Assembly: GCA_021498095.1 (NCBI GenBank)
Contig: JAIZWK010000001.1
Span: 3,210,001-3,242,000, forward strand
Source of the DNA: Candidatus Harpocratesius repetitus
GTDB lineage: Archaea; Asgardarchaeota; Lokiarchaeia; Sigyniarchaeales; Promethearchaeaceae
DNA length: 32,000 bases
Direction of reading: 5' to 3'
Shown: positions 1-32,000 of the stretch, in pieces
How positions within the stretch are numbered: position 1 is the first letter of the stretch
Layout: each line of letters starts with the position of its first letter
Position numbers and translations under genes: made by a program
Notes under the pieces: generated by a model
What the model saw: the letters and a program-made list of their open reading frames with translations, nothing else
The model's database searches: none
Told to the model about the DNA's origin: nothing

Positions 1-264
1 AATGGTAAATCATTAGCAGAATATGCAAGACAAACCTTACTCACGGATATTCGATCAAAGCGGTGTGATTTGGCATTTAAATTGGTTGAAGAAGGTAAAT
101 GTGGGATGAAACGAGCATGGAAAATTTCAGGACTTTCTTTTCGTGAATTTTTGATAGAGTGGAATAATCGTAAAGCTTCTGAAAAAATTAGCGATAATTT
201 ACAAGAAGAACATTGGAACATTGTTCAAAACTTAGATATAAATAAATACTTGCGAACCAAGTGA
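1..264 (+). CDS. UPF0175-family putative antitoxin, 5'-truncated by the window edge
   Basis: Frame 1 is open from base 1 (NGKSLAEYARQTLLTDIRSKRCDLAFKL...), so the track start at 70 is internal. The pattern KRAWKISGLSFREFL resembles UPF0175. Its stop overlaps the start of a PIN gene (GTGA). Confidence 0.6.
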   Translation, partial: NGKSLAEYARQTLLTDIRSKRCDLAFKLVEEGKCGMKRAWKISGLSFREFLIEWNNRKASEKISDNLQEEHWNIVQNLDINKYLRTK

Positions 265-764
265 AACCGATGCAAATCACTTTTGATACTTGCTTTCTTT
301 TACGAATTCAAGAAATTGATCAAATTTTGAACTTAAAATTGAAAGAATTATTCGCAGATTTCATTTGGGTTTATTCTGATGAATTATTATTAGAATACAA
401 AAGACAACAGATTGAAAAATTTCTACCTAAAGATGCAATCTATATTCCACTAACTAAGAAAGAATGGAACTATTATCAAAGTAAATACCCACTTGAATCT
501 TTTGATTTAGCAGACCAAGAAATCGTAATTCTCGGATTGCGGGATGGAATAACCACAGTAACTGGGGATCGTGATCTATTTCATTTAATTCATGCTCTAA
601 AATTACCTGTTATTCAAATATGGGCATTTCTCTTAAAATTAGTTGATAATAAAATGTTATCAAAGAATAATATGGCAAAAATCATTAATTATTGGGTAAA
701 AAGCCACCAATATTCTAAAGGTACGATCAAATTGATGAAAAACATACTTCAAAAAATTTCATAA
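261..764 (+). CDS. PIN-domain ribonuclease, DUF3368/VapC-like toxin
   Basis: N-terminal beta strand plus acidic motif (ITFDTCFL), DLADQEIVILG and VTGDRDL PIN motifs; coupled to the upstream UPF0175-like gene. Alternative ATG at 270. Confidence 0.75.
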   Translation: MKPMQITFDTCFLLRIQEIDQILNLKLKELFADFIWVYSDELLLEYKRQQIEKFLPKDAIYIPLTKKEWNYYQSKYPLESFDLADQEIVILGLRDGITTVTGDRDLFHLIHALKLPVIQIWAFLLKLVDNKMLSKNNMAKIINYWVKSHQYSKGTIKLMKNILQKIS

Positions 765-882
765 AGGAAATTTTCTTCTTGAGTGAGCTAAACGATGTAA
801 AAAAACGATTTAAGTTCAAATCTTGGATACGAGAACCAACCTCTGAAATATTTCTATTGCAAAATTTATTTAATTGCTTACT

Positions 883-931
883 GATTTTTTCTTTGGATTT
901 CAAAGTAAAATCAATATTTAAATATATAAAT
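883..931 (+). promoter_or_regulatory. Inverted repeat (883-912) upstream of an archaeal TATA box (918-931) for the wHTH-antitoxin-MazF operon
   Basis: GATTTTTTCTTTG-gattt-CAAAGTAAAATC, followed by TTTAAATATATAAA about 20-30 nt before the ATG at 949. Confidence 0.4.
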
Positions 932-948
932 ATAGATTAAAATATAAT

Positions 949-1284
949 ATGGAAAAGAAATTGAAATCTTTGATAGATTCATATTATTCTATAAATCCAA
1001 AAATTGTTACTCCTATTCGCCTTTTAATTCTAAATTTACTTAAATTTCATAAGGATGGGTTACAATTTAGAGAATTTAAAGAGGCGATCCAAATATCTGA
1101 TGGAAATCTTTATTCAAATCTTGAAATATTGAAGGGTTTATCACTAATTAATTCTGAAAAGGTAGATATTGATAATAAATCAATTGAAATATATTCATTG
1201 ACTTCAGAAGGTCTTATTGAATTAAAAAAAACCAATGAATGGTTAAATAACTTACAAGATTTTGGTGATCAAATTGAAAGCTGA
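949..1284 (+). CDS. Winged-helix (ArsR/HTH_34-like) transcriptional regulator
   Basis: PIRLLILNLL...LQFREFKEAIQISDGNLYSNLEIL...YSLTSEG is a typical archaeal wHTH pattern. Confidence 0.85.
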   Translation: MEKKLKSLIDSYYSINPKIVTPIRLLILNLLKFHKDGLQFREFKEAIQISDGNLYSNLEILKGLSLINSEKVDIDNKSIEIYSLTSEGLIELKKTNEWLNNLQDFGDQIES

Positions 1285-1828
1285 TTATATTAAAATTCTA
1301 AAAGCGATGAAACAATTAGAAATTCCGATAGAAAGACATGAATTAAGAAAAACAAATAGAATCTTTATCCAAAAATTCACATATATTTTAAAGAAACTTG
1401 GATTTGAGTTATCCAGTTATAATGATTACAATTTTTATTTAAATGGAGTATATAGCCCTCATTTAACTCAAGATTATTATCAAATTCCAATTACTTCAGT
1501 TAATGAATCATCAATTTATCTCAGTCAGAGAGAATTAGACATTATAGAAAAATATAGAAACAACATTTTGGAACATCCCTACTTTAAAACTCACAAAATA
1601 GAATTTCATGAAGCCTTAACCACAATTCAATATTTATATGAGAAATATCACGAGTTATCTGAAAAAGAACTATTAATTACTGCTAAAAATTTAAAGAATC
1701 ATTTATCACGGAAAATCTTAGTAATATCTTTGAATGTAATTAAGAAATTGAAATTTCAACAAGATATGGTCACTCCTGATCTGAAGGAAGAATTTGCCCT
1801 TTGGGATTCATTAAACGATGGTGATTGA
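1262..1828 (+). CDS. Panacea (SocA/DUF4065)/YwgA-like putative antitoxin
   Basis: RIFIQKFTYILKKLG...YNFYLNGVYSPHL resembles the LQKxxY...WxxGPYS signature. It overlaps the wHTH gene, and its stop (1826-1828) abuts the MazF ATG. Confidence 0.6.
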   Translation: MVIKLKADYIKILKAMKQLEIPIERHELRKTNRIFIQKFTYILKKLGFELSSYNDYNFYLNGVYSPHLTQDYYQIPITSVNESSIYLSQRELDIIEKYRNNILEHPYFKTHKIEFHEALTTIQYLYEKYHELSEKELLITAKNLKNHLSRKILVISLNVIKKLKFQQDMVTPDLKEEFALWDSLNDGD

Positions 1829-2179
1829 ATGGTAAATTTATTTAAAAAAGAGATATGGAAGATAAATCTTCAGATGGGTTCTCAATCTATAATTGGTCAT
1901 GAGCAAGGTGCTACAAGACCTTGTGTAATAATGAAAGTATTACCTGCAGTTCAATTAGCAACAGTAATTCCATTAACTCGTACTTTAAGTATATTAAGAT
2001 TTCCATATACCTTAGAAATTCAACCATCAACACAAAATGGATTGTCATCCACCAGTATTGCTATGATTTTTCAAATAAGAAGTGTAAATTTTCACCGTTT
2101 TCGTTCAAAGTATGGTATTCTTGAAAATGATGAATTTACGGATATTCAGAACTTAATTTCAGATTTCATTCTAAATTGA
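1829..2179 (+). CDS. mazF: MazF/PemK-family endoribonuclease toxin
   Basis: GHEQGATRPCVIM, VIPLT and QIRSV motifs; 116 aa. Confidence 0.9.
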   Translation: MVNLFKKEIWKINLQMGSQSIIGHEQGATRPCVIMKVLPAVQLATVIPLTRTLSILRFPYTLEIQPSTQNGLSSTSIAMIFQIRSVNFHRFRSKYGILENDEFTDIQNLISDFILN

Positions 2180-2248
2180 ATTTTTAGTTTTAGAATTTCC
2201 TCTTATATTTACAAATATTTTTAGGTGCATTAATAAATATATCACAAG

Positions 2249-3658
2249 ATGGAATCACCTAAAATAAAAGTAATCTTTCTAGGTAGACCCGGAGTTGGGA
2301 AAACTACATTACGTAAAATCTTCTTTGACCAGCAAAATCCACTTAAATTACTAAAGCAAACCTTTGAACCGACTCTTGGTGCAGAAACACAAGTGTATAA
2401 TTTTGGAATGGAAATTGCAGTTCATGATTTGGCTGGACAAGAATTAAAAAGATGGTTAACAACTGATGATTATATTTTAGAAGATGTTGATGTTGTCATT
2501 TTAGTGCTGGCTGCAACAGACGAATGGGAAGAAAATATGGAACTATTTAATAAGGTAAAAGAGATTCTTCAATTTAAACATATTTCAACCACGATTGTTG
2601 TCTTTTTCCATAAAATCGATCTTTTAACAGGCCACCAATTAACTGAACTTCAAAAAAATTTGGTTGAACTTCGCAAAACTGCTAAGTTTAATATAGATTT
2701 TTTTACCACAAGTATTCAGCAAAAATATATTTATGATACATTCTATGCTTTTATTCGAGCATTAAAAGCTTCTCTATATAAAATAAGGAATTTGGATTAT
2801 TACGACTTCTTCATAAAAGTTGAATTGATACGATATTTCATTACTCATGATCAAGCAGATTACAAAGAATTAGAGGAGCGACTGCGTATCAAACCGTTGG
2901 AAATCTTGGCTTTTATCAATATATTATATAAAGATGGTCTTTTAAAACAAAATCGAAAATTAAAGACAATAACTGTTACAGAAAAAGGATTGGAAATACT
3001 GGAACAAATTGATAAAGGATTTCTTCCAAATGTGAAAGAAGTTATATTAGCAGAAAGGAATTATATAAAAGGGGTAATATTAGCTGAAAAAAGTGGAATA
3101 CCTTTTTTTATATATGAATATGCTCCAGGGTATTTTAAATCTTTAATTACAGATGAACGAAGTGCATCTGAGCCTGGTATTATTTCTATGTTTTTTGCTC
3201 AAATTCTGCAATTTGGTCAAACTATGGATTACAAAGGATTAAACTCCTTTTATTTAAGTGGACATAATCTACGAATCGTTTCGCGATCCTATCGAAACTT
3301 AATGGGAATTTTCTTAATAGACAGAATTGAAATGGATCAAGGTATTTGGAAGTATTTTCATGATTTTATGCAGAATTTAAATAAAGTTTATGGAGAAAAA
3401 TTGCAAAAATTCATCGATCAACAACAATTAATTACAGATTCAGAACTTGAAAATCAATTAAAACAAGACATTCAATATTTAGATATGGTATTAAAATCCC
3501 ATCATCAAAATAAAACTCATTTTTCAAAGAAAAAATTACTCGAAATGTATATAAACTTAATGCAGGAAGAAAAAGATAGTGTAACATTATCAGAATTACA
3601 ATCTATTCTGTTCCAATATTTAATAATGGAAAGCCCAGAATCATTACGTGAAATTTGA
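2249..3658 (+). CDS. Rag/Gtr-like small GTPase fused to a winged helix and a roadblock/longin-like domain
   Basis: G1 GRPGVGKTT, G2 PTLG, G3 DLAGQ, G4 HKID, G5 TSI. Central wHTH-like segment ending TVTEKGLEIL. C-terminal IKGVILAEKSGIP alpha/beta domain. Confidence 0.8.
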   Translation: MESPKIKVIFLGRPGVGKTTLRKIFFDQQNPLKLLKQTFEPTLGAETQVYNFGMEIAVHDLAGQELKRWLTTDDYILEDVDVVILVLAATDEWEENMELFNKVKEILQFKHISTTIVVFFHKIDLLTGHQLTELQKNLVELRKTAKFNIDFFTTSIQQKYIYDTFYAFIRALKASLYKIRNLDYYDFFIKVELIRYFITHDQADYKELEERLRIKPLEILAFINILYKDGLLKQNRKLKTITVTEKGLEILEQIDKGFLPNVKEVILAERNYIKGVILAEKSGIPFFIYEYAPGYFKSLITDERSASEPGIISMFFAQILQFGQTMDYKGLNSFYLSGHNLRIVSRSYRNLMGIFLIDRIEMDQGIWKYFHDFMQNLNKVYGEKLQKFIDQQQLITDSELENQLKQDIQYLDMVLKSHHQNKTHFSKKKLLEMYINLMQEEKDSVTLSELQSILFQYLIMESPESLREI

Positions 3659-3677
3659 GCTTTTTTTATTTCAAAAA

Positions 3678-5942
3678 TTATATTTCATAGTTTTCATGCA
3701 AATACCCTTCTAAATGCTGAATTTTGTTTGTAATAATGTAGTATTCACGCAACAAATCTTGATACGACTTAACAAATTCTGGATTGCTGATTACACCACG
3801 ATCATATTGATATTCCAACTTTTGAAGAGTATTTTGAAAAGCATACTGATCACTTCGTAAACGTTCCAATTCTGCTCGAATATTCATTTCTTCAGATGAA
3901 AAAGGATCACTATTCATTGATTGATCAAAACTCTGGAACGAAGATGCTTGGAATCCAGATGTACCAAATGGAGCAGATGAATTTTTGCGAAAAGGTGAAT
4001 TTTGAGAAAATTGTGATCGTTGAGAAAATGGACCTGGTGAAGTAAATGGAGGACTTTTGAAATTACTCGAATTATCAGAATTATTCAAATTGCTATAATT
4101 GTTGGAATTCTTGGAATTGCTAAAATTGTTGAAATTGCTGAAATTGTTGAAATTGTTGAAATTGTGAGAATTCTTAGAATGATTGAAATTGCCGAAATTA
4201 GCGGATTTACTAAATTTACCAAATTTGTCTGAAGAACCAAAATATGTATTTCCATAATTATTAGCTCTTGGATCTGGTTGTGATTGACCTGCTCTAAATC
4301 CTTTTTGAGAGGAAGGATCAGAATAAAATGATGTGTTATTTTGATTAAATTGAGAATAGTTAGAGCCATTTGAATAATAATTGTTTCGCGATGAATAAGA
4401 GTTAGTTTGTCCAGAATATCCATTCTGCGAAAAAGTATTAGATGCTCTTCTTGGATTAGCTCTATTCTCGCGGTAGAAACCTCTTCTTGGTCCCCATTCT
4501 CTATTCATTTGAGATTGAGTAAAACCTGGATTGTGAAAATTACTGTTATTGTTGTTATTATTTTGAAATTTTGATGTATAAAGATTATAGAAGTTGTTAT
4601 TCCCATATTGATTATTGTAATGATTGGCGCGAAACATTGGAGAATTGAAGAAATCTGTGTTTGCTTGACTGTCATATCGAACTTGACCTCGATTTTGATA
4701 AATTCCATGATAACCCACTAAATTATAAATTGCATTTTCCAATTCTTCACTAAATAGTTTAGTTGTTAGTCGATATTTTATTAGTTGTTTAAAGTGAGTT
4801 TCATTAATTATGTTTTTTACTTCAAATTCTTGAGCGCGTTCAATCCAATCAACCATGATTTCCCTTTTATTTTTTGAAATAGAGAAATCATACATAGAAT
4901 TAAGGAATTGAAGAGAAACTTTCTTTTTCAACCTACCTTTTACTTCTGCAGCCTGTAAATCACCCAATTGGACAGAAAATAATAAAACTGTGCGTTTTTT
5001 GAAAACCCCTTGTTCGTGATAAAAATAGATCCGCTTGCTGGTTATCAAAATAGTACCATTTTTATTTGAATATCCTTGTTTGTCATCCACACCTGAAGAT
5101 AGTTTGCAGTTTAAGCCATAGACAATTTTTTCATCATTATCTAAATGCAGTTTGGGAAGAAATTTATTAAATAAGGACTGCATCCTTTCCATGAATCCAA
5201 TTTTGTCTTCTAAAGGTTCTAATCGAGTGAATAAGGGTTCAACTTCCGTTTTTGCCAATTTTTCAACTTTAAGGCGTTCTCTTTCAAAATGATTTAATAT
5301 TTCTGAAATATATGTAAGATTTGATGGATGGGTTATTTGAATCTCGTTAATATAATGAATATTCCGTTGAATTTCTTGAAAAAAACGGTTTGCTTGATCA
5401 TATACTCTATTTTTTCCATTATCAAATAGCTTAAATAACAGAAGAGAATCAGATTCCAAAGTAGGATAATGATAACATTGGGGATATTCTTGGCGAAGTT
5501 CAAAGATTTTATTCCGGAAAGTCTGAAGTTTATCTAAAATAGATTCAAATGGAGTTAAAAATTGGCGGGTATTATTTATTATCTGCTTATAGGTATCAGT
5601 AAGAGCTCTTTGCTTATCTACTATCCGAACAACTTGAGTACTTTCACAACTTGGACATGTAGGCAAAACTTTATTAGCCATTCTCACTTCATGCCCTCCA
5701 CAATCATCACAATAAGGACGATCGTATTTATCGAATGAAATATTTTTACTCCCACAGGATAAACAAATATACTGCTCTTCTGTCCGCAAATCAACACAAT
5801 CTTCACAAAAAACCTCATGACAGCTTTCGCAAATATATTGAAGATTAGGGTTTTCATTGCAAATTGGACATACTTCATTCGGATAAATGGGCATATGATT
5901 TGACAACCTATTCTCTAGCAGATCTATAATAAAAACACTCAT
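3678..5942 (-). CDS. Multidomain ESCRT-I-like protein: Zn fingers, coiled coil, PH/GRAM-like domain, Asn-rich low-complexity region, C-terminal Vps23/TSG101 steadiness box
   Basis: Six CxxC pairs at the N-terminus; GTILITSKRIYF PH/GRAM-like strand pattern; about 270 aa N/S/F/Q/G/Y-rich region; C-terminal AFQNTLQKLEYQYDRGVISNPEFVKSYQDLLREYY. Confidence 0.7.
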   Translation of the reverse strand: MSVFIIDLLENRLSNHMPIYPNEVCPICNENPNLQYICESCHEVFCEDCVDLRTEEQYICLSCGSKNISFDKYDRPYCDDCGGHEVRMANKVLPTCPSCESTQVVRIVDKQRALTDTYKQIINNTRQFLTPFESILDKLQTFRNKIFELRQEYPQCYHYPTLESDSLLLFKLFDNGKNRVYDQANRFFQEIQRNIHYINEIQITHPSNLTYISEILNHFERERLKVEKLAKTEVEPLFTRLEPLEDKIGFMERMQSLFNKFLPKLHLDNDEKIVYGLNCKLSSGVDDKQGYSNKNGTILITSKRIYFYHEQGVFKKRTVLLFSVQLGDLQAAEVKGRLKKKVSLQFLNSMYDFSISKNKREIMVDWIERAQEFEVKNIINETHFKQLIKYRLTTKLFSEELENAIYNLVGYHGIYQNRGQVRYDSQANTDFFNSPMFRANHYNNQYGNNNFYNLYTSKFQNNNNNNSNFHNPGFTQSQMNREWGPRRGFYRENRANPRRASNTFSQNGYSGQTNSYSSRNNYYSNGSNYSQFNQNNTSFYSDPSSQKGFRAGQSQPDPRANNYGNTYFGSSDKFGKFSKSANFGNFNHSKNSHNFNNFNNFSNFNNFSNSKNSNNYSNLNNSDNSSNFKSPPFTSPGPFSQRSQFSQNSPFRKNSSAPFGTSGFQASSFQSFDQSMNSDPFSSEEMNIRAELERLRSDQYAFQNTLQKLEYQYDRGVISNPEFVKSYQDLLREYYIITNKIQHLEGYLHENYEI
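4060..4203 (-). repeat. Degenerate 9-bp coding tandem repeat, 16 units
   Basis: Plus-strand units such as aaattgttg, aaattgctg and gaattcttg stay in phase and encode 16 x-N-(F/S/Y/L)-type tripeptides (ANF GNF NHS KNS HNF NNF NNF SNF ...). Confidence 0.9.
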
Positions 5943-6172
5943 GATGAATAAAAAGAGTGTTAATTATTGGGATAAGACGGTGATAATATCACATCAATGA
6001 TAATGCAAAAGATGATGAATAGCAATTAGAGAACGAAGTTAAATTCTTTAATTTCTGAAATTTATTTTGAATTCAGAAATAATATTCAAGATTTTTCGAT
6101 TGAACTATTAAAATTATTTACTATAATTAGCAAAAAAAGAAAATATTTGATTAATTTTGTTTTATCTTTATT

Positions 6173-6463
6173 TTATCGGATAATTTTCACAAAAGTTCCA
6201 AAAGCTTGCCCAGGTAGACCACCATTCTTAAAATGAGCGCATACTGCACCATTATTTCCATGAACTCGGGTAATTTTAGCGGTTTTAAGCTTTCCTGTTG
6301 GAGTCTCCCATGCAATGGTGTGTCCAAGTAAAATTCGAGCAGCTTCTTTTCGAGTTTCGATTCCAGGAAATTGTAAGACTGTAAAACGGGGATGTATAAT
6401 TTTTTTTGATTTCCGATAATTTACAATGAAACCTTTTTTTCCAATAACAATATCTTCAGACAT
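6173..6463 (-). CDS. rpl35ae: 50S ribosomal protein L35Ae
   Basis: IVNYRKSK...KITRVHGNNGAVCAHFKNGGLPGQAFG matches the eL33/L35Ae signature. Confidence 0.95.
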   Translation of the reverse strand: MSEDIVIGKKGFIVNYRKSKKIIHPRFTVLQFPGIETRKEAARILLGHTIAWETPTGKLKTAKITRVHGNNGAVCAHFKNGGLPGQAFGTFVKIIR

Positions 6464-6657
6464 ACATAAGACCTTTATTAATTGTTAGAATTAAGAAGAT
6501 CAAATCTCCATTTATATTAAATTTTGTGAATTGAGATATTTTTCAGCAATTTCAAAGATGAACCGAATAAAAATCTATTATGAGAGTCTAAATGTTAAAA
6601 AAAAATTAATAAAAAAGATTGTAGATCAAAAGAAAAGAATTTCTTTAATCGAAAATA

Positions 6658-7509
6658 CTAAGTATAAAGATCGCGTACAGGTGCGACCCGCTGGTGGTGG
6701 ACATCATCAGTTTTCTTTGCAATCTCCATTAAATTCTGTTTTATTTGATTTGCCTGCTCATAAAGTTGCTGTAAAGTCAATGGAATACTGTAGATTTCTG
6801 AAATCTTTTCTAATATAGCTGCGGCTCCCTCTGGATTTGGAAGTTGAGGATTTGCCGGTGTTAAAAAAACAGCTCCATTAAGTTGATTATTTAAACATTC
6901 ATTTAAAATGGCGGCTTCTGCACCCATTATTAAACCTCTTGGAGGGATTTTAATTCCGTGGTTAAGAATTTTTTTCATTATTTCTTTTTCTGCAGCGGCA
7001 TATACTTCAACAGGACCCGTTCGAATAATATTATTATCAGCCATTCCTTGAAGACAAATTACATCACGGATATCTTGAAGAAGTGCCCATTCCATGAGAG
7101 TGCGCGCCAAGTCTCGGTATGAACCTTGATTGAATGGAACTTCACAAATTGAAATCACAACATTATGCTCTTGACTCCAATAAAGTCTAAATGGATGCTT
7201 AAGAACACCCTCATAAAAAAGCGTAATTGGGGGTAAATCCTCACTGAGAATATAACCAATTTGAGTCATTTTTAATTGGTTTATCATTTCATTTGTTACA
7301 ATTGTGCCAATCATACCGACTCCTGTAAAACCAAGGATAAATAATGGAGGAGTATCAACTTTTTTTAGAAAATCGCAATATTCGCTGTATATTACTACAC
7401 GAGATGCTTTTCCTTCTAAATGATCGGCGCATCGAATATCTACTTCCTTTTCTTCCATTTTTTCATTTTTATTTTCATTTTCAATTTTATTTTCTGGTTG
7501 GTTTGACAT
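6658..7509 (-). CDS. PAC2-family proteasome assembly chaperone
   Basis: ILGFTGVGMIGTIVT, LPPITLFYEG...PFRLY and PNPEGAAAIL motifs of the PAC2 family. Confidence 0.85.
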   Translation of the reverse strand: MSNQPENKIENENKNEKMEEKEVDIRCADHLEGKASRVVIYSEYCDFLKKVDTPPLFILGFTGVGMIGTIVTNEMINQLKMTQIGYILSEDLPPITLFYEGVLKHPFRLYWSQEHNVVISICEVPFNQGSYRDLARTLMEWALLQDIRDVICLQGMADNNIIRTGPVEVYAAAEKEIMKKILNHGIKIPPRGLIMGAEAAILNECLNNQLNGAVFLTPANPQLPNPEGAAAILEKISEIYSIPLTLQQLYEQANQIKQNLMEIAKKTDDVHHQRVAPVRDLYT

Positions 7510-7586
7510 TTTTTCACCTATTAGGTATTAAAAAAATTGTGGCTAAAAAGTAACCGACCATAGTTATTACGCTTAAAAAAAAATAA

Positions 7587-9422
7587 TTAAGAAAAGAAAC
7601 TTAAGTAAATTTCTTTCAATTTTTTTGATACAATGCTCCATCTAAAGTATTTTTCAACCCGAGATTCTGCATTTTCTTTAATCTTATCTGCGTAAAATGA
7701 GTCATTCTGAATCTGCTTTCGGAGCTGAGCATTGATAATCTTACTTAAATATGCAATTTTTTCAGTTTCAGTAAATAGAGGATCGGAATGTGCTCTTTCT
7801 GTTATATGCATAATACTTAATAGAGAAACCAACGCATATGATAATTCTTTGGGTTGATCAATTGGGACTAATAATCCAGTTCCACGAACAGGATCTTTAT
7901 CTAAAGACACAATCGATTCTTTTAATCCTCCTGCATTTGTAGCAACAACAGGAATTCTTGAAGCCATTGCTTCTAAAGCCACAATCCCAAAAGGTTCCCA
8001 TCTACTAGGACAGCAGTAGACATCAGCGGCTAAATGTGATAAAAAATAAATAGTTCCTGCAATTCCAAATATGAAACGAATATTTTCTGGATATTGATAA
8101 GCTACTTTCATATAGGAAGATAGATCATCTAAAGTAAAAGCTGATGGAACCATTAGAAACAGAAATTTTGCATTAGGAAAGTGTTTTAATACAAGAGGTA
8201 TAGCAGAGAGTAAAGTTTCGATTCCCTTTTGTCTCGATACTCTTCCAGTGATTAAAACTAAGGGTCCATCCTCAAAAAAATTGTCGACCCTGCCATCTGG
8301 ATGATAAGGGGGTTTTGAAAATTGTTTTTTTATGAAATTTAATACTTCTCTATCGCTGATTTTTGGTTCAGATGCTGGTAATCCACCTATTTTTTTTGTC
8401 AAAAGAAATTTCCGAAAATCCCATGATCTCAAAGTATTAATATCAACTTGTGGTAATTCTTTATGAAATTTGTCGAAAACATCAGTTACAAGAGAATTAT
8501 AAGACCAATCACATCCATTCCAAGTAAAATCACATTTTTCTTTTATTAAAGCACCACCACAGTGGGGAATTATATCAGAATGTAAAAAACTTTCACTTAC
8601 AGCAATAACTTTATCTGCCAAAAGGCACCCAATTGTTTCTAAAGTCGGGAACTCGGAAGAACCATTTTGAGCAAGGTTATAAAATTCACGCATAGTTAAC
8701 ATTACTCGAGAATCTCCAATTTGAGCAGATATTTTTTCATTATTTACCCCAGACTCCCAAAAAAATTGAAGATTCTTTCGAGGCCAAGTTAATAAATGCA
8801 TAGTAATCACAGTATGAACATCACGCTGAGAAAGAATCAATTGTTGACGGCAGTTAAATAGAGCAGCAACTGGATGATGGTCATGAATATGAATTATATC
8901 TGGAAGATCTTTAGGTCTTTCATCAATGCAAAATCTCATAAACTCCTTCATTGCCAAAGCAAATAGACCTAATTTTGCATTTAATGTTTTTGCGCTGTAA
9001 ACTTCACGGCAATTTAAAATGTAATCAGATAATGGATTTGTTCCAACTAAAAGAATTACTGGAACACCTTTAAATTCTCCTTTCCAAAATTCTACTTTAA
9101 ACAAATTTTCATCTGAACTGTTATTCGATTTAGCATCATTTTGTGAAATAATATTAAAATAATTCCGATTTATTGAACCAGAAGCAATATAAGTTTCACC
9201 ATTAGAGCGAAGAATAGGATGAAGGGATAAACTATTTTTCATTATTTCATGACGCCCATGAGAAGGAAGAAATACAGTTAGGTTAATGTCTGGAGATTTA
9301 GCAAGATTAATGCATTGATTCGCAGATACTTCTCCTAAACCACCAACTTTGGCAATTCCTGAAAATTCAAAGGCAAAAACCCATATTTTCTTTGCATCAG
9401 AGCGATTTATTTGAACACTCAT
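7587..9422 (-). CDS. glgA: Glycogen/starch synthase (GT-B, GT5-like)
   Basis: KVGGLGEV ADP/UDP-glucose motif, IIHIHDHH, GRVSRQKG, PSRWEPFGIVALEAM. Confidence 0.85.
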   Translation of the reverse strand: MSVQINRSDAKKIWVFAFEFSGIAKVGGLGEVSANQCINLAKSPDINLTVFLPSHGRHEIMKNSLSLHPILRSNGETYIASGSINRNYFNIISQNDAKSNNSSDENLFKVEFWKGEFKGVPVILLVGTNPLSDYILNCREVYSAKTLNAKLGLFALAMKEFMRFCIDERPKDLPDIIHIHDHHPVAALFNCRQQLILSQRDVHTVITMHLLTWPRKNLQFFWESGVNNEKISAQIGDSRVMLTMREFYNLAQNGSSEFPTLETIGCLLADKVIAVSESFLHSDIIPHCGGALIKEKCDFTWNGCDWSYNSLVTDVFDKFHKELPQVDINTLRSWDFRKFLLTKKIGGLPASEPKISDREVLNFIKKQFSKPPYHPDGRVDNFFEDGPLVLITGRVSRQKGIETLLSAIPLVLKHFPNAKFLFLMVPSAFTLDDLSSYMKVAYQYPENIRFIFGIAGTIYFLSHLAADVYCCPSRWEPFGIVALEAMASRIPVVATNAGGLKESIVSLDKDPVRGTGLLVPIDQPKELSYALVSLLSIMHITERAHSDPLFTETEKIAYLSKIINAQLRKQIQNDSFYADKIKENAESRVEKYFRWSIVSKKLKEIYLSFFS

Positions 9423-9523
9423 TATAAGATCCTTCGATATTGTTTCTGAAAAATTTTTGTAATTGTATCTTTAATGAAAATTTAAGTTCCAGAATTGCTT
9501 TTTGGAGTGAATTCATCAAAGTT

Positions 9524-11659
9524 CTAGGATTTTTTTAAATAATTTTCTGTTCTATACCTTCTATTGTATAGAGGAACTGAAAAAAATGATTTCACTTCTT
9601 GTTCTAAAAGTTGAAGGTTAAATGGAATCAACCGCATTTCTCGTTTTATCCAATCAGAAAGAAAATTCCTATAATGTCGAAATCGAAAATCCATTAAAAT
9701 AATTAATCCTTTATCATCCATTTTTCGAATTGGCCGACCACAAGCTTGATTTGATCGCTGCATAGCAGGAACAGTATAACCAAAATCTCTTCCTTGTCCA
9801 GGAAAAATTTTATTATAATAAGCGATTTTAGCGTTTCCACTTGGAGTAGGGCGTTGGAATGGAATACCCACAATGACAACAGTATTCATAAAATCCCCGG
9901 GGAAATCTTCTCCCTCACTATTACGACCTCCACAGACACCTAATAAGACACCTCCATCAAATTTCTCATGATGACTGCATTCTTTAAATTGTTCTAACAA
10001 GATATCATTATCAGAAGCTGTCATTTCTTTTTCTTCGCGAAAAGGTTTTTTTTTGCATTTCTTTACTATATCTGCAAACCCTTCACGCCATAGGCCTTCA
10101 ACCACTTCATAAGAAGCACAAAAAACCCCGACATTTTTTGGAGTATTTCTGATAATCGGAACTAAAGCTGATAGAATGTCTCTAAACATTGTGGGAGTGC
10201 GATCTTCGCCTCGAGTAGTTAAGTATTTGGTAATTAATACTTTTACATTTTCTTTTGGGAAAGGAGGGGACATTTTCACAATTTTCAAAGTTTTACCGCT
10301 TTCATGCAGACCAAGTAAATGAGTATAGGTATATGGATGGAGAGTCCCAGATAAAGATAGAGTAGCAAAACTTTCCTTAAAAATAGGATCTGTAATATAG
10401 CGGGGGGAAAGGCATTTCAGCTCTAATGCAATAGTTTTGCCTCTTTTAGAATACTTACTAGTAAAACATGAAAAATACGCAGGATCATCAATTGTCTGAA
10501 TTAATTTTGTAAAATAGGAGACGATTGGTGCAATATAATCACGAGGCGTTCTTCCTTGATCGATTTTTTCTTGATTAATTGCTTCCCCATATTCTCTTAA
10601 GTCATCCAGTAGATCTTTTAATTCTCTAAGAGATTTGAGATGATTTCCATTCAATATATTCTGAATAAATTTTGGAACATCAAATTTCGTCTCATCTTCA
10701 ATTCGATCTTTTAGCTTACTTAGAAGATCTCGACAAAATTTTACGAAATTAATGAGATTATAGGTCGCTCGAGTAAGTTCTAAATCTTTAATAGCTTGTC
10801 GCAATGTAAATGGAGTAATTCGATAAGAGTTTATCCCGTTTGCCATTTCTGGAAGATTATGACATTCATCCATTATAATTATACAATCAGACAATTCACA
10901 TCCAATTGTTTCTAAGAAATTCTCACGAATATTTGGTTCAAAAACCCATTGATAATTACAAACTATGATTTTCTCATTCTCCATTAGAAATTTACTTAAG
11001 AAATATGGACAAAGATCGTCTTGTTCTGCAAATTCAATTAATTCTTGAGCGTCCAGAGGAATAGAAGCGAGATTTTTCATTTCTTCTTGAAAATGGGCAG
11101 TTTTTCTCTTTTTAAGTAGATTATTGAAATAATGGCAGCGTTTATTCTTTCGCAATTGGGAACAAACCGACATACTTTCACTTGGAGGTAATTGCAGTCG
11201 CTGAATGGTTTTATGAGGACACATCTCATTTCTACCCCGTAAAGAAAGGGCGCCAATTGTTTGAGAAATACCAATACGGGCAAAATGTTGAGTAATACTT
11301 CTGGTTTCCTGAATAACGCGCGCATTTTGAGTAAAAGTGCGGGAACAGAATAATATTTTTCTCTTTTTATCTTTCATGGCGATAGGAAGAGCAGCGGAAA
11401 GAGCCATTATTGTTTTTCCGGTTCCGTTTGTGGCAATTAAAATAGAATTTTTGCCTAAAGCGATAGATTCTGATAATTGTCCAATTACACGCTCTTGATT
11501 AGGACGAAATTCCGGATATGGAAAGAAATCTCGAAAACCAAGAATGGGTTCTTCAGAGGGTCTAAAACTATTTTGATTTGCCCTCATCTTAACACTATCT
11601 TTTGTTATAATTCGATTTGTTTTGCTGTTAGGTTTTTGTTCTTCATTGTCGATTATCAA
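9524..11659 (-). CDS. xpd: XPD/Rad3-family Fe-S DNA helicase
   Basis: Q motif FRPNQ, Walker A NGTGKT, four Fe-S cysteines (MCP, VCS, RCH, LCPY), DECHN, SGTL, SEGEDFPG, QACGRPIR. The TTG start is preceded by AGGGGG. Confidence 0.93.
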   Translation of the reverse strand: MIIDNEEQKPNSKTNRIITKDSVKMRANQNSFRPSEEPILGFRDFFPYPEFRPNQERVIGQLSESIALGKNSILIATNGTGKTIMALSAALPIAMKDKKRKILFCSRTFTQNARVIQETRSITQHFARIGISQTIGALSLRGRNEMCPHKTIQRLQLPPSESMSVCSQLRKNKRCHYFNNLLKKRKTAHFQEEMKNLASIPLDAQELIEFAEQDDLCPYFLSKFLMENEKIIVCNYQWVFEPNIRENFLETIGCELSDCIIIMDECHNLPEMANGINSYRITPFTLRQAIKDLELTRATYNLINFVKFCRDLLSKLKDRIEDETKFDVPKFIQNILNGNHLKSLRELKDLLDDLREYGEAINQEKIDQGRTPRDYIAPIVSYFTKLIQTIDDPAYFSCFTSKYSKRGKTIALELKCLSPRYITDPIFKESFATLSLSGTLHPYTYTHLLGLHESGKTLKIVKMSPPFPKENVKVLITKYLTTRGEDRTPTMFRDILSALVPIIRNTPKNVGVFCASYEVVEGLWREGFADIVKKCKKKPFREEKEMTASDNDILLEQFKECSHHEKFDGGVLLGVCGGRNSEGEDFPGDFMNTVVIVGIPFQRPTPSGNAKIAYYNKIFPGQGRDFGYTVPAMQRSNQACGRPIRKMDDKGLIILMDFRFRHYRNFLSDWIKREMRLIPFNLQLLEQEVKSFFSVPLYNRRYRTENYLKKS

Positions 11660-11946
11660 AAATCCCCCTTTTATTTGGCTCTAGTTCATTTACTGCATAT
11701 TTTGATAGAAATAATTATCATATTTTATCAGAGAATATATTTAAAATCTACGAGTAATCTGCTGATAGAAAAATTTTCATCACATTTAAACAAATAATAT
11801 CAAGAGAGAATTAAAAAAAAAAGATAAGTAATATTATTTATTGGAAGCATATTATATATCCTTACAGCGATGAAAGTTGAATACGTTTTTAATGCCAAAT
11901 TTGATAATATAAGGAAAAAAACGGCATTAATGGATGGTGTGGGTTA

Positions 11947-12861
11947 TTGAAGAATTTTTATCAAAAATTTATGGAAAACGAATTCTTTCTGGGTTCGTTA
12001 GTGTTTGTTACGGGCTTCTTTTTCCTTTTATTTATGAGAGTTGAAGCAAAAATAATCTACCTTTTTCCCATCTTTTCTTATACAATTGCATGTTTTTTTT
12101 ATAATTTACAGGATCACTTCTCACAATCATATTTAAAAACACCAATTTTTTCATATAATCCTCTAGGGAACTTGCTTCTATATGCACGTCTTAACCTTAT
12201 TGCGGCAATATTGCAAGAGATAATCGTTTTAATTTGGATAAATGATTTTCTTGCTCATAATCTCAATGGTGAATTATCAAATTTACATATTCTCTTTGAA
12301 ATGTATGGTTTTTATTATTTAGTTCTTGAAACCCTCTTATTTTCTCTTGGAATAATTGCTACTTTATTATTTTCAGTGTCAGGTCAAGAAATTAGAATTT
12401 TCAATCCACTAGATAACGAGTTATTTGAAAAAAGAAATCAACTAAAAATAGAAAATATAAATCTAAAATCGAAAATTCATCCAAAATTAAGTATTTTTAT
12501 CCGAAATAAATCAATTAATTTAATTATTTTTGCTTTATTTGGAAGTATTCTTGCAGTATATTTTACTTATTTTCTTCATACTGTAATTATTGTATCCAAA
12601 AATATTGAAACACCGAAATTTACATTTGAAATGACCCTTATTATTTTAAATAACAATGAACCTCTAAAGATTTCAGTCAGTTTTATAATTATATTCTTAA
12701 TCATCATAAATATTCTGGCTTTAATTATTTATTTTCTTGTAGCATTAATGCAAATCAAAAAAATAGATCTTTCTACTATAGAAAATACCTTGATTCAAAA
12801 TAATATTCAAAATAGAATGGTAATAATGCAAATTCTTCATGAAATCTTTGAAAAAACGTAA
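11947..12861 (+). CDS. Hypothetical multi-pass membrane protein
   Basis: 304 aa with about 6-7 hydrophobic segments; no family recognised; start uncertain. Confidence 0.6.
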   Translation: MKNFYQKFMENEFFLGSLVFVTGFFFLLFMRVEAKIIYLFPIFSYTIACFFYNLQDHFSQSYLKTPIFSYNPLGNLLLYARLNLIAAILQEIIVLIWINDFLAHNLNGELSNLHILFEMYGFYYLVLETLLFSLGIIATLLFSVSGQEIRIFNPLDNELFEKRNQLKIENINLKSKIHPKLSIFIRNKSINLIIFALFGSILAVYFTYFLHTVIIVSKNIETPKFTFEMTLIILNNNEPLKISVSFIIIFLIIINILALIIYFLVALMQIKKIDLSTIENTLIQNNIQNRMVIMQILHEIFEKT

Positions 12862-12900
12862 ATAAAATATAACGAAATAAAAAGAAAGATGATTTCTAAA

Positions 12901-13092
12901 TTATTCTTTATCAATTACGAGTTCATAGTCTCCATTTTCAAGATGACGATAAACGACATTGTTTCCCCATTGATTATGGGTATAAATAATATCTCCATCT
13001 ATTTTTTCTACTGTAATTGTGTAAGGTAATTGCCGTTTTTCACGAATATCTTCTTCGTAGAATTCGTATTCTTCACTTTCTTCTTGAGCCAT
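12901..13092 (-). CDS. Small acidic hypothetical protein, probably co-transcribed with the V4R pair
   Basis: ATG start, protein-like beta-rich composition, same strand and 51 nt downstream of 13144..14601. Confidence 0.65.
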   Translation of the reverse strand: MAQEESEEYEFYEEDIREKRQLPYTITVEKIDGDIIYTHNQWGNNVVYRHLENGDYELVIDKE

Positions 13093-13143
13093 AATGTGGT
13101 AAAAGTCTGATTTAAAAAAAATTTTTGGATTTTTGAGTAAATA

Positions 13144-14601
13144 TTATAATTCCTTTAAAGCATCTAGAATATCAACAATTTTCTGCCCGCTTTCCCGTAA
13201 TGTTTTAAATAATCTTGTTAGTAATTCAGTTGATCCTGCAAGAGTTTTATACAAAATCATTAAACTAAATTGCATAGGAACACTTAAAATTGCACCAGAA
13301 ATAATCATCATCTGCTGACTTAATTGCCCATATAGCTGATCTCTCTTTATTAATTGTTGATCTGCGAATGTCTGAGCAGAATCTTCACCAGATCTCTTTC
13401 CATACTGTGAAATTTCTTCATATAGATTTGGCTTTAATTCATCAAACGGAATTCCTAAATCTGATAGGGCTTTTTGTGATCCGAGATAAAATTGAGTCAA
13501 AATTTCTTCTTCAGAAAATTTTTGAAAGTTTTGAATGAAGGACTCAGGAGCCATTCCAGTTAAAACATCTAAAGCGTAATCCTTTAAATCATGAATAACA
13601 GATAATGGAACAAACTTGGTTGAATTTTCTTTGATGAATAGAAAAATATGACCGTAAACGCGCCGAATTTCATCATTCTGTAATAATTTCTCTAAATATT
13701 GTCCTCGTTCATTTAAAAGATGAAGACTAATAAAACCGAGAACTTGCAAGAATTTTGCTTCATCATTGGTGAAATGATCGAATAATTCATATGGGCTCAT
13801 TTTTGCAGCTTTTTGGATAATTTTCTTTAAAGGAACTCGAAGTAATCCTGCAGAATCTTCCATCATTTCATCTAACTGATCAATATCAATTTGATCGGTT
13901 ATTTTTGCCCAAAGATCATCTGCTCTTGATTCAAATTCAGTTTTCTGATCTAAAAATTGTTGGAAATACTTATCTTTGTCAAATCCCTCAATTAATTCAA
14001 AATCAGGGAATTCTTCTTGAGGAATTATCTGACATTGAAATTCAAAATATGAATCTCCATGTAGAGAATTTTTTGTATTTTTTAAAACAATGCGCTGATC
14101 TTTTCCTTTAAGTGCTAAAACAAAACTGCTACATTGGGTTAATAATCCAGCCATTAATGATCCATAACAATTTTCATTATAGAAAAATTTGTTCCAAGGC
14201 AGATTATCGCGCTCCTTATCCTTTCCGATGTCAAAACTCATGGGATCAACCTTAATTTTATAATTCAAAATTGGTCGTTCTGGATCAGAGCGATCCCATT
14301 CAGTAGTATATGATTGCATCGGGGTTCCAAAATATATTTGCCACATAAGAGGAATATATTCCAGTACTTTCTCTGGATTTGAGGGAAACATCCGGAAAAC
14401 AGCAGCTTGGCGTTGTGCACTCTCATCTGCGGCGGTATAACCTAATTTATAACTTAAATCAACTACCATCTTTGGATCATTTGTAATCTCATAAAGTTGT
14501 CGATAAATTTCACGATAAAATAATTGGTAAAATAATGATGGAACATGTCGACCCAAAGCAGTTCCTGCTTTTAATGCAATCCATTTAAATGTATTACTCA
14601 T
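13144..14601 (-). CDS. V4R/Bet3-fold domain protein with a long helical C-terminal region
   Basis: YKLGYTAA, MAGLLTQ and NSLHGDSYFEFQC fit the V4R layout with the Cys ligands largely lost. Overlaps the upstream V4R gene by 8 bp. Confidence 0.55.
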   Translation of the reverse strand: MSNTFKWIALKAGTALGRHVPSLFYQLFYREIYRQLYEITNDPKMVVDLSYKLGYTAADESAQRQAAVFRMFPSNPEKVLEYIPLMWQIYFGTPMQSYTTEWDRSDPERPILNYKIKVDPMSFDIGKDKERDNLPWNKFFYNENCYGSLMAGLLTQCSSFVLALKGKDQRIVLKNTKNSLHGDSYFEFQCQIIPQEEFPDFELIEGFDKDKYFQQFLDQKTEFESRADDLWAKITDQIDIDQLDEMMEDSAGLLRVPLKKIIQKAAKMSPYELFDHFTNDEAKFLQVLGFISLHLLNERGQYLEKLLQNDEIRRVYGHIFLFIKENSTKFVPLSVIHDLKDYALDVLTGMAPESFIQNFQKFSEEEILTQFYLGSQKALSDLGIPFDELKPNLYEEISQYGKRSGEDSAQTFADQQLIKRDQLYGQLSQQMMIISGAILSVPMQFSLMILYKTLAGSTELLTRLFKTLRESGQKIVDILDALKEL

Positions 14602-15097
14602 TTACTTTATCCTCCATCTTAACTTTGAATTCATGGATGCAAGATTTATTTCCCAAAGCTTTACTTTCTATTACTTCACTGCTTTCAATTTGATATCCCA
14701 TTCTAGCTAAAATTTCTTGAATCATTGCAACACTAATATTGCATCCTGGAATTGAAACATCTTGATATTTATATTTGCATAAGGCACAATTCTTATCTTC
14801 GACATAAATATGATTTCCTTTTTCAAATACATTCACTTTACTGCTTAGCGTAAGTTTATACAATTCTTTAATTAAATCAGGTAAATTTGTTGAGACAGGA
14901 GAAATTTCTAAAAAGAAAGTGGCACCTATATTGGTTCCCATTATTTTTAGATTACGAAATATTTCTTCATCGGATAGATCAAAGCGTTTCATAATCCTCT
15001 GCAACCAATATAAGGCATTGCGCATTTGATTAAATCCCATTCGTTTTGTGGCTAAAGCCTTGCGAGTATATTCAGATAATGGAGAATCGTTTGTCAT
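14594..15097 (-). CDS. V4R/Bet3-fold small protein
   Basis: MGTNIG, CALC, GCN and ESKALGNKSCIHEF motifs. Confidence 0.7.
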   Translation of the reverse strand: MTNDSPLSEYTRKALATKRMGFNQMRNALYWLQRIMKRFDLSDEEIFRNLKIMGTNIGATFFLEISPVSTNLPDLIKELYKLTLSSKVNVFEKGNHIYVEDKNCALCKYKYQDVSIPGCNISVAMIQEILARMGYQIESSEVIESKALGNKSCIHEFKVKMEDKVNE

Positions 15098-15242
15098 GAG
15101 AAGTACTTCCGATATCTATTAAAAGTTGCAAACATGTATTGAGTACAAGGAAATATGAAAATTCTAATTTATTTTATTTGGCTTTATTAATTAAAGTAAA
15201 TTTGATCACTTAATCCTATTATATTTAACAGAGAATGTTGAA

Positions 15243-16631
15243 ATGAAAAAAAAACTTGGACGACCCAATAGAGTATCTTGGAAGAGTAAACCATTTTGTA
15301 ATCAATGTAAAATAGAGTGGGAAGAGCCTTTCTTATGGTGTCCAGAATGCAATTCATTACTCGAAATTCCTCCAATTAATGCACAAAAAAACCAGAAAAT
15401 AGACTCATTATGGGCTTTTTCAGGGTTTTTCCCTAATTTTTCGCGATGCATCTCATTAAATGAAGGATTTACATCTATTATAGATATCAAGAATATTCCG
15501 GACTTGAAAAAACTCAAAATGAAATTGGAATTTCGTAATCCTACAGGTAGTTTTCGTGATCGAGCAGCTGCACTCCTTGTTTCTGATGCACTTTCGCGAA
15601 AATTTTCAGAAATTCTTACTGTTAGTACAGGTTCGTTTAGCATCAGTATTGCAGCATATACTGCTCGAGCTGGACTTAAATCGATCAATTTTATTCCAGA
15701 AAATATTGAATTGACCAAAATTGAACAAATGAAGATTTATGGTTCAGAAGTGCGATTTCAAGGTAAGAATTTAGGTGAAACTATGCAAGATGCCCAAGAA
15801 TATTTAAAAAAACACTACTCAAAAGATTTATATGTTCCACTACCCAATCAGAATATTTTAACAATTGAAGGTCAAAAATCAATTGGATTGGAAATTGCCC
15901 TTCAAAATCCAGATATTGAGAATGTAGTGGTTCCAAGGGGTTCCGGCACTCTTCTTTATTCATTATATAAAGGATTTATAGATGCTCGAGAATCAGGATG
16001 GATTGATCGAATTCCAAGGATCTTTGCTGTAGCTTTAAAAAAATCAGCAGATTCTCAGCTAGTTGAATCTTTGGATATCAATGACCCTATGTTGTTATCT
16101 GAGGTCAGTCGTATTTTACAGGAAACAGGAGGAAAAGAAATACCAATTTCTGGTCAAAAAATGGCAGAACAAGCCATTGAACTAGCAAAAAATGAAGGAA
16201 TATTTATAGAGCCTGCTTCTGCATCAGTAATTGCAGGAGTACGGAGTATGAAGGAGAATTTAGGGATTGAATTACCTCGTACCTTGACATTATTAACAGG
16301 TTCTGGAATAAATGCAATGAATTTATTTGCTTCACAAATGCGGGATGTAAAAAAAGTGTTGTGGGGAGTAACCGCTACTTCTACTAAAAAATTTGAAATA
16401 CTTAGGGTAATTGCTGAAAGAAAGGCTCAGCATGGATATGGAATTTGGGTTGTATTGGGAAAAAGGAATTCAATTCAATCGATCTACCAGCATATCACTC
16501 AACTCGAAAAAGAAAACTTAATTATTAATACTCAGCCAAACAAAAAAAGAGCAAATTTCGAACTTACCGATAAGGGTAAAGAAACTTTTCTAAGAATGAG
16601 AGAATTAATTGAAGTTCACGGTCAAAAATAG
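15243..16631 (+). CDS. Threonine-synthase-like (PLP fold type II) protein lacking the Schiff-base Lys, with N-terminal Zn ribbon and C-terminal winged helix
   Basis: NPTGSFRDR in place of NPTGSFKDR; VPRGSGT; GIFIEPASA; C-terminal HGYGIW...QSIYQHITQLEKENLI...FELTDKG. Confidence 0.85.
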   Translation: MKKKLGRPNRVSWKSKPFCNQCKIEWEEPFLWCPECNSLLEIPPINAQKNQKIDSLWAFSGFFPNFSRCISLNEGFTSIIDIKNIPDLKKLKMKLEFRNPTGSFRDRAAALLVSDALSRKFSEILTVSTGSFSISIAAYTARAGLKSINFIPENIELTKIEQMKIYGSEVRFQGKNLGETMQDAQEYLKKHYSKDLYVPLPNQNILTIEGQKSIGLEIALQNPDIENVVVPRGSGTLLYSLYKGFIDARESGWIDRIPRIFAVALKKSADSQLVESLDINDPMLLSEVSRILQETGGKEIPISGQKMAEQAIELAKNEGIFIEPASASVIAGVRSMKENLGIELPRTLTLLTGSGINAMNLFASQMRDVKKVLWGVTATSTKKFEILRVIAERKAQHGYGIWVVLGKRNSIQSIYQHITQLEKENLIINTQPNKKRANFELTDKGKETFLRMRELIEVHGQK

Positions 16632-16683
16632 CACATCTTAATAATAACTATATTTCTAGTGCTTTTTACAATACTCAAGTAGA

Positions 16684-16740
16684 AACTTTAATATATAGTT
16701 GTAACTTTAATATCATGATTCCCAAGATCAAAATTGGGAA
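16684..16740 (+). promoter_or_regulatory. Promoter of the ECF S-component gene with a direct repeat and an inverted repeat
   Basis: AACTTTAATAT at 16684-16694 and 16703-16713; TTCCCAA-N8-TTGGGAA at 16719-16740. Confidence 0.4.
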
Positions 16741-16756
16741 GATGAAGTGAAAATCA

Positions 16757-17404
16757 ATGACTGAAAACTATGATTCTCATCCATATAATGAAGACCTAGC
16801 ACAAGAAAGAACAATTTTCAAGGTTGTTGGTGCTAATGATTCAATTAAAGTCGCAATAATGGCACTTATGACTGCATTAGAAACAGTTGCCACAAGCATT
16901 CTCAGTGTTAATATACCTCAAACTAATGGATATTTCAATTTAGGTGAATGCATTATTTTTATTACAGCAATTCTTTTCGGAGCCTATATAGGGGCATTCG
17001 TTGGAGGAGTAGGAGCAAGTTTAGCAGACGTGTTTTTAGGATATTTTTCGTTTGCGCCAATAACATTAATCGTTAAGGGTTTGGAAGGATTTTTTGTTGG
17101 TTGGGTTTATGATAAAATACGAAAAAATCCGAATAAAGCCAAACGATTTGGAATTAAATTTATTGCAATACTTTGTGGTGCCCCCTTTATGGTAGGAGGA
17201 TATTTTCTGGCAGAATTCTTTATCTTCAATTTAGGATGGGGTGCAGCTGCAGAATTAATCCCAAATCTTATTCAAGTCGGTATGGGTGCACTAATAGCAA
17301 TTCCTATCACACTATTACTTGAAGAAATACCACAAATTGATCAGTTAAGAGAAAGTATACTTATGAAACCTTCTATTGCTCAACCGGAGCAATTTCAAAA
17401 TTGA
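16757..17404 (+). CDS. ECF transporter S-component (COG4720/DUF1393, HmpT/PdxU2-like)
   Basis: IPQTNGYFNLGECIIFITAILFG...GGVGASLADVFLGY...APITLIVKG; about 6 TM segments. Confidence 0.85.
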   Translation: MTENYDSHPYNEDLAQERTIFKVVGANDSIKVAIMALMTALETVATSILSVNIPQTNGYFNLGECIIFITAILFGAYIGAFVGGVGASLADVFLGYFSFAPITLIVKGLEGFFVGWVYDKIRKNPNKAKRFGIKFIAILCGAPFMVGGYFLAEFFIFNLGWGAAAELIPNLIQVGMGALIAIPITLLLEEIPQIDQLRESILMKPSIAQPEQFQN

Positions 17405-17595
17405 TCACCAATATTTTCTTAATTTGTTTCAATTCTTTCTCTTTTTTACCCTTTATTATCCCTTTTTTGATGATTTAGAATATAAAATTTTTTTCGCTTT
17501 AATTTTTCTTGTCATTTTTGGGAAAATAAAAAATTTTATTGGAATTCAACATAATTGGTAGGTAACCCAAAGTAATTATTACGGTGAAAGTAAAA

Positions 17596-18402
17596 ATGAA
17601 TCAATTTGTGCTGGGTGGTAATTGGAAAATGCAAATCATCAAGGTGGAAGAGGCAGTTTTAATTGCTAAGGAAATTGCACAAGCCTTAGATGATATTACT
17701 TTAAAAAACGTTGATGTTTTTATCGCACCTTCATACAATGCGCTTTATTCAGTTGGACAAGCAATTAAAGGAAGTAAACTTAAATTGGCAGGGCAGAATA
17801 TGTATTTTCGCGATAAAGGCGCATTTACAGGGGAAATTTCCCCAGATTCACTAATAGATTCTGGTTGTGAATATGTTATTCTTGGACACAGTGAACGCCG
17901 ACGAATATTTGGTGAAACAAATGCCCAAATTAATCAAAAAGTAAAAAAAGCACTTGAAAAAGGATTAAAACCAGTCTTATGCATTGGTGAAACTGCTCAA
18001 GAACGAATAGATGGGAAAATGCAAGAAGTAAATAAAGAACAATTAGAAGAATCTTTAGCTGATATTGAACCAGAACAGATGAAAAATATTGTAATTGCTT
18101 ATGAACCTGTTTGGGCAATAAATAACCCATTTCTAAACCCAAACGTTGAAATTAAAACAGCCACACCTGAACAGGCAAATGAAGCCCACTCTTTTATTCG
18201 ATCATGGCTAGTCTCTAAATATGGAGAAATAGGAAATGAAATACCACTTCAATATGGGGGCTCAATGAAACCAGCTAATTGTGATGGTTTGCTTTCATTA
18301 CAGGATATTAATGGAGGTTTAATCGGTGGTGCTTCACTTTCTAAAGAAAATTTCCTACCTATAATTCAATCAGCTGTAAAAATTAGTGAAATAGATAACT
18401 GA
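17596..18402 (+). CDS. tpiA: Triosephosphate isomerase, long bacterial/eukaryotic type, with altered loop 6
   Basis: GNWKM, GAFTGEIS, GHSERR, AYEPVWAI, YGGSM, LIGGASL. ATG 17596 is preceded by GGTGA (the track start is GTG 17584). Confidence 0.93.
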   Translation: MNQFVLGGNWKMQIIKVEEAVLIAKEIAQALDDITLKNVDVFIAPSYNALYSVGQAIKGSKLKLAGQNMYFRDKGAFTGEISPDSLIDSGCEYVILGHSERRRIFGETNAQINQKVKKALEKGLKPVLCIGETAQERIDGKMQEVNKEQLEESLADIEPEQMKNIVIAYEPVWAINNPFLNPNVEIKTATPEQANEAHSFIRSWLVSKYGEIGNEIPLQYGGSMKPANCDGLLSLQDINGGLIGGASLSKENFLPIIQSAVKISEIDN

Positions 18403-18450
18403 TTTCAGCGTTTTTTTCTTTCTTTCCTCCTTCAAAGCTATGTCTCTCTA

Positions 18451-18870
18451 TTATTCCATGATAATAACACCATTACTTTTCATTTTATATTTGATACCTT
18501 TAATAACAATGAAGATTTCTTCTTCACCATTTTCATTGACTTCAGCACCAACAGATCCTCTTTCTTTGAAAAGCATAGCGTTTAGTTGAGTCGCGTTCAA
18601 ATTATTAAAATTAAGGATATCATGTGGCAAACTCTCTTTATTGTGGCGAAAATTAGATTGAATACGACCAATATTAAATGATTGTCGAATGCGATAAGCT
18701 AATTCTTCAAGGATTTCATCTACATGTGATTCTAAATGATCTATCGATTGTAAACCATATCCTTCAGTCCAAACATCTTGCCGTGAGCGATGTTTTGTAC
18801 GAGCAATAGTATTTACCATATTTATCAATTCATTAAATGAAAAATCACTAAAATTGTCTCTTTTTATCAT
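18451..18870 (-). CDS. Hypothetical protein
   Basis: 139-aa ATG ORF filling the gap between genes; no motif recognised. Confidence 0.6.
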   Translation of the reverse strand: MIKRDNFSDFSFNELINMVNTIARTKHRSRQDVWTEGYGLQSIDHLESHVDEILEELAYRIRQSFNIGRIQSNFRHNKESLPHDILNFNNLNATQLNAMLFKERGSVGAEVNENGEEEIFIVIKGIKYKMKSNGVIIME

Positions 18871-18980
18871 TAAATTCTCCCTCTTTAAATTCTGTTAATT
18901 ATTAATTTATGTAAACATATTTATTTTGATTTAATTTTTTAATTTCTTCTTTTAAAGATATAAATGCTTTGATTATTGAT

Positions 18981-20642
18981 TTATATATATTCTTTAAAAA
19001 GCTGCAGAATTTTCTCTGCAATATTATCAAGTTTTTCTTGAAATTCTGGCTGGTAAAGTTCAAGATCAGATTGTAATGATTCTGTTAGAATATTTTTTAT
19101 ATGAAATATGACTTCTCTCTGAGTATCTTCATCGAAAATAATTTCAGGCATAGAATTAGGATCTTCACTTAATTTATATGTGACAGTTTGTAAATACTGT
19201 GGAAAAGCCTTTTCAACACGACTGAAAAAATTCTTATTTGATTCATACTTTTCAGGATTATCTCTCCTATTAGCACGTGCGTAAATGTATAATTTCATAG
19301 CTGCAAGAAACTCATAGAAAAAGACCCTGGCTTCAAAATCGTACTTTTCACAAAATTTCCAATATTCTTCAAAGAAAAATCCTCGTTCCTTTTCTAAATT
19401 CTTATACAATTTGAAGAAAAACAAAGTCCATCCAAGATCTTGAGCAGGGTCTGAATAACAGCTCATTTCCCAGTCAATCAATCCAGCAATTTTTGTTCCG
19501 TTGACAATAATATTACTCGGCCGTAAATCTCCATGAATAAAAGAATATCCTGAAAGATGTAATAAAGGTTTATGTCCTTTAAACCATTTCCATAAAAACT
19601 TTATATCGGTATGAAATTCTTCATGTAACTTAATTTCCTTAAAGGATTTTAATACTTGGGCAACTTCGCTGAAAATATAATCTGAAAAAATCATCCGACG
19701 GGTAGATTTCACATTAAGATAGTATGATTGAAATTTTTTGGTTCTGATATTATGCAATTTACCAAGAATTTTAGCTAGATCAGCTAAGAATTGTCGGGTT
19801 TCTTCTTGCGTAAATGTATGAATAGTTTCAAGCACTGGTTGTCCAGGTAATTTTTCTAAAATAAGAAAACGGTAGCCTATGTAAGAAGGGTCTTCTTCAT
19901 AGAGATAGAATTTGGCCTTTGGAATATCAAGATCTTGTATTTTTTGTAGATTCTGTGATTCATTTTGAGCTTTAATGAGATTTTCGTTACGGGGATAAAT
20001 GCGTAAAATATAGACTCGAGTACTTTCTTGATTTTCAGCATCAAAATAATGAACTACGATTTCAAAAACTGCATTGTTTAGTCCAAATGCCAATTCTTTA
20101 CAATTTAGAATTTCGATAAATTTCTCTCCTGGTTCCATTAAAACTTGACCACGTCTGCGAAACCAAATTCTGTGTTGAAGATATTTATTTACCCGTTTTC
20201 CAACAGCTCTCGAATTTCTTAACCCTAAGGAAATTCTCAAATGACGAATAACATTTTCATTTGGAAGATCTTCTAATAATAAAAAAGGAAAGCCTAATAC
20301 TTGAAATGAAGATTCTACCACAATTTTTCCTAAAGGATAGATATCTAAATCTTTGATTGTCTTTATTTGTCGTAAATCTAATGCCATTTGATTATGTTTT
20401 TTTGCTTGTAAATAAAGAATTAATTTATATTTCCGACTATCGGGAATACGATCTGATGTTGTATATAAAATAGTAAGATCGATTATTGCATTCTTAGCAT
20501 TTTGTTCAATAATCTCCATCCGTTCAATATCACGGAATTTTTCATGAGAATATAGAAATTTACGAAGAATTCGTCGTCTTTTTAAGTATTTTACCAATGG
20601 AGGGAGTATTGAATCTAAATTGTCCAGTTTTTCTCTCTCCAT
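18981..20642 (-). CDS. APH/choline-kinase-like phosphotransferase with a duplicated N-lobe
   Basis: Brenner motif HGDLRPSN, IDWE, DPAQDLG; internal repeat of about 110 aa at the N-terminus. Confidence 0.85.
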   Translation of the reverse strand: MEREKLDNLDSILPPLVKYLKRRRILRKFLYSHEKFRDIERMEIIEQNAKNAIIDLTILYTTSDRIPDSRKYKLILYLQAKKHNQMALDLRQIKTIKDLDIYPLGKIVVESSFQVLGFPFLLLEDLPNENVIRHLRISLGLRNSRAVGKRVNKYLQHRIWFRRRGQVLMEPGEKFIEILNCKELAFGLNNAVFEIVVHYFDAENQESTRVYILRIYPRNENLIKAQNESQNLQKIQDLDIPKAKFYLYEEDPSYIGYRFLILEKLPGQPVLETIHTFTQEETRQFLADLAKILGKLHNIRTKKFQSYYLNVKSTRRMIFSDYIFSEVAQVLKSFKEIKLHEEFHTDIKFLWKWFKGHKPLLHLSGYSFIHGDLRPSNIIVNGTKIAGLIDWEMSCYSDPAQDLGWTLFFFKLYKNLEKERGFFFEEYWKFCEKYDFEARVFFYEFLAAMKLYIYARANRRDNPEKYESNKNFFSRVEKAFPQYLQTVTYKLSEDPNSMPEIIFDEDTQREVIFHIKNILTESLQSDLELYQPEFQEKLDNIAEKILQLFKEYI

Positions 20643-20682
20643 ATTTGAATAATCACAAAATCAACCTTAAAAAGTTGCTGTG

Positions 20683-21561
20683 CTATTTGCTAGAGAATTG
20701 AATCCGCTTCTCTAAATCACGAAAAATTCCTAGAACCTCTTTATCTGAAAAATTTGGTGCTAAACGATGAAATTTCAGATAATATTCATAAGCTCTTGCA
20801 TATTTCTCCATATTATAAAGAATTAGAATAATATTCTTTAAAGCGGTGATATTTTCTTCATCTAAAGCAAGCACTTTCTCAGCAAATTGCTTGGCTTCTT
20901 CAAAATTTCCAGTTCCAAATTCTAAAGCTGCAATTCTATTTAATATTAATTTGTTGTTTGGTTTTTCCTTCAAAGCTTTACGAAGATGGTATAATGCTTT
21001 TCGATATTGTGCGGAAAATTCATATGCTAACGAAATAGAATAATGTGCTTCAGAATATTCCGAATCCAATTTAAGAGCTTCTTCAAAACTCTTTATTGCT
21101 TCAGAATTAGCATCAATCTCAATATATGCATTCCCCAAGTTATTCCAAACTCGTGGATCACTCTTATTAATTTGTAATGCTAACTTATAACATTCAATAG
21201 CCTCACGATAAAGCGATTTTCCTTTCTTTTTTGCTAAAATCTGCATGGTTGAACCCATATTTAGATATAATCCATACATTATTCTATCATATTCGATCCC
21301 TTGTACATCAGAAGGAATTTCTCGTATTTTTTTATAGAAACTTAATCCTTTATTTAATTCTCCTAATTGTACATAAGTCAAACCTAAATGATAATACTTT
21401 AAAACTTCAAAATTCGGAGAATTTAGATGATGAAAAAAGGGTAATGACTCACGATACTTCCCTTTACTATATAATGAGAGCCCTCGTTCGAATATCACTT
21501 TATCATCTTTTCCCTTGTATTCAAGAGGGAGTTCTTCTATTTCGTATTTATGCATTAACAA
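20683..21561 (-). CDS. Tetratricopeptide-repeat protein
   Basis: Repeated TPR patterns (VWNNLGNAY...EAIKSFEEALKLDSEYSEAHYSI). Confidence 0.9.
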   Translation of the reverse strand: MLMHKYEIEELPLEYKGKDDKVIFERGLSLYSKGKYRESLPFFHHLNSPNFEVLKYYHLGLTYVQLGELNKGLSFYKKIREIPSDVQGIEYDRIMYGLYLNMGSTMQILAKKKGKSLYREAIECYKLALQINKSDPRVWNNLGNAYIEIDANSEAIKSFEEALKLDSEYSEAHYSISLAYEFSAQYRKALYHLRKALKEKPNNKLILNRIAALEFGTGNFEEAKQFAEKVLALDEENITALKNIILILYNMEKYARAYEYYLKFHRLAPNFSDKEVLGIFRDLEKRIQFSSK

Positions 21562-21655
21562 TCAAAATAGGTAAAGGAAAAAAAAAGATAAATTTATCCT
21601 CTTTTTATTAGAACTCTACTTGTTAGTAAAAAAAAGTTGAAAATGTTGAAGCATT

Positions 21656-21742
21656 AAATTCCCAGACAATCGGCTTTGTGTAAATATATTCTCCTTTTGT
21701 GATGTAAAGTTTTGGAATATATTTCATCCATAAAGGGAATTT
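21656..21742 (-). promoter_or_regulatory. Candidate SECIS element in the 3' UTR (eukaryote/Loki-like, variant core)
   Basis: Minus-strand RNA: helix I CUUUAUG/CACAAAG, then G-AUGA, helix II AAAUAUAUUC/GAAUAUAUUU, unpaired AAAA, mini-stem CUUU/AAAG. Starts within 15 nt of the stop of a UGA-containing ORF. Confidence 0.6.
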
Positions 21743-21747
21743 TTGAA

Positions 21748-22095
21748 TCATATATCTGATGCGCTGGTTCTCTTCCTTTGATTTTTTGGCGGAATTAAAA
21801 AAAGATTTCGATAAACAGCCCAACCACTTAATACAATTTGAGCATCATTCCACCAGGATATTAGTGAATTTTGAATTAAAATAGGAACTGGACATTTTTC
21901 ATGGAATTTTTCGGTGAATTTTCTTTTAAAATCATCATCTTTTTTGATACTATCTCGTGAAATAATGCTTGTTAGTGCCACTCTCGATTCCCCGCATCAA
22001 CCTCTATAAATTTTTTCTGTAATTAGTATAATCGGAAAAGAAATTCCTTCCATTTTTTCTTTAATAAATTGTATTGCTTCTTCAGAGAACTTCAT
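21748..22095 (-). CDS. Putative selenoprotein, HesB-like/CC-Se motif family (in-frame UGA at 21997-21999, codon 33)
   Basis: MKFSEEAIQFIKEKMEGISFPIILITEKIYRG-U-CGESRVALT...VPILIQNSLISWWNDAQIVLSGWAVYRNLFL; 115 aa if UGA is read as Sec. The track reports only the part after the UGA (21748..21981). Confidence 0.75.
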
Positions 22096-22298
22096 GATTA
22101 TATCTATTGATCCATTAACTTCATCCAATAAAAATTTAAGCCCTTCATTCTTTATTCTTTTTATTTAACTAATCTTAATTTACTTATACATTTTTACTCA
22201 CCTAATTAAAATATTTATAAAAAATAATTAAAACTAATGATAGTATGGCTAAAAAATTGCACAACCTTTTTATATATTGGTTAATTAAATTTTACTAG

Positions 22299-22314
22299 AG
22301 TTGGAATTCCAACT
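22299..22314. promoter_or_regulatory. Perfect 16-bp palindrome at the presumed thioredoxin transcription start
   Basis: AGTTGGAATTCCAACT, about 25 nt downstream of TTTTTATATA (22267-22276). Confidence 0.5.
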
Positions 22315-22340
22315 GCAAAAAAAATAATGTAGTGAATACT

Positions 22341-22766
22341 ATGGCAGATGATATGGAATTAGAACTTATCAGAAGAAAAAAAATGGAAAAAATGATGAAA
22401 ATGAATCAAACTACTATTCCAAATGAAGTGATCGACATCACATCCGTTGATCATTTTAATAAAATTGTTAATGATTATAAAGATAATCTCATAATCGTAG
22501 ATAATTGGGCAGAATGGTGCAGACCTTGTTTAGCTTTTGCTCCAACTTACCATGATCTTCAAAAAGAATATCATTCAAAGGGAGTGATTTTTGCAAAACT
22601 AAATGTTGATCACCACCAAGATATTGCAGCACAATTTCAGGTAACTGGAATTCCTACAACATTATTTATTCATAATAAGAAATTAGTGCATAGACAAGTT
22701 GGGATGGCACCAAAACCTCAATTTGCTCAAGTTATTGATGCAGTATTAAAAAAAGTTCAAAACTAA
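22341..22766 (+). CDS. trxA: Thioredoxin (archaeal type with charged N-terminal extension)
   Basis: WAEWCRPC active site, FAKLNVD, VTGIPT. ATG 22341 is preferred over GTG 22332. Confidence 0.95.
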   Translation: MADDMELELIRRKKMEKMMKMNQTTIPNEVIDITSVDHFNKIVNDYKDNLIIVDNWAEWCRPCLAFAPTYHDLQKEYHSKGVIFAKLNVDHHQDIAAQFQVTGIPTTLFIHNKKLVHRQVGMAPKPQFAQVIDAVLKKVQN

Positions 22767-22949
22767 TTGAACTTAATATTTTTTTAATAAACCAAGATGG
22801 GTTAATTAGGTAACGCTTATTACGTTCATATATTAACGAAGAAATAACAAAAAGTCTAAATTAATCATCTCAACATGTGCAAGCGCGTTCATCAACGCTA
22901 CAAAAATTACCCATCTTAAAAATCGTAACTAATTATTGGGAAGATTCGT

Positions 22950-23378
22950 ATGGATACCATAGGGGTATCAATGGTTAATCAAGCACAATTGGATGAATTT
23001 GTTCAAATTGTTAGATCCGTTTTTAGGCTAACCAAGAAAGAAGCAGAGTGTTTCTTAAAATTGAGGCGATACGGCCCAGAAGGAACTTGTGTTCAGAATC
23101 TTGTAATTCAAACAGAATCTGAAAGAAGCGTGGAGCAAAAAAAGTTAAAAAAACTGCTCCGTTTACAATTAGTTACTCGAGAAGCATTATCTTTAAAAGA
23201 TTTTCAAAATCGATGCTCAGAAAATAATAGAGATGATTTAATTCCTAGTACTAAAAAGGGATATCTCTATATCTACAGAGTTATTCCAGATTCAGAGTTA
23301 ATTGCAAAAATTAAAGAGATAACTGATCAGTGGTTAAAAAATGTTAATAGCTTCCTTTTGCCCTTAACAGAAAATTAA
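22950..23378 (+). CDS. TrmB-like/COG3355-like HTH transcriptional regulator
   Basis: VFRLTKKEAECFLKL...ERSVEQKKLKKL...KKGYLYIYR. Confidence 0.7.
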   Translation: MDTIGVSMVNQAQLDEFVQIVRSVFRLTKKEAECFLKLRRYGPEGTCVQNLVIQTESERSVEQKKLKKLLRLQLVTREALSLKDFQNRCSENNRDDLIPSTKKGYLYIYRVIPDSELIAKIKEITDQWLKNVNSFLLPLTEN

Positions 23379-23392
23379 AAATTAGAAAAATT

Positions 23393-24313
23393 TTAAAAGA
23401 ACATTAGTATTTTTTCGATATGATCAAGTAAAGATTTTACACTATCCTTCAAAGCCAAAACATTATAGACTTTTTCAGGTTTATAACCAACAAGAAGGTA
23501 AAAATTTTGATCTTCTTCTCCAACAATACGGTGAGCTAATAATTCAACACCTTCTGATTCGATGGTGAATTCTCCTGCATACAATTTCAATTTTTTTGGT
23601 TCAAAAGCTGCAAAAATTTCTTTGGCAGCTAATTTAAGAGCAGTTTGATCAACATTTTCAGGAAAATAACTTCCCAATTCAACCAGATCTTCAGAATAAA
23701 GTAAAATAAACTCGATTTGATCTTCAAAATTGTTATTTTTAACAAATTCGCTTAAAATGACTTCTGTATTGTTTGTTAAGATATTATTTCCTAAAACTGC
23801 ATTTGACATTGCGTGAATAACAGAAATAGGATTAAATATAGAAGTTTTAATTACTTCTGTTTTTAGTGGATGCGCCATTGTTTTAAGTTTTTCTCCAAGA
23901 GTCTTTACATATTCTACAGTTTCAGTCTCTTTCTCTAAACCAGGATCAAATTTATGAAGTAGGATAAAAAGAATAATATTTGGAGAGTATTCTAACAGAG
24001 CAGTTCGAACCATTTGAAAATAATTTAACGTATCAGAAATTGAGTTTTGATCTTGAATATCCACAACAAAATAAACCTGTTCTAAATCAGAAAAATAAAC
24101 ATCTGCACGATTCATATATTTTTTTCGAAATCGATCTTGACCTCCAAAATCCCATACGATCAAGTCTTTTCCAAAAAAGGTCATTTTACTCCTTTCAATA
24201 CCTTTAGTGGGTTTAAGTTTTGCGAGAGATTTAAATTCTCGTTGAAATGTACGAATAATACTTGTTTTACCTGAATTTTGGATTCCTAAAATGGGTATTT
24301 TTTCTTCTGACAT
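23393..24313 (-). CDS. Rag/Gtr-like small GTPase with a C-terminal roadblock-like domain
   Basis: G1 GIQNSGKTS, PTKG, WDFGGQ, HKFD, TSIF; C-terminal alpha/beta domain of about 120 aa. Confidence 0.85.
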   Translation of the reverse strand: MSEEKIPILGIQNSGKTSIIRTFQREFKSLAKLKPTKGIERSKMTFFGKDLIVWDFGGQDRFRKKYMNRADVYFSDLEQVYFVVDIQDQNSISDTLNYFQMVRTALLEYSPNIILFILLHKFDPGLEKETETVEYVKTLGEKLKTMAHPLKTEVIKTSIFNPISVIHAMSNAVLGNNILTNNTEVILSEFVKNNNFEDQIEFILLYSEDLVELGSYFPENVDQTALKLAAKEIFAAFEPKKLKLYAGEFTIESEGVELLAHRIVGEEDQNFYLLVGYKPEKVYNVLALKDSVKSLLDHIEKILMFF

Positions 24314-24374
24314 GAAAATAACCTCTATTTTCTTATGAGTTACTTAGTTAAAAATACATTTAAATGGTAATATT

Positions 24375-26297
24375 TTAACGAATTTTTTTATATAAAAAGA
24401 AAACTGTGCTAAAGCCAATTAATCCAATAATATAAAATCCAAGATTAACTACATTTATTCCAGGTATAACAATGACATAAAAACCAAATCTACCAATATA
24501 TTGGCCATTTGAATAAATATCTATAGCTATAAAGCGCTCAAAATTATCTTCTTCTAAAAATTGAAAATTCCATTCTAAATATTCCATGGTTCCATTGTGA
24601 AGAGATAAAATTGTTTGATTAGTTGGATTTTCTTTAGAGAGTTTAATATTTTGACCAATAATTTTTAAAGTCAAATTGCAAGTTTGATTTTCCAAATAAA
24701 AATTCCCAACTCCAACTTCTAAAGAGAGAGTTTGTTTATCAGACACTACAATTGAAGAATAATTGGCATTTATTGATGAATTAAATCGACTAGGGATAGA
24801 TTTAGATATGTAATTTAATTGTGAAATAAAATTATATGCATTTGCAAAGCGAGATTTATTTTGTAAAAATAGAAGATAATGGTATGAATAGTCAAATAAA
24901 TCCCATTTTGGAACGACTATCATTTTAGGATTCGGAATATACTTATATTGATTGGCAGAAGCAAGAGAATTCTGAGAAGAAAAGGTATATATTGGTTCAA
25001 TAGCAAATGTTGTAGAAGTAAGGTGAAAATAAATTAAACAAATGGAATTTGATGGAGATTTTCCAATAACTAATCCTTCAAAAATTTCAGATATTCCGGG
25101 TAAAAAGGCATATTTCTTCTCAACAACAAGAGTTGAATTCAATATTTGAAAAACCTCTCCATTAAAAGAAATATTCTGAATTAAATTCGAGGAAGAATCC
25201 AATTTTAAATAATTTAATCCCCAGGTTGATAAATTATTTTTTTGAAGCCAAAATATATGAGAATTATTTAATGAATCGGTAATAAAATGCGGAAATTGCA
25301 GCGATTCAGCAGTAGATGTATTCACAAGGAGAGAGAAATTGTGAAATTGTCCTGCTGTGAGATTGGTATAGAATGTGGTGGTGTTAAACCACTGATAAAC
25401 ATTAGTAGTAAAATTTTCTGAATTAGTAAAATTCGACTCAATTAAAGAGGATTGATTAAAATTTGACCGTGTATATAAAGTAGTATATTCTAACATTTCC
25501 AGACGATGAAAAATGGACGAATTATCTTGAGGAGGAGTATAATCAGTTTGTAAAAGAAATTTTGTTTGATGATAATTTTCAAGGCTGAGAGTGAAATCTA
25601 TTGGTATTATTCCTTCTGAAAAAACAGTCCGATTTGAAGCGAATTCAAATTTTATTTCAGATTCATATGAGACGGTTTGATTCATTAATGTAGAATTGAA
25701 ATATGTTGCATTAATTTGAGTTTGGTGCATAAATGAATAAGCAGGATACATGTATTCCAAATATGGATTTTCTAGATTAGTTGAATTTAACCAAGCAATA
25801 TGAGGTTGGTTTAATTCATCGATTTCAAAATGCAAATTTATATTTAGAAGGTTTGAAGGACAAATTAAAGTTTGGAGCCATTCGGAATGATTTGAAAAAA
25901 GATAAAAATATCCTACATTTTCAACGCCGACCAAAATTTGTATACTTCCATGAGAACCAATTTGAATTTTAGGATTTGATAATGATTCTGAACGATTAAA
26001 TATTATCTGAGAATTGATTAAGCGCCATTCAGAATCATAAGTAGATAAAGTAAGGTAGTGAAGAAAATAATCATAATCGACTGAAACGACATACCTATAA
26101 CCATCAGGACCGATATCAAGATTGAATTGATTTCCAGTAGTTAAAACTTTCGGAAATGACACAACAATCGGATTAACTTTCAATAATGGTTCTTTTGACA
26201 TTGATGTGGCTACAATCGGCTGGATTTGGGTTGATACAGATAAAATTAGAAAACTTGAAAAGATCAAAAACCAAAAAATGTTATTTTTTTTTTTCAT
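24375..26297 (-). CDS. Secreted, C-terminally anchored cell-surface glycoprotein
   Basis: Signal peptide (MKKKNNIFWFLIFSSFLILSVS), about 26 N-x-S/T sequons counted, C-terminal TM helix followed by KKIR. Confidence 0.8.
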   Translation of the reverse strand: MKKKNNIFWFLIFSSFLILSVSTQIQPIVATSMSKEPLLKVNPIVVSFPKVLTTGNQFNLDIGPDGYRYVVSVDYDYFLHYLTLSTYDSEWRLINSQIIFNRSESLSNPKIQIGSHGSIQILVGVENVGYFYLFSNHSEWLQTLICPSNLLNINLHFEIDELNQPHIAWLNSTNLENPYLEYMYPAYSFMHQTQINATYFNSTLMNQTVSYESEIKFEFASNRTVFSEGIIPIDFTLSLENYHQTKFLLQTDYTPPQDNSSIFHRLEMLEYTTLYTRSNFNQSSLIESNFTNSENFTTNVYQWFNTTTFYTNLTAGQFHNFSLLVNTSTAESLQFPHFITDSLNNSHIFWLQKNNLSTWGLNYLKLDSSSNLIQNISFNGEVFQILNSTLVVEKKYAFLPGISEIFEGLVIGKSPSNSICLIYFHLTSTTFAIEPIYTFSSQNSLASANQYKYIPNPKMIVVPKWDLFDYSYHYLLFLQNKSRFANAYNFISQLNYISKSIPSRFNSSINANYSSIVVSDKQTLSLEVGVGNFYLENQTCNLTLKIIGQNIKLSKENPTNQTILSLHNGTMEYLEWNFQFLEEDNFERFIAIDIYSNGQYIGRFGFYVIVIPGINVVNLGFYIIGLIGFSTVFFLYKKIR

Positions 26298-26369
26298 AAT
26301 TAAATTTCACCACATTTTACCTAAATCTTCAGTATTTATACATTTTTAAATTCTACAATTGTAAAAAGA

Positions 26370-27752
26370 TTATAGAATTTCTGAAGATAAGCGTAATCCT
26401 TTAAATTTAATATAAGGAACTTTTGCATTCATTACTAAGCGTGTTTCTTTAGAAACTTCATCGATATTATTAAGCATTTCATAGAAATTTCCAGAAATAA
26501 TTCCTCCTCTAATAGGTGTGGTTAATTGCCCATTTTCAATCATATAAGCATTATCAATAGAAGCACCAAAATCGCCACTAATAGCATTAGGATGAAGCCA
26601 AGGAAAGTTTATTACTAAAATTGCTCTTCTACAATCTTCTACAATTTCACGCAACTGGCGTTTACCCGGCTCAACAACTAAATTGTTTATCTCAATACTA
26701 ATAGATCCACCACGTTTAGGTTTCAATTGAGCATTTCCAGTCGATTTTCTATTTAGCAATGTGGCATATTTTTGATCAAATAAATAATGCTCCATTATTC
26801 CTTTATTAATAATCACAGTTCGTTGTTTTGGATTCCCCTCTGAATCCCAAGCTGAAGTATTCAAACCACCCTCAATTAATCCATCATCGATTAATGTGAA
26901 GAAATTTACTGCAACTTGTTTTTGACAATGAAATTTTGATAATTTTTCATAAAAGGCTCGTGCTGATGCTGCATAGCCAACAGTTGTTAAAAGCCCTTTT
27001 CTTACTAATTCAGGTGCGAAAATTACATCAATCATTTCATTTTTTTGTGGAGGTTGAGCATTTAAAGCATCTTTAGCTCGTGTAGCCCATTCAGGAACTA
27101 ATTGATCAAAATTTAAATCCCTTGCAAGTTTAACATAACCACGAGGCCAATATTCCGCAATCTTTCCTTCTTTTTCTGCTTTAAATGAAAATTCATAAGA
27201 AAAATTACTTGATTTCTTTAATTTTTTAAATCCATTGCTGTTAATAAGCATTTTTTGCTTTCGAAAATAACGAAAATGACCTGAGGTTGTTTTTGCAGGG
27301 ATAATTTCTCGAAGATTTTGTTGAATCTCTTTTCCTTTACTTTCAAGAAATGAAACGGGATCTTCCCAAATATTTTTATCATAAGTAATAGGATCAGCAT
27401 AAGATTTACCTGGAGATACTAAATCATATTTTGGTTCGATATTAAATTGAGTCAGGGCTTTAGCTTGTTGAATTGCTTTTTGAATTTGGGAAGGACTTGT
27501 TGCATTTAGATTTATTGAGCCAACACCCATGCTATTTGCATCGATATCTTGAAAAACGCGGATAAAATATGAGAGATTACAATAGTTAGTTTGTTCTTCA
27601 ATATCTGTTTTTCTATAATGGATTCCATTGATACGTTCATGATATAAATATATATCCCATTTTGTGATATTTGCCTTTTTTATTTCCCGTTCAATTACTT
27701 GGGCTAAGTTTTCAATGGAATAAAGCGGATAAGATTTATCGTCATAATTCAT
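26370..27752 (-). CDS. pmbA: PmbA/TldE-family protein
   Basis: TLIDDG...WDSEGNPKQRTVIINKG, STGNA, NAISGDFG; no HExxH, as expected for PmbA; directly downstream of tldD. Confidence 0.85.
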   Translation of the reverse strand: MNYDDKSYPLYSIENLAQVIEREIKKANITKWDIYLYHERINGIHYRKTDIEEQTNYCNLSYFIRVFQDIDANSMGVGSINLNATSPSQIQKAIQQAKALTQFNIEPKYDLVSPGKSYADPITYDKNIWEDPVSFLESKGKEIQQNLREIIPAKTTSGHFRYFRKQKMLINSNGFKKLKKSSNFSYEFSFKAEKEGKIAEYWPRGYVKLARDLNFDQLVPEWATRAKDALNAQPPQKNEMIDVIFAPELVRKGLLTTVGYAASARAFYEKLSKFHCQKQVAVNFFTLIDDGLIEGGLNTSAWDSEGNPKQRTVIINKGIMEHYLFDQKYATLLNRKSTGNAQLKPKRGGSISIEINNLVVEPGKRQLREIVEDCRRAILVINFPWLHPNAISGDFGASIDNAYMIENGQLTTPIRGGIISGNFYEMLNNIDEVSKETRLVMNAKVPYIKFKGLRLSSEIL

Positions 27753-27767
27753 ATTAATTCCTCCAAT

Positions 27768-29153
27768 TTATCCTGGGCTAACAAAACTACGGTGAGCTTT
27801 TATGTAAACTCCTCCATATGTCACTGGTACCCATTCATCTAAGCCTTTTCTACTATTAATTCCAGAAAATTGAATTGGTCCCTTTGAAACTGCATCGATG
27901 GATAAAAATAAATCTCTTGCTTGTCCAGAAATTGCTACACCCTTGACGCGTTTCTTTAATTCTCCATTTTCAATTAAATATCCAGAAATAGAATTACATT
28001 GCACAGAACCATCAAATTCTTCTATACCATAATCCCCATTCTCAACCAACAAACCATATTGTATTTCGCTGATCATTTCCTCTAGAGTATAATCTCCTGG
28101 TTCTATAAATGTATTTGAGTTTCTGGGGTAAATTGGATGCAAGAAATTTTGTCGTCTTCCATTACCGAATAAAGCGTCGGGCATATCTAACATAGTTGCA
28201 GTAATTCTTGAATGTAAATAGTGTGTTAGAATTCCATTTTCAACCAATGGTGTTTTTTTATTTAAAATTCCCTCATCATCAAAATAATAATTCCCATATG
28301 CACCAGTTTGGGCAGAATCACTAATATTTACTAAATCTGAAGCGACAGGAAGATTAAAATAGCGTTTCCAATAACTTCGATCTTCAACAATGGTGTCCGC
28401 TTGAACGCCGTGCCCAAAAATTGCATGTGCTAACATACCTGCTACAGAAGGATCACATATTATGGGTAAAACTCCGCTGGGAGGTAAATCTGCTTGAGCG
28501 ATTTCAATTGAATCTTTAACAAATGATTGAATTTGTTCTTGAGTTAAAGAATTAAAGATTTCCCAACCACCTTGACCACTGACACTCATTTTATTTGAAT
28601 CTACTTTACCATTGGATTTTACAACAGAAATTAGTTGAATCCCTAATCGAGGTAAAACTTGTCGCAATCTACTTCCTTCAGTATTTAAAAAAATTCTTTC
28701 TTGAATTGAATCTTGAAAATTAATGAATACATTTCTAATTTGAGAATCTTGAGTAAATATTTCTTTATATAATGAATTAATTTGATTAATTTTTTCTTGA
28801 ATTGGAATCGCTGTGAAATCTTGCTTCATTGAAAATTCTTTATCAAATTCATTTTTTGGAGAAGGAATTAACTGAATATCGGGGAAATAATCCAATTTTG
28901 GAAGAATTTGTTTTACTTGAGACTTTAAACGAAAAATATCTGGATGAGAGATCTCAAAATACTTTTTTCCATTAAATATCCGAAAAACAAAACCTCGCAT
29001 CTTCGGCTTAACATTAGATGAAGTACCACTTTTTGATTGTTTTATGGTTAAAACTGCCATAGAATCAAAAAGAATATCTGCATAAAAATGGGACGGAACC
29101 GAATGAATAATATCTTCCATGTGCGCAATGATTTCTTCTTTTGTATGAATCAC
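27768..29153 (-). CDS. tldD: TldD-family protein with a degenerate metalloprotease site
   Basis: FDDEG...PLVENGIL..YLHSR, GNGRRQNF...PRNSNTFIEPG; HAIFGH replaces HExxGH. The GTG start is preceded by GGTGA. Confidence 0.85.
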   Translation of the reverse strand: MIHTKEEIIAHMEDIIHSVPSHFYADILFDSMAVLTIKQSKSGTSSNVKPKMRGFVFRIFNGKKYFEISHPDIFRLKSQVKQILPKLDYFPDIQLIPSPKNEFDKEFSMKQDFTAIPIQEKINQINSLYKEIFTQDSQIRNVFINFQDSIQERIFLNTEGSRLRQVLPRLGIQLISVVKSNGKVDSNKMSVSGQGGWEIFNSLTQEQIQSFVKDSIEIAQADLPPSGVLPIICDPSVAGMLAHAIFGHGVQADTIVEDRSYWKRYFNLPVASDLVNISDSAQTGAYGNYYFDDEGILNKKTPLVENGILTHYLHSRITATMLDMPDALFGNGRRQNFLHPIYPRNSNTFIEPGDYTLEEMISEIQYGLLVENGDYGIEEFDGSVQCNSISGYLIENGELKKRVKGVAISGQARDLFLSIDAVSKGPIQFSGINSRKGLDEWVPVTYGGVYIKAHRSFVSPG

Positions 29154-29383
29154 TAAATCACCGTGCCTATATAATGTAGAATATTAAGCCTTACCTTAAG
29201 AGCTTTTTTTGTATTTTCAATAATCATGTTTTATACTTGTAAATGAAAAAGGTAAGTTAAATCTTTAATTAAAAAATAATTTAATTTAGTCTCATTATTC
29301 ATTTATAAGGGAATTGTGACTCTTAATTGAGGGTATTTTAAATTTCAAAGATTCGAAGTTTTTCATTTTATCATTTTAATTCT

Positions 29384-29585
29384 TCCGACTCAAATCTAAA
29401 ATATTTTTCCTTATTTTTTGTCGATTTTACCAAGGTGCCAAATTTAAGATATGTAATTCAAAAATTATAATAAAATCGATATCAGATTGAAGAATTTATA
29501 AACAGGATGATAAATTTTTAATAAATTTTTTGAAAAAATCGAGTTCGACAAAAAAAGAATTGCGATATTTCAGATATAAGTCGGA
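29384..29585. repeat. 41-bp imperfect inverted repeat (30/41 identical, ungapped) flanking a 120-bp AT-rich spacer
   Basis: Arms 29384-29424 and 29545-29585 share the TCCGACT and TTTTTTGTCGA ends; the spacer is about 80% AT. Confidence 0.75.
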
Positions 29586-29693
29586 TATATATGAATGATA
29601 TTCAAAAAAGCGTTTAAATTAAAAAAGATAAAATATCCTCAATTATATTTATCATTAAATAATTAATTTAATAGTGAAAAAAGAATTCACTCA

Positions 29694-30539
29694 TTGGTAA
29701 AAATAAAACCGAAAAATGGGGAACTTACAACGAAACCTTACAGAAATCCTAAAGAAAAAACAAATGCATTTAAATCTATAATCAAAAAATTTCCAGAACC
29801 CCAAAAAAAATATAAAAGAAATGTGAGATCAAAACAAAATGGTTATGTTTTTTCCTTAGCGGGAGTTCATGGAGTGGGAAAAACGACAATATATGAAATT
29901 CTCAAAACAAAATTCAGTGAGTTCCACAATATTAGATTATATCCTGAGCGTTTGCGATCTGTTCCACCTGTTCCATTTGGGTCAAAAAATAAGCAGACTG
30001 CTTTTAGGGCTGAACTTCATTACCAACAACAAATGATTGAACGAAATCGCTTAGTTGAAAAATTTGTGAGTAATCAACGAGATCATATTGCCATTCTCGA
30101 TCGCAGCCCCCTTTCAACCTTGGTTTATGCTCTAGCCCTTAATTTACCCAAAATAGATTATGAATTAATATACGACACTTATAATTCAGTCTCTTGGCAG
30201 AAGGACTATGTAATTTACTTATATGCTGAGCCAAAAACAGTTATGAATAGAATATATCGACGAGGTTCGTTGGATCCTCAACGTGAAAAATGGAATGAAG
30301 ATGATTTTAAATATCTTTTAAGAGTACTCAATAAATATTCTGAAATTTTTGAAAATTTCAAGTTAGCATCGAAAAAGAGATTAATTAAAGTAAATACAGA
30401 AAAAAGCACACCTCACGAGACTGTCGAGCAAATTATTCAAATAATTTCTGAAAAATCAGGAATCAGATTAAGAAATGTAAGTATTATTCCCAACAATCAA
30501 AAAAAATTAACTCATTGGCTAAATACTTCATTATATTAA
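29694..30539 (+). CDS. Thymidylate/deoxynucleoside-kinase-like P-loop NMP kinase with a basic N-terminal extension
   Basis: LAGVHGVGKTT, ILDRSPLSTLVY, IYLYAEPKTVMNRIYRRG. Confidence 0.75.
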   Translation: MVKIKPKNGELTTKPYRNPKEKTNAFKSIIKKFPEPQKKYKRNVRSKQNGYVFSLAGVHGVGKTTIYEILKTKFSEFHNIRLYPERLRSVPPVPFGSKNKQTAFRAELHYQQQMIERNRLVEKFVSNQRDHIAILDRSPLSTLVYALALNLPKIDYELIYDTYNSVSWQKDYVIYLYAEPKTVMNRIYRRGSLDPQREKWNEDDFKYLLRVLNKYSEIFENFKLASKKRLIKVNTEKSTPHETVEQIIQIISEKSGIRLRNVSIIPNNQKKLTHWLNTSLY

Positions 30540-30560
30540 TAATAAAAACAAAAAAAGACT

Positions 30561-30610
30561 CTTATCTCTATTTTTCTCTATTTATATCTCATTTTCTCTA
30601 TTTATCTCTC
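30561..30610. repeat. Five degenerate 10-bp tandem units between convergent genes
   Basis: cttatctcta tttttctcta tttatatctc attttctcta tttatctctc. Confidence 0.7.
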
Positions 30611-31894
30611 ATCTTCTTCAGGAATTATGCCAAATGACATCTCTAAAATTTGGTTTATTTCTTCCATTGGAAGTGAAAGATAATGAAAAGAAAGATCACT
30701 TCTATCTTTAAATTCAGTTTTAACTAAATTAGAACTATTTTTCTTTTTATTAAAATGGCTGCGTTGTAAAATTTGAGCACGTGTTATATTTTCGAATCTT
30801 TGCTGAAATTCTCTCGAATGAAGAGTAAATCCCATCTCATCTGCTGTCATTTGATATGCGTTTTTGATTTCAATGTTTGAAATATAATAATTGTTTGGAT
30901 TTTTGAAGTAATTTACTAAATAGTCTAAAAATAATCTTTCTTCCAAACTAGTTCGCATTATATAATCTGTCATGGCTAAAGTATCAATGGAAACTCCCTC
31001 AAAATAATATTGAGAAATTTTTCTTATATCTTCGGGAAGTAGTTCCCCTTGTTCTTCAACTATTGGATAAACCCGTTTCAGTAAATTAATACAACTTCCA
31101 GGAACTTTTGTTCCGTATTCAATAATATAATCAACTAAAAGTTTGATTGCTTCAGGTTCTAAGAAATTATGAAAAGCCATAATCGATCTTTGGCTTGTAA
31201 TCTCATATAATTCCGAATTACTAAAAGTATTTAAATGAATTCGATGATCTAGTTGAGTATATTGATTAAATGCATAAAATCGGTTTCCAGTATCAATAGA
31301 AGTAAAAACATGCAAATTCTCAGTTTTCTTGGCAAAATTTAATATTTTTCTAATAATTCCCTCTTCAATATATTCAATTCGTTGAAGATATAGAATAATT
31401 GGTCTTGCACACCTTTGAACAAGAAATTTAAAGGTATTCCATAAAGAGATGGCATCCCATTGAATACTTTCTGTTAAATTAACTTGAGAATCTAGCTTAC
31501 TATTTAGATTATGCAATATTTCAAACAATAACTGCCCCAATTCTTGATCTCTGCAATCATTTGAAATAATAATGGGAATATCTAAGCAGTTCTCGCTATT
31601 TATTGTCTGAGACTCATACCATTGGAAGATTAAATTTATAAGAAGATTCTTTCCTGCTCCTTGAAGCCCATAAAGAGTCAAATTTGTAGCATATTCATCT
31701 TCTAAAGCATCTTTTAAAATCCCATATATAAGTTCACTCTTTTTTCGGCGGGGTACAATTTTTGGAGGAATAAAATTTGAGTTGAAGATTGCACGAGGCC
31801 CAATATAACTTGGAATGGAAGCATCAGCAATAGAATTCAAAAAATCGGCGAAGCTTAAAGAAGCTATTGCAGATAAATTCATTTCATGAGACAT
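30602..31894 (-). CDS. Orc1/Cdc6-like AAA+ and winged-helix protein with degenerate ATPase motifs
   Basis: FNSNFIPPKIVPR N-terminal motif, YGLQGAGKN, ILYLQRIE at the Walker B position, FSNSELYEITSQR, C-terminal wH. Confidence 0.75.
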   Translation of the reverse strand: MSHEMNLSAIASLSFADFLNSIADASIPSYIGPRAIFNSNFIPPKIVPRRKKSELIYGILKDALEDEYATNLTLYGLQGAGKNLLINLIFQWYESQTINSENCLDIPIIISNDCRDQELGQLLFEILHNLNSKLDSQVNLTESIQWDAISLWNTFKFLVQRCARPIILYLQRIEYIEEGIIRKILNFAKKTENLHVFTSIDTGNRFYAFNQYTQLDHRIHLNTFSNSELYEITSQRSIMAFHNFLEPEAIKLLVDYIIEYGTKVPGSCINLLKRVYPIVEEQGELLPEDIRKISQYYFEGVSIDTLAMTDYIMRTSLEERLFLDYLVNYFKNPNNYYISNIEIKNAYQMTADEMGFTLHSREFQQRFENITRAQILQRSHFNKKKNSSNLVKTEFKDRSDLSFHYLSLPMEEINQILEMSFGIIPEEDER

Positions 31895-32000
31895 TACATT
31901 TTATGGTAACTATATCTATTTAAAGATCGAGAAAGAGAGAGTTCAATGAAAGTAAAAATAATAGGACTAAATTTCATCTGAAATCTTTGAAATACTAACC

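Follow-up and report, generated by a model that had tools for sequence, protein, structure and literature searches.

The gene under study occupies positions 2249-3658 (plus strand) of the window, by which we mean the whole stretch of 32,000 nucleotides from Candidatus Harpocratesius repetitus (Lokiarchaeia) that was analysed, and is a single open reading frame encoding a protein of 469 residues. A sequence search found a protein 91% identical to the product, named from Candidatus Harpocratesius, and its full-length relatives came mostly from Promethearchaeota/Lokiarchaeia. On the basis of two AlphaFold2 models (mean pLDDT, 78 and 86), the chain is divided into four parts: a G domain (residues 5-176; positions 2261-2776), a winged-helix (wH) domain (residues 183-256; 2795-3016), an α/β domain (residues 272-421; 3062-3511), and a C-terminal helical hairpin (residues 427-468; 3527-3652) that was absent from the sequence-only reading of this DNA. 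The relative placement of the domains is uncertain in the full model (pTM, 0.54). The arrangement G domain–wH–longin–helical tail corresponds to the 'GXLX' GTPases of strain MK-D1, three of which (WP_162306755, WP_147663498, and WP_162306644) are given as GTPase-X-longin-X in the supplement of Tran et al. 2024 (PMC10933270); X carries no functional assignment in the available portion of that source, whose supplement uses neither 'winged' nor 'HTH'. WP_162306755 is the orthologue of the 469-residue protein, with 47% identity over the full length.

Downstream, and convergent with the gene as had been noted from the sequence, lies a minus-strand, ESCRT-I-like gene (3678-5942) for a 754-residue protein with zinc ribbon, PH, low-complexity, and steadiness-box-type regions; its Pfam matches (PH and zinc ribbon) fit the Znr_CC_PH_SB family described previously (PMC10936438). 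Upstream, a 6-kb block (window 1-2179; genome 3206195-3212179), absent from a close relative, separates the gene from an Snf7 gene, which lies 78-230 bp upstream in congeneric relatives and 6.3 kb away here after the insertion. The block carries a 1106-residue gene, a PadR-like wH gene (949-1284), a 188-residue gene, a PemK/MazF-like toxin gene (1829-2179), and two short genes that by eye resemble an antitoxin/PIN pair and have no Pfam match. A second Rag-like GTPase of 306 residues is encoded at 23393-24313 on the minus strand (Gtr1_RagA, E 8e-23); it belongs to a different clade and has no wH domain.

The G domain is of the Rag type (Pfam Gtr1_RagA, E 2.7e-15). The nearest solved structures are RagA and Gtr1 (Z-score, about 23; Rab/Arf reach about 19), and Pfam, the PDB sequence search, and structure alignment all place RagA/Gtr1 closest. 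The complete G1–G5 set with HKxD and TSI that had been read from the sequence is present: G1 GRPGVGKT (2282-2305), G2 Thr42 (2372), G3 DLAGQE (2426-2443), G4 HKID (2609-2620), and G5 TSI (2708-2716), together with Gln64 of switch II. The key residues of these motifs are conserved at 91-100% among 137 full-length relatives, and with its motifs intact the protein is predicted to be a GTP/GDP switch. Similarity to the RagA sequence stops at residue 180. Whole-model Foldseek matches to Roco/LRRK proteins (TM, 0.24-0.30; root-mean-squared deviation above 20) were accounted for by the G domain, and a Roc-COR reading was dropped; no COR domain was among the matches listed for the C-terminal model, and neither ESCRT-II, NPRL2, nor COR was among those listed in the structure searches.

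The segment after the G domain, in which a winged helix-turn-helix (HTH) had been suspected at about 2815-3010, models as three helices, a β-hairpin, and a fourth helix with pLDDT above 90, showing the three-helix bundle and β-hairpin wing that are the hallmark of the fold. PadR/MarR structures match it at Z-scores of 10-11, the long C-terminal helix included. The family profile of the domain gave 136 matches among PDB sequences at E≤0.1, and the 60 listed are nearly all winged-helix proteins, both DNA-binding and non-DNA-binding; the list is headed by CheF, cullin-2, and eS10, whose winged helices are of the non-DNA-binding kind. Weak Pfam matches to HTH_45, HTH_34, TrmB, and MarR are scattered over the family. 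An ESM Atlas feature search with the domain returned no usable match. In a 743-residue membrane protein (L099), the wH suspected ahead of the longin reached a probability of 5% and could not be confirmed.

The α/β domain aligned with Sec22b and the TRAPP longins over 125-130 residues (Z-score, 11.5-12.1; for Sec22b, Z-score 12.1 and root-mean-squared deviation 3.1 over 126 aligned residues), and roadblocks, scoring within 1 Z of the longins, aligned over about 100 residues without the first helix. The element order is therefore that of a longin: of the 'roadblock/longin-like' domain that had been placed at about 3060-3480, the longin part stands and a Rag-type roadblock does not. The domain is homologous to many Asgard longins, its profile finding about 20 further longin-like proteins in the same genome, and it belongs to the common Asgard longin family. 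This assignment comes from the model and the profile matches to Asgard longins, as Pfam and PDB sequence searches did not recognise the domain; an ESM Atlas feature search with the C-terminal half gave only leads under 0.9. Longin and roadblock domains dimerise through α1 and β3 and make platforms for small GTPases (PMC3747258). The corresponding helix α1 (residues 309-326; 3173-3226) is the most conserved element measured, at 84-85% identity within orthologue groups, which would fit such a dimer or platform role. Families of stand-alone longins (about 190 residues) and longin-plus-tail proteins (about 255 residues) close to the C-terminal half (L153-L170) are scattered outside the gene cluster described below.

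The sequence-only reading had taken the protein for a Rag GTPase with a wH inserted before its roadblock. Since similarity to RagA ends at residue 180, the C-terminal domain has the longin order, and its profile showed no similarity to the roadblock profile of the partner GTPase of the gene cluster (the latter profile being shallow), the models and profiles instead indicate that a G-wH unit is joined to an Asgard longin. The profile of that partner Rag-like GTPase matches RagA on through the roadblock. The protein shares with Rag/Gtr (RagA-D, Gtr1/Gtr2; PF04670) and the Asgard G-roadblock protein LokiRagO (PDB ID: 8yl2) the closest G domain, the HKxD and TSI motifs, and a C-terminal domain of longin/roadblock fold with a conserved dimer helix; it differs from Rag/Gtr, which are obligate heterodimers through their C-terminal domains, in the wH after the G domain, the longin order, the extra helical tail, and the lack of a detectable sequence link between its C-terminal domain and the Rag roadblock. 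It is predicted to work like a Rag-type switch, and its modelled C-terminal domain would place it outside the Rag family. NPRL2/NPRL3 of GATOR1 (PMC3747258) likewise combine a longin and winged helices in one chain in a Rag-related setting, but the 469-residue protein has the reverse order with the wH ahead of the longin, a single wH, and a GTPase in cis.

In a survey of Asgard genomes for the family, scoring three candidates per genome, strong profile matches were found in 58 of 154 genomes of one Lokiarchaeial order and in 0 of 246 others, and a second search agreed. A few bins labelled, as deposited, Bathy-, Odin-, or Hodarchaeota or Patescibacteria also carry the family. All four parts were detected by profile search in 124 of 252 proteins examined, and subsets exist as separate proteins: G domain plus wH, wH plus longin and tail without a G domain, longin alone, and G domain plus tail. 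G-wH proteins of 290, 470, and 500 residues form one clade (support, 100/98) in a G-domain tree that is unrooted and lacks eukaryotic rows. This genome holds two paralogues and MK-D1 three. In P0195, P0201, P0202, and P0231, the G domain is joined directly to the helical tail. GTPase-less wH-longin-tail proteins of 345-380 residues occur in two genera (L179:2408-3490; L180-L185); their genes adjoin one for an AIR-carboxylase-like protein and frequently also a GH20 hydrolase gene. The congeneric orthologue P0009 (L173:8001-9425; the same gene in L050) has a long branch and degenerate motifs at G2, G3, and G5, and its identity is 45%, compared with 93% for the adjoining Snf7; judged from its sequence, it is likely a pseudoGTPase.

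A conserved gene cluster houses most of the relatives. It includes 290-residue G-wH GTPases, a folliculin-like longin, histidine kinases of the PAS/GAF type, a stand-alone receiver, and, directly upstream of the family gene, a longin-G-roadblock GTPase; Lokiarchaeial examples (L049:1-15000; L059:6686-20493, from MK-D1; L055; L057) also contain other longin proteins and a roadblock. Of the 47 family genes flanked by 6 kb or more, 39 lie no further than 5 kb from a two-component gene, compared with 4 of 40 background anchors taken from five related genomes and 7% in this genome. A related longin-G(-roadblock) or G-roadblock GTPase lies within 5 kb of 34 of the 47 and directly adjacent to 28, and the ends of adjacent family and partner GTPase genes often overlap or nearly touch. 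The cluster receiver is DivK-like (E 2.7e-26), well conserved, and intact in its phosphorylation motifs; it is found within 2.5 kb of 30 of the 47 genes and co-oriented directly upstream in four. The gene for the 469-residue protein itself no longer lies in the cluster: the nearest two-component gene is 60 kb away, and no DivK-like receiver was found in this genome, where the best candidate reached 45 bits, while 34 of 35 receivers from the cluster scored 118-208. The argument from the cluster therefore holds for the family and not for this copy. The clade nearest the protein is likewise an orphan, with different neighbours in each genus. The 504-residue paralogue in this genome lies 4 kb from a 428-residue longin-G-roadblock GTPase (L131:4793-6076 and L131:10050-11561), and a second, unlinked longin-G-roadblock protein of 447 residues (L132:3446-4786) is a candidate partner of the 469-residue protein. 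Beside the MK-D1 orthologue, a 228-residue multi-pass membrane protein without a Pfam match, possibly a sensor, is encoded co-oriented upstream (L051:9167-9853), and a gene of the same size occupies the same place in a close relative (L178:5574-6260).

The fold of the wH raises the possibility of a GTP-gated transcription regulator, in which the longin dimer would set two wH domains on DNA in the manner of a MarR/PadR dimer and the nucleotide state would set their spacing. The top structural matches being DNA-binding PadR/MarR proteins with the same long C-terminal helix, the weak Pfam matches to HTH families, the basic wing of the 469-residue protein, and cluster receivers without an output domain are all consistent with this. 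The same cluster also has a fusion of an ArsR/HTH_20 domain (E 1e-12) ahead of a Rag/Arf-like GTPase (L055:1364-2197; L062:5746-6579; L175:3740-4585), whose canonical HTH is well conserved in three close relatives, so that HTH-GTPase regulators are plausible there. On the other hand, the wH is the least conserved domain. Its mean pairwise identity across the family is 20%, compared with 40% for the G domain, and within orthologue groups 39%, compared with 55-59% for the G domain. Even orthologues vary most in the recognition helix and the wing: in the third, recognition-position helix (2894-2932), conserved basic or Ser/Thr residues are absent and the exposed positions are variable (19% identical in the clade of the 469-residue protein and 36% in the other orthologue group), and the wing hairpin (2942-2977), basic here, is acidic in the orthologues P0003, P0005, and P0008 and 19-23% identical within orthologue groups. 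Neither a Ser/Thr nor a wing Asp-x-Arg pattern was seen in the alignment of wH domains, and at family level neither the recognition helix nor the wing shows the conserved basic or Ser/Thr-rich character of PadR/MarR proteins. From helix 2 to the wing, the mean net charge is 0.0 for 89 family members, which are related and hence non-independent, versus +3.3 for 21 hand-picked transcription-factor-type wH domains of the same genome; charge is a weak test, since the wH of the 469-residue protein is itself at +3, as in the controls, and one PadR-like control is at -4. In two divergent proteins (P0166 and P0177), helices 2 and 3 are exactly deleted with the rest kept. A search ahead of eight orthologous genes turned up no conserved motif or palindrome beyond chance, itself a weak test, and a promoter/terminator scan stayed at the chance level. 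In comparison with PadR/MarR transcription factors, the family wH thus has the same modelled fold and apparently lacks the conserved DNA-contact positions, besides being neutral in mean charge, deletable, and situated between a GTPase and a longin. On balance, these data make specific DNA binding the less probable role of this domain, and we regard the GTP-gated regulator as unlikely; the ArsR/HTH_20-GTPase fusion seems the better candidate for a GTP-gated transcription factor. Somewhat less probable still is the wider form of the idea, a small-GTPase transcription factor whose Rag-like nucleotide state sets a wH pair on DNA as the output of the cluster of PAS histidine kinase, DivK-like receiver, Rag, and folliculin-like and NPRL2-like proteins. 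If true, it would be a TOR-less forerunner of nutrient signalling.

Alternatively, the wH might dock the phosphorylated stand-alone receiver, much as the C-terminal domain of CheF, an archaeal adaptor, binds CheY-P (PMC9126983), and two-component phosphorylation would then directly control a Rag-like GTPase. Residues 281-334 of CheF, a wH-like module, give the wH profile its best PDB match (E 2.1e-5), although the margin is small and does not separate CheF from other winged helices, and the frequent proximity of receiver and family genes agrees with the idea. The similarity is however generic, the annotated loci have no chemotaxis genes, the wH surface is poorly conserved while the receiver is well conserved, and both paralogues of this genome have kept the wH even though the cluster receiver is missing. 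Such docking is accordingly quite doubtful.

Binding of RNA or DNA without sequence specificity, similar to eS10, eS25, or Sso10a, which would tether the switch to ribosomes or chromatin, appears improbable: eS10, eS25, Sso10a, and AspA are among the profile matches, and conserved lysines border helix 2, as well as the end of helix 3, in the larger of the orthologue groups, but the neutral mean charge, the tolerated HTH deletions, and a conserved cluster without ribosomal or chromatin genes argue against it.

ESCRT-II subunits carry a tandem pair of winged helices. The matches listed in Pfam, PDB-profile, and structure searches of the wH domain included no ESCRT-II (Vps22/25/36) entry. The proposal that the wH is an ESCRT-II-type scaffold linking the GTPase to ESCRT-I and ESCRT-III is the most remote of those considered, for although longin proteins have been proposed as links between ESCRT and small GTPases (PMC10936438) and the gene lies within the genus between a co-oriented Snf7 gene and a Znr_CC_PH_SB-type gene, these two genes are absent from every locus fetched outside the genus, including those of the orthologues P0003, P0004, P0005, P0007, and P0008, so that the linkage is confined to genus-level synteny; moreover, the downstream gene is convergent and part of an L35Ae-PAC2 run, and there is one wH instead of two.

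We favour, with a probability of about one half (0.52), a longin-dimerised GTP switch of a Lokiarchaeia-specific Rag-like clade that serves as a cytoplasmic signalling scaffold, with the wH and the tail as protein-interaction arms. In favour are the strong conservation of longin α1 beside a variable wH, the neutral mean charge, the HTH deletions, the occurrence of the domain subsets as separate proteins, the linkage of the family to two-component and partner GTPase genes, and the non-DNA-binding winged helices at the head of the profile matches; against it stand the DNA-binding PadR/MarR structural matches, the +3 charge of this protein's own wH, the position of this copy away from the cluster, and the uncertain domain placement in the full model. 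In this scheme, the longins would pair through α1 and strand β3, as a homodimer or with another longin or roadblock protein, giving a Rag-like dimer or a GTPase platform. Folliculin/NPRL2-like longin proteins would probably control nucleotide exchange in the G domain, and this exchange would move the wH and the tail or alter how accessible they are. The wH would have retained its fold and not a DNA-reading surface, acting as a protein-docking or spacer arm. The adjoining PAS/GAF histidine kinases and DivK-like receiver probably supply the input in most relatives, and two-component phosphorylation may be the ancestral input.

The GTPase-X-longin-X architecture of the MK-D1 orthologue and its two paralogues was already given in the consulted portion of Tran et al. 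2024. The present analysis adds to this by identifying X, by giving evidence that speaks against DNA reading, by describing natural variants with deletions, and by quantifying how the family is linked to the two-component cluster; the literature searched, mainly non-subscription papers, mentions neither X as a wH, nor those variants, nor the cluster, and a search for 'LokiRag' found no paper. For the single gene the gain is modest, in that the X domain of an architecture already in print receives a name and DNA binding becomes less likely, and the whole conserved cluster is probably more interesting. In Asgard archaea, Rag GTPases and longin regulators occur without a TOR kinase, and growth control has been proposed to be still centred on two-component systems (bioRxiv 2020.10.19.343400). 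The conserved cluster of this family joins Rag/longin genes with two-component genes, and the cultured MK-D1 has both a cluster copy and an orphan orthologue, so that the output of a pre-eukaryotic Rag pathway could be tested on a few purified proteins.

Follow-up and report, generated by a model that had tools for sequence, protein, structure and literature searches.

We consider it probable that an open reading frame in the archaeon Candidatus Harpocratesius repetitus (positions 3678 to 5942, reverse strand) encodes the Lokiarchaeial ortholog of Znr_CC_PH_SB (asCOG cog.011556; also written Znr_PH_CC_SB) and that the protein acts as a predicted Vps23-like subunit of ESCRT-I. (SB is short for steadiness box.) The window that we analyzed is the whole stretch of 32,000 nucleotides around this gene, and positions are given within it. 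The family was described under this name by Makarova and colleagues (mBio 2024, PMC10936438), who regarded it as a likely ESCRT-I component and already drew an analogy to Vps36. Lu and colleagues (bioRxiv 2023, 10.1101/2023.07.25.550441) used the same family as the "Steadiness/Vps23 box". Because both the family and the ESCRT-I reading are in the literature, the Harpocratesius gene adds no new kind of system. Beyond the published family, we add a structural prediction, tested against controls, in which the steadiness box pairs with the Vps28 of the same genome, a tally over 251 Asgard genomes, and synteny with rpl35Ae and Snf7 genes.

Asgard ESCRT-I is a key piece for reconstructing the origin of eukaryotic membrane trafficking. 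In Znr_CC_PH_SB, the hairpin of the ESCRT-I headpiece appears to have been joined to a putative membrane-binding PH domain and to zinc fingers before eukaryotes existed. The family is also a good target for biochemistry in two cultured Lokiarchaeia (P. syntrophicum and L. ossiferum).

Architecture, gene neighborhood, and family membership

The features of the gene, with the evidence for each, are:

3678..5942 (-), whole ORF, 754 aa (P0001); ORF list and translation
5820..5870 (-), zinc ribbon 1 (C25, C28, C38, C41); invariant cysteines, AF2 beta hairpins, local Foldseek matches
5754..5807 (-), zinc ribbon 2 (C46, C49, C60, C63); invariant cysteines, AF2 model
5646..5711 (-), zinc ribbon 3 (C78, C81, C96, C99); invariant cysteines, sub-threshold matches to ribbon models
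5166..5624 (-), bundle of antiparallel helices (the "coiled coil"), residues ~107-259; AF2, long helices
4830..5144 (-), PH-like domain of the bPH_3/GRAM type, residues ~267-371; Pfam bPH_3
4716..4826 (-), conserved helices that follow the PH domain, residues ~373-409; AF2 pLDDT ~90, conserved columns
3879..4706 (-), N/S/F/Q-rich disordered linker, residues ~413-688; composition, alignment
3702..3878 (-), steadiness box (a helical hairpin of the Vps23-core type and the preceding helix), residues 689-747; profile, Vps23_core, hhalign

Translation probably begins at the ATG at 5894 (M17), which would give a protein of 738 amino acids. Among public runs, none is listed with RNA from this gene. 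We prefer the start at M17 because nearly all of the orthologs begin with MPIYP, which lies at residue 17 of the Harpocratesius ORF in the ortholog alignment. A first-pass annotation of this DNA had proposed zinc fingers, a coiled coil, a PH/GRAM domain, a disordered region, and a steadiness box, and the AF2 model has these elements in that order. (For residues 17-412, the pLDDT is 84.8 and the pTM is 0.73.) The annotation also called this architecture unusual, which is true relative to eukaryotes only: within the Asgard archaea it is that of a described and widespread family.

We assigned the gene to Znr_CC_PH_SB based on the architecture and the synteny that it shares with a listed member from Lokiarchaeum GC14_75. 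Members of the family have three zinc ribbons, a coiled coil, a PH domain, and a steadiness box in the same order, they are from the same phylum (Asgard, with Lokiarchaeia included), and we see no difference in kind. In a table of Makarova and colleagues (PMC10936438), the GC14_75 gene is directly after rpl35Ae; this member, too, has an ESCRT-III gene nearby. Similarly, the gene follows rpl35Ae in Harpocratesius, P. syntrophicum, and L. ossiferum, within a conserved block (XPD-GT-PAC2-L35Ae-gene) near a convergent Snf7 gene. The Snf7 gene is 7.7 kb downstream in Harpocratesius and 2.4-3.6 kb away in the relatives, a loose linkage across three genera that speaks for the ESCRT-I reading. The gene was originally described as encoded outside an ESCRT operon, which holds at this locus, although the Snf7 gene is not far away. 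This location, with the gene for Vps28 (G000:C1:1316606-1317295) 1.9 Mb off, counts against the ESCRT-I reading.

A profile for the N-terminal part of the family matched 148 of 251 Asgard genomes, and the steadiness box was retained in 11 of the 15 distant homologs that we fetched. Of the genomes that we searched, only Asgard genomes with ESCRT contain the family.

The steadiness box and its predicted pairing with Vps28

The C-terminal motif that first drew attention to this gene (residues 701-735, nt 3738-3842) had been aligned without gaps to the steadiness box of TSG101. We compared a profile of 23 ortholog C-termini to the sequences in PDB. The best match was to the yeast Vps23 core (2p22_A, E = 3.5e-8) over 59 ungapped residues, and chains 2p22_A, 2f66_A, and 2caz_A of this core all fall within E = 3.5e-8 to 6.3e-7, much better than chance would give. 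Chains of Vps37 and Vps28 were absent from the matches, and the next entries after Vps23 were designed coiled coils, none of them better than E = 0.02. Thus the steadiness box is real, and it aligns without gaps to yeast Vps23, but the match to human TSG101 itself is weak (6vme_B, E = 0.17).

The Pfam model for this region (Vps23_core, PF09454), which had been suggested as a check, matches 20 of 23 orthologs (best E = 6.4e-5). A class-level ortholog (a 618-aa open frame in genome G002) exceeds the curated cut-off of 26.8 bits, with 29.6 bits. The Harpocratesius protein alone falls below the cut-off: its E is 0.17 at full length and 0.008 for the C-terminus alone, with scores of 12.4-16.6 bits, and this shortfall is another point against the ESCRT-I reading.

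The steadiness box is also homologous to the N-terminal hairpin of Vps28 (hhalign, 92%, E = 6e-7). In the complex predicted for the steadiness box and residues 18-125 of the genome's own Vps28, the ipSAE is 0.78, as compared to 0.10 for the best of three controls; because solved Vps23-Vps28 headpieces exist (2f66, 2caz, 2p22, and 6vme), this pass may reflect the predictor's memory of them. The contacts agreed 100% across three runs, the pLDDT of the partner was at least 88, and the predicted interface on the steadiness box is residues 710-739. In calibration, 58 of 80 solved complexes reach this ipSAE mark, as do 2 of 110 mismatched pairs, but the calibration is only rough because the alignments were self-made, and close cousins of the true partner can also pass. 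The prediction, which had been proposed as an AlphaFold-Multimer check, supports the view that the steadiness box would pack on the homologous N-terminal hairpin of Vps28 to form an ESCRT-I-like headpiece.

Alternatively, the steadiness box might be real yet have a main partner other than Vps28. It might pair with itself or with other hairpins of the steadiness box type, such as a free-standing steadiness box protein or the variants of Vps22 and Vps25 that carry one. In that case, the protein would serve as a scaffold on the membrane that feeds ESCRT-II directly or that acts apart from ESCRT-I. We think that this is unlikely, even though hairpins like the steadiness box are fused to Asgard families of Vps22 and Vps25 (Makarova et al., PMC10936438) and a free-standing Lokiarchaeal steadiness box protein interacts with Vps22 in yeast two-hybrid assays (Hatano et al. 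2022). Also, since the steadiness box and the Vps28 hairpin are homologous, pairing among such hairpins could be promiscuous, and the complex test can be passed by cousins of the true partner. However, the predicted interface with Vps28 is confident and reproducible, and the profile matches Vps23 rather than any Vps37 or Vps28 chain in PDB. Furthermore, searches of the genome with PF09454 and with the profile of the family (E < 0.01) identified no second steadiness box protein.

Zinc ribbons, helical bundle, and PH domain

The cysteine clusters that had been noticed at about 5630-5870 are 12 cysteines (C25 to C99, nt 5646-5870) in three CxxC...CxxC sets, and all 12 are invariant across 22 orthologs. 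Makarova and colleagues (PMC10936438) term these modules zinc ribbons. In the AF2 model they form beta hairpins, and the only low-rmsd matches from Foldseek (1.8-3.2 Å over 35-42 residues) were to the zinc ribbons of RNA polymerase subunits; no match to the zinc module had an E of 0.001 or better. For ribbon 1, the best local matches were also zinc ribbons. Ribbon 3 has sub-threshold matches to Zn_ribbon_8 (Pfam) and to an FmdB-type ribbon (NCBIfam), while ribbons 1 and 2 have sub-threshold matches to B-box and RING sequences. NZF, B-box, and FYVE fingers had been listed as candidates: the modules were modelled as zinc ribbons and not as NZF or FYVE, and the B-box was seen below threshold only.

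If the eight cysteines at the N-terminus formed a cross-braced B-box or RING finger, then, together with the coiled coil, the protein might serve, in the manner of TRIM proteins, as a ubiquitin ligase or adaptor instead of a passive ESCRT-I subunit. We consider this very unlikely. The spacing (C-x2-C-x9-C-x2-C-x4-C-x2-C-x10-C-x2-C) does fit a type 1 B-box, all 22 orthologs have a match to Pfam's zf-B_box (E = 2.4e-5 for the best), and there are further matches to RING and ANCHR-like B-box models, but all of these matches are below the curated cut-offs. A profile comparison to PDB identified the RING fingers of RNF4, RING1B, and TRIM21 (E = 0.002-0.03), and the L. ossiferum ortholog is labelled in UniRef as a B box-type domain protein. 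Cysteine-rich profiles cross-match readily, however, and across the 22 orthologs, double-zinc-ribbon models match as often as B-box models do. The modelled beta hairpins, with their resemblance to RNA polymerase ribbons, and the published description of the modules also argue against a cross-braced finger. The genome has a single E2, at G000:C1:220418-220846.

The helical bundle is modelled as a three-helix bundle, mostly with pLDDT > 90. A wide search with VIA found generic three-helix bundles at Z = 8-10, which is below the Z of ~13 that is needed for helical folds. The matches at this generic level included the V-domains of ALIX and HD-PTP. When we compared the model of residues 17-412 to PDB with Foldseek, we found DH-PH RhoGEFs (E = 6e-5). 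Given the low TM (0.15-0.25) and the high rmsd (~20 Å), we read these matches as a pattern of helices followed by a PH domain and rejected homology to the DH domain. A gene for a Rag/Gtr1-like GTPase is adjacent, but it is not syntenic in the relatives, so we dropped the GEF reading.

The PH-like domain, which had been placed at about 4825-5140, is confirmed by Pfam's bPH_3 (residues 267-368, nt ~4839-5144; 26.1 bits versus a cut-off of 23). Across the orthologs, bPH_3 matches 23 of 23 and GRAM matches 22 of 23. VIA identified the PH domains of Lam6, MTMR2, BBS5, and Exo84 (Z ~7), and a profile of the domain had no match among PDB sequences better than E = 0.26. The most conserved stretch of the domain (residues ~332-351) was modelled at pLDDT < 50, which is a point against the ESCRT-I reading. 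A conserved run of basic residues in the domain is K335-G-R-L-K-K-K341.

Between the two relatives proposed for this domain, GRAM and GLUE, the closest are bPH_3 and GRAM. The GLUE domain of Vps36 (PF11605) scores 14.2 bits versus a cut-off of 24.1, and a weak similarity to it is seen in 20 of 23 orthologs. The first-pass annotation proposed Vps36-like recognition of membranes and cargo, an analogy that is subject to qualifications: a PH-fold domain is combined with zinc fingers as in Vps36, and the analogy was also drawn by Makarova and colleagues, but GLUE is below threshold and the fingers are modelled as ribbons, not NZF. Unlike in Vps36, the zinc modules of the Harpocratesius protein precede the PH domain and are not inserted in it. 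Furthermore, it has no match to the EAP30 winged helix, and it bears an ESCRT-I-type steadiness box instead.

The domain also resembles the bacterial and archaeal bPH_3 and GRAM proteins, some of which have a C-terminal SHOCT domain: it meets Pfam's cut-off for bPH_3 and is GRAM-like. It differs from them in that it is linked to a hairpin of the Vps23-core type, not SHOCT, and in that the family is found only in Asgard archaea among the genomes searched. SHOCT often follows bPH domains and has a G-[VI]-I-x3-E-F motif, which the hairpin shares, so the hairpin might be a generic SHOCT-like or coiled-coil helix for oligomerization on a bacterial-type PH domain, with a similarity to Vps23 that is compositional and no relation to ESCRT. 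SHOCT (PF09851) matches 3 of 23 orthologs below threshold, at E = 4e-4 for the best, and 19 of 23 match families of coiled coils, APG6_N among them, but we find this reading hardly credible, as the Harpocratesius protein has no match to SHOCT at E up to 10, the whole-genome scan with the SHOCT HMM did not match the gene at E = 1 or better, SHOCT has 28 positions and is thus only about half as long as the 59 ungapped residues aligned to yeast Vps23, designed coiled coils in PDB match far less well than Vps23 does, some orthologs exceed the curated cut-off for Vps23_core, and the family is limited to ESCRT-carrying Asgard genomes among those searched.

A probable Vps23-like subunit in Lokiarchaeales

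Our preferred reading therefore remains that of a Vps23-like ESCRT-I subunit. This agrees with the initial proposal of an ESCRT-I-linked adaptor that joins a steadiness box to PH and zinc modules, and it is consistent with the Vps23 profile, the homology to Vps28, and the predicted complex. The outcome that had been named as refuting the proposal, a hairpin that matches nothing but generic SHOCT-like helices, was not observed. As in Vps23/TSG101, there is a C-terminal steadiness box hairpin that is predicted to pack on the N-terminal hairpin of Vps28. Unlike Vps23/TSG101, the Harpocratesius protein has zinc ribbons at the N-terminus and no match to UEV or UQ_con. Also, the stalk and headpiece of Vps23 are contiguous, whereas here the bundle is separated from the steadiness box by the PH domain and a disordered linker of 276 amino acids. 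The missing UEV and this separation count against the ESCRT-I reading.

As to how such a protein might work, the PH domain could place the complex on the membrane, and the zinc ribbons could recognize a cargo or a partner, possibly ubiquitin. The flexible linker would let the membrane-bound N-terminal half reach the headpiece, which might hand over to ESCRT-II and ESCRT-III by way of Vps28's C-terminal domain.

In the complete genome of Harpocratesius and in 59 genomes from the same order, PF09454 matched only open frames of 663-729 amino acids, which is the size of the orthologs, and it did not identify a UEV-Vps23 of ~260 amino acids. A search of the Harpocratesius genome for the UEV domain (PF05743) found no domain, just one match at E = 0.26 that is interrupted by stop codons. 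The steadiness box profile of the family had two weak matches in this genome at E ~0.05, in a 92-aa ORF and in a 1492-aa open frame; we rejected the 92-aa ORF, which does not look like a steadiness box. A search for a third headpiece partner (Mod_r/Vps37) gave noise only, and the same model also matches 11 of 14 control genomes.

In Lokiarchaeales, Znr_CC_PH_SB might even be the principal Vps23-type partner of Vps28, instead of an accessory protein, but we regard this as doubtful. If it were true, then ESCRT-I would be recruited by the PH domain and the zinc ribbons (via lipids or partners) rather than by a UEV domain and ubiquitin. The lineage-expanded, prion-like linker might then give multivalent, condensate-like clustering at the membrane. 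In Harpocratesius, the linker is ~270 amino acids, versus ~160-175 in most Lokiarchaeales, and it is shorter still in the ~500-aa forms from other classes. The Harpocratesius linker lacks the TPAGHxGYPHD motif, and the linkers do not align between orthologs. Of the 276 residues in Harpocratesius, 59 are N, 49 are S, and 32 are F, and a 9-nt tandem repeat lies within it (4079-4199, identified by TRF).

A Vps23-type steadiness box and its predicted partner

The gene for the putative Znr_CC_PH_SB protein (SB is short for steadiness box) is exactly one ORF, at 3678-5942 on the reverse strand, with 754 amino acids. It lies in an AT-rich window (GC about 0.28-0.33) that spans positions 3,210,001-3,242,000 of a genome consisting of a single contig of 4.36 Mb. 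Because nearly all orthologs begin with MPIYP, which is residue 17 of this ORF, the true start is probably the ATG at 5894, which would give a protein of 738 amino acids. The nearest named relative is a "PH domain-containing protein" from Candidatus Harpocratesius (86% identity), and orthologs are present in Lokiarchaeum ossiferum, Promethearchaeum syntrophicum, and many Promethearchaeota assemblies.

The first-pass annotation proposed that the C-terminus is a steadiness box like that of TSG101. As a single sequence, the match to Pfam's Vps23_core is weak (E = 0.17 at full length and E = 0.008 for the C-terminus alone). Vps23_core is matched by 20 of 23 orthologs, and in a class-level ortholog (a 618-amino-acid open frame in genome G002) the match is above the curated cut-off (29.6 bits). 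When a profile of the 23 C-termini was compared to PDB, it hit three yeast Vps23 core entries (E = 3.5e-8 to 6.3e-7, 59 ungapped residues); the next-best hits, designed coiled coils, had E values of 0.02 or weaker. This confirms a steadiness box of the Vps23 type, as in yeast, but human TSG101 itself is only weakly similar to the profile (E = 0.17). The alternative that the annotation itself had named, a hairpin that is only SHOCT-like, is improbable: SHOCT matched 3 of 23 orthologs, all below threshold, and a SHOCT scan of the genome did not match this gene at E = 1 or better.

Aligning the steadiness box to 25 Lokiarchaeial Vps28 proteins with hhalign gave a match spanning 59 columns in the N-terminal hairpin of Vps28 (92% probability, E = 6e-7), and this homology fits a headpiece made of homologous hairpins. 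In a predicted complex with Vps28 residues 18-125, the steadiness box had an ipSAE of 0.78, versus 0.10 for the best of three controls; the ipSAE mark was reached in 58 of 80 solved complexes and in 2 of 110 mismatched pairs. The runs shared 100% of contacts, the pLDDT of the partner was at least 88, and the predicted interface joins Vps28 residues 28-61 to steadiness box residues 710-739. Because Vps23-Vps28 headpieces have already been solved, we read this prediction as a likeness that is compatible with binding, and not as proof of it. With that reading, the modeling supports pairing of the hairpin with Vps28.

Predicted zinc ribbons, PH domain, and linker

The cysteine clusters noted in the first-pass annotation correspond to 12 cysteines (C25 to C99) that are invariant in 22 orthologs and are arranged as three CxxC...CxxC sets. 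AlphaFold2, run on the ortholog alignment, gave a confident model for residues 17-412 (pLDDT 84.8, pTM 0.73), with three beta-hairpin zinc modules, then long antiparallel helices (a bundle at residues about 107-259), and then a beta-sandwich with a C-terminal helix. Profiles for B-box, ANCHR-like B-box, and RING domains matched the zinc module repeatedly, which might suggest a TRIM-like protein. However, all of these matches were sub-threshold, and double-zinc-ribbon models matched just as often. Folded by itself, the zinc module had a pLDDT of 82; Foldseek found no match for it at E = 0.001 or better, and the low-rmsd local matches were only to zinc ribbons, in the RNA polymerase subunits Rpb2 and Rpb12. 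We therefore keep the modules as three predicted zinc ribbons and consider a TRIM-like arrangement improbable.

The beta-sandwich is a PH domain, as judged from profiles and the model. Pfam's bPH_3 covers residues 267-368 and scores 26.1 bits, above the curated cut-off of 23, which bears out the PH-like domain that had been proposed. Among 23 orthologs, bPH_3 matched all 23, GRAM matched 22, and Vps36 GLUE matched 20 (below threshold). Structural matches were PH/GRAM domains of Lam6, MTMR2, BBS5, and Exo84 (Z about 7). The best-conserved stretch is residues 332-351 (window about 4890-4949, reverse strand), which includes the basic run KGRLKKK and invariant G336, K340, L344, F346, N348, S349, and M350; its pLDDT is below 50, while the remaining PH domain is confident.

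The linker, residues about 413-688, is of low complexity and unalignable between orthologs. Its 276 residues include 59 N, 49 S, and 32 F, and only 3% are aliphatic. A 9-nt tandem repeat (4079-4199, reverse strand; 13.4 copies, 72% matches) encodes NFN/NFS-type triplets. In this clade the linker is about 100 amino acids longer than in most Lokiarchaeales orthologs, most of which conserve the motif TPAGHxGYPHD in this otherwise unalignable region (columns about 601-613 of the ortholog alignment; P0005-P0019, P0021, and P0024). Possibly a short linear interaction motif, it is absent from the H. repetitus protein and its three closest relatives.

A published Asgard family

The feature is real and the first-pass reading of it is correct, but it repeats a published inference: Makarova et al. 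(2024, mBio, PMC10936438) described this family (cog.011556) as "a likely ESCRT-I component." They reported it to be absent in eukaryotes, present in several Asgard lineages, and likely ancestral, and, by analogy to Vps36, expected its PH domain to associate with membranes. Lu et al. (2023, 10.1101/2023.07.25.550441) also used cog.011556, as the "Steadiness/Vps23 box" family. In the literature searched, no further paper treats the family by name.

Computation establishes which domains the protein has and in what order, that its hairpin is homologous to Vps23 and Vps28, and that the family is conserved. Of 251 Asgard genomes, 148 matched the N-terminal profile, including 67 of the 89 high-quality ones. 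Among the families searched, some had it in nearly every genome (51 of 55 and 57 of 59) and others in none (0 of 26 and 0 of 16). The 15 distant homologs that we retrieved are mostly about 490-540 amino acids and cover the Zn-CC-PH profile fully or largely; 11 of them have a detectable steadiness box at the extreme C-terminus. In the two families of the same order (Lokiarchaeales), all PF09454 matches were in open frames of ortholog size (663-729 amino acids), and this query found no Vps23 of about 260 amino acids.

In the mechanism that we envision, the PH domain would bind membrane, the zinc ribbons would bind cargo or a partner, the disordered linker would tether the two halves of the protein, and the hairpin would pair with Vps28, as the model supports.

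Gene neighborhood

Four genes lie upstream of the Znr_CC_PH_SB gene:

6173-6463, L35Ae
6658-7509, PAC2
7587-9422, glycosyltransferase
9524-11659, XPD-type helicase

The same block is found in P. syntrophicum and L. ossiferum, and in Lokiarchaeum GC14_75 the cog.011556 member likewise lies directly after L35Ae, with a Vps20-type ESCRT-III gene two genes further on (PMC10936438). P. syntrophicum and L. ossiferum also carry a Snf7 gene that converges on the ortholog from 2.4-3.6 kb downstream. In the source genome this downstream distance is 7.7 kb, which puts Snf7 beyond the window (contig positions 3205307-3205963). The convergent position of Snf7 is kept in three genera. A 42-amino-acid zinc-ribbon ORF begins 4 nt after this Snf7-family ESCRT-III gene (both genes together, L009:9308-10097; contig 3205307-3206096).

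Inserted between the two genes are a Rag/Gtr1-like GTPase, a MazF toxin, antitoxin-like genes, and an FG-GAP protein. The GTPase gene (2249-3658, forward strand) is convergent with the Znr_CC_PH_SB gene across a 19-nt gap, and has no synteny in P. syntrophicum or L. ossiferum. Its 469-amino-acid product has an N-terminal Gtr1/RagA-type domain (Pfam E = 2.7e-15) and a C-terminal extension of about 290 amino acids. The toxin-antitoxin-like genes (949-2179, forward strand, and L009:13936-14265) comprise an HTH_34 regulator, a 188-amino-acid ORF, a MazF/PemK toxin (1829-2179), and a DUF6290/NikA-like antitoxin. In P. syntrophicum, the corresponding site, upstream of the ortholog, is occupied by a PIN-VapB pair.

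ESCRT genes are scattered in the source genome. PF09454 matches the Znr_CC_PH_SB gene only, PF05743 finds no UEV domain, Mod_r gives noise only, and two EAP30 genes lie elsewhere. The sole Vps28 gene is 1.9 Mb away, with no other ESCRT gene close by. Because it is directly upstream of and co-oriented with rpl34e, cytidylate kinase (cmk), and rpl14e (all four genes, L008:8082-10296; contig 1315081-1317295), both ESCRT-I candidates neighbor ribosomal protein genes. Finally, a 462-amino-acid protein (15243-16631, forward strand) carries a PLP-dependent (PALP) enzyme domain fused to a PadR-like winged helix at its C-terminus, and the same neighborhood in L. ossiferum encodes a similar PALP-HTH protein.

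Follow-up and report, generated by a model that had tools for sequence, protein, structure and literature searches.

Several archaeal vitamin regulators join an enzyme domain to a winged helix-turn-helix (wHTH): ThiR carries a ThiN domain and RbkR a riboflavin-kinase domain. In this design a pathway or cofactor-binding enzyme domain, fused to the wHTH, controls the genes for synthesis and uptake of that vitamin. The MocR regulators, including GabR, TauR and PdxR, likewise consist of a PLP-enzyme fold joined to a winged helix. They are reported to be absent from Archaea, and the regulons of PdxR contain pdxST and the PF07155 importer gene pdxU (PMC5320631). Our literature search of open-access papers returned no publication on the protein family described below and none on an archaeal B6 regulator, and B6 regulation in Archaea appears undescribed so far.

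Here we analyse a window of 32,000 nucleotides from Candidatus Harpocratesius repetitus, in which a gene for a threonine synthase (ThrC)-like protein with a C-terminal wHTH lies next to a gene for an ECF S-component. As in PdxR, the targets suggested by comparative genomics (neighbouring genes and a shared palindrome) are pdxST and a PF07155 importer. The MocR sensor is a fold-type I aminotransferase domain with an N-terminal, GntR-type wHTH, whereas the sensor here is fold-type II and ThrC-like and the wHTH is C-terminal and PadR-like; the PLP lysine, kept in MocR proteins, is mostly lost in this family, and an N-terminal zinc ribbon is added. Compared with ThiR and RbkR, both the vitamin and the fold are different, and the sensor derives from an enzyme that uses the cofactor, not from a B6-pathway enzyme. 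We consider it probable that the protein is a one-component B6-responsive regulator, not an enzyme, and that it controls the adjacent S-component gene.

A probable regulator built on the threonine synthase fold

The regulator gene and its parts are as follows.
15243–16631, + strand: regulator gene, an ORF of 462 aa (zinc ribbon, ThrC-like fold-type II PLP domain, PadR-like wHTH)
15297–15350, + strand: four-Cys zinc ribbon (C19, C22, C33, C36)
15450–16301, + strand: PALP (fold-type II) domain, residues 70–353 (Pfam PF00291, 3.1e-46)
15555–15557, + strand: CGT codon of Arg105, at the Schiff-base Lys position within S-F-R-D-R
15624–15635, + strand: S128-T-G-S131, the counterpart of STGN by alignment to solved ThrC
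15930–15950, + strand: V230-P-R-G-S-G-T236, PLP-phosphate loop
16374–16619, + strand: PadR-like wHTH with C-terminal helix, residues 378–459 (from the secondary structure of the full model)

The body of the protein has the fold of archaeal-type threonine synthase (TIGR00260; M. jannaschii Q58860; 2zsj, 1uim, 6cgq), including its N-terminal zinc ribbon, whose four Cys columns each reach a conservation of 90% or more in the family alignment. The archaeal ThrC models Q8TQD4 and Q58860 align to the regulator from residue 16 onward. With an AF2 model of pLDDT 90.8, the top Foldseek matches are the ThrC structures 2zsj (3.6e-22, TM by target 0.78), 3aey and 6cgq, at a target-normalised TM of about 0.79, and the values against ThrC range over 0.77–0.80. 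The phosphate loop, which the first-pass annotation had described as kept, aligns to PVGNAGN of 2zsj; across 49 R-type relatives P231, G233 and G235 do not vary, and 46 of them have S234. Similarly, T352-G-S-G355 aligns to LTGNG of solved ThrC (2zsj, 2d1f). Three features of archaeal-type threonine synthase, namely the P-x-G-S-G loop, E-P-A-S-A and T-G-S-G, are conserved in the regulator clade, while the Lys position varies. What sets the family apart from those enzymes is the absence of the Schiff-base Lys, the addition of an 85-aa wHTH, scores below the curated cut-offs, a clade of its own and a different gene context.

The C-terminal wHTH proposed at first pass proved to be PadR-like. It comprises three helices, a beta wing and a C-terminal helix, in agreement with PadR profiles and structures. 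PadR PF03551 covers residues 386–449 at 1.9e-5 and 25 bits, slightly under the 27-bit gathering cut-off, and reaches 43 bits in one relative (L069). A family profile searched against solved PadR proteins gave 1.4e-6, and the model of the domain (pLDDT 85) matches 4esb at a TM of 0.80 and an rmsd of 2.5 Å. The bare C-terminal 91 residues, used in a search of the PDB by sequence alone, returned nothing usable, and it took the family profile and a search by fold to identify the domain. PadR-family proteins (4esb, 5dym and B. subtilis PadR 5x11) share the wHTH with its C-terminal helix and act as dimers on palindromic operators; unlike in those proteins, the wHTH here is a mere module on a 370-aa sensor body, and the dimer interface predicted by modelling lies in the ThrC-like body. 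The homodimer model scored an ipSAE of 0.84 (best of three controls, 0.00), past a mark that 20 of 30 proteins solved as same-chain pairs pass as against 1 of 23 solved as single chains, although, since ThrC dimers have already been solved, this pass may reflect only likeness to them. The runs share at least 50% of contacts, with a partner pLDDT of at least 81.

The Schiff-base position

In the alignment to solved ThrC (2zsj, 2d1f), Arg105 falls on the lysine of SFKDR. Its CGT codon differs from AAA and AAG at all three bases, and SFRDR is present in about 100 of 119 homologues, so the arginine is not a sequencing error, as had been argued from the codon at the outset. In STGN the Asn contacts O3' of PLP. 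The corresponding motif had been read as STGS, which is correct for this protein but does not extend to the family: residue 131 is Ser in 31 and Asn in 17 of the 49 R-type relatives. The same is true of the loss of the lysine, which holds here and is not uniform, since the HTH-fused clade has R, K, L, I, M or V at this position, with at least 10 changes of state on the tree.

Public sources annotate the regulator as a PLP-dependent enzyme or threonine synthase, and the NCBIfam model NF004170, "threonine synthase", aligns to it over its full length, HTH included. An active threonine synthase, or another PLP enzyme with a DNA-binding tail, is nevertheless hard to credit. The scores lie under the curated ThrC cut-offs (TIGR00260, 87.8–90.5 bits against 167.1; NF004170, 264.5 against 421), and the gene context is never that of threonine biosynthesis except in one Bathyarchaeia group. 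To the extent that sequence can decide, catalysis is ruled out by the presence of R, L, I, M or V at the Schiff-base position. We note however that some clade members retain the Lys together with the same neighbour and the same operator, and the stress that the first-pass annotation laid on a pseudoenzyme is therefore to be softened.

The adjacent gene and B6 metabolism

Downstream of the regulator lies the second gene of the pair.
16757–17404, + strand: ECF S-component, HmpT/PdxU2-like, predicted B6 vitamer importer, 215 aa, PF07155 match

The product, a six-helix S-component, matches PF07155 at 3.2e-33 (115.6 bits; cut-off 26.7). Its sole solved relative at E≤1 is chain S of 4HZU (3.9e-17 over residues 31–185), the HmpT/PdxU2 of Lactobacillus brevis, a pyridoxamine-binding ECF S-component that belongs, like the neighbour gene product, to PF07155/COG4720. 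The two are about 30% identical, and the archaeal protein has a 30-residue N-terminal extension. From the list of HmpT pocket residues in PMC4860826 (E41, H84, Q87, Y120, N140, Q143), four of the six are kept (E41=E64, Y120=Y149, N140=N170, Q143=Q173) and two are changed (H84 to K107, Q87 to E110). RibU structures gave no match at E≤1, and the scores with the NCBIfam models for RibU and FolT are far under their cut-offs. We predict that the S-component is an importer of B6 vitamers. Genes for CbiQ/EcfT occur at five places in this genome, and fused EcfAA' genes are also present, all away from the S-component; one ECF module lies at about 2.209–2.212 Mb of the chromosome.

The distribution of the S-component among 400 Asgard genomes is complementary to that of the PLP synthase subunit PdxS: it is found in 302 of 350 PdxS-negative genomes (86%) as against 9 of 50 PdxS-positive ones (18%). 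Switches between the two occur in separate families or genera (g13, f7, f14, f15, f18, f20 and f33), with further switches within Heimdall genus g41. In the closed genome studied here we found no PdxS, PdxT or PdxJ, and no ThrC above the family cut-off; there are many PLP enzymes, including at least 8 class I/II aminotransferases. The genome shows both B6 and threonine auxotrophy. Against a role in B6 metabolism, a search of the genome for pyridoxal kinase with PF08543 yielded only a generic PfkB kinase, a gap that import of PLP itself would explain.

That missing kinase would fit an importer of something other than B6, with the S-component carrying, and the regulator sensing, a different compound such as hydroxymethylpyrimidine or riboflavin. 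PF07155 takes its name from riboflavin, the initial assignment of HmpT was to hydroxymethylpyrimidine (PMC4860826), and two of the six pocket residues are changed. The complementarity with PdxS, the results with RibU and FolT and the occurrence of the same operator at pdxS-pdxT neighbours (below) argue the other way, and we hold such a substrate to be quite unlikely. The assignment made at first pass, which another substrate family for the S-component would have contradicted, is supported by the HmpT/PdxU2 relationship, four of the six pocket residues and the PdxS pattern.

A shared predicted operator

The intergenic region contains two predicted operator sites and two TATA-like elements.
16677–16688, no strand assigned: predicted operator site 1, AAGTAGAAACTT, one mismatch to AAGTT-NN-AACTT
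16687–16694: TTTAATAT after site 1
16696–16707, no strand assigned: predicted operator site 2, TAGTTGTAACTT, one mismatch to AAGTT-NN-AACTT
16706–16713: TATA-like TTTAATAT, overlapped by site 2

Across 640 kb, 28 perfect AAGTT-NN-AACTT sites were found, whereas base composition alone predicts about 3, and 23 of the 28 lie 10–76 bp upstream of the start of an S-component gene or of pdxS. The palindrome also accompanies Bathyarchaeia R-types and K-type fusions. The motif also served as a blind predictor: following up a site on the border of one locus (L034) revealed a PF07155 S-component of 248 aa, encoded 7 kb away from the regulator (genome G137). The block containing site 1 is conserved in two loci of the same genus (L032, L033), and nowhere else in the genome does the 13-mer GWAACTTTAATAT occur as two perfect copies in tandem.

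Within this genome, however, the core 12-mer is not enriched (13 perfect sites against 17.9 expected), and as both sites in the window have one mismatch, it is conservation between genomes that supports calling them operators. The 13-mer GWAACTTTAATAT occurs genome-wide in 4 copies against 3.4 expected, and the other matches to the 13-mer or 12-mer lie in coding or convergent regions. No further targets are callable in this genome, so the regulator looks local. The TTTAATAT part probably serves as a TATA box; a reading of GAAACTTTAATAT as a generic BRE/TATA promoter was rejected, as it is not enriched in the genome. Separately, the exact 14-mer CAAGTTNNAACTTG was sought in five other genomes and gave a single match, in G137, next to a 150-aa ORF without a Pfam family; this is the control frequency, and we treat the match as chance.

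The position of the sites bears on the sign of regulation. In its apo form PdxR activates pdxST (PMC5320631), and the same B6-sensing regulator could be an activator weakened by PLP in that manner, and site 1 in the window precedes the likely BRE/TATA, from where activation would be possible. At most loci, however, the palindrome is 10–40 bp upstream of the start codon and overlaps or follows the TATA-like box, which is where archaeal repressors usually bind, and site 2 overlaps TTTAATAT. Operator position thus suggests repression, and we give activation little chance.

Gene linkage across Archaea

The first-pass annotation had suggested that ThrC-HTH fusions may exist in other archaea. The HTH-fused forms are in fact spread over many archaeal phyla and form a single clade apart from plain ThrC (SH-aLRT 100). 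A query with the regulator protein at 1e-20 matched 286 of 400 Asgard genomes, a figure that is unusable as the distribution of the regulator because plain ThrC genes pass this threshold too. Linkage was assessed at 80 loci over a range of 6 kb, with plain ThrC genes as the comparison set: an S-component gene or pdxST lies within 6 kb of 22 of 31 HTH-fused forms and of 0 of 48 plain ThrC genes. Many of the genomes in this and the other counts are kin, and independence is overstated accordingly.

In Asgard archaea, 25 of 41 loci have a homologue of the S-component 0–2 genes from the regulator, some of the pairs being co-directional and others convergent. Promethearchaeum syntrophicum MK-D1, a cultured relative, also has this regulator, the S-component and the repeats. 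At Heimdall loci a fused EcfAA' gene and then an EcfT gene come after the S-component gene, and Thermosphaera has the same S-component/EcfAA'/EcfT operon. Other loci carry the synthase genes. In one Asgard genus (family f18), K-to-Leu forms and pdxS-pdxT are transcribed divergently, and one such form is co-directional with pdxS-pdxT in genome G005; R-type regulators lie near pdxST in a Heimdall genome (G020) and adjoin pdxS at a contig end (G028); and an L-type regulator is beside pdxST in a Thermoplasmata genome. Recurrent neighbours of other kinds (acyl-CoA synthetase, NiFe-hydrogenase subunits, GINS and TIM), as well as two upstream genes without a Pfam family, were attributed to lineage-specific synteny and not taken as functional partners.

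Two observations run against a link to B6. Nine of the 31 HTH-fused forms, among them members from Thermococcus and Nitrososphaeria, have no S-component gene or pdxST nearby, and at four related Bathyarchaeia loci a true thrC is divergent from the regulator, which could indicate a link to the threonine pathway. The regulator might then be an amino-acid sensor in which PLP is a fixed cofactor and the effector is threonine, O-phosphohomoserine or similar, with the S-component importing the effector or a related compound. MocR members such as GabR operate so (PMC5320631), and derivation of the domain from ThrC with its pocket motifs kept, together with the Lys retained in some clade members, would suit such a sensor. 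Yet the thrC linkage is limited to one related group, whereas across phyla the targets under one operator are pdxS-pdxT and a PdxU2-like S-component, whose distributions are complementary; without the Lys, moreover, a tight hold on a fixed cofactor is less likely. We regard an amino-acid effector as unlikely. The linkage of homologues to B6 genes, for which the first-pass annotation had proposed a context survey, and the shared operator instead point to its proposal, a putative archaeal analogue of PdxR that is built from the ThrC fold and controls uptake. None of the refuting conditions it named that are open to sequence analysis spoke against this proposal.

Proposed mechanism and significance

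For the B6-responsive regulator we propose the following. The ThrC fold keeps the scaffold of the PLP pocket, and the ligand would be a B6 vitamer, most likely PLP, which in the absence of a Schiff-base Lys (Arg105) would be held only reversibly. Dimerisation would occur through the ThrC-like body, and the two PadR-like winged helices would read the AAGTT-NN-AACTT palindrome; the tandem sites at 16677–16688 and 16696–16707 overlap the TATA-like boxes of the S-component gene. When B6 is sufficient, the liganded regulator would sit on the operator and the importer would be off; when B6 is scarce, the regulator would leave the operator. The HmpT/PdxU2-type importer would be energised by ECF modules whose genes lie at other places in the genome. 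The identity of the ligand, its non-covalent binding, and repression rather than activation are what we infer from these comparisons. In an organism without PLP synthase, regulator and importer would together form a B6 homeostat, while in relatives with pdxS-pdxT the same regulator family would act through the same operator on those genes.

On balance, if slightly less firmly than for the single locus, we favour a pan-archaeal family of B6-responsive transcription factors, of which this protein, from a closed Asgard genome, would be the founding member. It would include the first known archaeal B6 regulator and the first fold-type II PLP enzyme used as a sensor, with one operator serving uptake or synthesis according to lineage. 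The Schiff-base Lys would be dispensable in such a sensor, its drift among R, K, L, I, M and V leading us to propose that the cofactor serves as a signal that can come and go freely.

If this is true, a regulator family and a defined operator would describe B6 regulation for Archaea, and the family would be a natural experiment in which a cofactor-dependent enzyme became a cofactor sensor through loss of its covalent anchor. It would also correct a widespread annotation error: the family is publicly called threonine synthase or PLP-dependent enzyme, and such labelling causes the threonine pathway to be wrongly filled in metabolic reconstructions. Finally, most Asgard archaea, including the cultured MK-D1, are predicted to be B6 auxotrophs relying on a regulated ECF importer, which bears on the design of media and on ideas about syntrophic dependence.

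A threonine synthase-like protein that lacks the Schiff-base lysine

The window covers positions 3,210,001-3,242,000 of the closed chromosome of Candidatus Harpocratesius repetitus (4.36 Mb, about 30% G+C; Asgard, Promethearchaeota, Lokiarchaeia-type), and in it we find a ThrC-like regulator gene followed by a gene for an ECF S-component. All elements described in the first-pass annotation (Arg105, STGS, the phosphate loop, the C-terminal wHTH and the neighbouring S-component gene) were found where it had placed them.

Features of the regulator/S-component region
15243-16631, + strand: regulator ORF, 462 residues
15555-15557, + strand: CGT codon of Arg105, within N-P-T-G-S-F-R-D-R
16677-16688: predicted operator site 1, AAGTAGAAACTT, one mismatch to the core AAGTT-NN-AACTT
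16696-16707: predicted operator site 2, TAGTTGTAACTT, one mismatch to the core
16757-17404, + strand: ECF S-component ORF, 215 aa, PF07155 at 3.2e-33

HMMER alignments with solved threonine synthases place Arg105 at the Schiff-base Lys of SFKDR, S128-T-G-S131 at STGN, P231-R-G-S-G-T236 at the phosphate loop PVGNAGN and T352-G-S-G355 at LTGNG. Pfam assigns residues 70-353 to PALP (3.1e-46) and residues 386-449, below threshold, to PadR (1.9e-5). An AlphaFold2 model with 60 relatives as input (mean pLDDT 90.8) has threonine synthases as its top solved-structure matches (2zsj, 3aey, 6cgq and 1uim; TM by target about 0.78-0.80) and archaeal ThrC from Methanosarcina and Methanocaldococcus as its top reviewed-protein matches, in alignments that start at residue 16 and so cover the four-Cys zinc ribbon. 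The final 89 residues, modelled alone (pLDDT 85), best match the PadR-like regulator 4esb (TM 0.80, rmsd 2.5 Å), and a profile of this domain against solved PadR proteins gave 1.4e-6. Homodimer prediction with PLP included gave an ipSAE of 0.84 (best of three controls 0.00) and so passed. The mark it had to clear is attained by 20 of the 30 proteins solved as one-chain pairs and by one of the 23 solved as single chains; the runs agreed with one another in 50% or more of their contacts, and partner pLDDT was at least 81. Since ThrC dimers are solved and the predicted interface lies within the ThrC-like body, this pass may merely mirror the resemblance to ThrC.

The Lys loss claimed from the window sequence holds, as Arg, for this protein and most homologues (SFRDR in about 100 of 119, including Thermococcus and Thermosphaera proteins), but it is not uniform: loci of other lineages have Leu, Ile, Met or Val, and some HTH-fused forms retain Lys. 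Similarly, the Asn-to-Ser change in STGS is real in the window protein but fails as a general trait, only 31 of 49 R-types (Arg at the Schiff-base position) having Ser. Plain ThrC proteins (threonine synthase without HTH) all have Lys. When they serve as root of a maximum-likelihood tree, all HTH-fused forms make one clade (SH-aLRT 100); within it the Schiff-base position changes state at least ten times and K-type (Lys) fusions are nested among R-types. The pocket scaffold (P-x-G-S-G, E-P-A-S-A, T-G-S-G and N204) is conserved in this clade while the anchor position varies; the pocket is thus constrained and the covalent anchor is not. Lys loss is a trait of the ThrC-HTH family, though a non-uniform one.

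Linkage to predicted B6 transport genes and to B6 synthesis genes

We surveyed 41 Asgard loci of about 15 kb around regulator homologues and clustered their ORFs. The sole widely recurring partner is the S-component, zero to two genes away in 25 of the 41; in Loki and Heimdall it is co-directional with the regulator, in other families convergent. Heimdall loci continue with a fused EcfAA' gene and then EcfT, and Thermosphaera (Thermoproteota) has the same order of regulator, S-component, EcfAA' and EcfT. Where Asgard genomes have PdxS, the regulator is found beside pdxS rather than the S-component: in one genus, eight genomes have K-to-Leu forms with a PadR domain that are divergent from pdxS-pdxT, one such form is co-directional with pdxS-pdxT in G005, and R-types lie two genes from pdxST in a Heimdall genome (G020) and beside pdxS at the end of a contig (G028).

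A cross-phylum scan using one genome per species gave 80 loci. Among 31 HTH-fused forms (from Bathyarchaeia, Thor-, Hermod-, Heimdall- and Lokiarchaeia, Nitrososphaeria, Thermoplasmata, Thermococci and others), 22 have an S-component (21) or pdxS-pdxT (one, Thermoplasmata) within 6 kb, compared with none of 48 plain K-type ThrC genes, which is the cleanest control of this analysis. The B6 linkage proposed for the homologues is thus borne out.

Several loci differ in detail. Four Bathyarchaeia loci (L095, L096, L099, L101) carry a genuine K-type thrC (about 420 aa) divergent from an R-type regulator that is followed by the S-component; this thrC may be a relic of the duplication that produced the regulator, or may belong to its regulon. 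In Thermococcus barossii (CP015101.1, L080) what follows the R-type regulator is neither an S-component nor pdxST but a 117-aa ORF and ribose-5-phosphate isomerase A; ribose 5-phosphate is a substrate of PdxS. HTH-fused forms in four Nitrososphaeria loci (L116, L120, L123, L136) have Ile, Met or Leu at the Schiff-base position, an S-component nearby in L136 only, and no AAGTT-NN-AACTT core; this group may have another operator and other targets.

In the window, the S-component gene is directly followed by a 272-aa triosephosphate isomerase (TIM) gene of the long bacterial/eukaryotic type (17584-18402, +; PF00121, 4.9e-81), an order syntenic throughout the Loki family. Upstream of the regulator, two overlapping genes of 485 and 167 aa (13144-15097, -) without Pfam match are syntenic with it in six or seven same-family loci (clusters c13 and c7). 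The gene at 18981-20642 (-) encodes 553 aa with an APH-type phosphotransferase domain (PF01636, 1.9e-31) and is conserved in same-genus loci.

The S-component and its distribution

At E ≤ 1 the S-component has a single solved relative, 4HZU chain S (3.9e-17), in keeping with the HmpT/PdxU2-like assignment made at first pass. This L. brevis protein was first named HmpT, and mass spectrometry later showed that it carried pyridoxamine (PMC4860826); PdxU and PdxU2/HmpT belong to PF07155/COG4720 (PMC9997740). Four of the six conserved HmpT pocket residues are kept (E64, Y149, N170, Q173), with K107 replacing His and E110 replacing Gln.

Among 400 Asgard genomes PdxS occurs in only 50 and an S-component homologue (E ≤ 1e-12) in 311. 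The two are complementary: the S-component is present in 302 of 350 PdxS-negative versus 9 of 50 PdxS-positive genomes (counted from two tables, and given without a P value because related genomes are not independent). All four genomes of genus g13 (family f3) have PdxS and none has the S-component, the same holds for families f7, f14, f15, f18, f20 and f33, and four Heimdall genomes (g41) have PdxS without the S-component but still carry the regulator. The switch is seen repeatedly, in separate lineages, and this distribution is an independent, gene-content test of the S-component as a predicted B6 importer.

A common operator

Sites 1 and 2 are tandem copies 19 bp apart within the 125-bp regulator/S-component spacer, and both continue into TTTAATAT. 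The block of about 40 bp is kept in two same-genus loci and the DNA either side is not; no other stretch of the genome has two perfect copies of GWAACTTTAATAT. Genome-wide the core shows no enrichment, and we therefore interpret the protein as acting locally, on the S-component gene alone.

S-component upstream regions share a palindrome, roughly TATwCAAGTT-NN-AACTTGwATA, which recurs in the spacers between pdxS and the regulator and, in G020, ahead of pdxS; the core also accompanies Bathyarchaeia R-types and K-type fusions. Perfect AAGTT-NN-AACTT sites number 28 in 640 kb of survey loci against about 3 expected from base composition (with at most one mismatch, 108 against 60.8 ± 7.7 in shuffles), and 23 of the 28 precede the start of an S-component or pdxS gene by 10-76 bp. 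In the closed 6-Mb genome G137, where the regulator has no S-component neighbour, one perfect site at the extreme edge of its locus (L034) led to a flanking 248-aa PF07155 protein (44% identity to the window S-component) with two sites directly upstream, so that the motif located the target blind. The S-component and TIM genes of G137 are still together, 7 kb from the regulator (L091).

In the window, the likely BRE/TATA is overlapped by site 2. At most other loci the palindrome comes after a TATA-like box and before the start codon, a position suggestive of repression.

In genus g6 (L037-L041; Promethearchaeum syntrophicum MK-D1 is L041/L106) an unannotated opposite-strand gene of about 300 aa, without Pfam match, separates regulator and S-component, and two direct repeats, ATATTAAAGTTwC-N-TTTTGAATAT, lie in the region common to this gene and the S-component gene.

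B6 supply and the proposed role of the regulator

PdxS, PdxT and PdxJ are absent from the closed chromosome, named control genomes having given the expected matches: the organism is a B6 auxotroph. With at least eight class I/II aminotransferases, it requires PLP and, on its gene content, must import a precursor. ECF energising modules are encoded elsewhere in the genome. The chromosome has no PdxK-type kinase at PF08543, the single weak match being a generic PfkB-family kinase (C1:1672080-1673105); either the salvage kinase is not assigned to any gene, or PLP itself may be imported.

We infer that the regulator dimer senses a B6 vitamer reversibly and non-covalently in its Lys-less pocket, PLP being the most likely ligand because the phosphate loop is retained, and that it would bind the palindrome and repress the importer; in other lineages the same family would repress pdxST. 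By analogy its function is PdxR-like. PdxR regulons contain pdxST and pdxU, and Archaea are reported to lack MocR regulators (PMC5320631). The regulator differs from MocR in PLP fold type, in wHTH family and in its reversed domain order, and is for these reasons not a MocR protein. We found no description of a ThrC-HTH regulator family in the open literature.

A role as threonine synthase was rejected, since a defining feature fails with Arg105 in place of the Schiff-base Lys. The top NCBIfam model is nevertheless named 'threonine synthase' (NF004170, PRK05638; type equivalog, 442 positions; 264.5 bits against a cut-off of 421), and its alignment covers the entire protein including the C-terminal wHTH, so that it may spread the enzyme name onto regulators of this family. 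The genome has no ThrC at the TIGR00260 cut-off, its only matches being the regulator (87.8 bits) and a 325-aa fold-II protein (58 bits), while all 14 control genomes have one above it. Calling the regulator gene ThrC would falsely complete the threonine pathway of this organism.

Follow-up and report, generated by a model that had tools for sequence, protein, structure and literature searches.

A candidate SECIS element with UA in place of the conserved GA behind an IscA/HesB-fold selenoprotein gene of a Lokiarchaeia-class archaeon

An IscA/HesB-fold selenoprotein gene and its family

The window analysed here is a stretch of 32,000 nucleotides from Candidatus Harpocratesius repetitus, whose genome (G000) is a single contig of 4.36 Mb with about 30% G+C. 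Its minus strand carries a gene of 115 codons (21751..22095), which runs from the ATG at 22095 to a UGA stop codon (21750-21748) through one in-frame UGA at 21999-21997. This UGA, codon 33, would be read as selenocysteine (Sec) within the motif Y-R-G-U-C-G. The AUGA core of a putative SECIS element (21656-21742, minus strand) begins 23 nt past the stop codon, with codon 33 lying 272 nt upstream of it, and a tract of eight U residues (21628..21635, minus strand) is located 21 nt 3' of the element. Judged by its sequence, the tract is likely an archaeal transcription terminator, which would put the SECIS inside the mRNA. The genes flanking the host gene are ordinary and none of them encodes a selenoprotein. 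The stop codon is UAA in the relative L009, a genome with about 90% nucleotide identity to that of the window; if the UGA stop were recoded too, translation would not meet another in-frame stop until the UGA within the AUGA core, 8 codons further on. A 34-nt hairpin-forming repeat, TTGAAGAATTTATAAACAGGATGGTAAATTTTTA, is present in 52 copies in the genome (with up to 3 mismatches), one of them in the window at about 29487 (plus strand).

The genome encodes tRNA-Sec, SepSecS (347 bits), a PSTK/KTI12-type kinase and Sec-containing SelD, VhuD and VhuU, and is therefore that of a Sec user. Selenoprotein genes of its relatives from the same class bear the eukaryote-like SECIS known from Lokiarchaeia. 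The host protein was modelled with AlphaFold (pLDDT 88.9), and the model matched the IscA/SufA/HesB fold, with the U-C pair located in the turn of a beta-hairpin. Sequence searches against Pfam and the PDB gave weak matches only, and it was the fold search that led to IscA/HesB. The NCBIfam model NF041239, "CC/Se motif family (seleno)protein", matched 16 of 18 members of the host family at E<=0.01 (best E 1.8e-9). The host protein itself reached 19.1 bits (E 1e-3), under the curated cut-off of 40 bits; by these scores it is a distant relative of NF041239 and no certified member.

A search of 161 genomes of the class and 400 of the phylum located homologues of the host gene at about 35 sites, spread over 17-18 genomes. 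The family is concentrated in one family of the Lokiarchaeia class, being present in 12 of its 13 genomes with 2-5 copies per genome; the phylum-wide search gave no additional family members and no additional UA cores, and a search of metagenome and genome contigs with the host protein as single query gave no match. Every homologue that bears the motif has TGA at one and the same alignment column (YRG-U-CG) and conserved sequence beyond it, showing that the element stands behind a real UGA-containing gene, as the first-pass annotation of the sequence had implied. That annotation had also named an equal presence of the structure behind Cys orthologues as evidence against its reading. Such evidence did not emerge: of three distant homologues that lack the TGA and have Cys or Ala in its place, two had no SECIS-like match nearby, and the 3' UTR of the third showed none either. 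Seven Asgard selenoprotein families are given by Huang et al. (2024, PMC11227280), in a text from which HesB and IscA are both absent, and the U-C-motif family with the IscA/HesB fold lies outside these seven.

Three paralogues of the host gene are present in the same genome, at 1470514-1470807 (minus strand), 2400900-2401232 (plus strand) and 2668775-2669080 (minus strand), all with a SECIS of the GA type. The paralogue at 2668775-2669080 contains two adjacent in-frame TGA codons (..K-G-U-U-G..), a potential Sec-Sec pair. This group has orthologues in G002, G006, G007, G010, G011 and G013, and a canonical AUGA..GA SECIS is found about 30 nt past the stop.

Architecture of the SECIS element

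Read 5' to 3' along the minus strand, the element starts with the 5' strand of an outer helix, AAAUUCCC (21735..21742), which pairs with the 3' strand GGGAAUUU (21656..21663) and is identical in L009. The 5' junction strand that follows, UUUAUGG (21728..21734), is unpaired in the comparative model; at this place the paralogues have 4-6 nt ending in G-purine. The AUGA core (21724..21727), in which G is 1b and A is 2b in k-turn numbering, is invariant across the 34 SECIS elements of the alignment. At 3b, A 21723 leads into the 5' strand of the upper stem, AUAUAUUC (together 21715..21723), and the partner strand consists of GAAUAUAU followed by the 3n nucleotide U 21683 (together 21683..21691). 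The upper helix has 8 Watson-Crick pairs (21722-21715/21691-21684), or 10 when A-U at 21723/21683 and 21724/21682 is included; it contains a single G-C pair, and S-S triplets are absent. Between the two strands lies an apical region of 23 nt (21692..21714), composed of C-AAAA, a possible mini-stem CUUU/AAAG with an 8-nt loop, and GA. The unpaired AAAA is located at 21713-21710, and the apical CAAAACUU fits the loop consensus of the family, (A/U)AAAC(U/C)U, with C-AAAA-C at 21714-21709. After the stem, UA (21681..21682) stands in place of GA: U 21682 is 2n and A 21681 is the conserved 1n adenine. A single C separates this dinucleotide from a 3' side hairpin, ACAA-AGCCGA-UUGU (21666..21679), the predicted third arm of a three-way junction, and CU separates the hairpin from GGGAAUUU. 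Several features noted at first pass are present in the sequence, namely AUGA, a helix of roughly 10 bp, AAAA, the outer helix, and UUAC at 21683-21680 in place of the NGAC of relatives. The mini-stem (21709-21706 with 21697-21694), for which the element had been called type II-like, is possible in the sequence, but it is a folding prediction without covariation.

The 3' UTRs of 21 paralogues and orthologues were parsed, and all of them read AUGA-N-[7-8 bp], a loop of 9-17 nt starting with (A/U)AAAC, and [stem]-N-GA-(C/U). The upper stem of the family covaries, with two-sided changes at 8 of 8 pairs and 95.6% of the cells paired, and shuffles and slid registers come nowhere near this result. 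Folding and covariation had both been proposed as checks: covariation supports the upper stem at every pair, whereas the single-sequence fold of the window element was modestly better than shuffles, with a z of only about -2.

A covariance model, R1, was built from 17 SECIS elements of paralogues and orthologues, from which the window element and that of L009 were left out. R1 matched 21679-21732 (minus strand) with 26.3 bits (E 6e-4), which was the top match in the 32-kb window, the next one reaching 13.4 bits, and the window element was aligned from end to end through AUGA, the stem, the AAAAC loop and xAC. Genuine SECIS elements outside the training set scored 24.5-29.9 bits, among them L023, L057, L058 and L059 with 25-28 bits and the SECIS of VhuD with 24.5 bits. 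The genome-wide noise ceiling of R1 lies at about 21 bits, an approximate value obtained with 150 of 12,559 candidates scored and the window element itself missed. Two hand-written pattern scans of the genome were swamped by chance AU-rich hairpins and a dispersed repeat, so that they do not yield a count of UA-type cores; among the matches to TA-type patterns, the window element is the only one behind a convincing Sec gene. With Rfam, the window and the region gave no SECIS family at the gathering score or at E<=10, and the published search pattern for Asgard archaea requires GA_[G/A]A (PMC11227280), showing that standard models miss the element, as the first-pass annotation had anticipated. 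By homology over its whole length, the window SECIS is of common descent with accepted SECIS elements, and its description as a eukaryote-like Asgard SECIS with A opposite U for the second sheared A.G pair is borne out by the R1 score and the alignment of 34 elements.

For the lower part of the element, a C-helix CUUUAUG/CACAAAG beside a 3-nt GAU bulge had been proposed, and this helix is not supported by the comparison. It contains an A.C mismatch, it is broken in L009 by a U-to-A change at 21730 (L009 also has A for G at 21728), and it has no counterpart in any paralogue. In addition, it competes with the side hairpin at 21679-21666, which is homologous to hairpins of the orthologues. The comparison favours an outer helix with a small 3' side hairpin, i.e. 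a three-way junction. The outer helix is homologous to the UUCCC/GGGGAA outer helix of the orthologues L013, L026 and L028, and the side hairpin is homologous to CCAA-AGCCA-UUGG of L013, where a C-G pair corresponds to an A-U pair of the window element, both partners having changed. Constrained folds, with the upper stem fixed and the core unpaired, showed the outer helix, the side hairpin and the upper stem in 19 of 23 SECIS elements of the family; the same three-part fold was obtained in 27% of flank shuffles. In unconstrained folding, A/U at 2b.2n and 3b.3n merely extend the helix.

By eye, the SECIS elements of VhuD, VhuU and SelD have a similar architecture. The 5' junction strands of SECIS elements are 4-7 nt long, and the side hairpin is on the opposite strand. 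A three-way junction for Asgard SECIS elements is not described in PMC4989117 (Mariotti et al., 2016) or PMC11227280. At the SECIS loci examined, e.g. L014:1387-1513 (minus strand) and the VhuD locus L071, a small hairpin right after the 3' GA is enclosed by the outer helix, and the sequences of the outer and side helices of Lokiarchaeial SECIS elements differ between gene groups.

The UA core and its relation to known systems

Of the 34 aligned SECIS elements, 32 have GA directly 3' of the stem, and the window element and that of L009 have UA instead. The element sequence was searched for an alternative register yielding a canonical GA/GA core, and none was found. U 21682 is also present in the separate assembly L009 and in a contig of depth 57 from a run of 2025, and it is therefore no sequencing error. 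This contig bears the same differences as L009 and probably represents the same lineage and no independent one; another sequencing run covers only part of the host coding region. The gene order orf142, thioredoxin, host gene, TPR protein and kinase identifies two sets of orthologues: L011, which belongs to a different species of the genus, and L013, L025, L026 and L028, which belong to a sister genus. All of these have a SECIS with GA, and those of L011 and L013 have the outer helix and an AAAGCC hairpin in common with the window element. Since same-genus and sister-genus orthologues in synteny have GA, the U is derived, recent and specific to the lineage of the window genome and L009. On this comparison it is no ancestral intermediate and without bearing on the ancestral state, so that the expectation that the element would be informative on the archaeal-to-eukaryotic SECIS transition was not confirmed.

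Other cores were found at further Sec genes. The vhuU SECIS in L074 (G000, from 1500012) and L075 (G002) reads AUGC-A-[UUUUUCUC]...[GAGAAAAA]-G-AA, with C at 2b and A at 2n, and the vhuU SECIS in G001, G006, G007, G010 and G011 reads AUGA...GA. The VhuU protein is 94-98% identical between G000 and G002, and the AUGC..AA core therefore presumably works. In the SelD SECIS, located in the 3' UTR at 3802287 of G000 (minus strand), ACGA takes the place of AUGA or GUGA, so that the core reads ACGA...GA.

The G.A pair at 1b.1n is formed in the window element by G 21725 opposite A 21681, in a register set by the covarying stem, and it is retained in AUGA_AA, in the AUGC..AA of vhuU and in the ACGA..GA of SelD. 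Within one genus, the second pair is A.G in most genes, A.U in the window element and apparently C.A in vhuU, and A.A has been published elsewhere. Comparison of these cores suggests that position 2b.2n is not rigid in Lokiarchaeial SECIS elements and may not be a strict determinant in these archaea.

The lokiSECIS, or eSECIS-like structure of Asgard archaea, has been described in two studies (Mariotti et al., 2016, PMC4989117; Huang et al., 2024, PMC11227280). Like the lokiSECIS, the window element is located in the 3' UTR just past a selenoprotein gene, in a Lokiarchaeia-class genome with archaeal Sec machinery, and it has AUGA before a stem of about 9 bp, adenines that open the apical region and a conserved A after the stem. 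By definition, the upper stem of a lokiSECIS measures 7-15 bp, or about 9, and contains no more than 2 mismatches; the 8 Watson-Crick pairs plus the A/U pair of the window element fall within this range. The core is different: only AUGA_GA, AUGA_AA and GUGA_GA have been described for lokiSECIS elements (AUGA_AA in both studies), whereas the window element has AUGA_UA and thus departs from the GA (or AA) after the stem in the GA_[G/A]A quartet. Furthermore, the apical region of 23 nt is too long for type I, which has a loop of 8-20 nt, and the 8-nt loop of the predicted 4-bp mini-stem is too long for type II, whose mini-stem has 2-8 bp, with 4-12 nt in the bulge and 2-6 nt in the terminal loop.

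With the eukaryotic SECIS I/II (RF00031) the window element shares AUGA, the position of the G.A sheared pair, a helix II of about 10 bp, unpaired adenines and the optional mini-stem. It is unlike the eukaryotic SECIS, and without an Rfam match, in having UA for the 3' GA that is treated as invariant there (PMC4989117), and in a lower part that resembles a three-way junction and not helix I with an internal loop. According to the literature, SBP2 has not been detected in Asgard archaea (PMC4989117). The euryarchaeal GAA_A SECIS (PMC4989117) is defined by a lower stem rich in G and C, by a GAA/A bulge and by a short upper stem that holds three G-C pairs; the window element, with its upper stem of 8 bp and a single G-C pair, is not of this type.

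A k-turn with A.U at 2b.2n is known from Kt-23 of the Thermus thermophilus 16S rRNA, which folds with normal geometry (Schroeder and Lilley, 2009, PMC2790904). The A.U is tolerated in Kt-23 because 3b.3n is non-Watson-Crick (U.G); a Watson-Crick 3b.3n impaired folding, and in Kt-7 A.U at 2b.2n abolishes ion-induced folding (PMC2790904). Compared on sequence alone, the window element has, like Kt-23, G.A at 1b.1n and then A opposite U at 2b.2n; unlike Kt-23, its 3b.3n is A/U and able to pair Watson-Crick. The analogy drawn in the first-pass annotation is therefore partial: a k-turn with A.U at 2b.2n exists, but Kt-23 needs a non-Watson-Crick pair at 3b.3n. Unlike a standard k-turn, the window element has no conserved C-helix directly beside a 3-nt bulge. 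In the k-junction of TPP riboswitches, the non-bulged strand of a k-turn is interrupted by a third helix (Wang et al., 2014, PMC4005666), and in the window element as in nearly all Lokiarchaeial SECIS elements examined, a side hairpin comes directly after the 1n adenine. This likeness is purely topological, and the 5' junction strand of the SECIS elements is longer (4-7 nt plus AU).

Selection on the element and its probable function

The window genome was compared with L009 in one pairwise comparison of two closely related genomes, both of which have the U. Only 3 of the 87 positions of the element differ, 21730 and 21728 in the 5' junction strand and 21702 in the apical loop, all of them unpaired. 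The element is thus 96.6% identical, whereas pooled intergenic DNA (range 75-86%) is 81% identical (Fisher p = 8e-5) and third codon positions reach 83.5% (p = 0.003); for the neighbouring genes, dS values of 0.26-0.59 were obtained. No stop interrupts the frame after the UGA in either genome, and its 82 codons show 13 synonymous and 18 non-synonymous changes, corresponding to a dN/dS of 0.32 (binomial p = 0.006). The element and the frame after the UGA are under purifying selection. For the host gene as a whole the dN/dS is 0.28, which is 2-5 times that of its neighbours (0.05-0.16), and before the UGA it is 0.11.

The reading that we prefer, with a probability of about 0.68, is that the window element acts as SECIS for the mRNA of the IscA/HesB-fold selenoprotein encoded upstream, being a homologue of the lokiSECIS in which the G at 2n has mutated to U, and a functional variant specific to this lineage. 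The 3' UTR would fold into a three-way junction consisting of the outer helix, the small 3' side hairpin and the upper stem with its A-rich loop. In the core, AUGA/UA would keep its sheared pair G(1b).A(1n), with A.U in place of A.G. This fold would recruit the archaeal Sec-decoding machinery, that is the Sec-tRNA and the elongation factor, possibly via a k-turn-binding protein, and the UGA 272 nt upstream would then be decoded as selenocysteine. Function is suggested because the element is so much better conserved than intergenic DNA and because the frame after the UGA has a dN/dS of 0.32; that the U form kinks and supports recoding is what we infer from this. The functional variant postulated at first pass is accordingly backed indirectly, by conservation and by selection after the UGA.

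Less probable, and the main alternative, is a weakened or decaying SECIS, in which the recent G-to-U change impairs the kink, Sec is inserted inefficiently and the relaxed gene is heading to loss or to Cys; the element could then still be recognised only for lack of time since the change. GA is kept in all 32 other aligned SECIS elements, and the folding behaviour of Kt-7 and Kt-23 speaks against a kink if 3b.3n pairs normally. Behind the UGA, dN/dS exceeds both the value before it and those of the neighbours, the probability that the frame stays open under 31 random substitutions is 0.195 and thus not low, and the three GA-type paralogues in the same genome could cover the function. However, the U is older than the split from L009, across which neighbouring genes have a dS of 0.26-0.59, and the 3 changes since then are at unpaired positions and far fewer than in nearby neutral DNA. 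Purifying selection persists after the UGA, and against G002, where the SECIS is canonical, the gene outpaces its neighbours to the same degree (48% identity vs 71-85% for the neighbours).

It is very unlikely that recoding of the UGA is driven by another signal, a second RNA element or a SECIS acting in trans, with the UA element being vestigial. One SECIS serves two genes, hdrA-vhuD, in Lokiarchaeota (PMC4989117), which would be a precedent for such sharing. A case of a gene without an obvious element of its own is the G001 orthologue L012:1852-1985 (plus strand), which is intact with its UGA in a syntenic locus; no recognisable SECIS was found within 130 nt of its stop, with no model match at E<=10 and a fold z of -0.5. 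Against another signal at the window locus stand the 13.4 bits of the second-best R1 match in the 32 kb and the flanking genes, which are not selenoprotein genes, and the conservation of the UA element itself would need explaining. A chance AU-rich hairpin or an assembly error can practically be dismissed: AUGA-stem-NA patterns are abundant in a genome of about 30% G+C and the z of the single-sequence fold is small, but the R1 match is homologous from end to end, the element lies directly behind a Sec gene, its outer helix and side hairpin are common with the syntenic orthologues, and the U recurs in a separate assembly as well as in the contig from another run.

Tentatively, and with considerable doubt, Lokiarchaeial SECIS elements could be k-junction-like three-way junctions whose reader needs only G(1b).A(1n) and the apical adenines, the second pair being free to vary. 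Should this be true, SECIS recognition in these archaea would follow a mode that is distinct from, and older than, the dependence of SBP2 on the GA/GA quartet. Pattern-based surveys of selenoproteomes can miss genes with cores of the AUGA_UA type; no eSECIS-like structure was detected for about 15% of Asgard selenoprotein genes (PMC11227280). Together with its orthologues, the window element provides a natural U/G pair for probing what the archaeal SECIS reader recognises.

Follow-up and report, generated by a model that had tools for sequence, protein, structure and literature searches.

Asgard archaea serve as the reference for the origin of the eukaryotic selenocysteine (Sec) system, and their selenoproteome has been used to date the transition. 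The recoding of UGA in these organisms by way of an "eSECIS-like" element is already known, its layout having been given by Mariotti 2016 and Huang 2024 (PMC4989117, PMC11227280), and the same is true of the CC/Se motif (seleno)protein superfamily. The proteins that carry the residue have likewise been catalogued: Mariotti 2016 lists five selenoprotein families in Lokiarchaeota (PMC4989117), Huang 2024 lists seven in Asgard archaea, found by homology to known selenoproteins across more than 400 genomes (PMC11227280), and a 2026 review arrives at eleven archaeal families in total and does not mark the CC/Se family as archaeal (PMC13188914). None of the three lists the family considered here for archaea, and full-text searches (Asgard with selenoprotein and IscA; NF041239) returned nothing further on it. 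What is new, then, is an unreported Asgard branch. The described proteins with which it can be compared are the CC/Se motif proteins (NF041239/PF28096), the IscA/SufA/HesB carriers (PF01521), the HesB-like selenoproteins of methanococci and bacteria (TIGR01911) and, by analogy only, animal thioredoxin reductase.

The locus lies in a stretch of 32,000 nucleotides (hereafter the window) from Candidatus Harpocratesius repetitus (GCA_021498095.1 JAIZWK010000001.1:3210001-3242000). Read on the minus strand, the gene opens with an ATG (22095-22093) and 32 sense codons, continues in the same frame through a TGA (21999-21997), a TGC (21996-21994) and 81 more sense codons, and closes with a stop; this is the layout that a first-pass annotation of the window had proposed, and its coordinates and codon counts are reproduced exactly. 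The features of the gene and its immediate surroundings are as follows.

21748..22095, minus strand: predicted selenoprotein CDS, complete; 115 residues plus a TGA stop (21750-21748), start ATG 22095
21997..21999, minus strand: in-frame TGA, predicted selenocysteine codon 33; same alignment column in more than 30 homologues, Cys in P0007/L010
21994..21996, minus strand: TGC, Cys34, the vicinal partner of Sec33; invariant in alignment A3
21628..21635, minus strand: T8 run 3' of the SECIS element, a likely archaeal oligo-T transcription stop; stretch conserved in L001
22096..22340, no strand assigned: divergent intergenic region common to the selenoprotein and thioredoxin genes; promoters presumed here, at positions that are likewise presumptive

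In the 115-residue readthrough product the motif R-G-U-C-G occupies residues 31-35, and the start at ATG 22095 fits the N-termini of homologues, which read M-x-I-T/S. An ORF list made without readthrough contains only fragments of 43 and 77 aa, and the public annotation has the 77-aa piece alone, as a hypothetical protein, which bears out the further claim that standard gene callers miss the gene. In the orthologue L001, from Candidatus Harpocratesius sp., the stop falls at the same codon, as TAA instead of TGA, and the two share, without change, a block of sequence that precedes the ATG. That 22095-21748 (minus strand) is a genuine selenocysteine-encoding gene is highly probable, and the explanation that best accounts for it, a functional selenoprotein gene cut in two by standard gene callers, is itself very likely.

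The reading of UGA as a sense codon is best judged from the homologues. In L001, whose coding sequence is 90% identical to that of the window, the ATG, the 32 codons and the TGA-TGC are all kept, and pN/pS between the two is 0.12 upstream of the UGA, a value that rests on two synonymous changes and one non-synonymous change only, and 0.37 downstream. Further afield, phmmer, run exhaustively, brought up homologues of full length that are 27-34% identical. P0005, P0006 and P0009 are predicted with Trp at the motif; given that their contigs yield those proteins only via TGA readthrough, the sole TGA in each being the codon within G/S-U-C-G, the "W" of the databases is a gene-caller artefact. The 27 proteins from a profile search are of two kinds: short contigs supply "W" readthroughs, and long Promethearchaeota contigs supply C-terminal fragments only, of 53-77 residues. 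Public collections show Trp at the Sec position in L007, L008, L009, L064 and P0005-P0025, short contigs having been called with a code in which TGA is Trp. Since the Trp readthroughs and the C-terminal fragments are both artefacts of annotation, the family has been hidden in the databases.

Searched in six frames with a profile, 400 Asgard genomes gave matches in 19; within the window's own family 12 of 13 genomes were matched, in the largest sister family none of 135. There are at most five matches per genome, four in the window's own, and nearly all have exactly one in-frame TGA. The first-pass annotation had proposed to ask whether homologues carry Cys or TGA at codon 33, and the answer is in keeping with its reading. 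All 33 copies that were re-read (among them 25 from genome loci, three from metagenome contigs, L001 and the window copy) have TGA at the same column; the homologues with TGA at the G/S-U-C-G column, conserved on both sides of it, number more than 30 and come from Asgard genomes and marine metagenomes, and a single Cys form was found, P0007/L010 (G-C-C-G), with a real Cys codon at the Sec column. Conservation in alignment A3 runs from residue 1 to about 100, with C34 and G35 as invariant columns. A single TGA at the same column, a Cys form and conservation of both flanks make up the classical Sec/Cys signature.

These results also bear on the view that there is no gene feature here at all, only a frame open by chance, an error of sequencing, or a pseudogene whose Cys codon has mutated to a stop. 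Such a view could appeal to the standard annotation, which offers only the 77-aa hypothetical protein, and to the AT-richness of the region. More than 30 independent assemblies, however, agree on the column of the TGA; the source sample, assembled independently in Logan, gives an identical sequence, and a related strain (X2) keeps the codon; a structure is confidently predicted across the UGA; and a SECIS element and the Sec machinery are both present. A 212-nt contig from a vent metagenome (X3) also spans the codon and is left out of this tally, and among the sequencing runs searched no RNA run contained the locus. With the homologue and SECIS evidence telling against it, this explanation is effectively refuted and its probability close to nil.

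Every component of the Sec machinery on which the first-pass annotation had made its reading depend is found in the genome, a single contig of 4.36 Mb. The tRNA-Sec (59.8 bits; called by ARAGORN as tRNA-SeC with anticodon tca), SepSecS (443 bits), SelB (247 bits) and SelD score above their family cut-offs, and a PSTK-like kinase gene scores below its own (94.8 bits), with only the N-terminal kinase part matched. The SelD gene (L014; C1:3802493-3803323, minus strand) is itself Sec-containing, having one in-frame TGA of its own and an eSECIS-like element. Because the 5' core of that element is ACGA and not AUGA, a rigid AUGA-based scan misses it; a genome-wide scan of this kind (ATGA with GA/AA, fixed register) passed over both the SelD element and the window copy.

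The element that would direct recoding in the window lies just past the stop, and its parts can be given as follows.

21656..21744, minus strand: predicted 3'-UTR SECIS element, Asgard/eukaryote-like; best covariance-model hit in the window, rare pattern, 93% identical to L001
21742-21735 with 21663-21656, minus strand: lower stem, 8 bp
21727-21724, minus strand: 5' core AUGA
21723-21715 with 21691-21683, minus strand: upper stem, 9 perfect bp, or 11-12 with one bulge
21714-21692, minus strand: apical loop, A-rich, begins CAAAAC
21682-21681, minus strand: 3' core UA

The first-pass annotation had noted a SECIS-like hairpin at this place, and the presence of one is upheld by a covariance model and by the rarity of the pattern; its core departs from expectation, being UA and not GA or AA. 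When a covariance model is made from other family members, with the window copy left out, its highest-scoring hit in the 32-kb window is at 21669-21739 (minus strand; 20.3 bits, rough E 0.033), a score that falls short of E 0.05 in a larger search space. A strict pattern, in which ATGA is followed by at least nine perfect pairs around an A-rich loop and by NA, was counted 27 times over 8.72 Mb, both strands included, which gives an expectation of about 3e-4 per 100 nt. The minimum-free-energy fold of the 3' UTR has a z-score of -0.34, a measure that tells nothing in sequence this AT-rich, and Rfam, which is without an archaeal or Asgard SECIS model, gave chance-level hits only on the locus. 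A second, weak covariance-model hit at 21296-21358 (minus strand; E 0.23), inside the downstream gene for a TPR-repeat protein, was judged to be due to chance.

Almost every copy of the family has an element of the same form 1-70 nt 3' of the stop, with ATGA, a stem of 8-12 bp, an AAA(C) loop, the return strand and GA. The stems differ between paralogues and the pairing is kept: in a MAFFT alignment seven of seven predicted pairs have compensatory changes, and in a model-fitted alignment of 25 copies, which leans towards structure by construction, 97.7% of cells pair versus 54% in shuffles and 28-54% with slid partners. The window element, placed in the predicted transcript at 21744-21656, is a copy of this covarying family element and deviates from it in the UA core. 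Like the published Asgard eSECIS-like elements it lies in the 3' UTR and has a 5' AUGA, a lower stem, an upper stem of 9-12 bp and a loop that opens with unpaired adenines, and a possible ministem would make it type II-like; it differs from them in its 3' core, which is UA where theirs is GA or AA. Measured against Huang 2024, the upper stem of 7-15 bp and the apical loop starting with adenines are found, but the core 5'-GA...[G/A]A-3' is not, given the 5' AUGA and the 3' UA (PMC11227280), and on account of this core the published Asgard search model would miss the window copy. Within the family only the window copy and L001 have the UA core, with GA or AA in all other copies and GA in the closest paralogue, L043 (49% protein identity); no further UA-core SECIS behind a UGA-containing ORF was found in this genome.

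It might accordingly be supposed that the window copy is a weakened or decaying Sec gene, in which a G-to-U change in the SECIS core impairs insertion, the UGA mostly terminates, and any protein made either starts internally or is made at a very low level. The position of the UA core outside the published Asgard model (PMC11227280), the low covariance-model score, and the fact that every other copy, L043 included, reads GA or AA would each fit this supposition. Yet two genomes with a 10% difference in coding sequence have kept the UA core and the whole hairpin, which at 93% identity is better conserved than the coding sequence (90%). In addition, pN/pS stays below 1 upstream and downstream of the UGA, and the frame, the start and Cys34 are intact. 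Further, the second G.A position of kink-turns tolerates A.U and A.A in ribosomal Kt-23. Decay of the window copy is thus very unlikely, and a functional selenoprotein gene is the reading retained in what follows.

The nature of the protein is approached most directly through its predicted structure. AlphaFold2, applied to the readthrough product with a 21-sequence alignment, gives a pLDDT of 86.8 and a pTM of 0.76, with pLDDT >90 over the N-terminal 32 residues, which are modelled as a helix and a strand pairing with the strand after the UGA. Since the N-terminal strand pairs with the post-UGA strand, the two "halves" make one domain, as the first-pass annotation had supposed, and the protein is predicted to be a 115-residue single domain of IscA/HesB-like fold, in which G32-U33-C34-G35 would form the turn of a beta-hairpin (21-32/35-46). 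Foldseek places IscA, SufA, HI1723, AQ_1857 and DsrR at the top of its PDB matches (E 1.5e-4 to 1e-2, TM 0.5-0.6; Foldseek probability 1.0, TM 0.5-0.6 to 1r94, 1s98, 2d2a and 1x0g), and IscA-like clusters appear in the AlphaFold DB too.

The likeness to IscA/SufA/HesB extends to an N-terminal helix followed by a beta-hairpin, with Sec33 falling on the first conserved ligand Cys, that of the G-G-C-x-G loop; hhalign against Asgard IscA proteins, at a probability of 3%, aligns Sec33 with the same Cys. In contrast, there is no significant match in sequence. Pfam gives no hit on the readthrough protein, a profile search of PDB sequences gives nothing meaningful, and P0005 reaches 14.9 bits against PF01521, for which the gathering score is 26.3. 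A vicinal U-C takes the place of the single Cys, and the C-terminal C-G-C of IscA is present in no family member, a conserved G-W pair standing there instead. No Cys other than Cys34 is invariant in alignment A3, and the three ligand Cys of PF01521 are represented at the loop position only, as Sec.

Among curated families NF041239 (CC/Se motif family (seleno)protein) alone is hit, at 19.1 bits (E 0.001) against a cut-off of 40; the match spans residues 2-98 on profile positions 4-86 of 91, and 20 of the 21 alignment members match the same profile, with a best E of 3.3e-8. In common with that family are thus homology across the whole domain, a vicinal [Sec/Cys]-Cys motif (here G-U-C-G or G-C-C-G) and a small size of about 100 residues. 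Moreover, a recorded assignment to PF28096 (Pfam CC_Se_fam) exists for P0024 and P0025, and the contig of P0025 has both G-U-C-G and an eSECIS-like element; the other members have no precomputed hit. The Asgard members differ in the low score of the window protein, bacterial members having been compared by profile alone, in their use of a eukaryote-like SECIS in the 3' UTR, and in making up a group of several paralogues, restricted to one lineage, with G-U-U-G forms among them. The HesB-like selenoproteins (TIGR01911) resemble the window protein by literature description, being small, of HesB/IscA fold and with Sec in a Gly-flanked loop; their motif, however, is U-x-G-P, that of the window U-C-G-E, and TIGR01911 matched neither the window protein, at E up to 10, nor any member of A3. 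Consequently, where the first-pass annotation had spoken of a HesB-like/CC-Se protein, the fold is supported by AlphaFold2 and Foldseek, the CC/Se assignment by NF041239 below its cut-off only, and the link to TIGR01911 falls away. Judged by sequence, the proteins are a remote relative of NF041239 and form a branch of the CC/Se motif (seleno)protein superfamily that is confined to Asgard archaea and present there in multiple copies.

Within this branch the motif and its surroundings vary. A predicted Sec-Sec subgroup has G-U-U-G from two adjacent TGAs; it is represented in the window's own genome at C1:2668775-2669080 (minus strand), where a canonical ATGA...GA SECIS follows the stop, and also in G140, G137, G138, G136, G142, G141 and G133 (L045), the motif having been read in two copies (own genome and L045), beside seven further profile hits with two TGAs. 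Two G-U-C-G paralogues also lie in the window's own genome, L024 (C1:1470514-1470807), which is convergent to a LarE-like sulfur transferase and near a ferritin, and L047 (C1:2400900-2401229), which has an insertion of about 20 residues. The Cys form, L010:117-479, is more than 90% identical to Sec forms and keeps a near-intact SECIS-like element (40.5 bits) with UUGA instead of AUGA; it looks, from its sequence, like a recent Sec-to-Cys conversion. In L026:1805-1875 (G135, same genus) the coding sequence has a C-terminal extension, the last codons of which are overlapped by the SECIS, and the stop lies inside the 3' strand of the stem. L032, L034 and L035, from other families of the class or order, show changes after the Sec (T-U-S-G, S-U-G-T and I-U-S-I), and not every member of the wider superfamily, therefore, has the vicinal Cys. 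Finally, L048 (own genome, C1:1280886-1281194) is a 115-residue ORF of IscA-like layout, with a weak PF01521 score of 18 bits and an A-I-G-G loop without Cys or Sec, and may be a redox-dead relative.

The genes around the window copy are the following.

22341..22766, plus strand: thioredoxin gene, WCRPC active site, divergent; TIGR01068 91.9 bits, just below the cut-off of 96.8; alternative GTG start 22332
20683..21561, minus strand: TPR-repeat protein gene, downstream; conserved neighbour in 9 loci
22950-23378, plus strand: 142-residue protein, no family match; syntenic with the selenoprotein-thioredoxin pair in 9 loci
23393-24313, minus strand: Arf-like small GTPase gene, adjoining the gene of the 142-residue protein; Pfam Arf, Roc and Gtr1_RagA hits on the L001 orthologue

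A divergently transcribed thioredoxin gene had been claimed from the sequence of the window, and it is there at 22341..22766 (plus strand), its L001 orthologue matching Pfam Thioredoxin; as a neighbour it is conserved across genera. In 11 loci, drawn from several genera, the selenoprotein gene is adjoined by the gene of a thioredoxin of this type, whose N-terminal extension is conserved; the thioredoxin gene is divergent and upstream in eight of them and co-directional just past the SECIS in three. The association thus survives rearrangement, which argues for a functional link. A gene for an APH/choline-kinase-like protein is also syntenic. The second paralogue group, L018-L025 (eight loci), lies about 100 nt from, and convergent with, a LarE-like ATP-dependent sulfur transferase (TIGR00268, 222.8 bits), and a ferritin is nearby in three of those loci (L022, L024 and L025).

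From known Sec biology, a course of events may be proposed in which UGA codon 33 would be read as Sec by a Sec-tRNA that the genome's SelB/EFSec delivers, with the eukaryote-like 3'-UTR SECIS, some 270 nt downstream of the UGA, as the recoding signal. The terminal UGA, 20 nt before the SECIS core, would act as a stop, as it is too close to the core for recoding; a minimum spacing between UGA and SECIS is a rule known from eukaryotic systems. Transcription would end at the T8 run, 21635-21628. In the finished protein, Sec33 would occupy the place of the first cluster-ligand Cys of the A-type carriers, whose C-terminal CGC is absent, and would cycle with Cys34 between the selenolate/thiol state and a vicinal selenenylsulfide, exchanging electrons with the thioredoxin encoded next door.

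Between the two functions that the first-pass annotation had offered, a redox protein or a metal/Fe-S carrier, gene neighbourhood and analogy lead us to favour, tentatively and at somewhat less than even chances, a thioredoxin-coupled Sec-Cys redox centre. The preference follows from the conserved thioredoxin neighbour, from the Gly-flanked U-C that mirrors the G-C-U-G of animal thioredoxin reductase, and from the general redox use of Sec. The vicinal Cys-Sec of thioredoxin reductase forms a redox-active selenenylsulfide, and in both proteins a Gly-flanked vicinal Cys/Sec pair would be able to form the eight-membered selenenylsulfide ring; both, too, would work with thioredoxin, although for the window protein this is proposed by analogy only. 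The order of the pair is nevertheless mirrored (U-C in the window, C-U in the reductase), and the reductase carries its pair on a flexible C-terminal tail, whereas that of the window protein is predicted at the tip of a hairpin in an unrelated small fold which, unlike the reductase, is without a flavin domain. The neighbourhood of the second paralogue group also speaks against a redox role, a LarE-like sulfur transferase and a ferritin pointing instead to sulfur or iron handling.

That same neighbourhood is among the grounds for a rather unlikely alternative, in which the protein would be a selenium-ligated carrier of a metal or Fe-S cluster, or a sulfur/selenium relay. Sec33 and Cys34 of two subunits would then bind a cluster, a metal or a persulfide/selenide, as in A-type carriers, and thioredoxin would only reset the ligands. 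The IscA/SufA-like fold and the alignment of U33 with the first cluster-ligand Cys are as such a carrier would have them, and this genome has no canonical PF01521 protein above the cut-off, only 3 of the 81 Asgard genomes searched having one. To these may be added the position of L018-L025 about 100 nt from the sulfur transferase, with ferritin close by in L022, L024 and L025, and the 2Fe-2S-binding CopZ-family selenoproteins, with GxUC and CU motifs, that are listed in a 2026 review (PMC13188914). Family members, however, lack the C-terminal CGC ligands of IscA and have no further invariant Cys; the window subfamily has a thioredoxin as its conserved partner and not an Fe-S assembly gene; and the LarE-like genes, being convergent with the selenoprotein genes, are not co-transcribed with them.

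The window family is abundant yet missing from the published surveys of the Asgard selenoproteome. It adds to that selenoproteome a new archaeal selenoprotein family together with a rare adjacent Sec-Sec variant, and it supplies more than 25 covarying SECIS elements, including a UA core that lies off the published model; the expansion of paralogues, the Sec-Sec forms and the UA core itself lend it added interest. Beyond these, the family offers a small and tractable protein for testing the role of a vicinal Sec-Cys pair on an IscA scaffold beside thioredoxin. A more far-reaching possibility, and one to be regarded as distinctly doubtful, is that the Harpocratesius-related family is without canonical A-type carriers, that its expanded set of IscA-fold proteins, with Sec-Cys or even Sec-Sec in the ligand loop, took over sulfur, selenium or Fe-S cluster handling, and that the UA-core SECIS is functional. 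If true, these proteins would be selenium-ligated cluster or chalcogen carriers, and the SECIS-binding machinery of Asgard archaea would tolerate a non-G.A second pair in the kink-turn.
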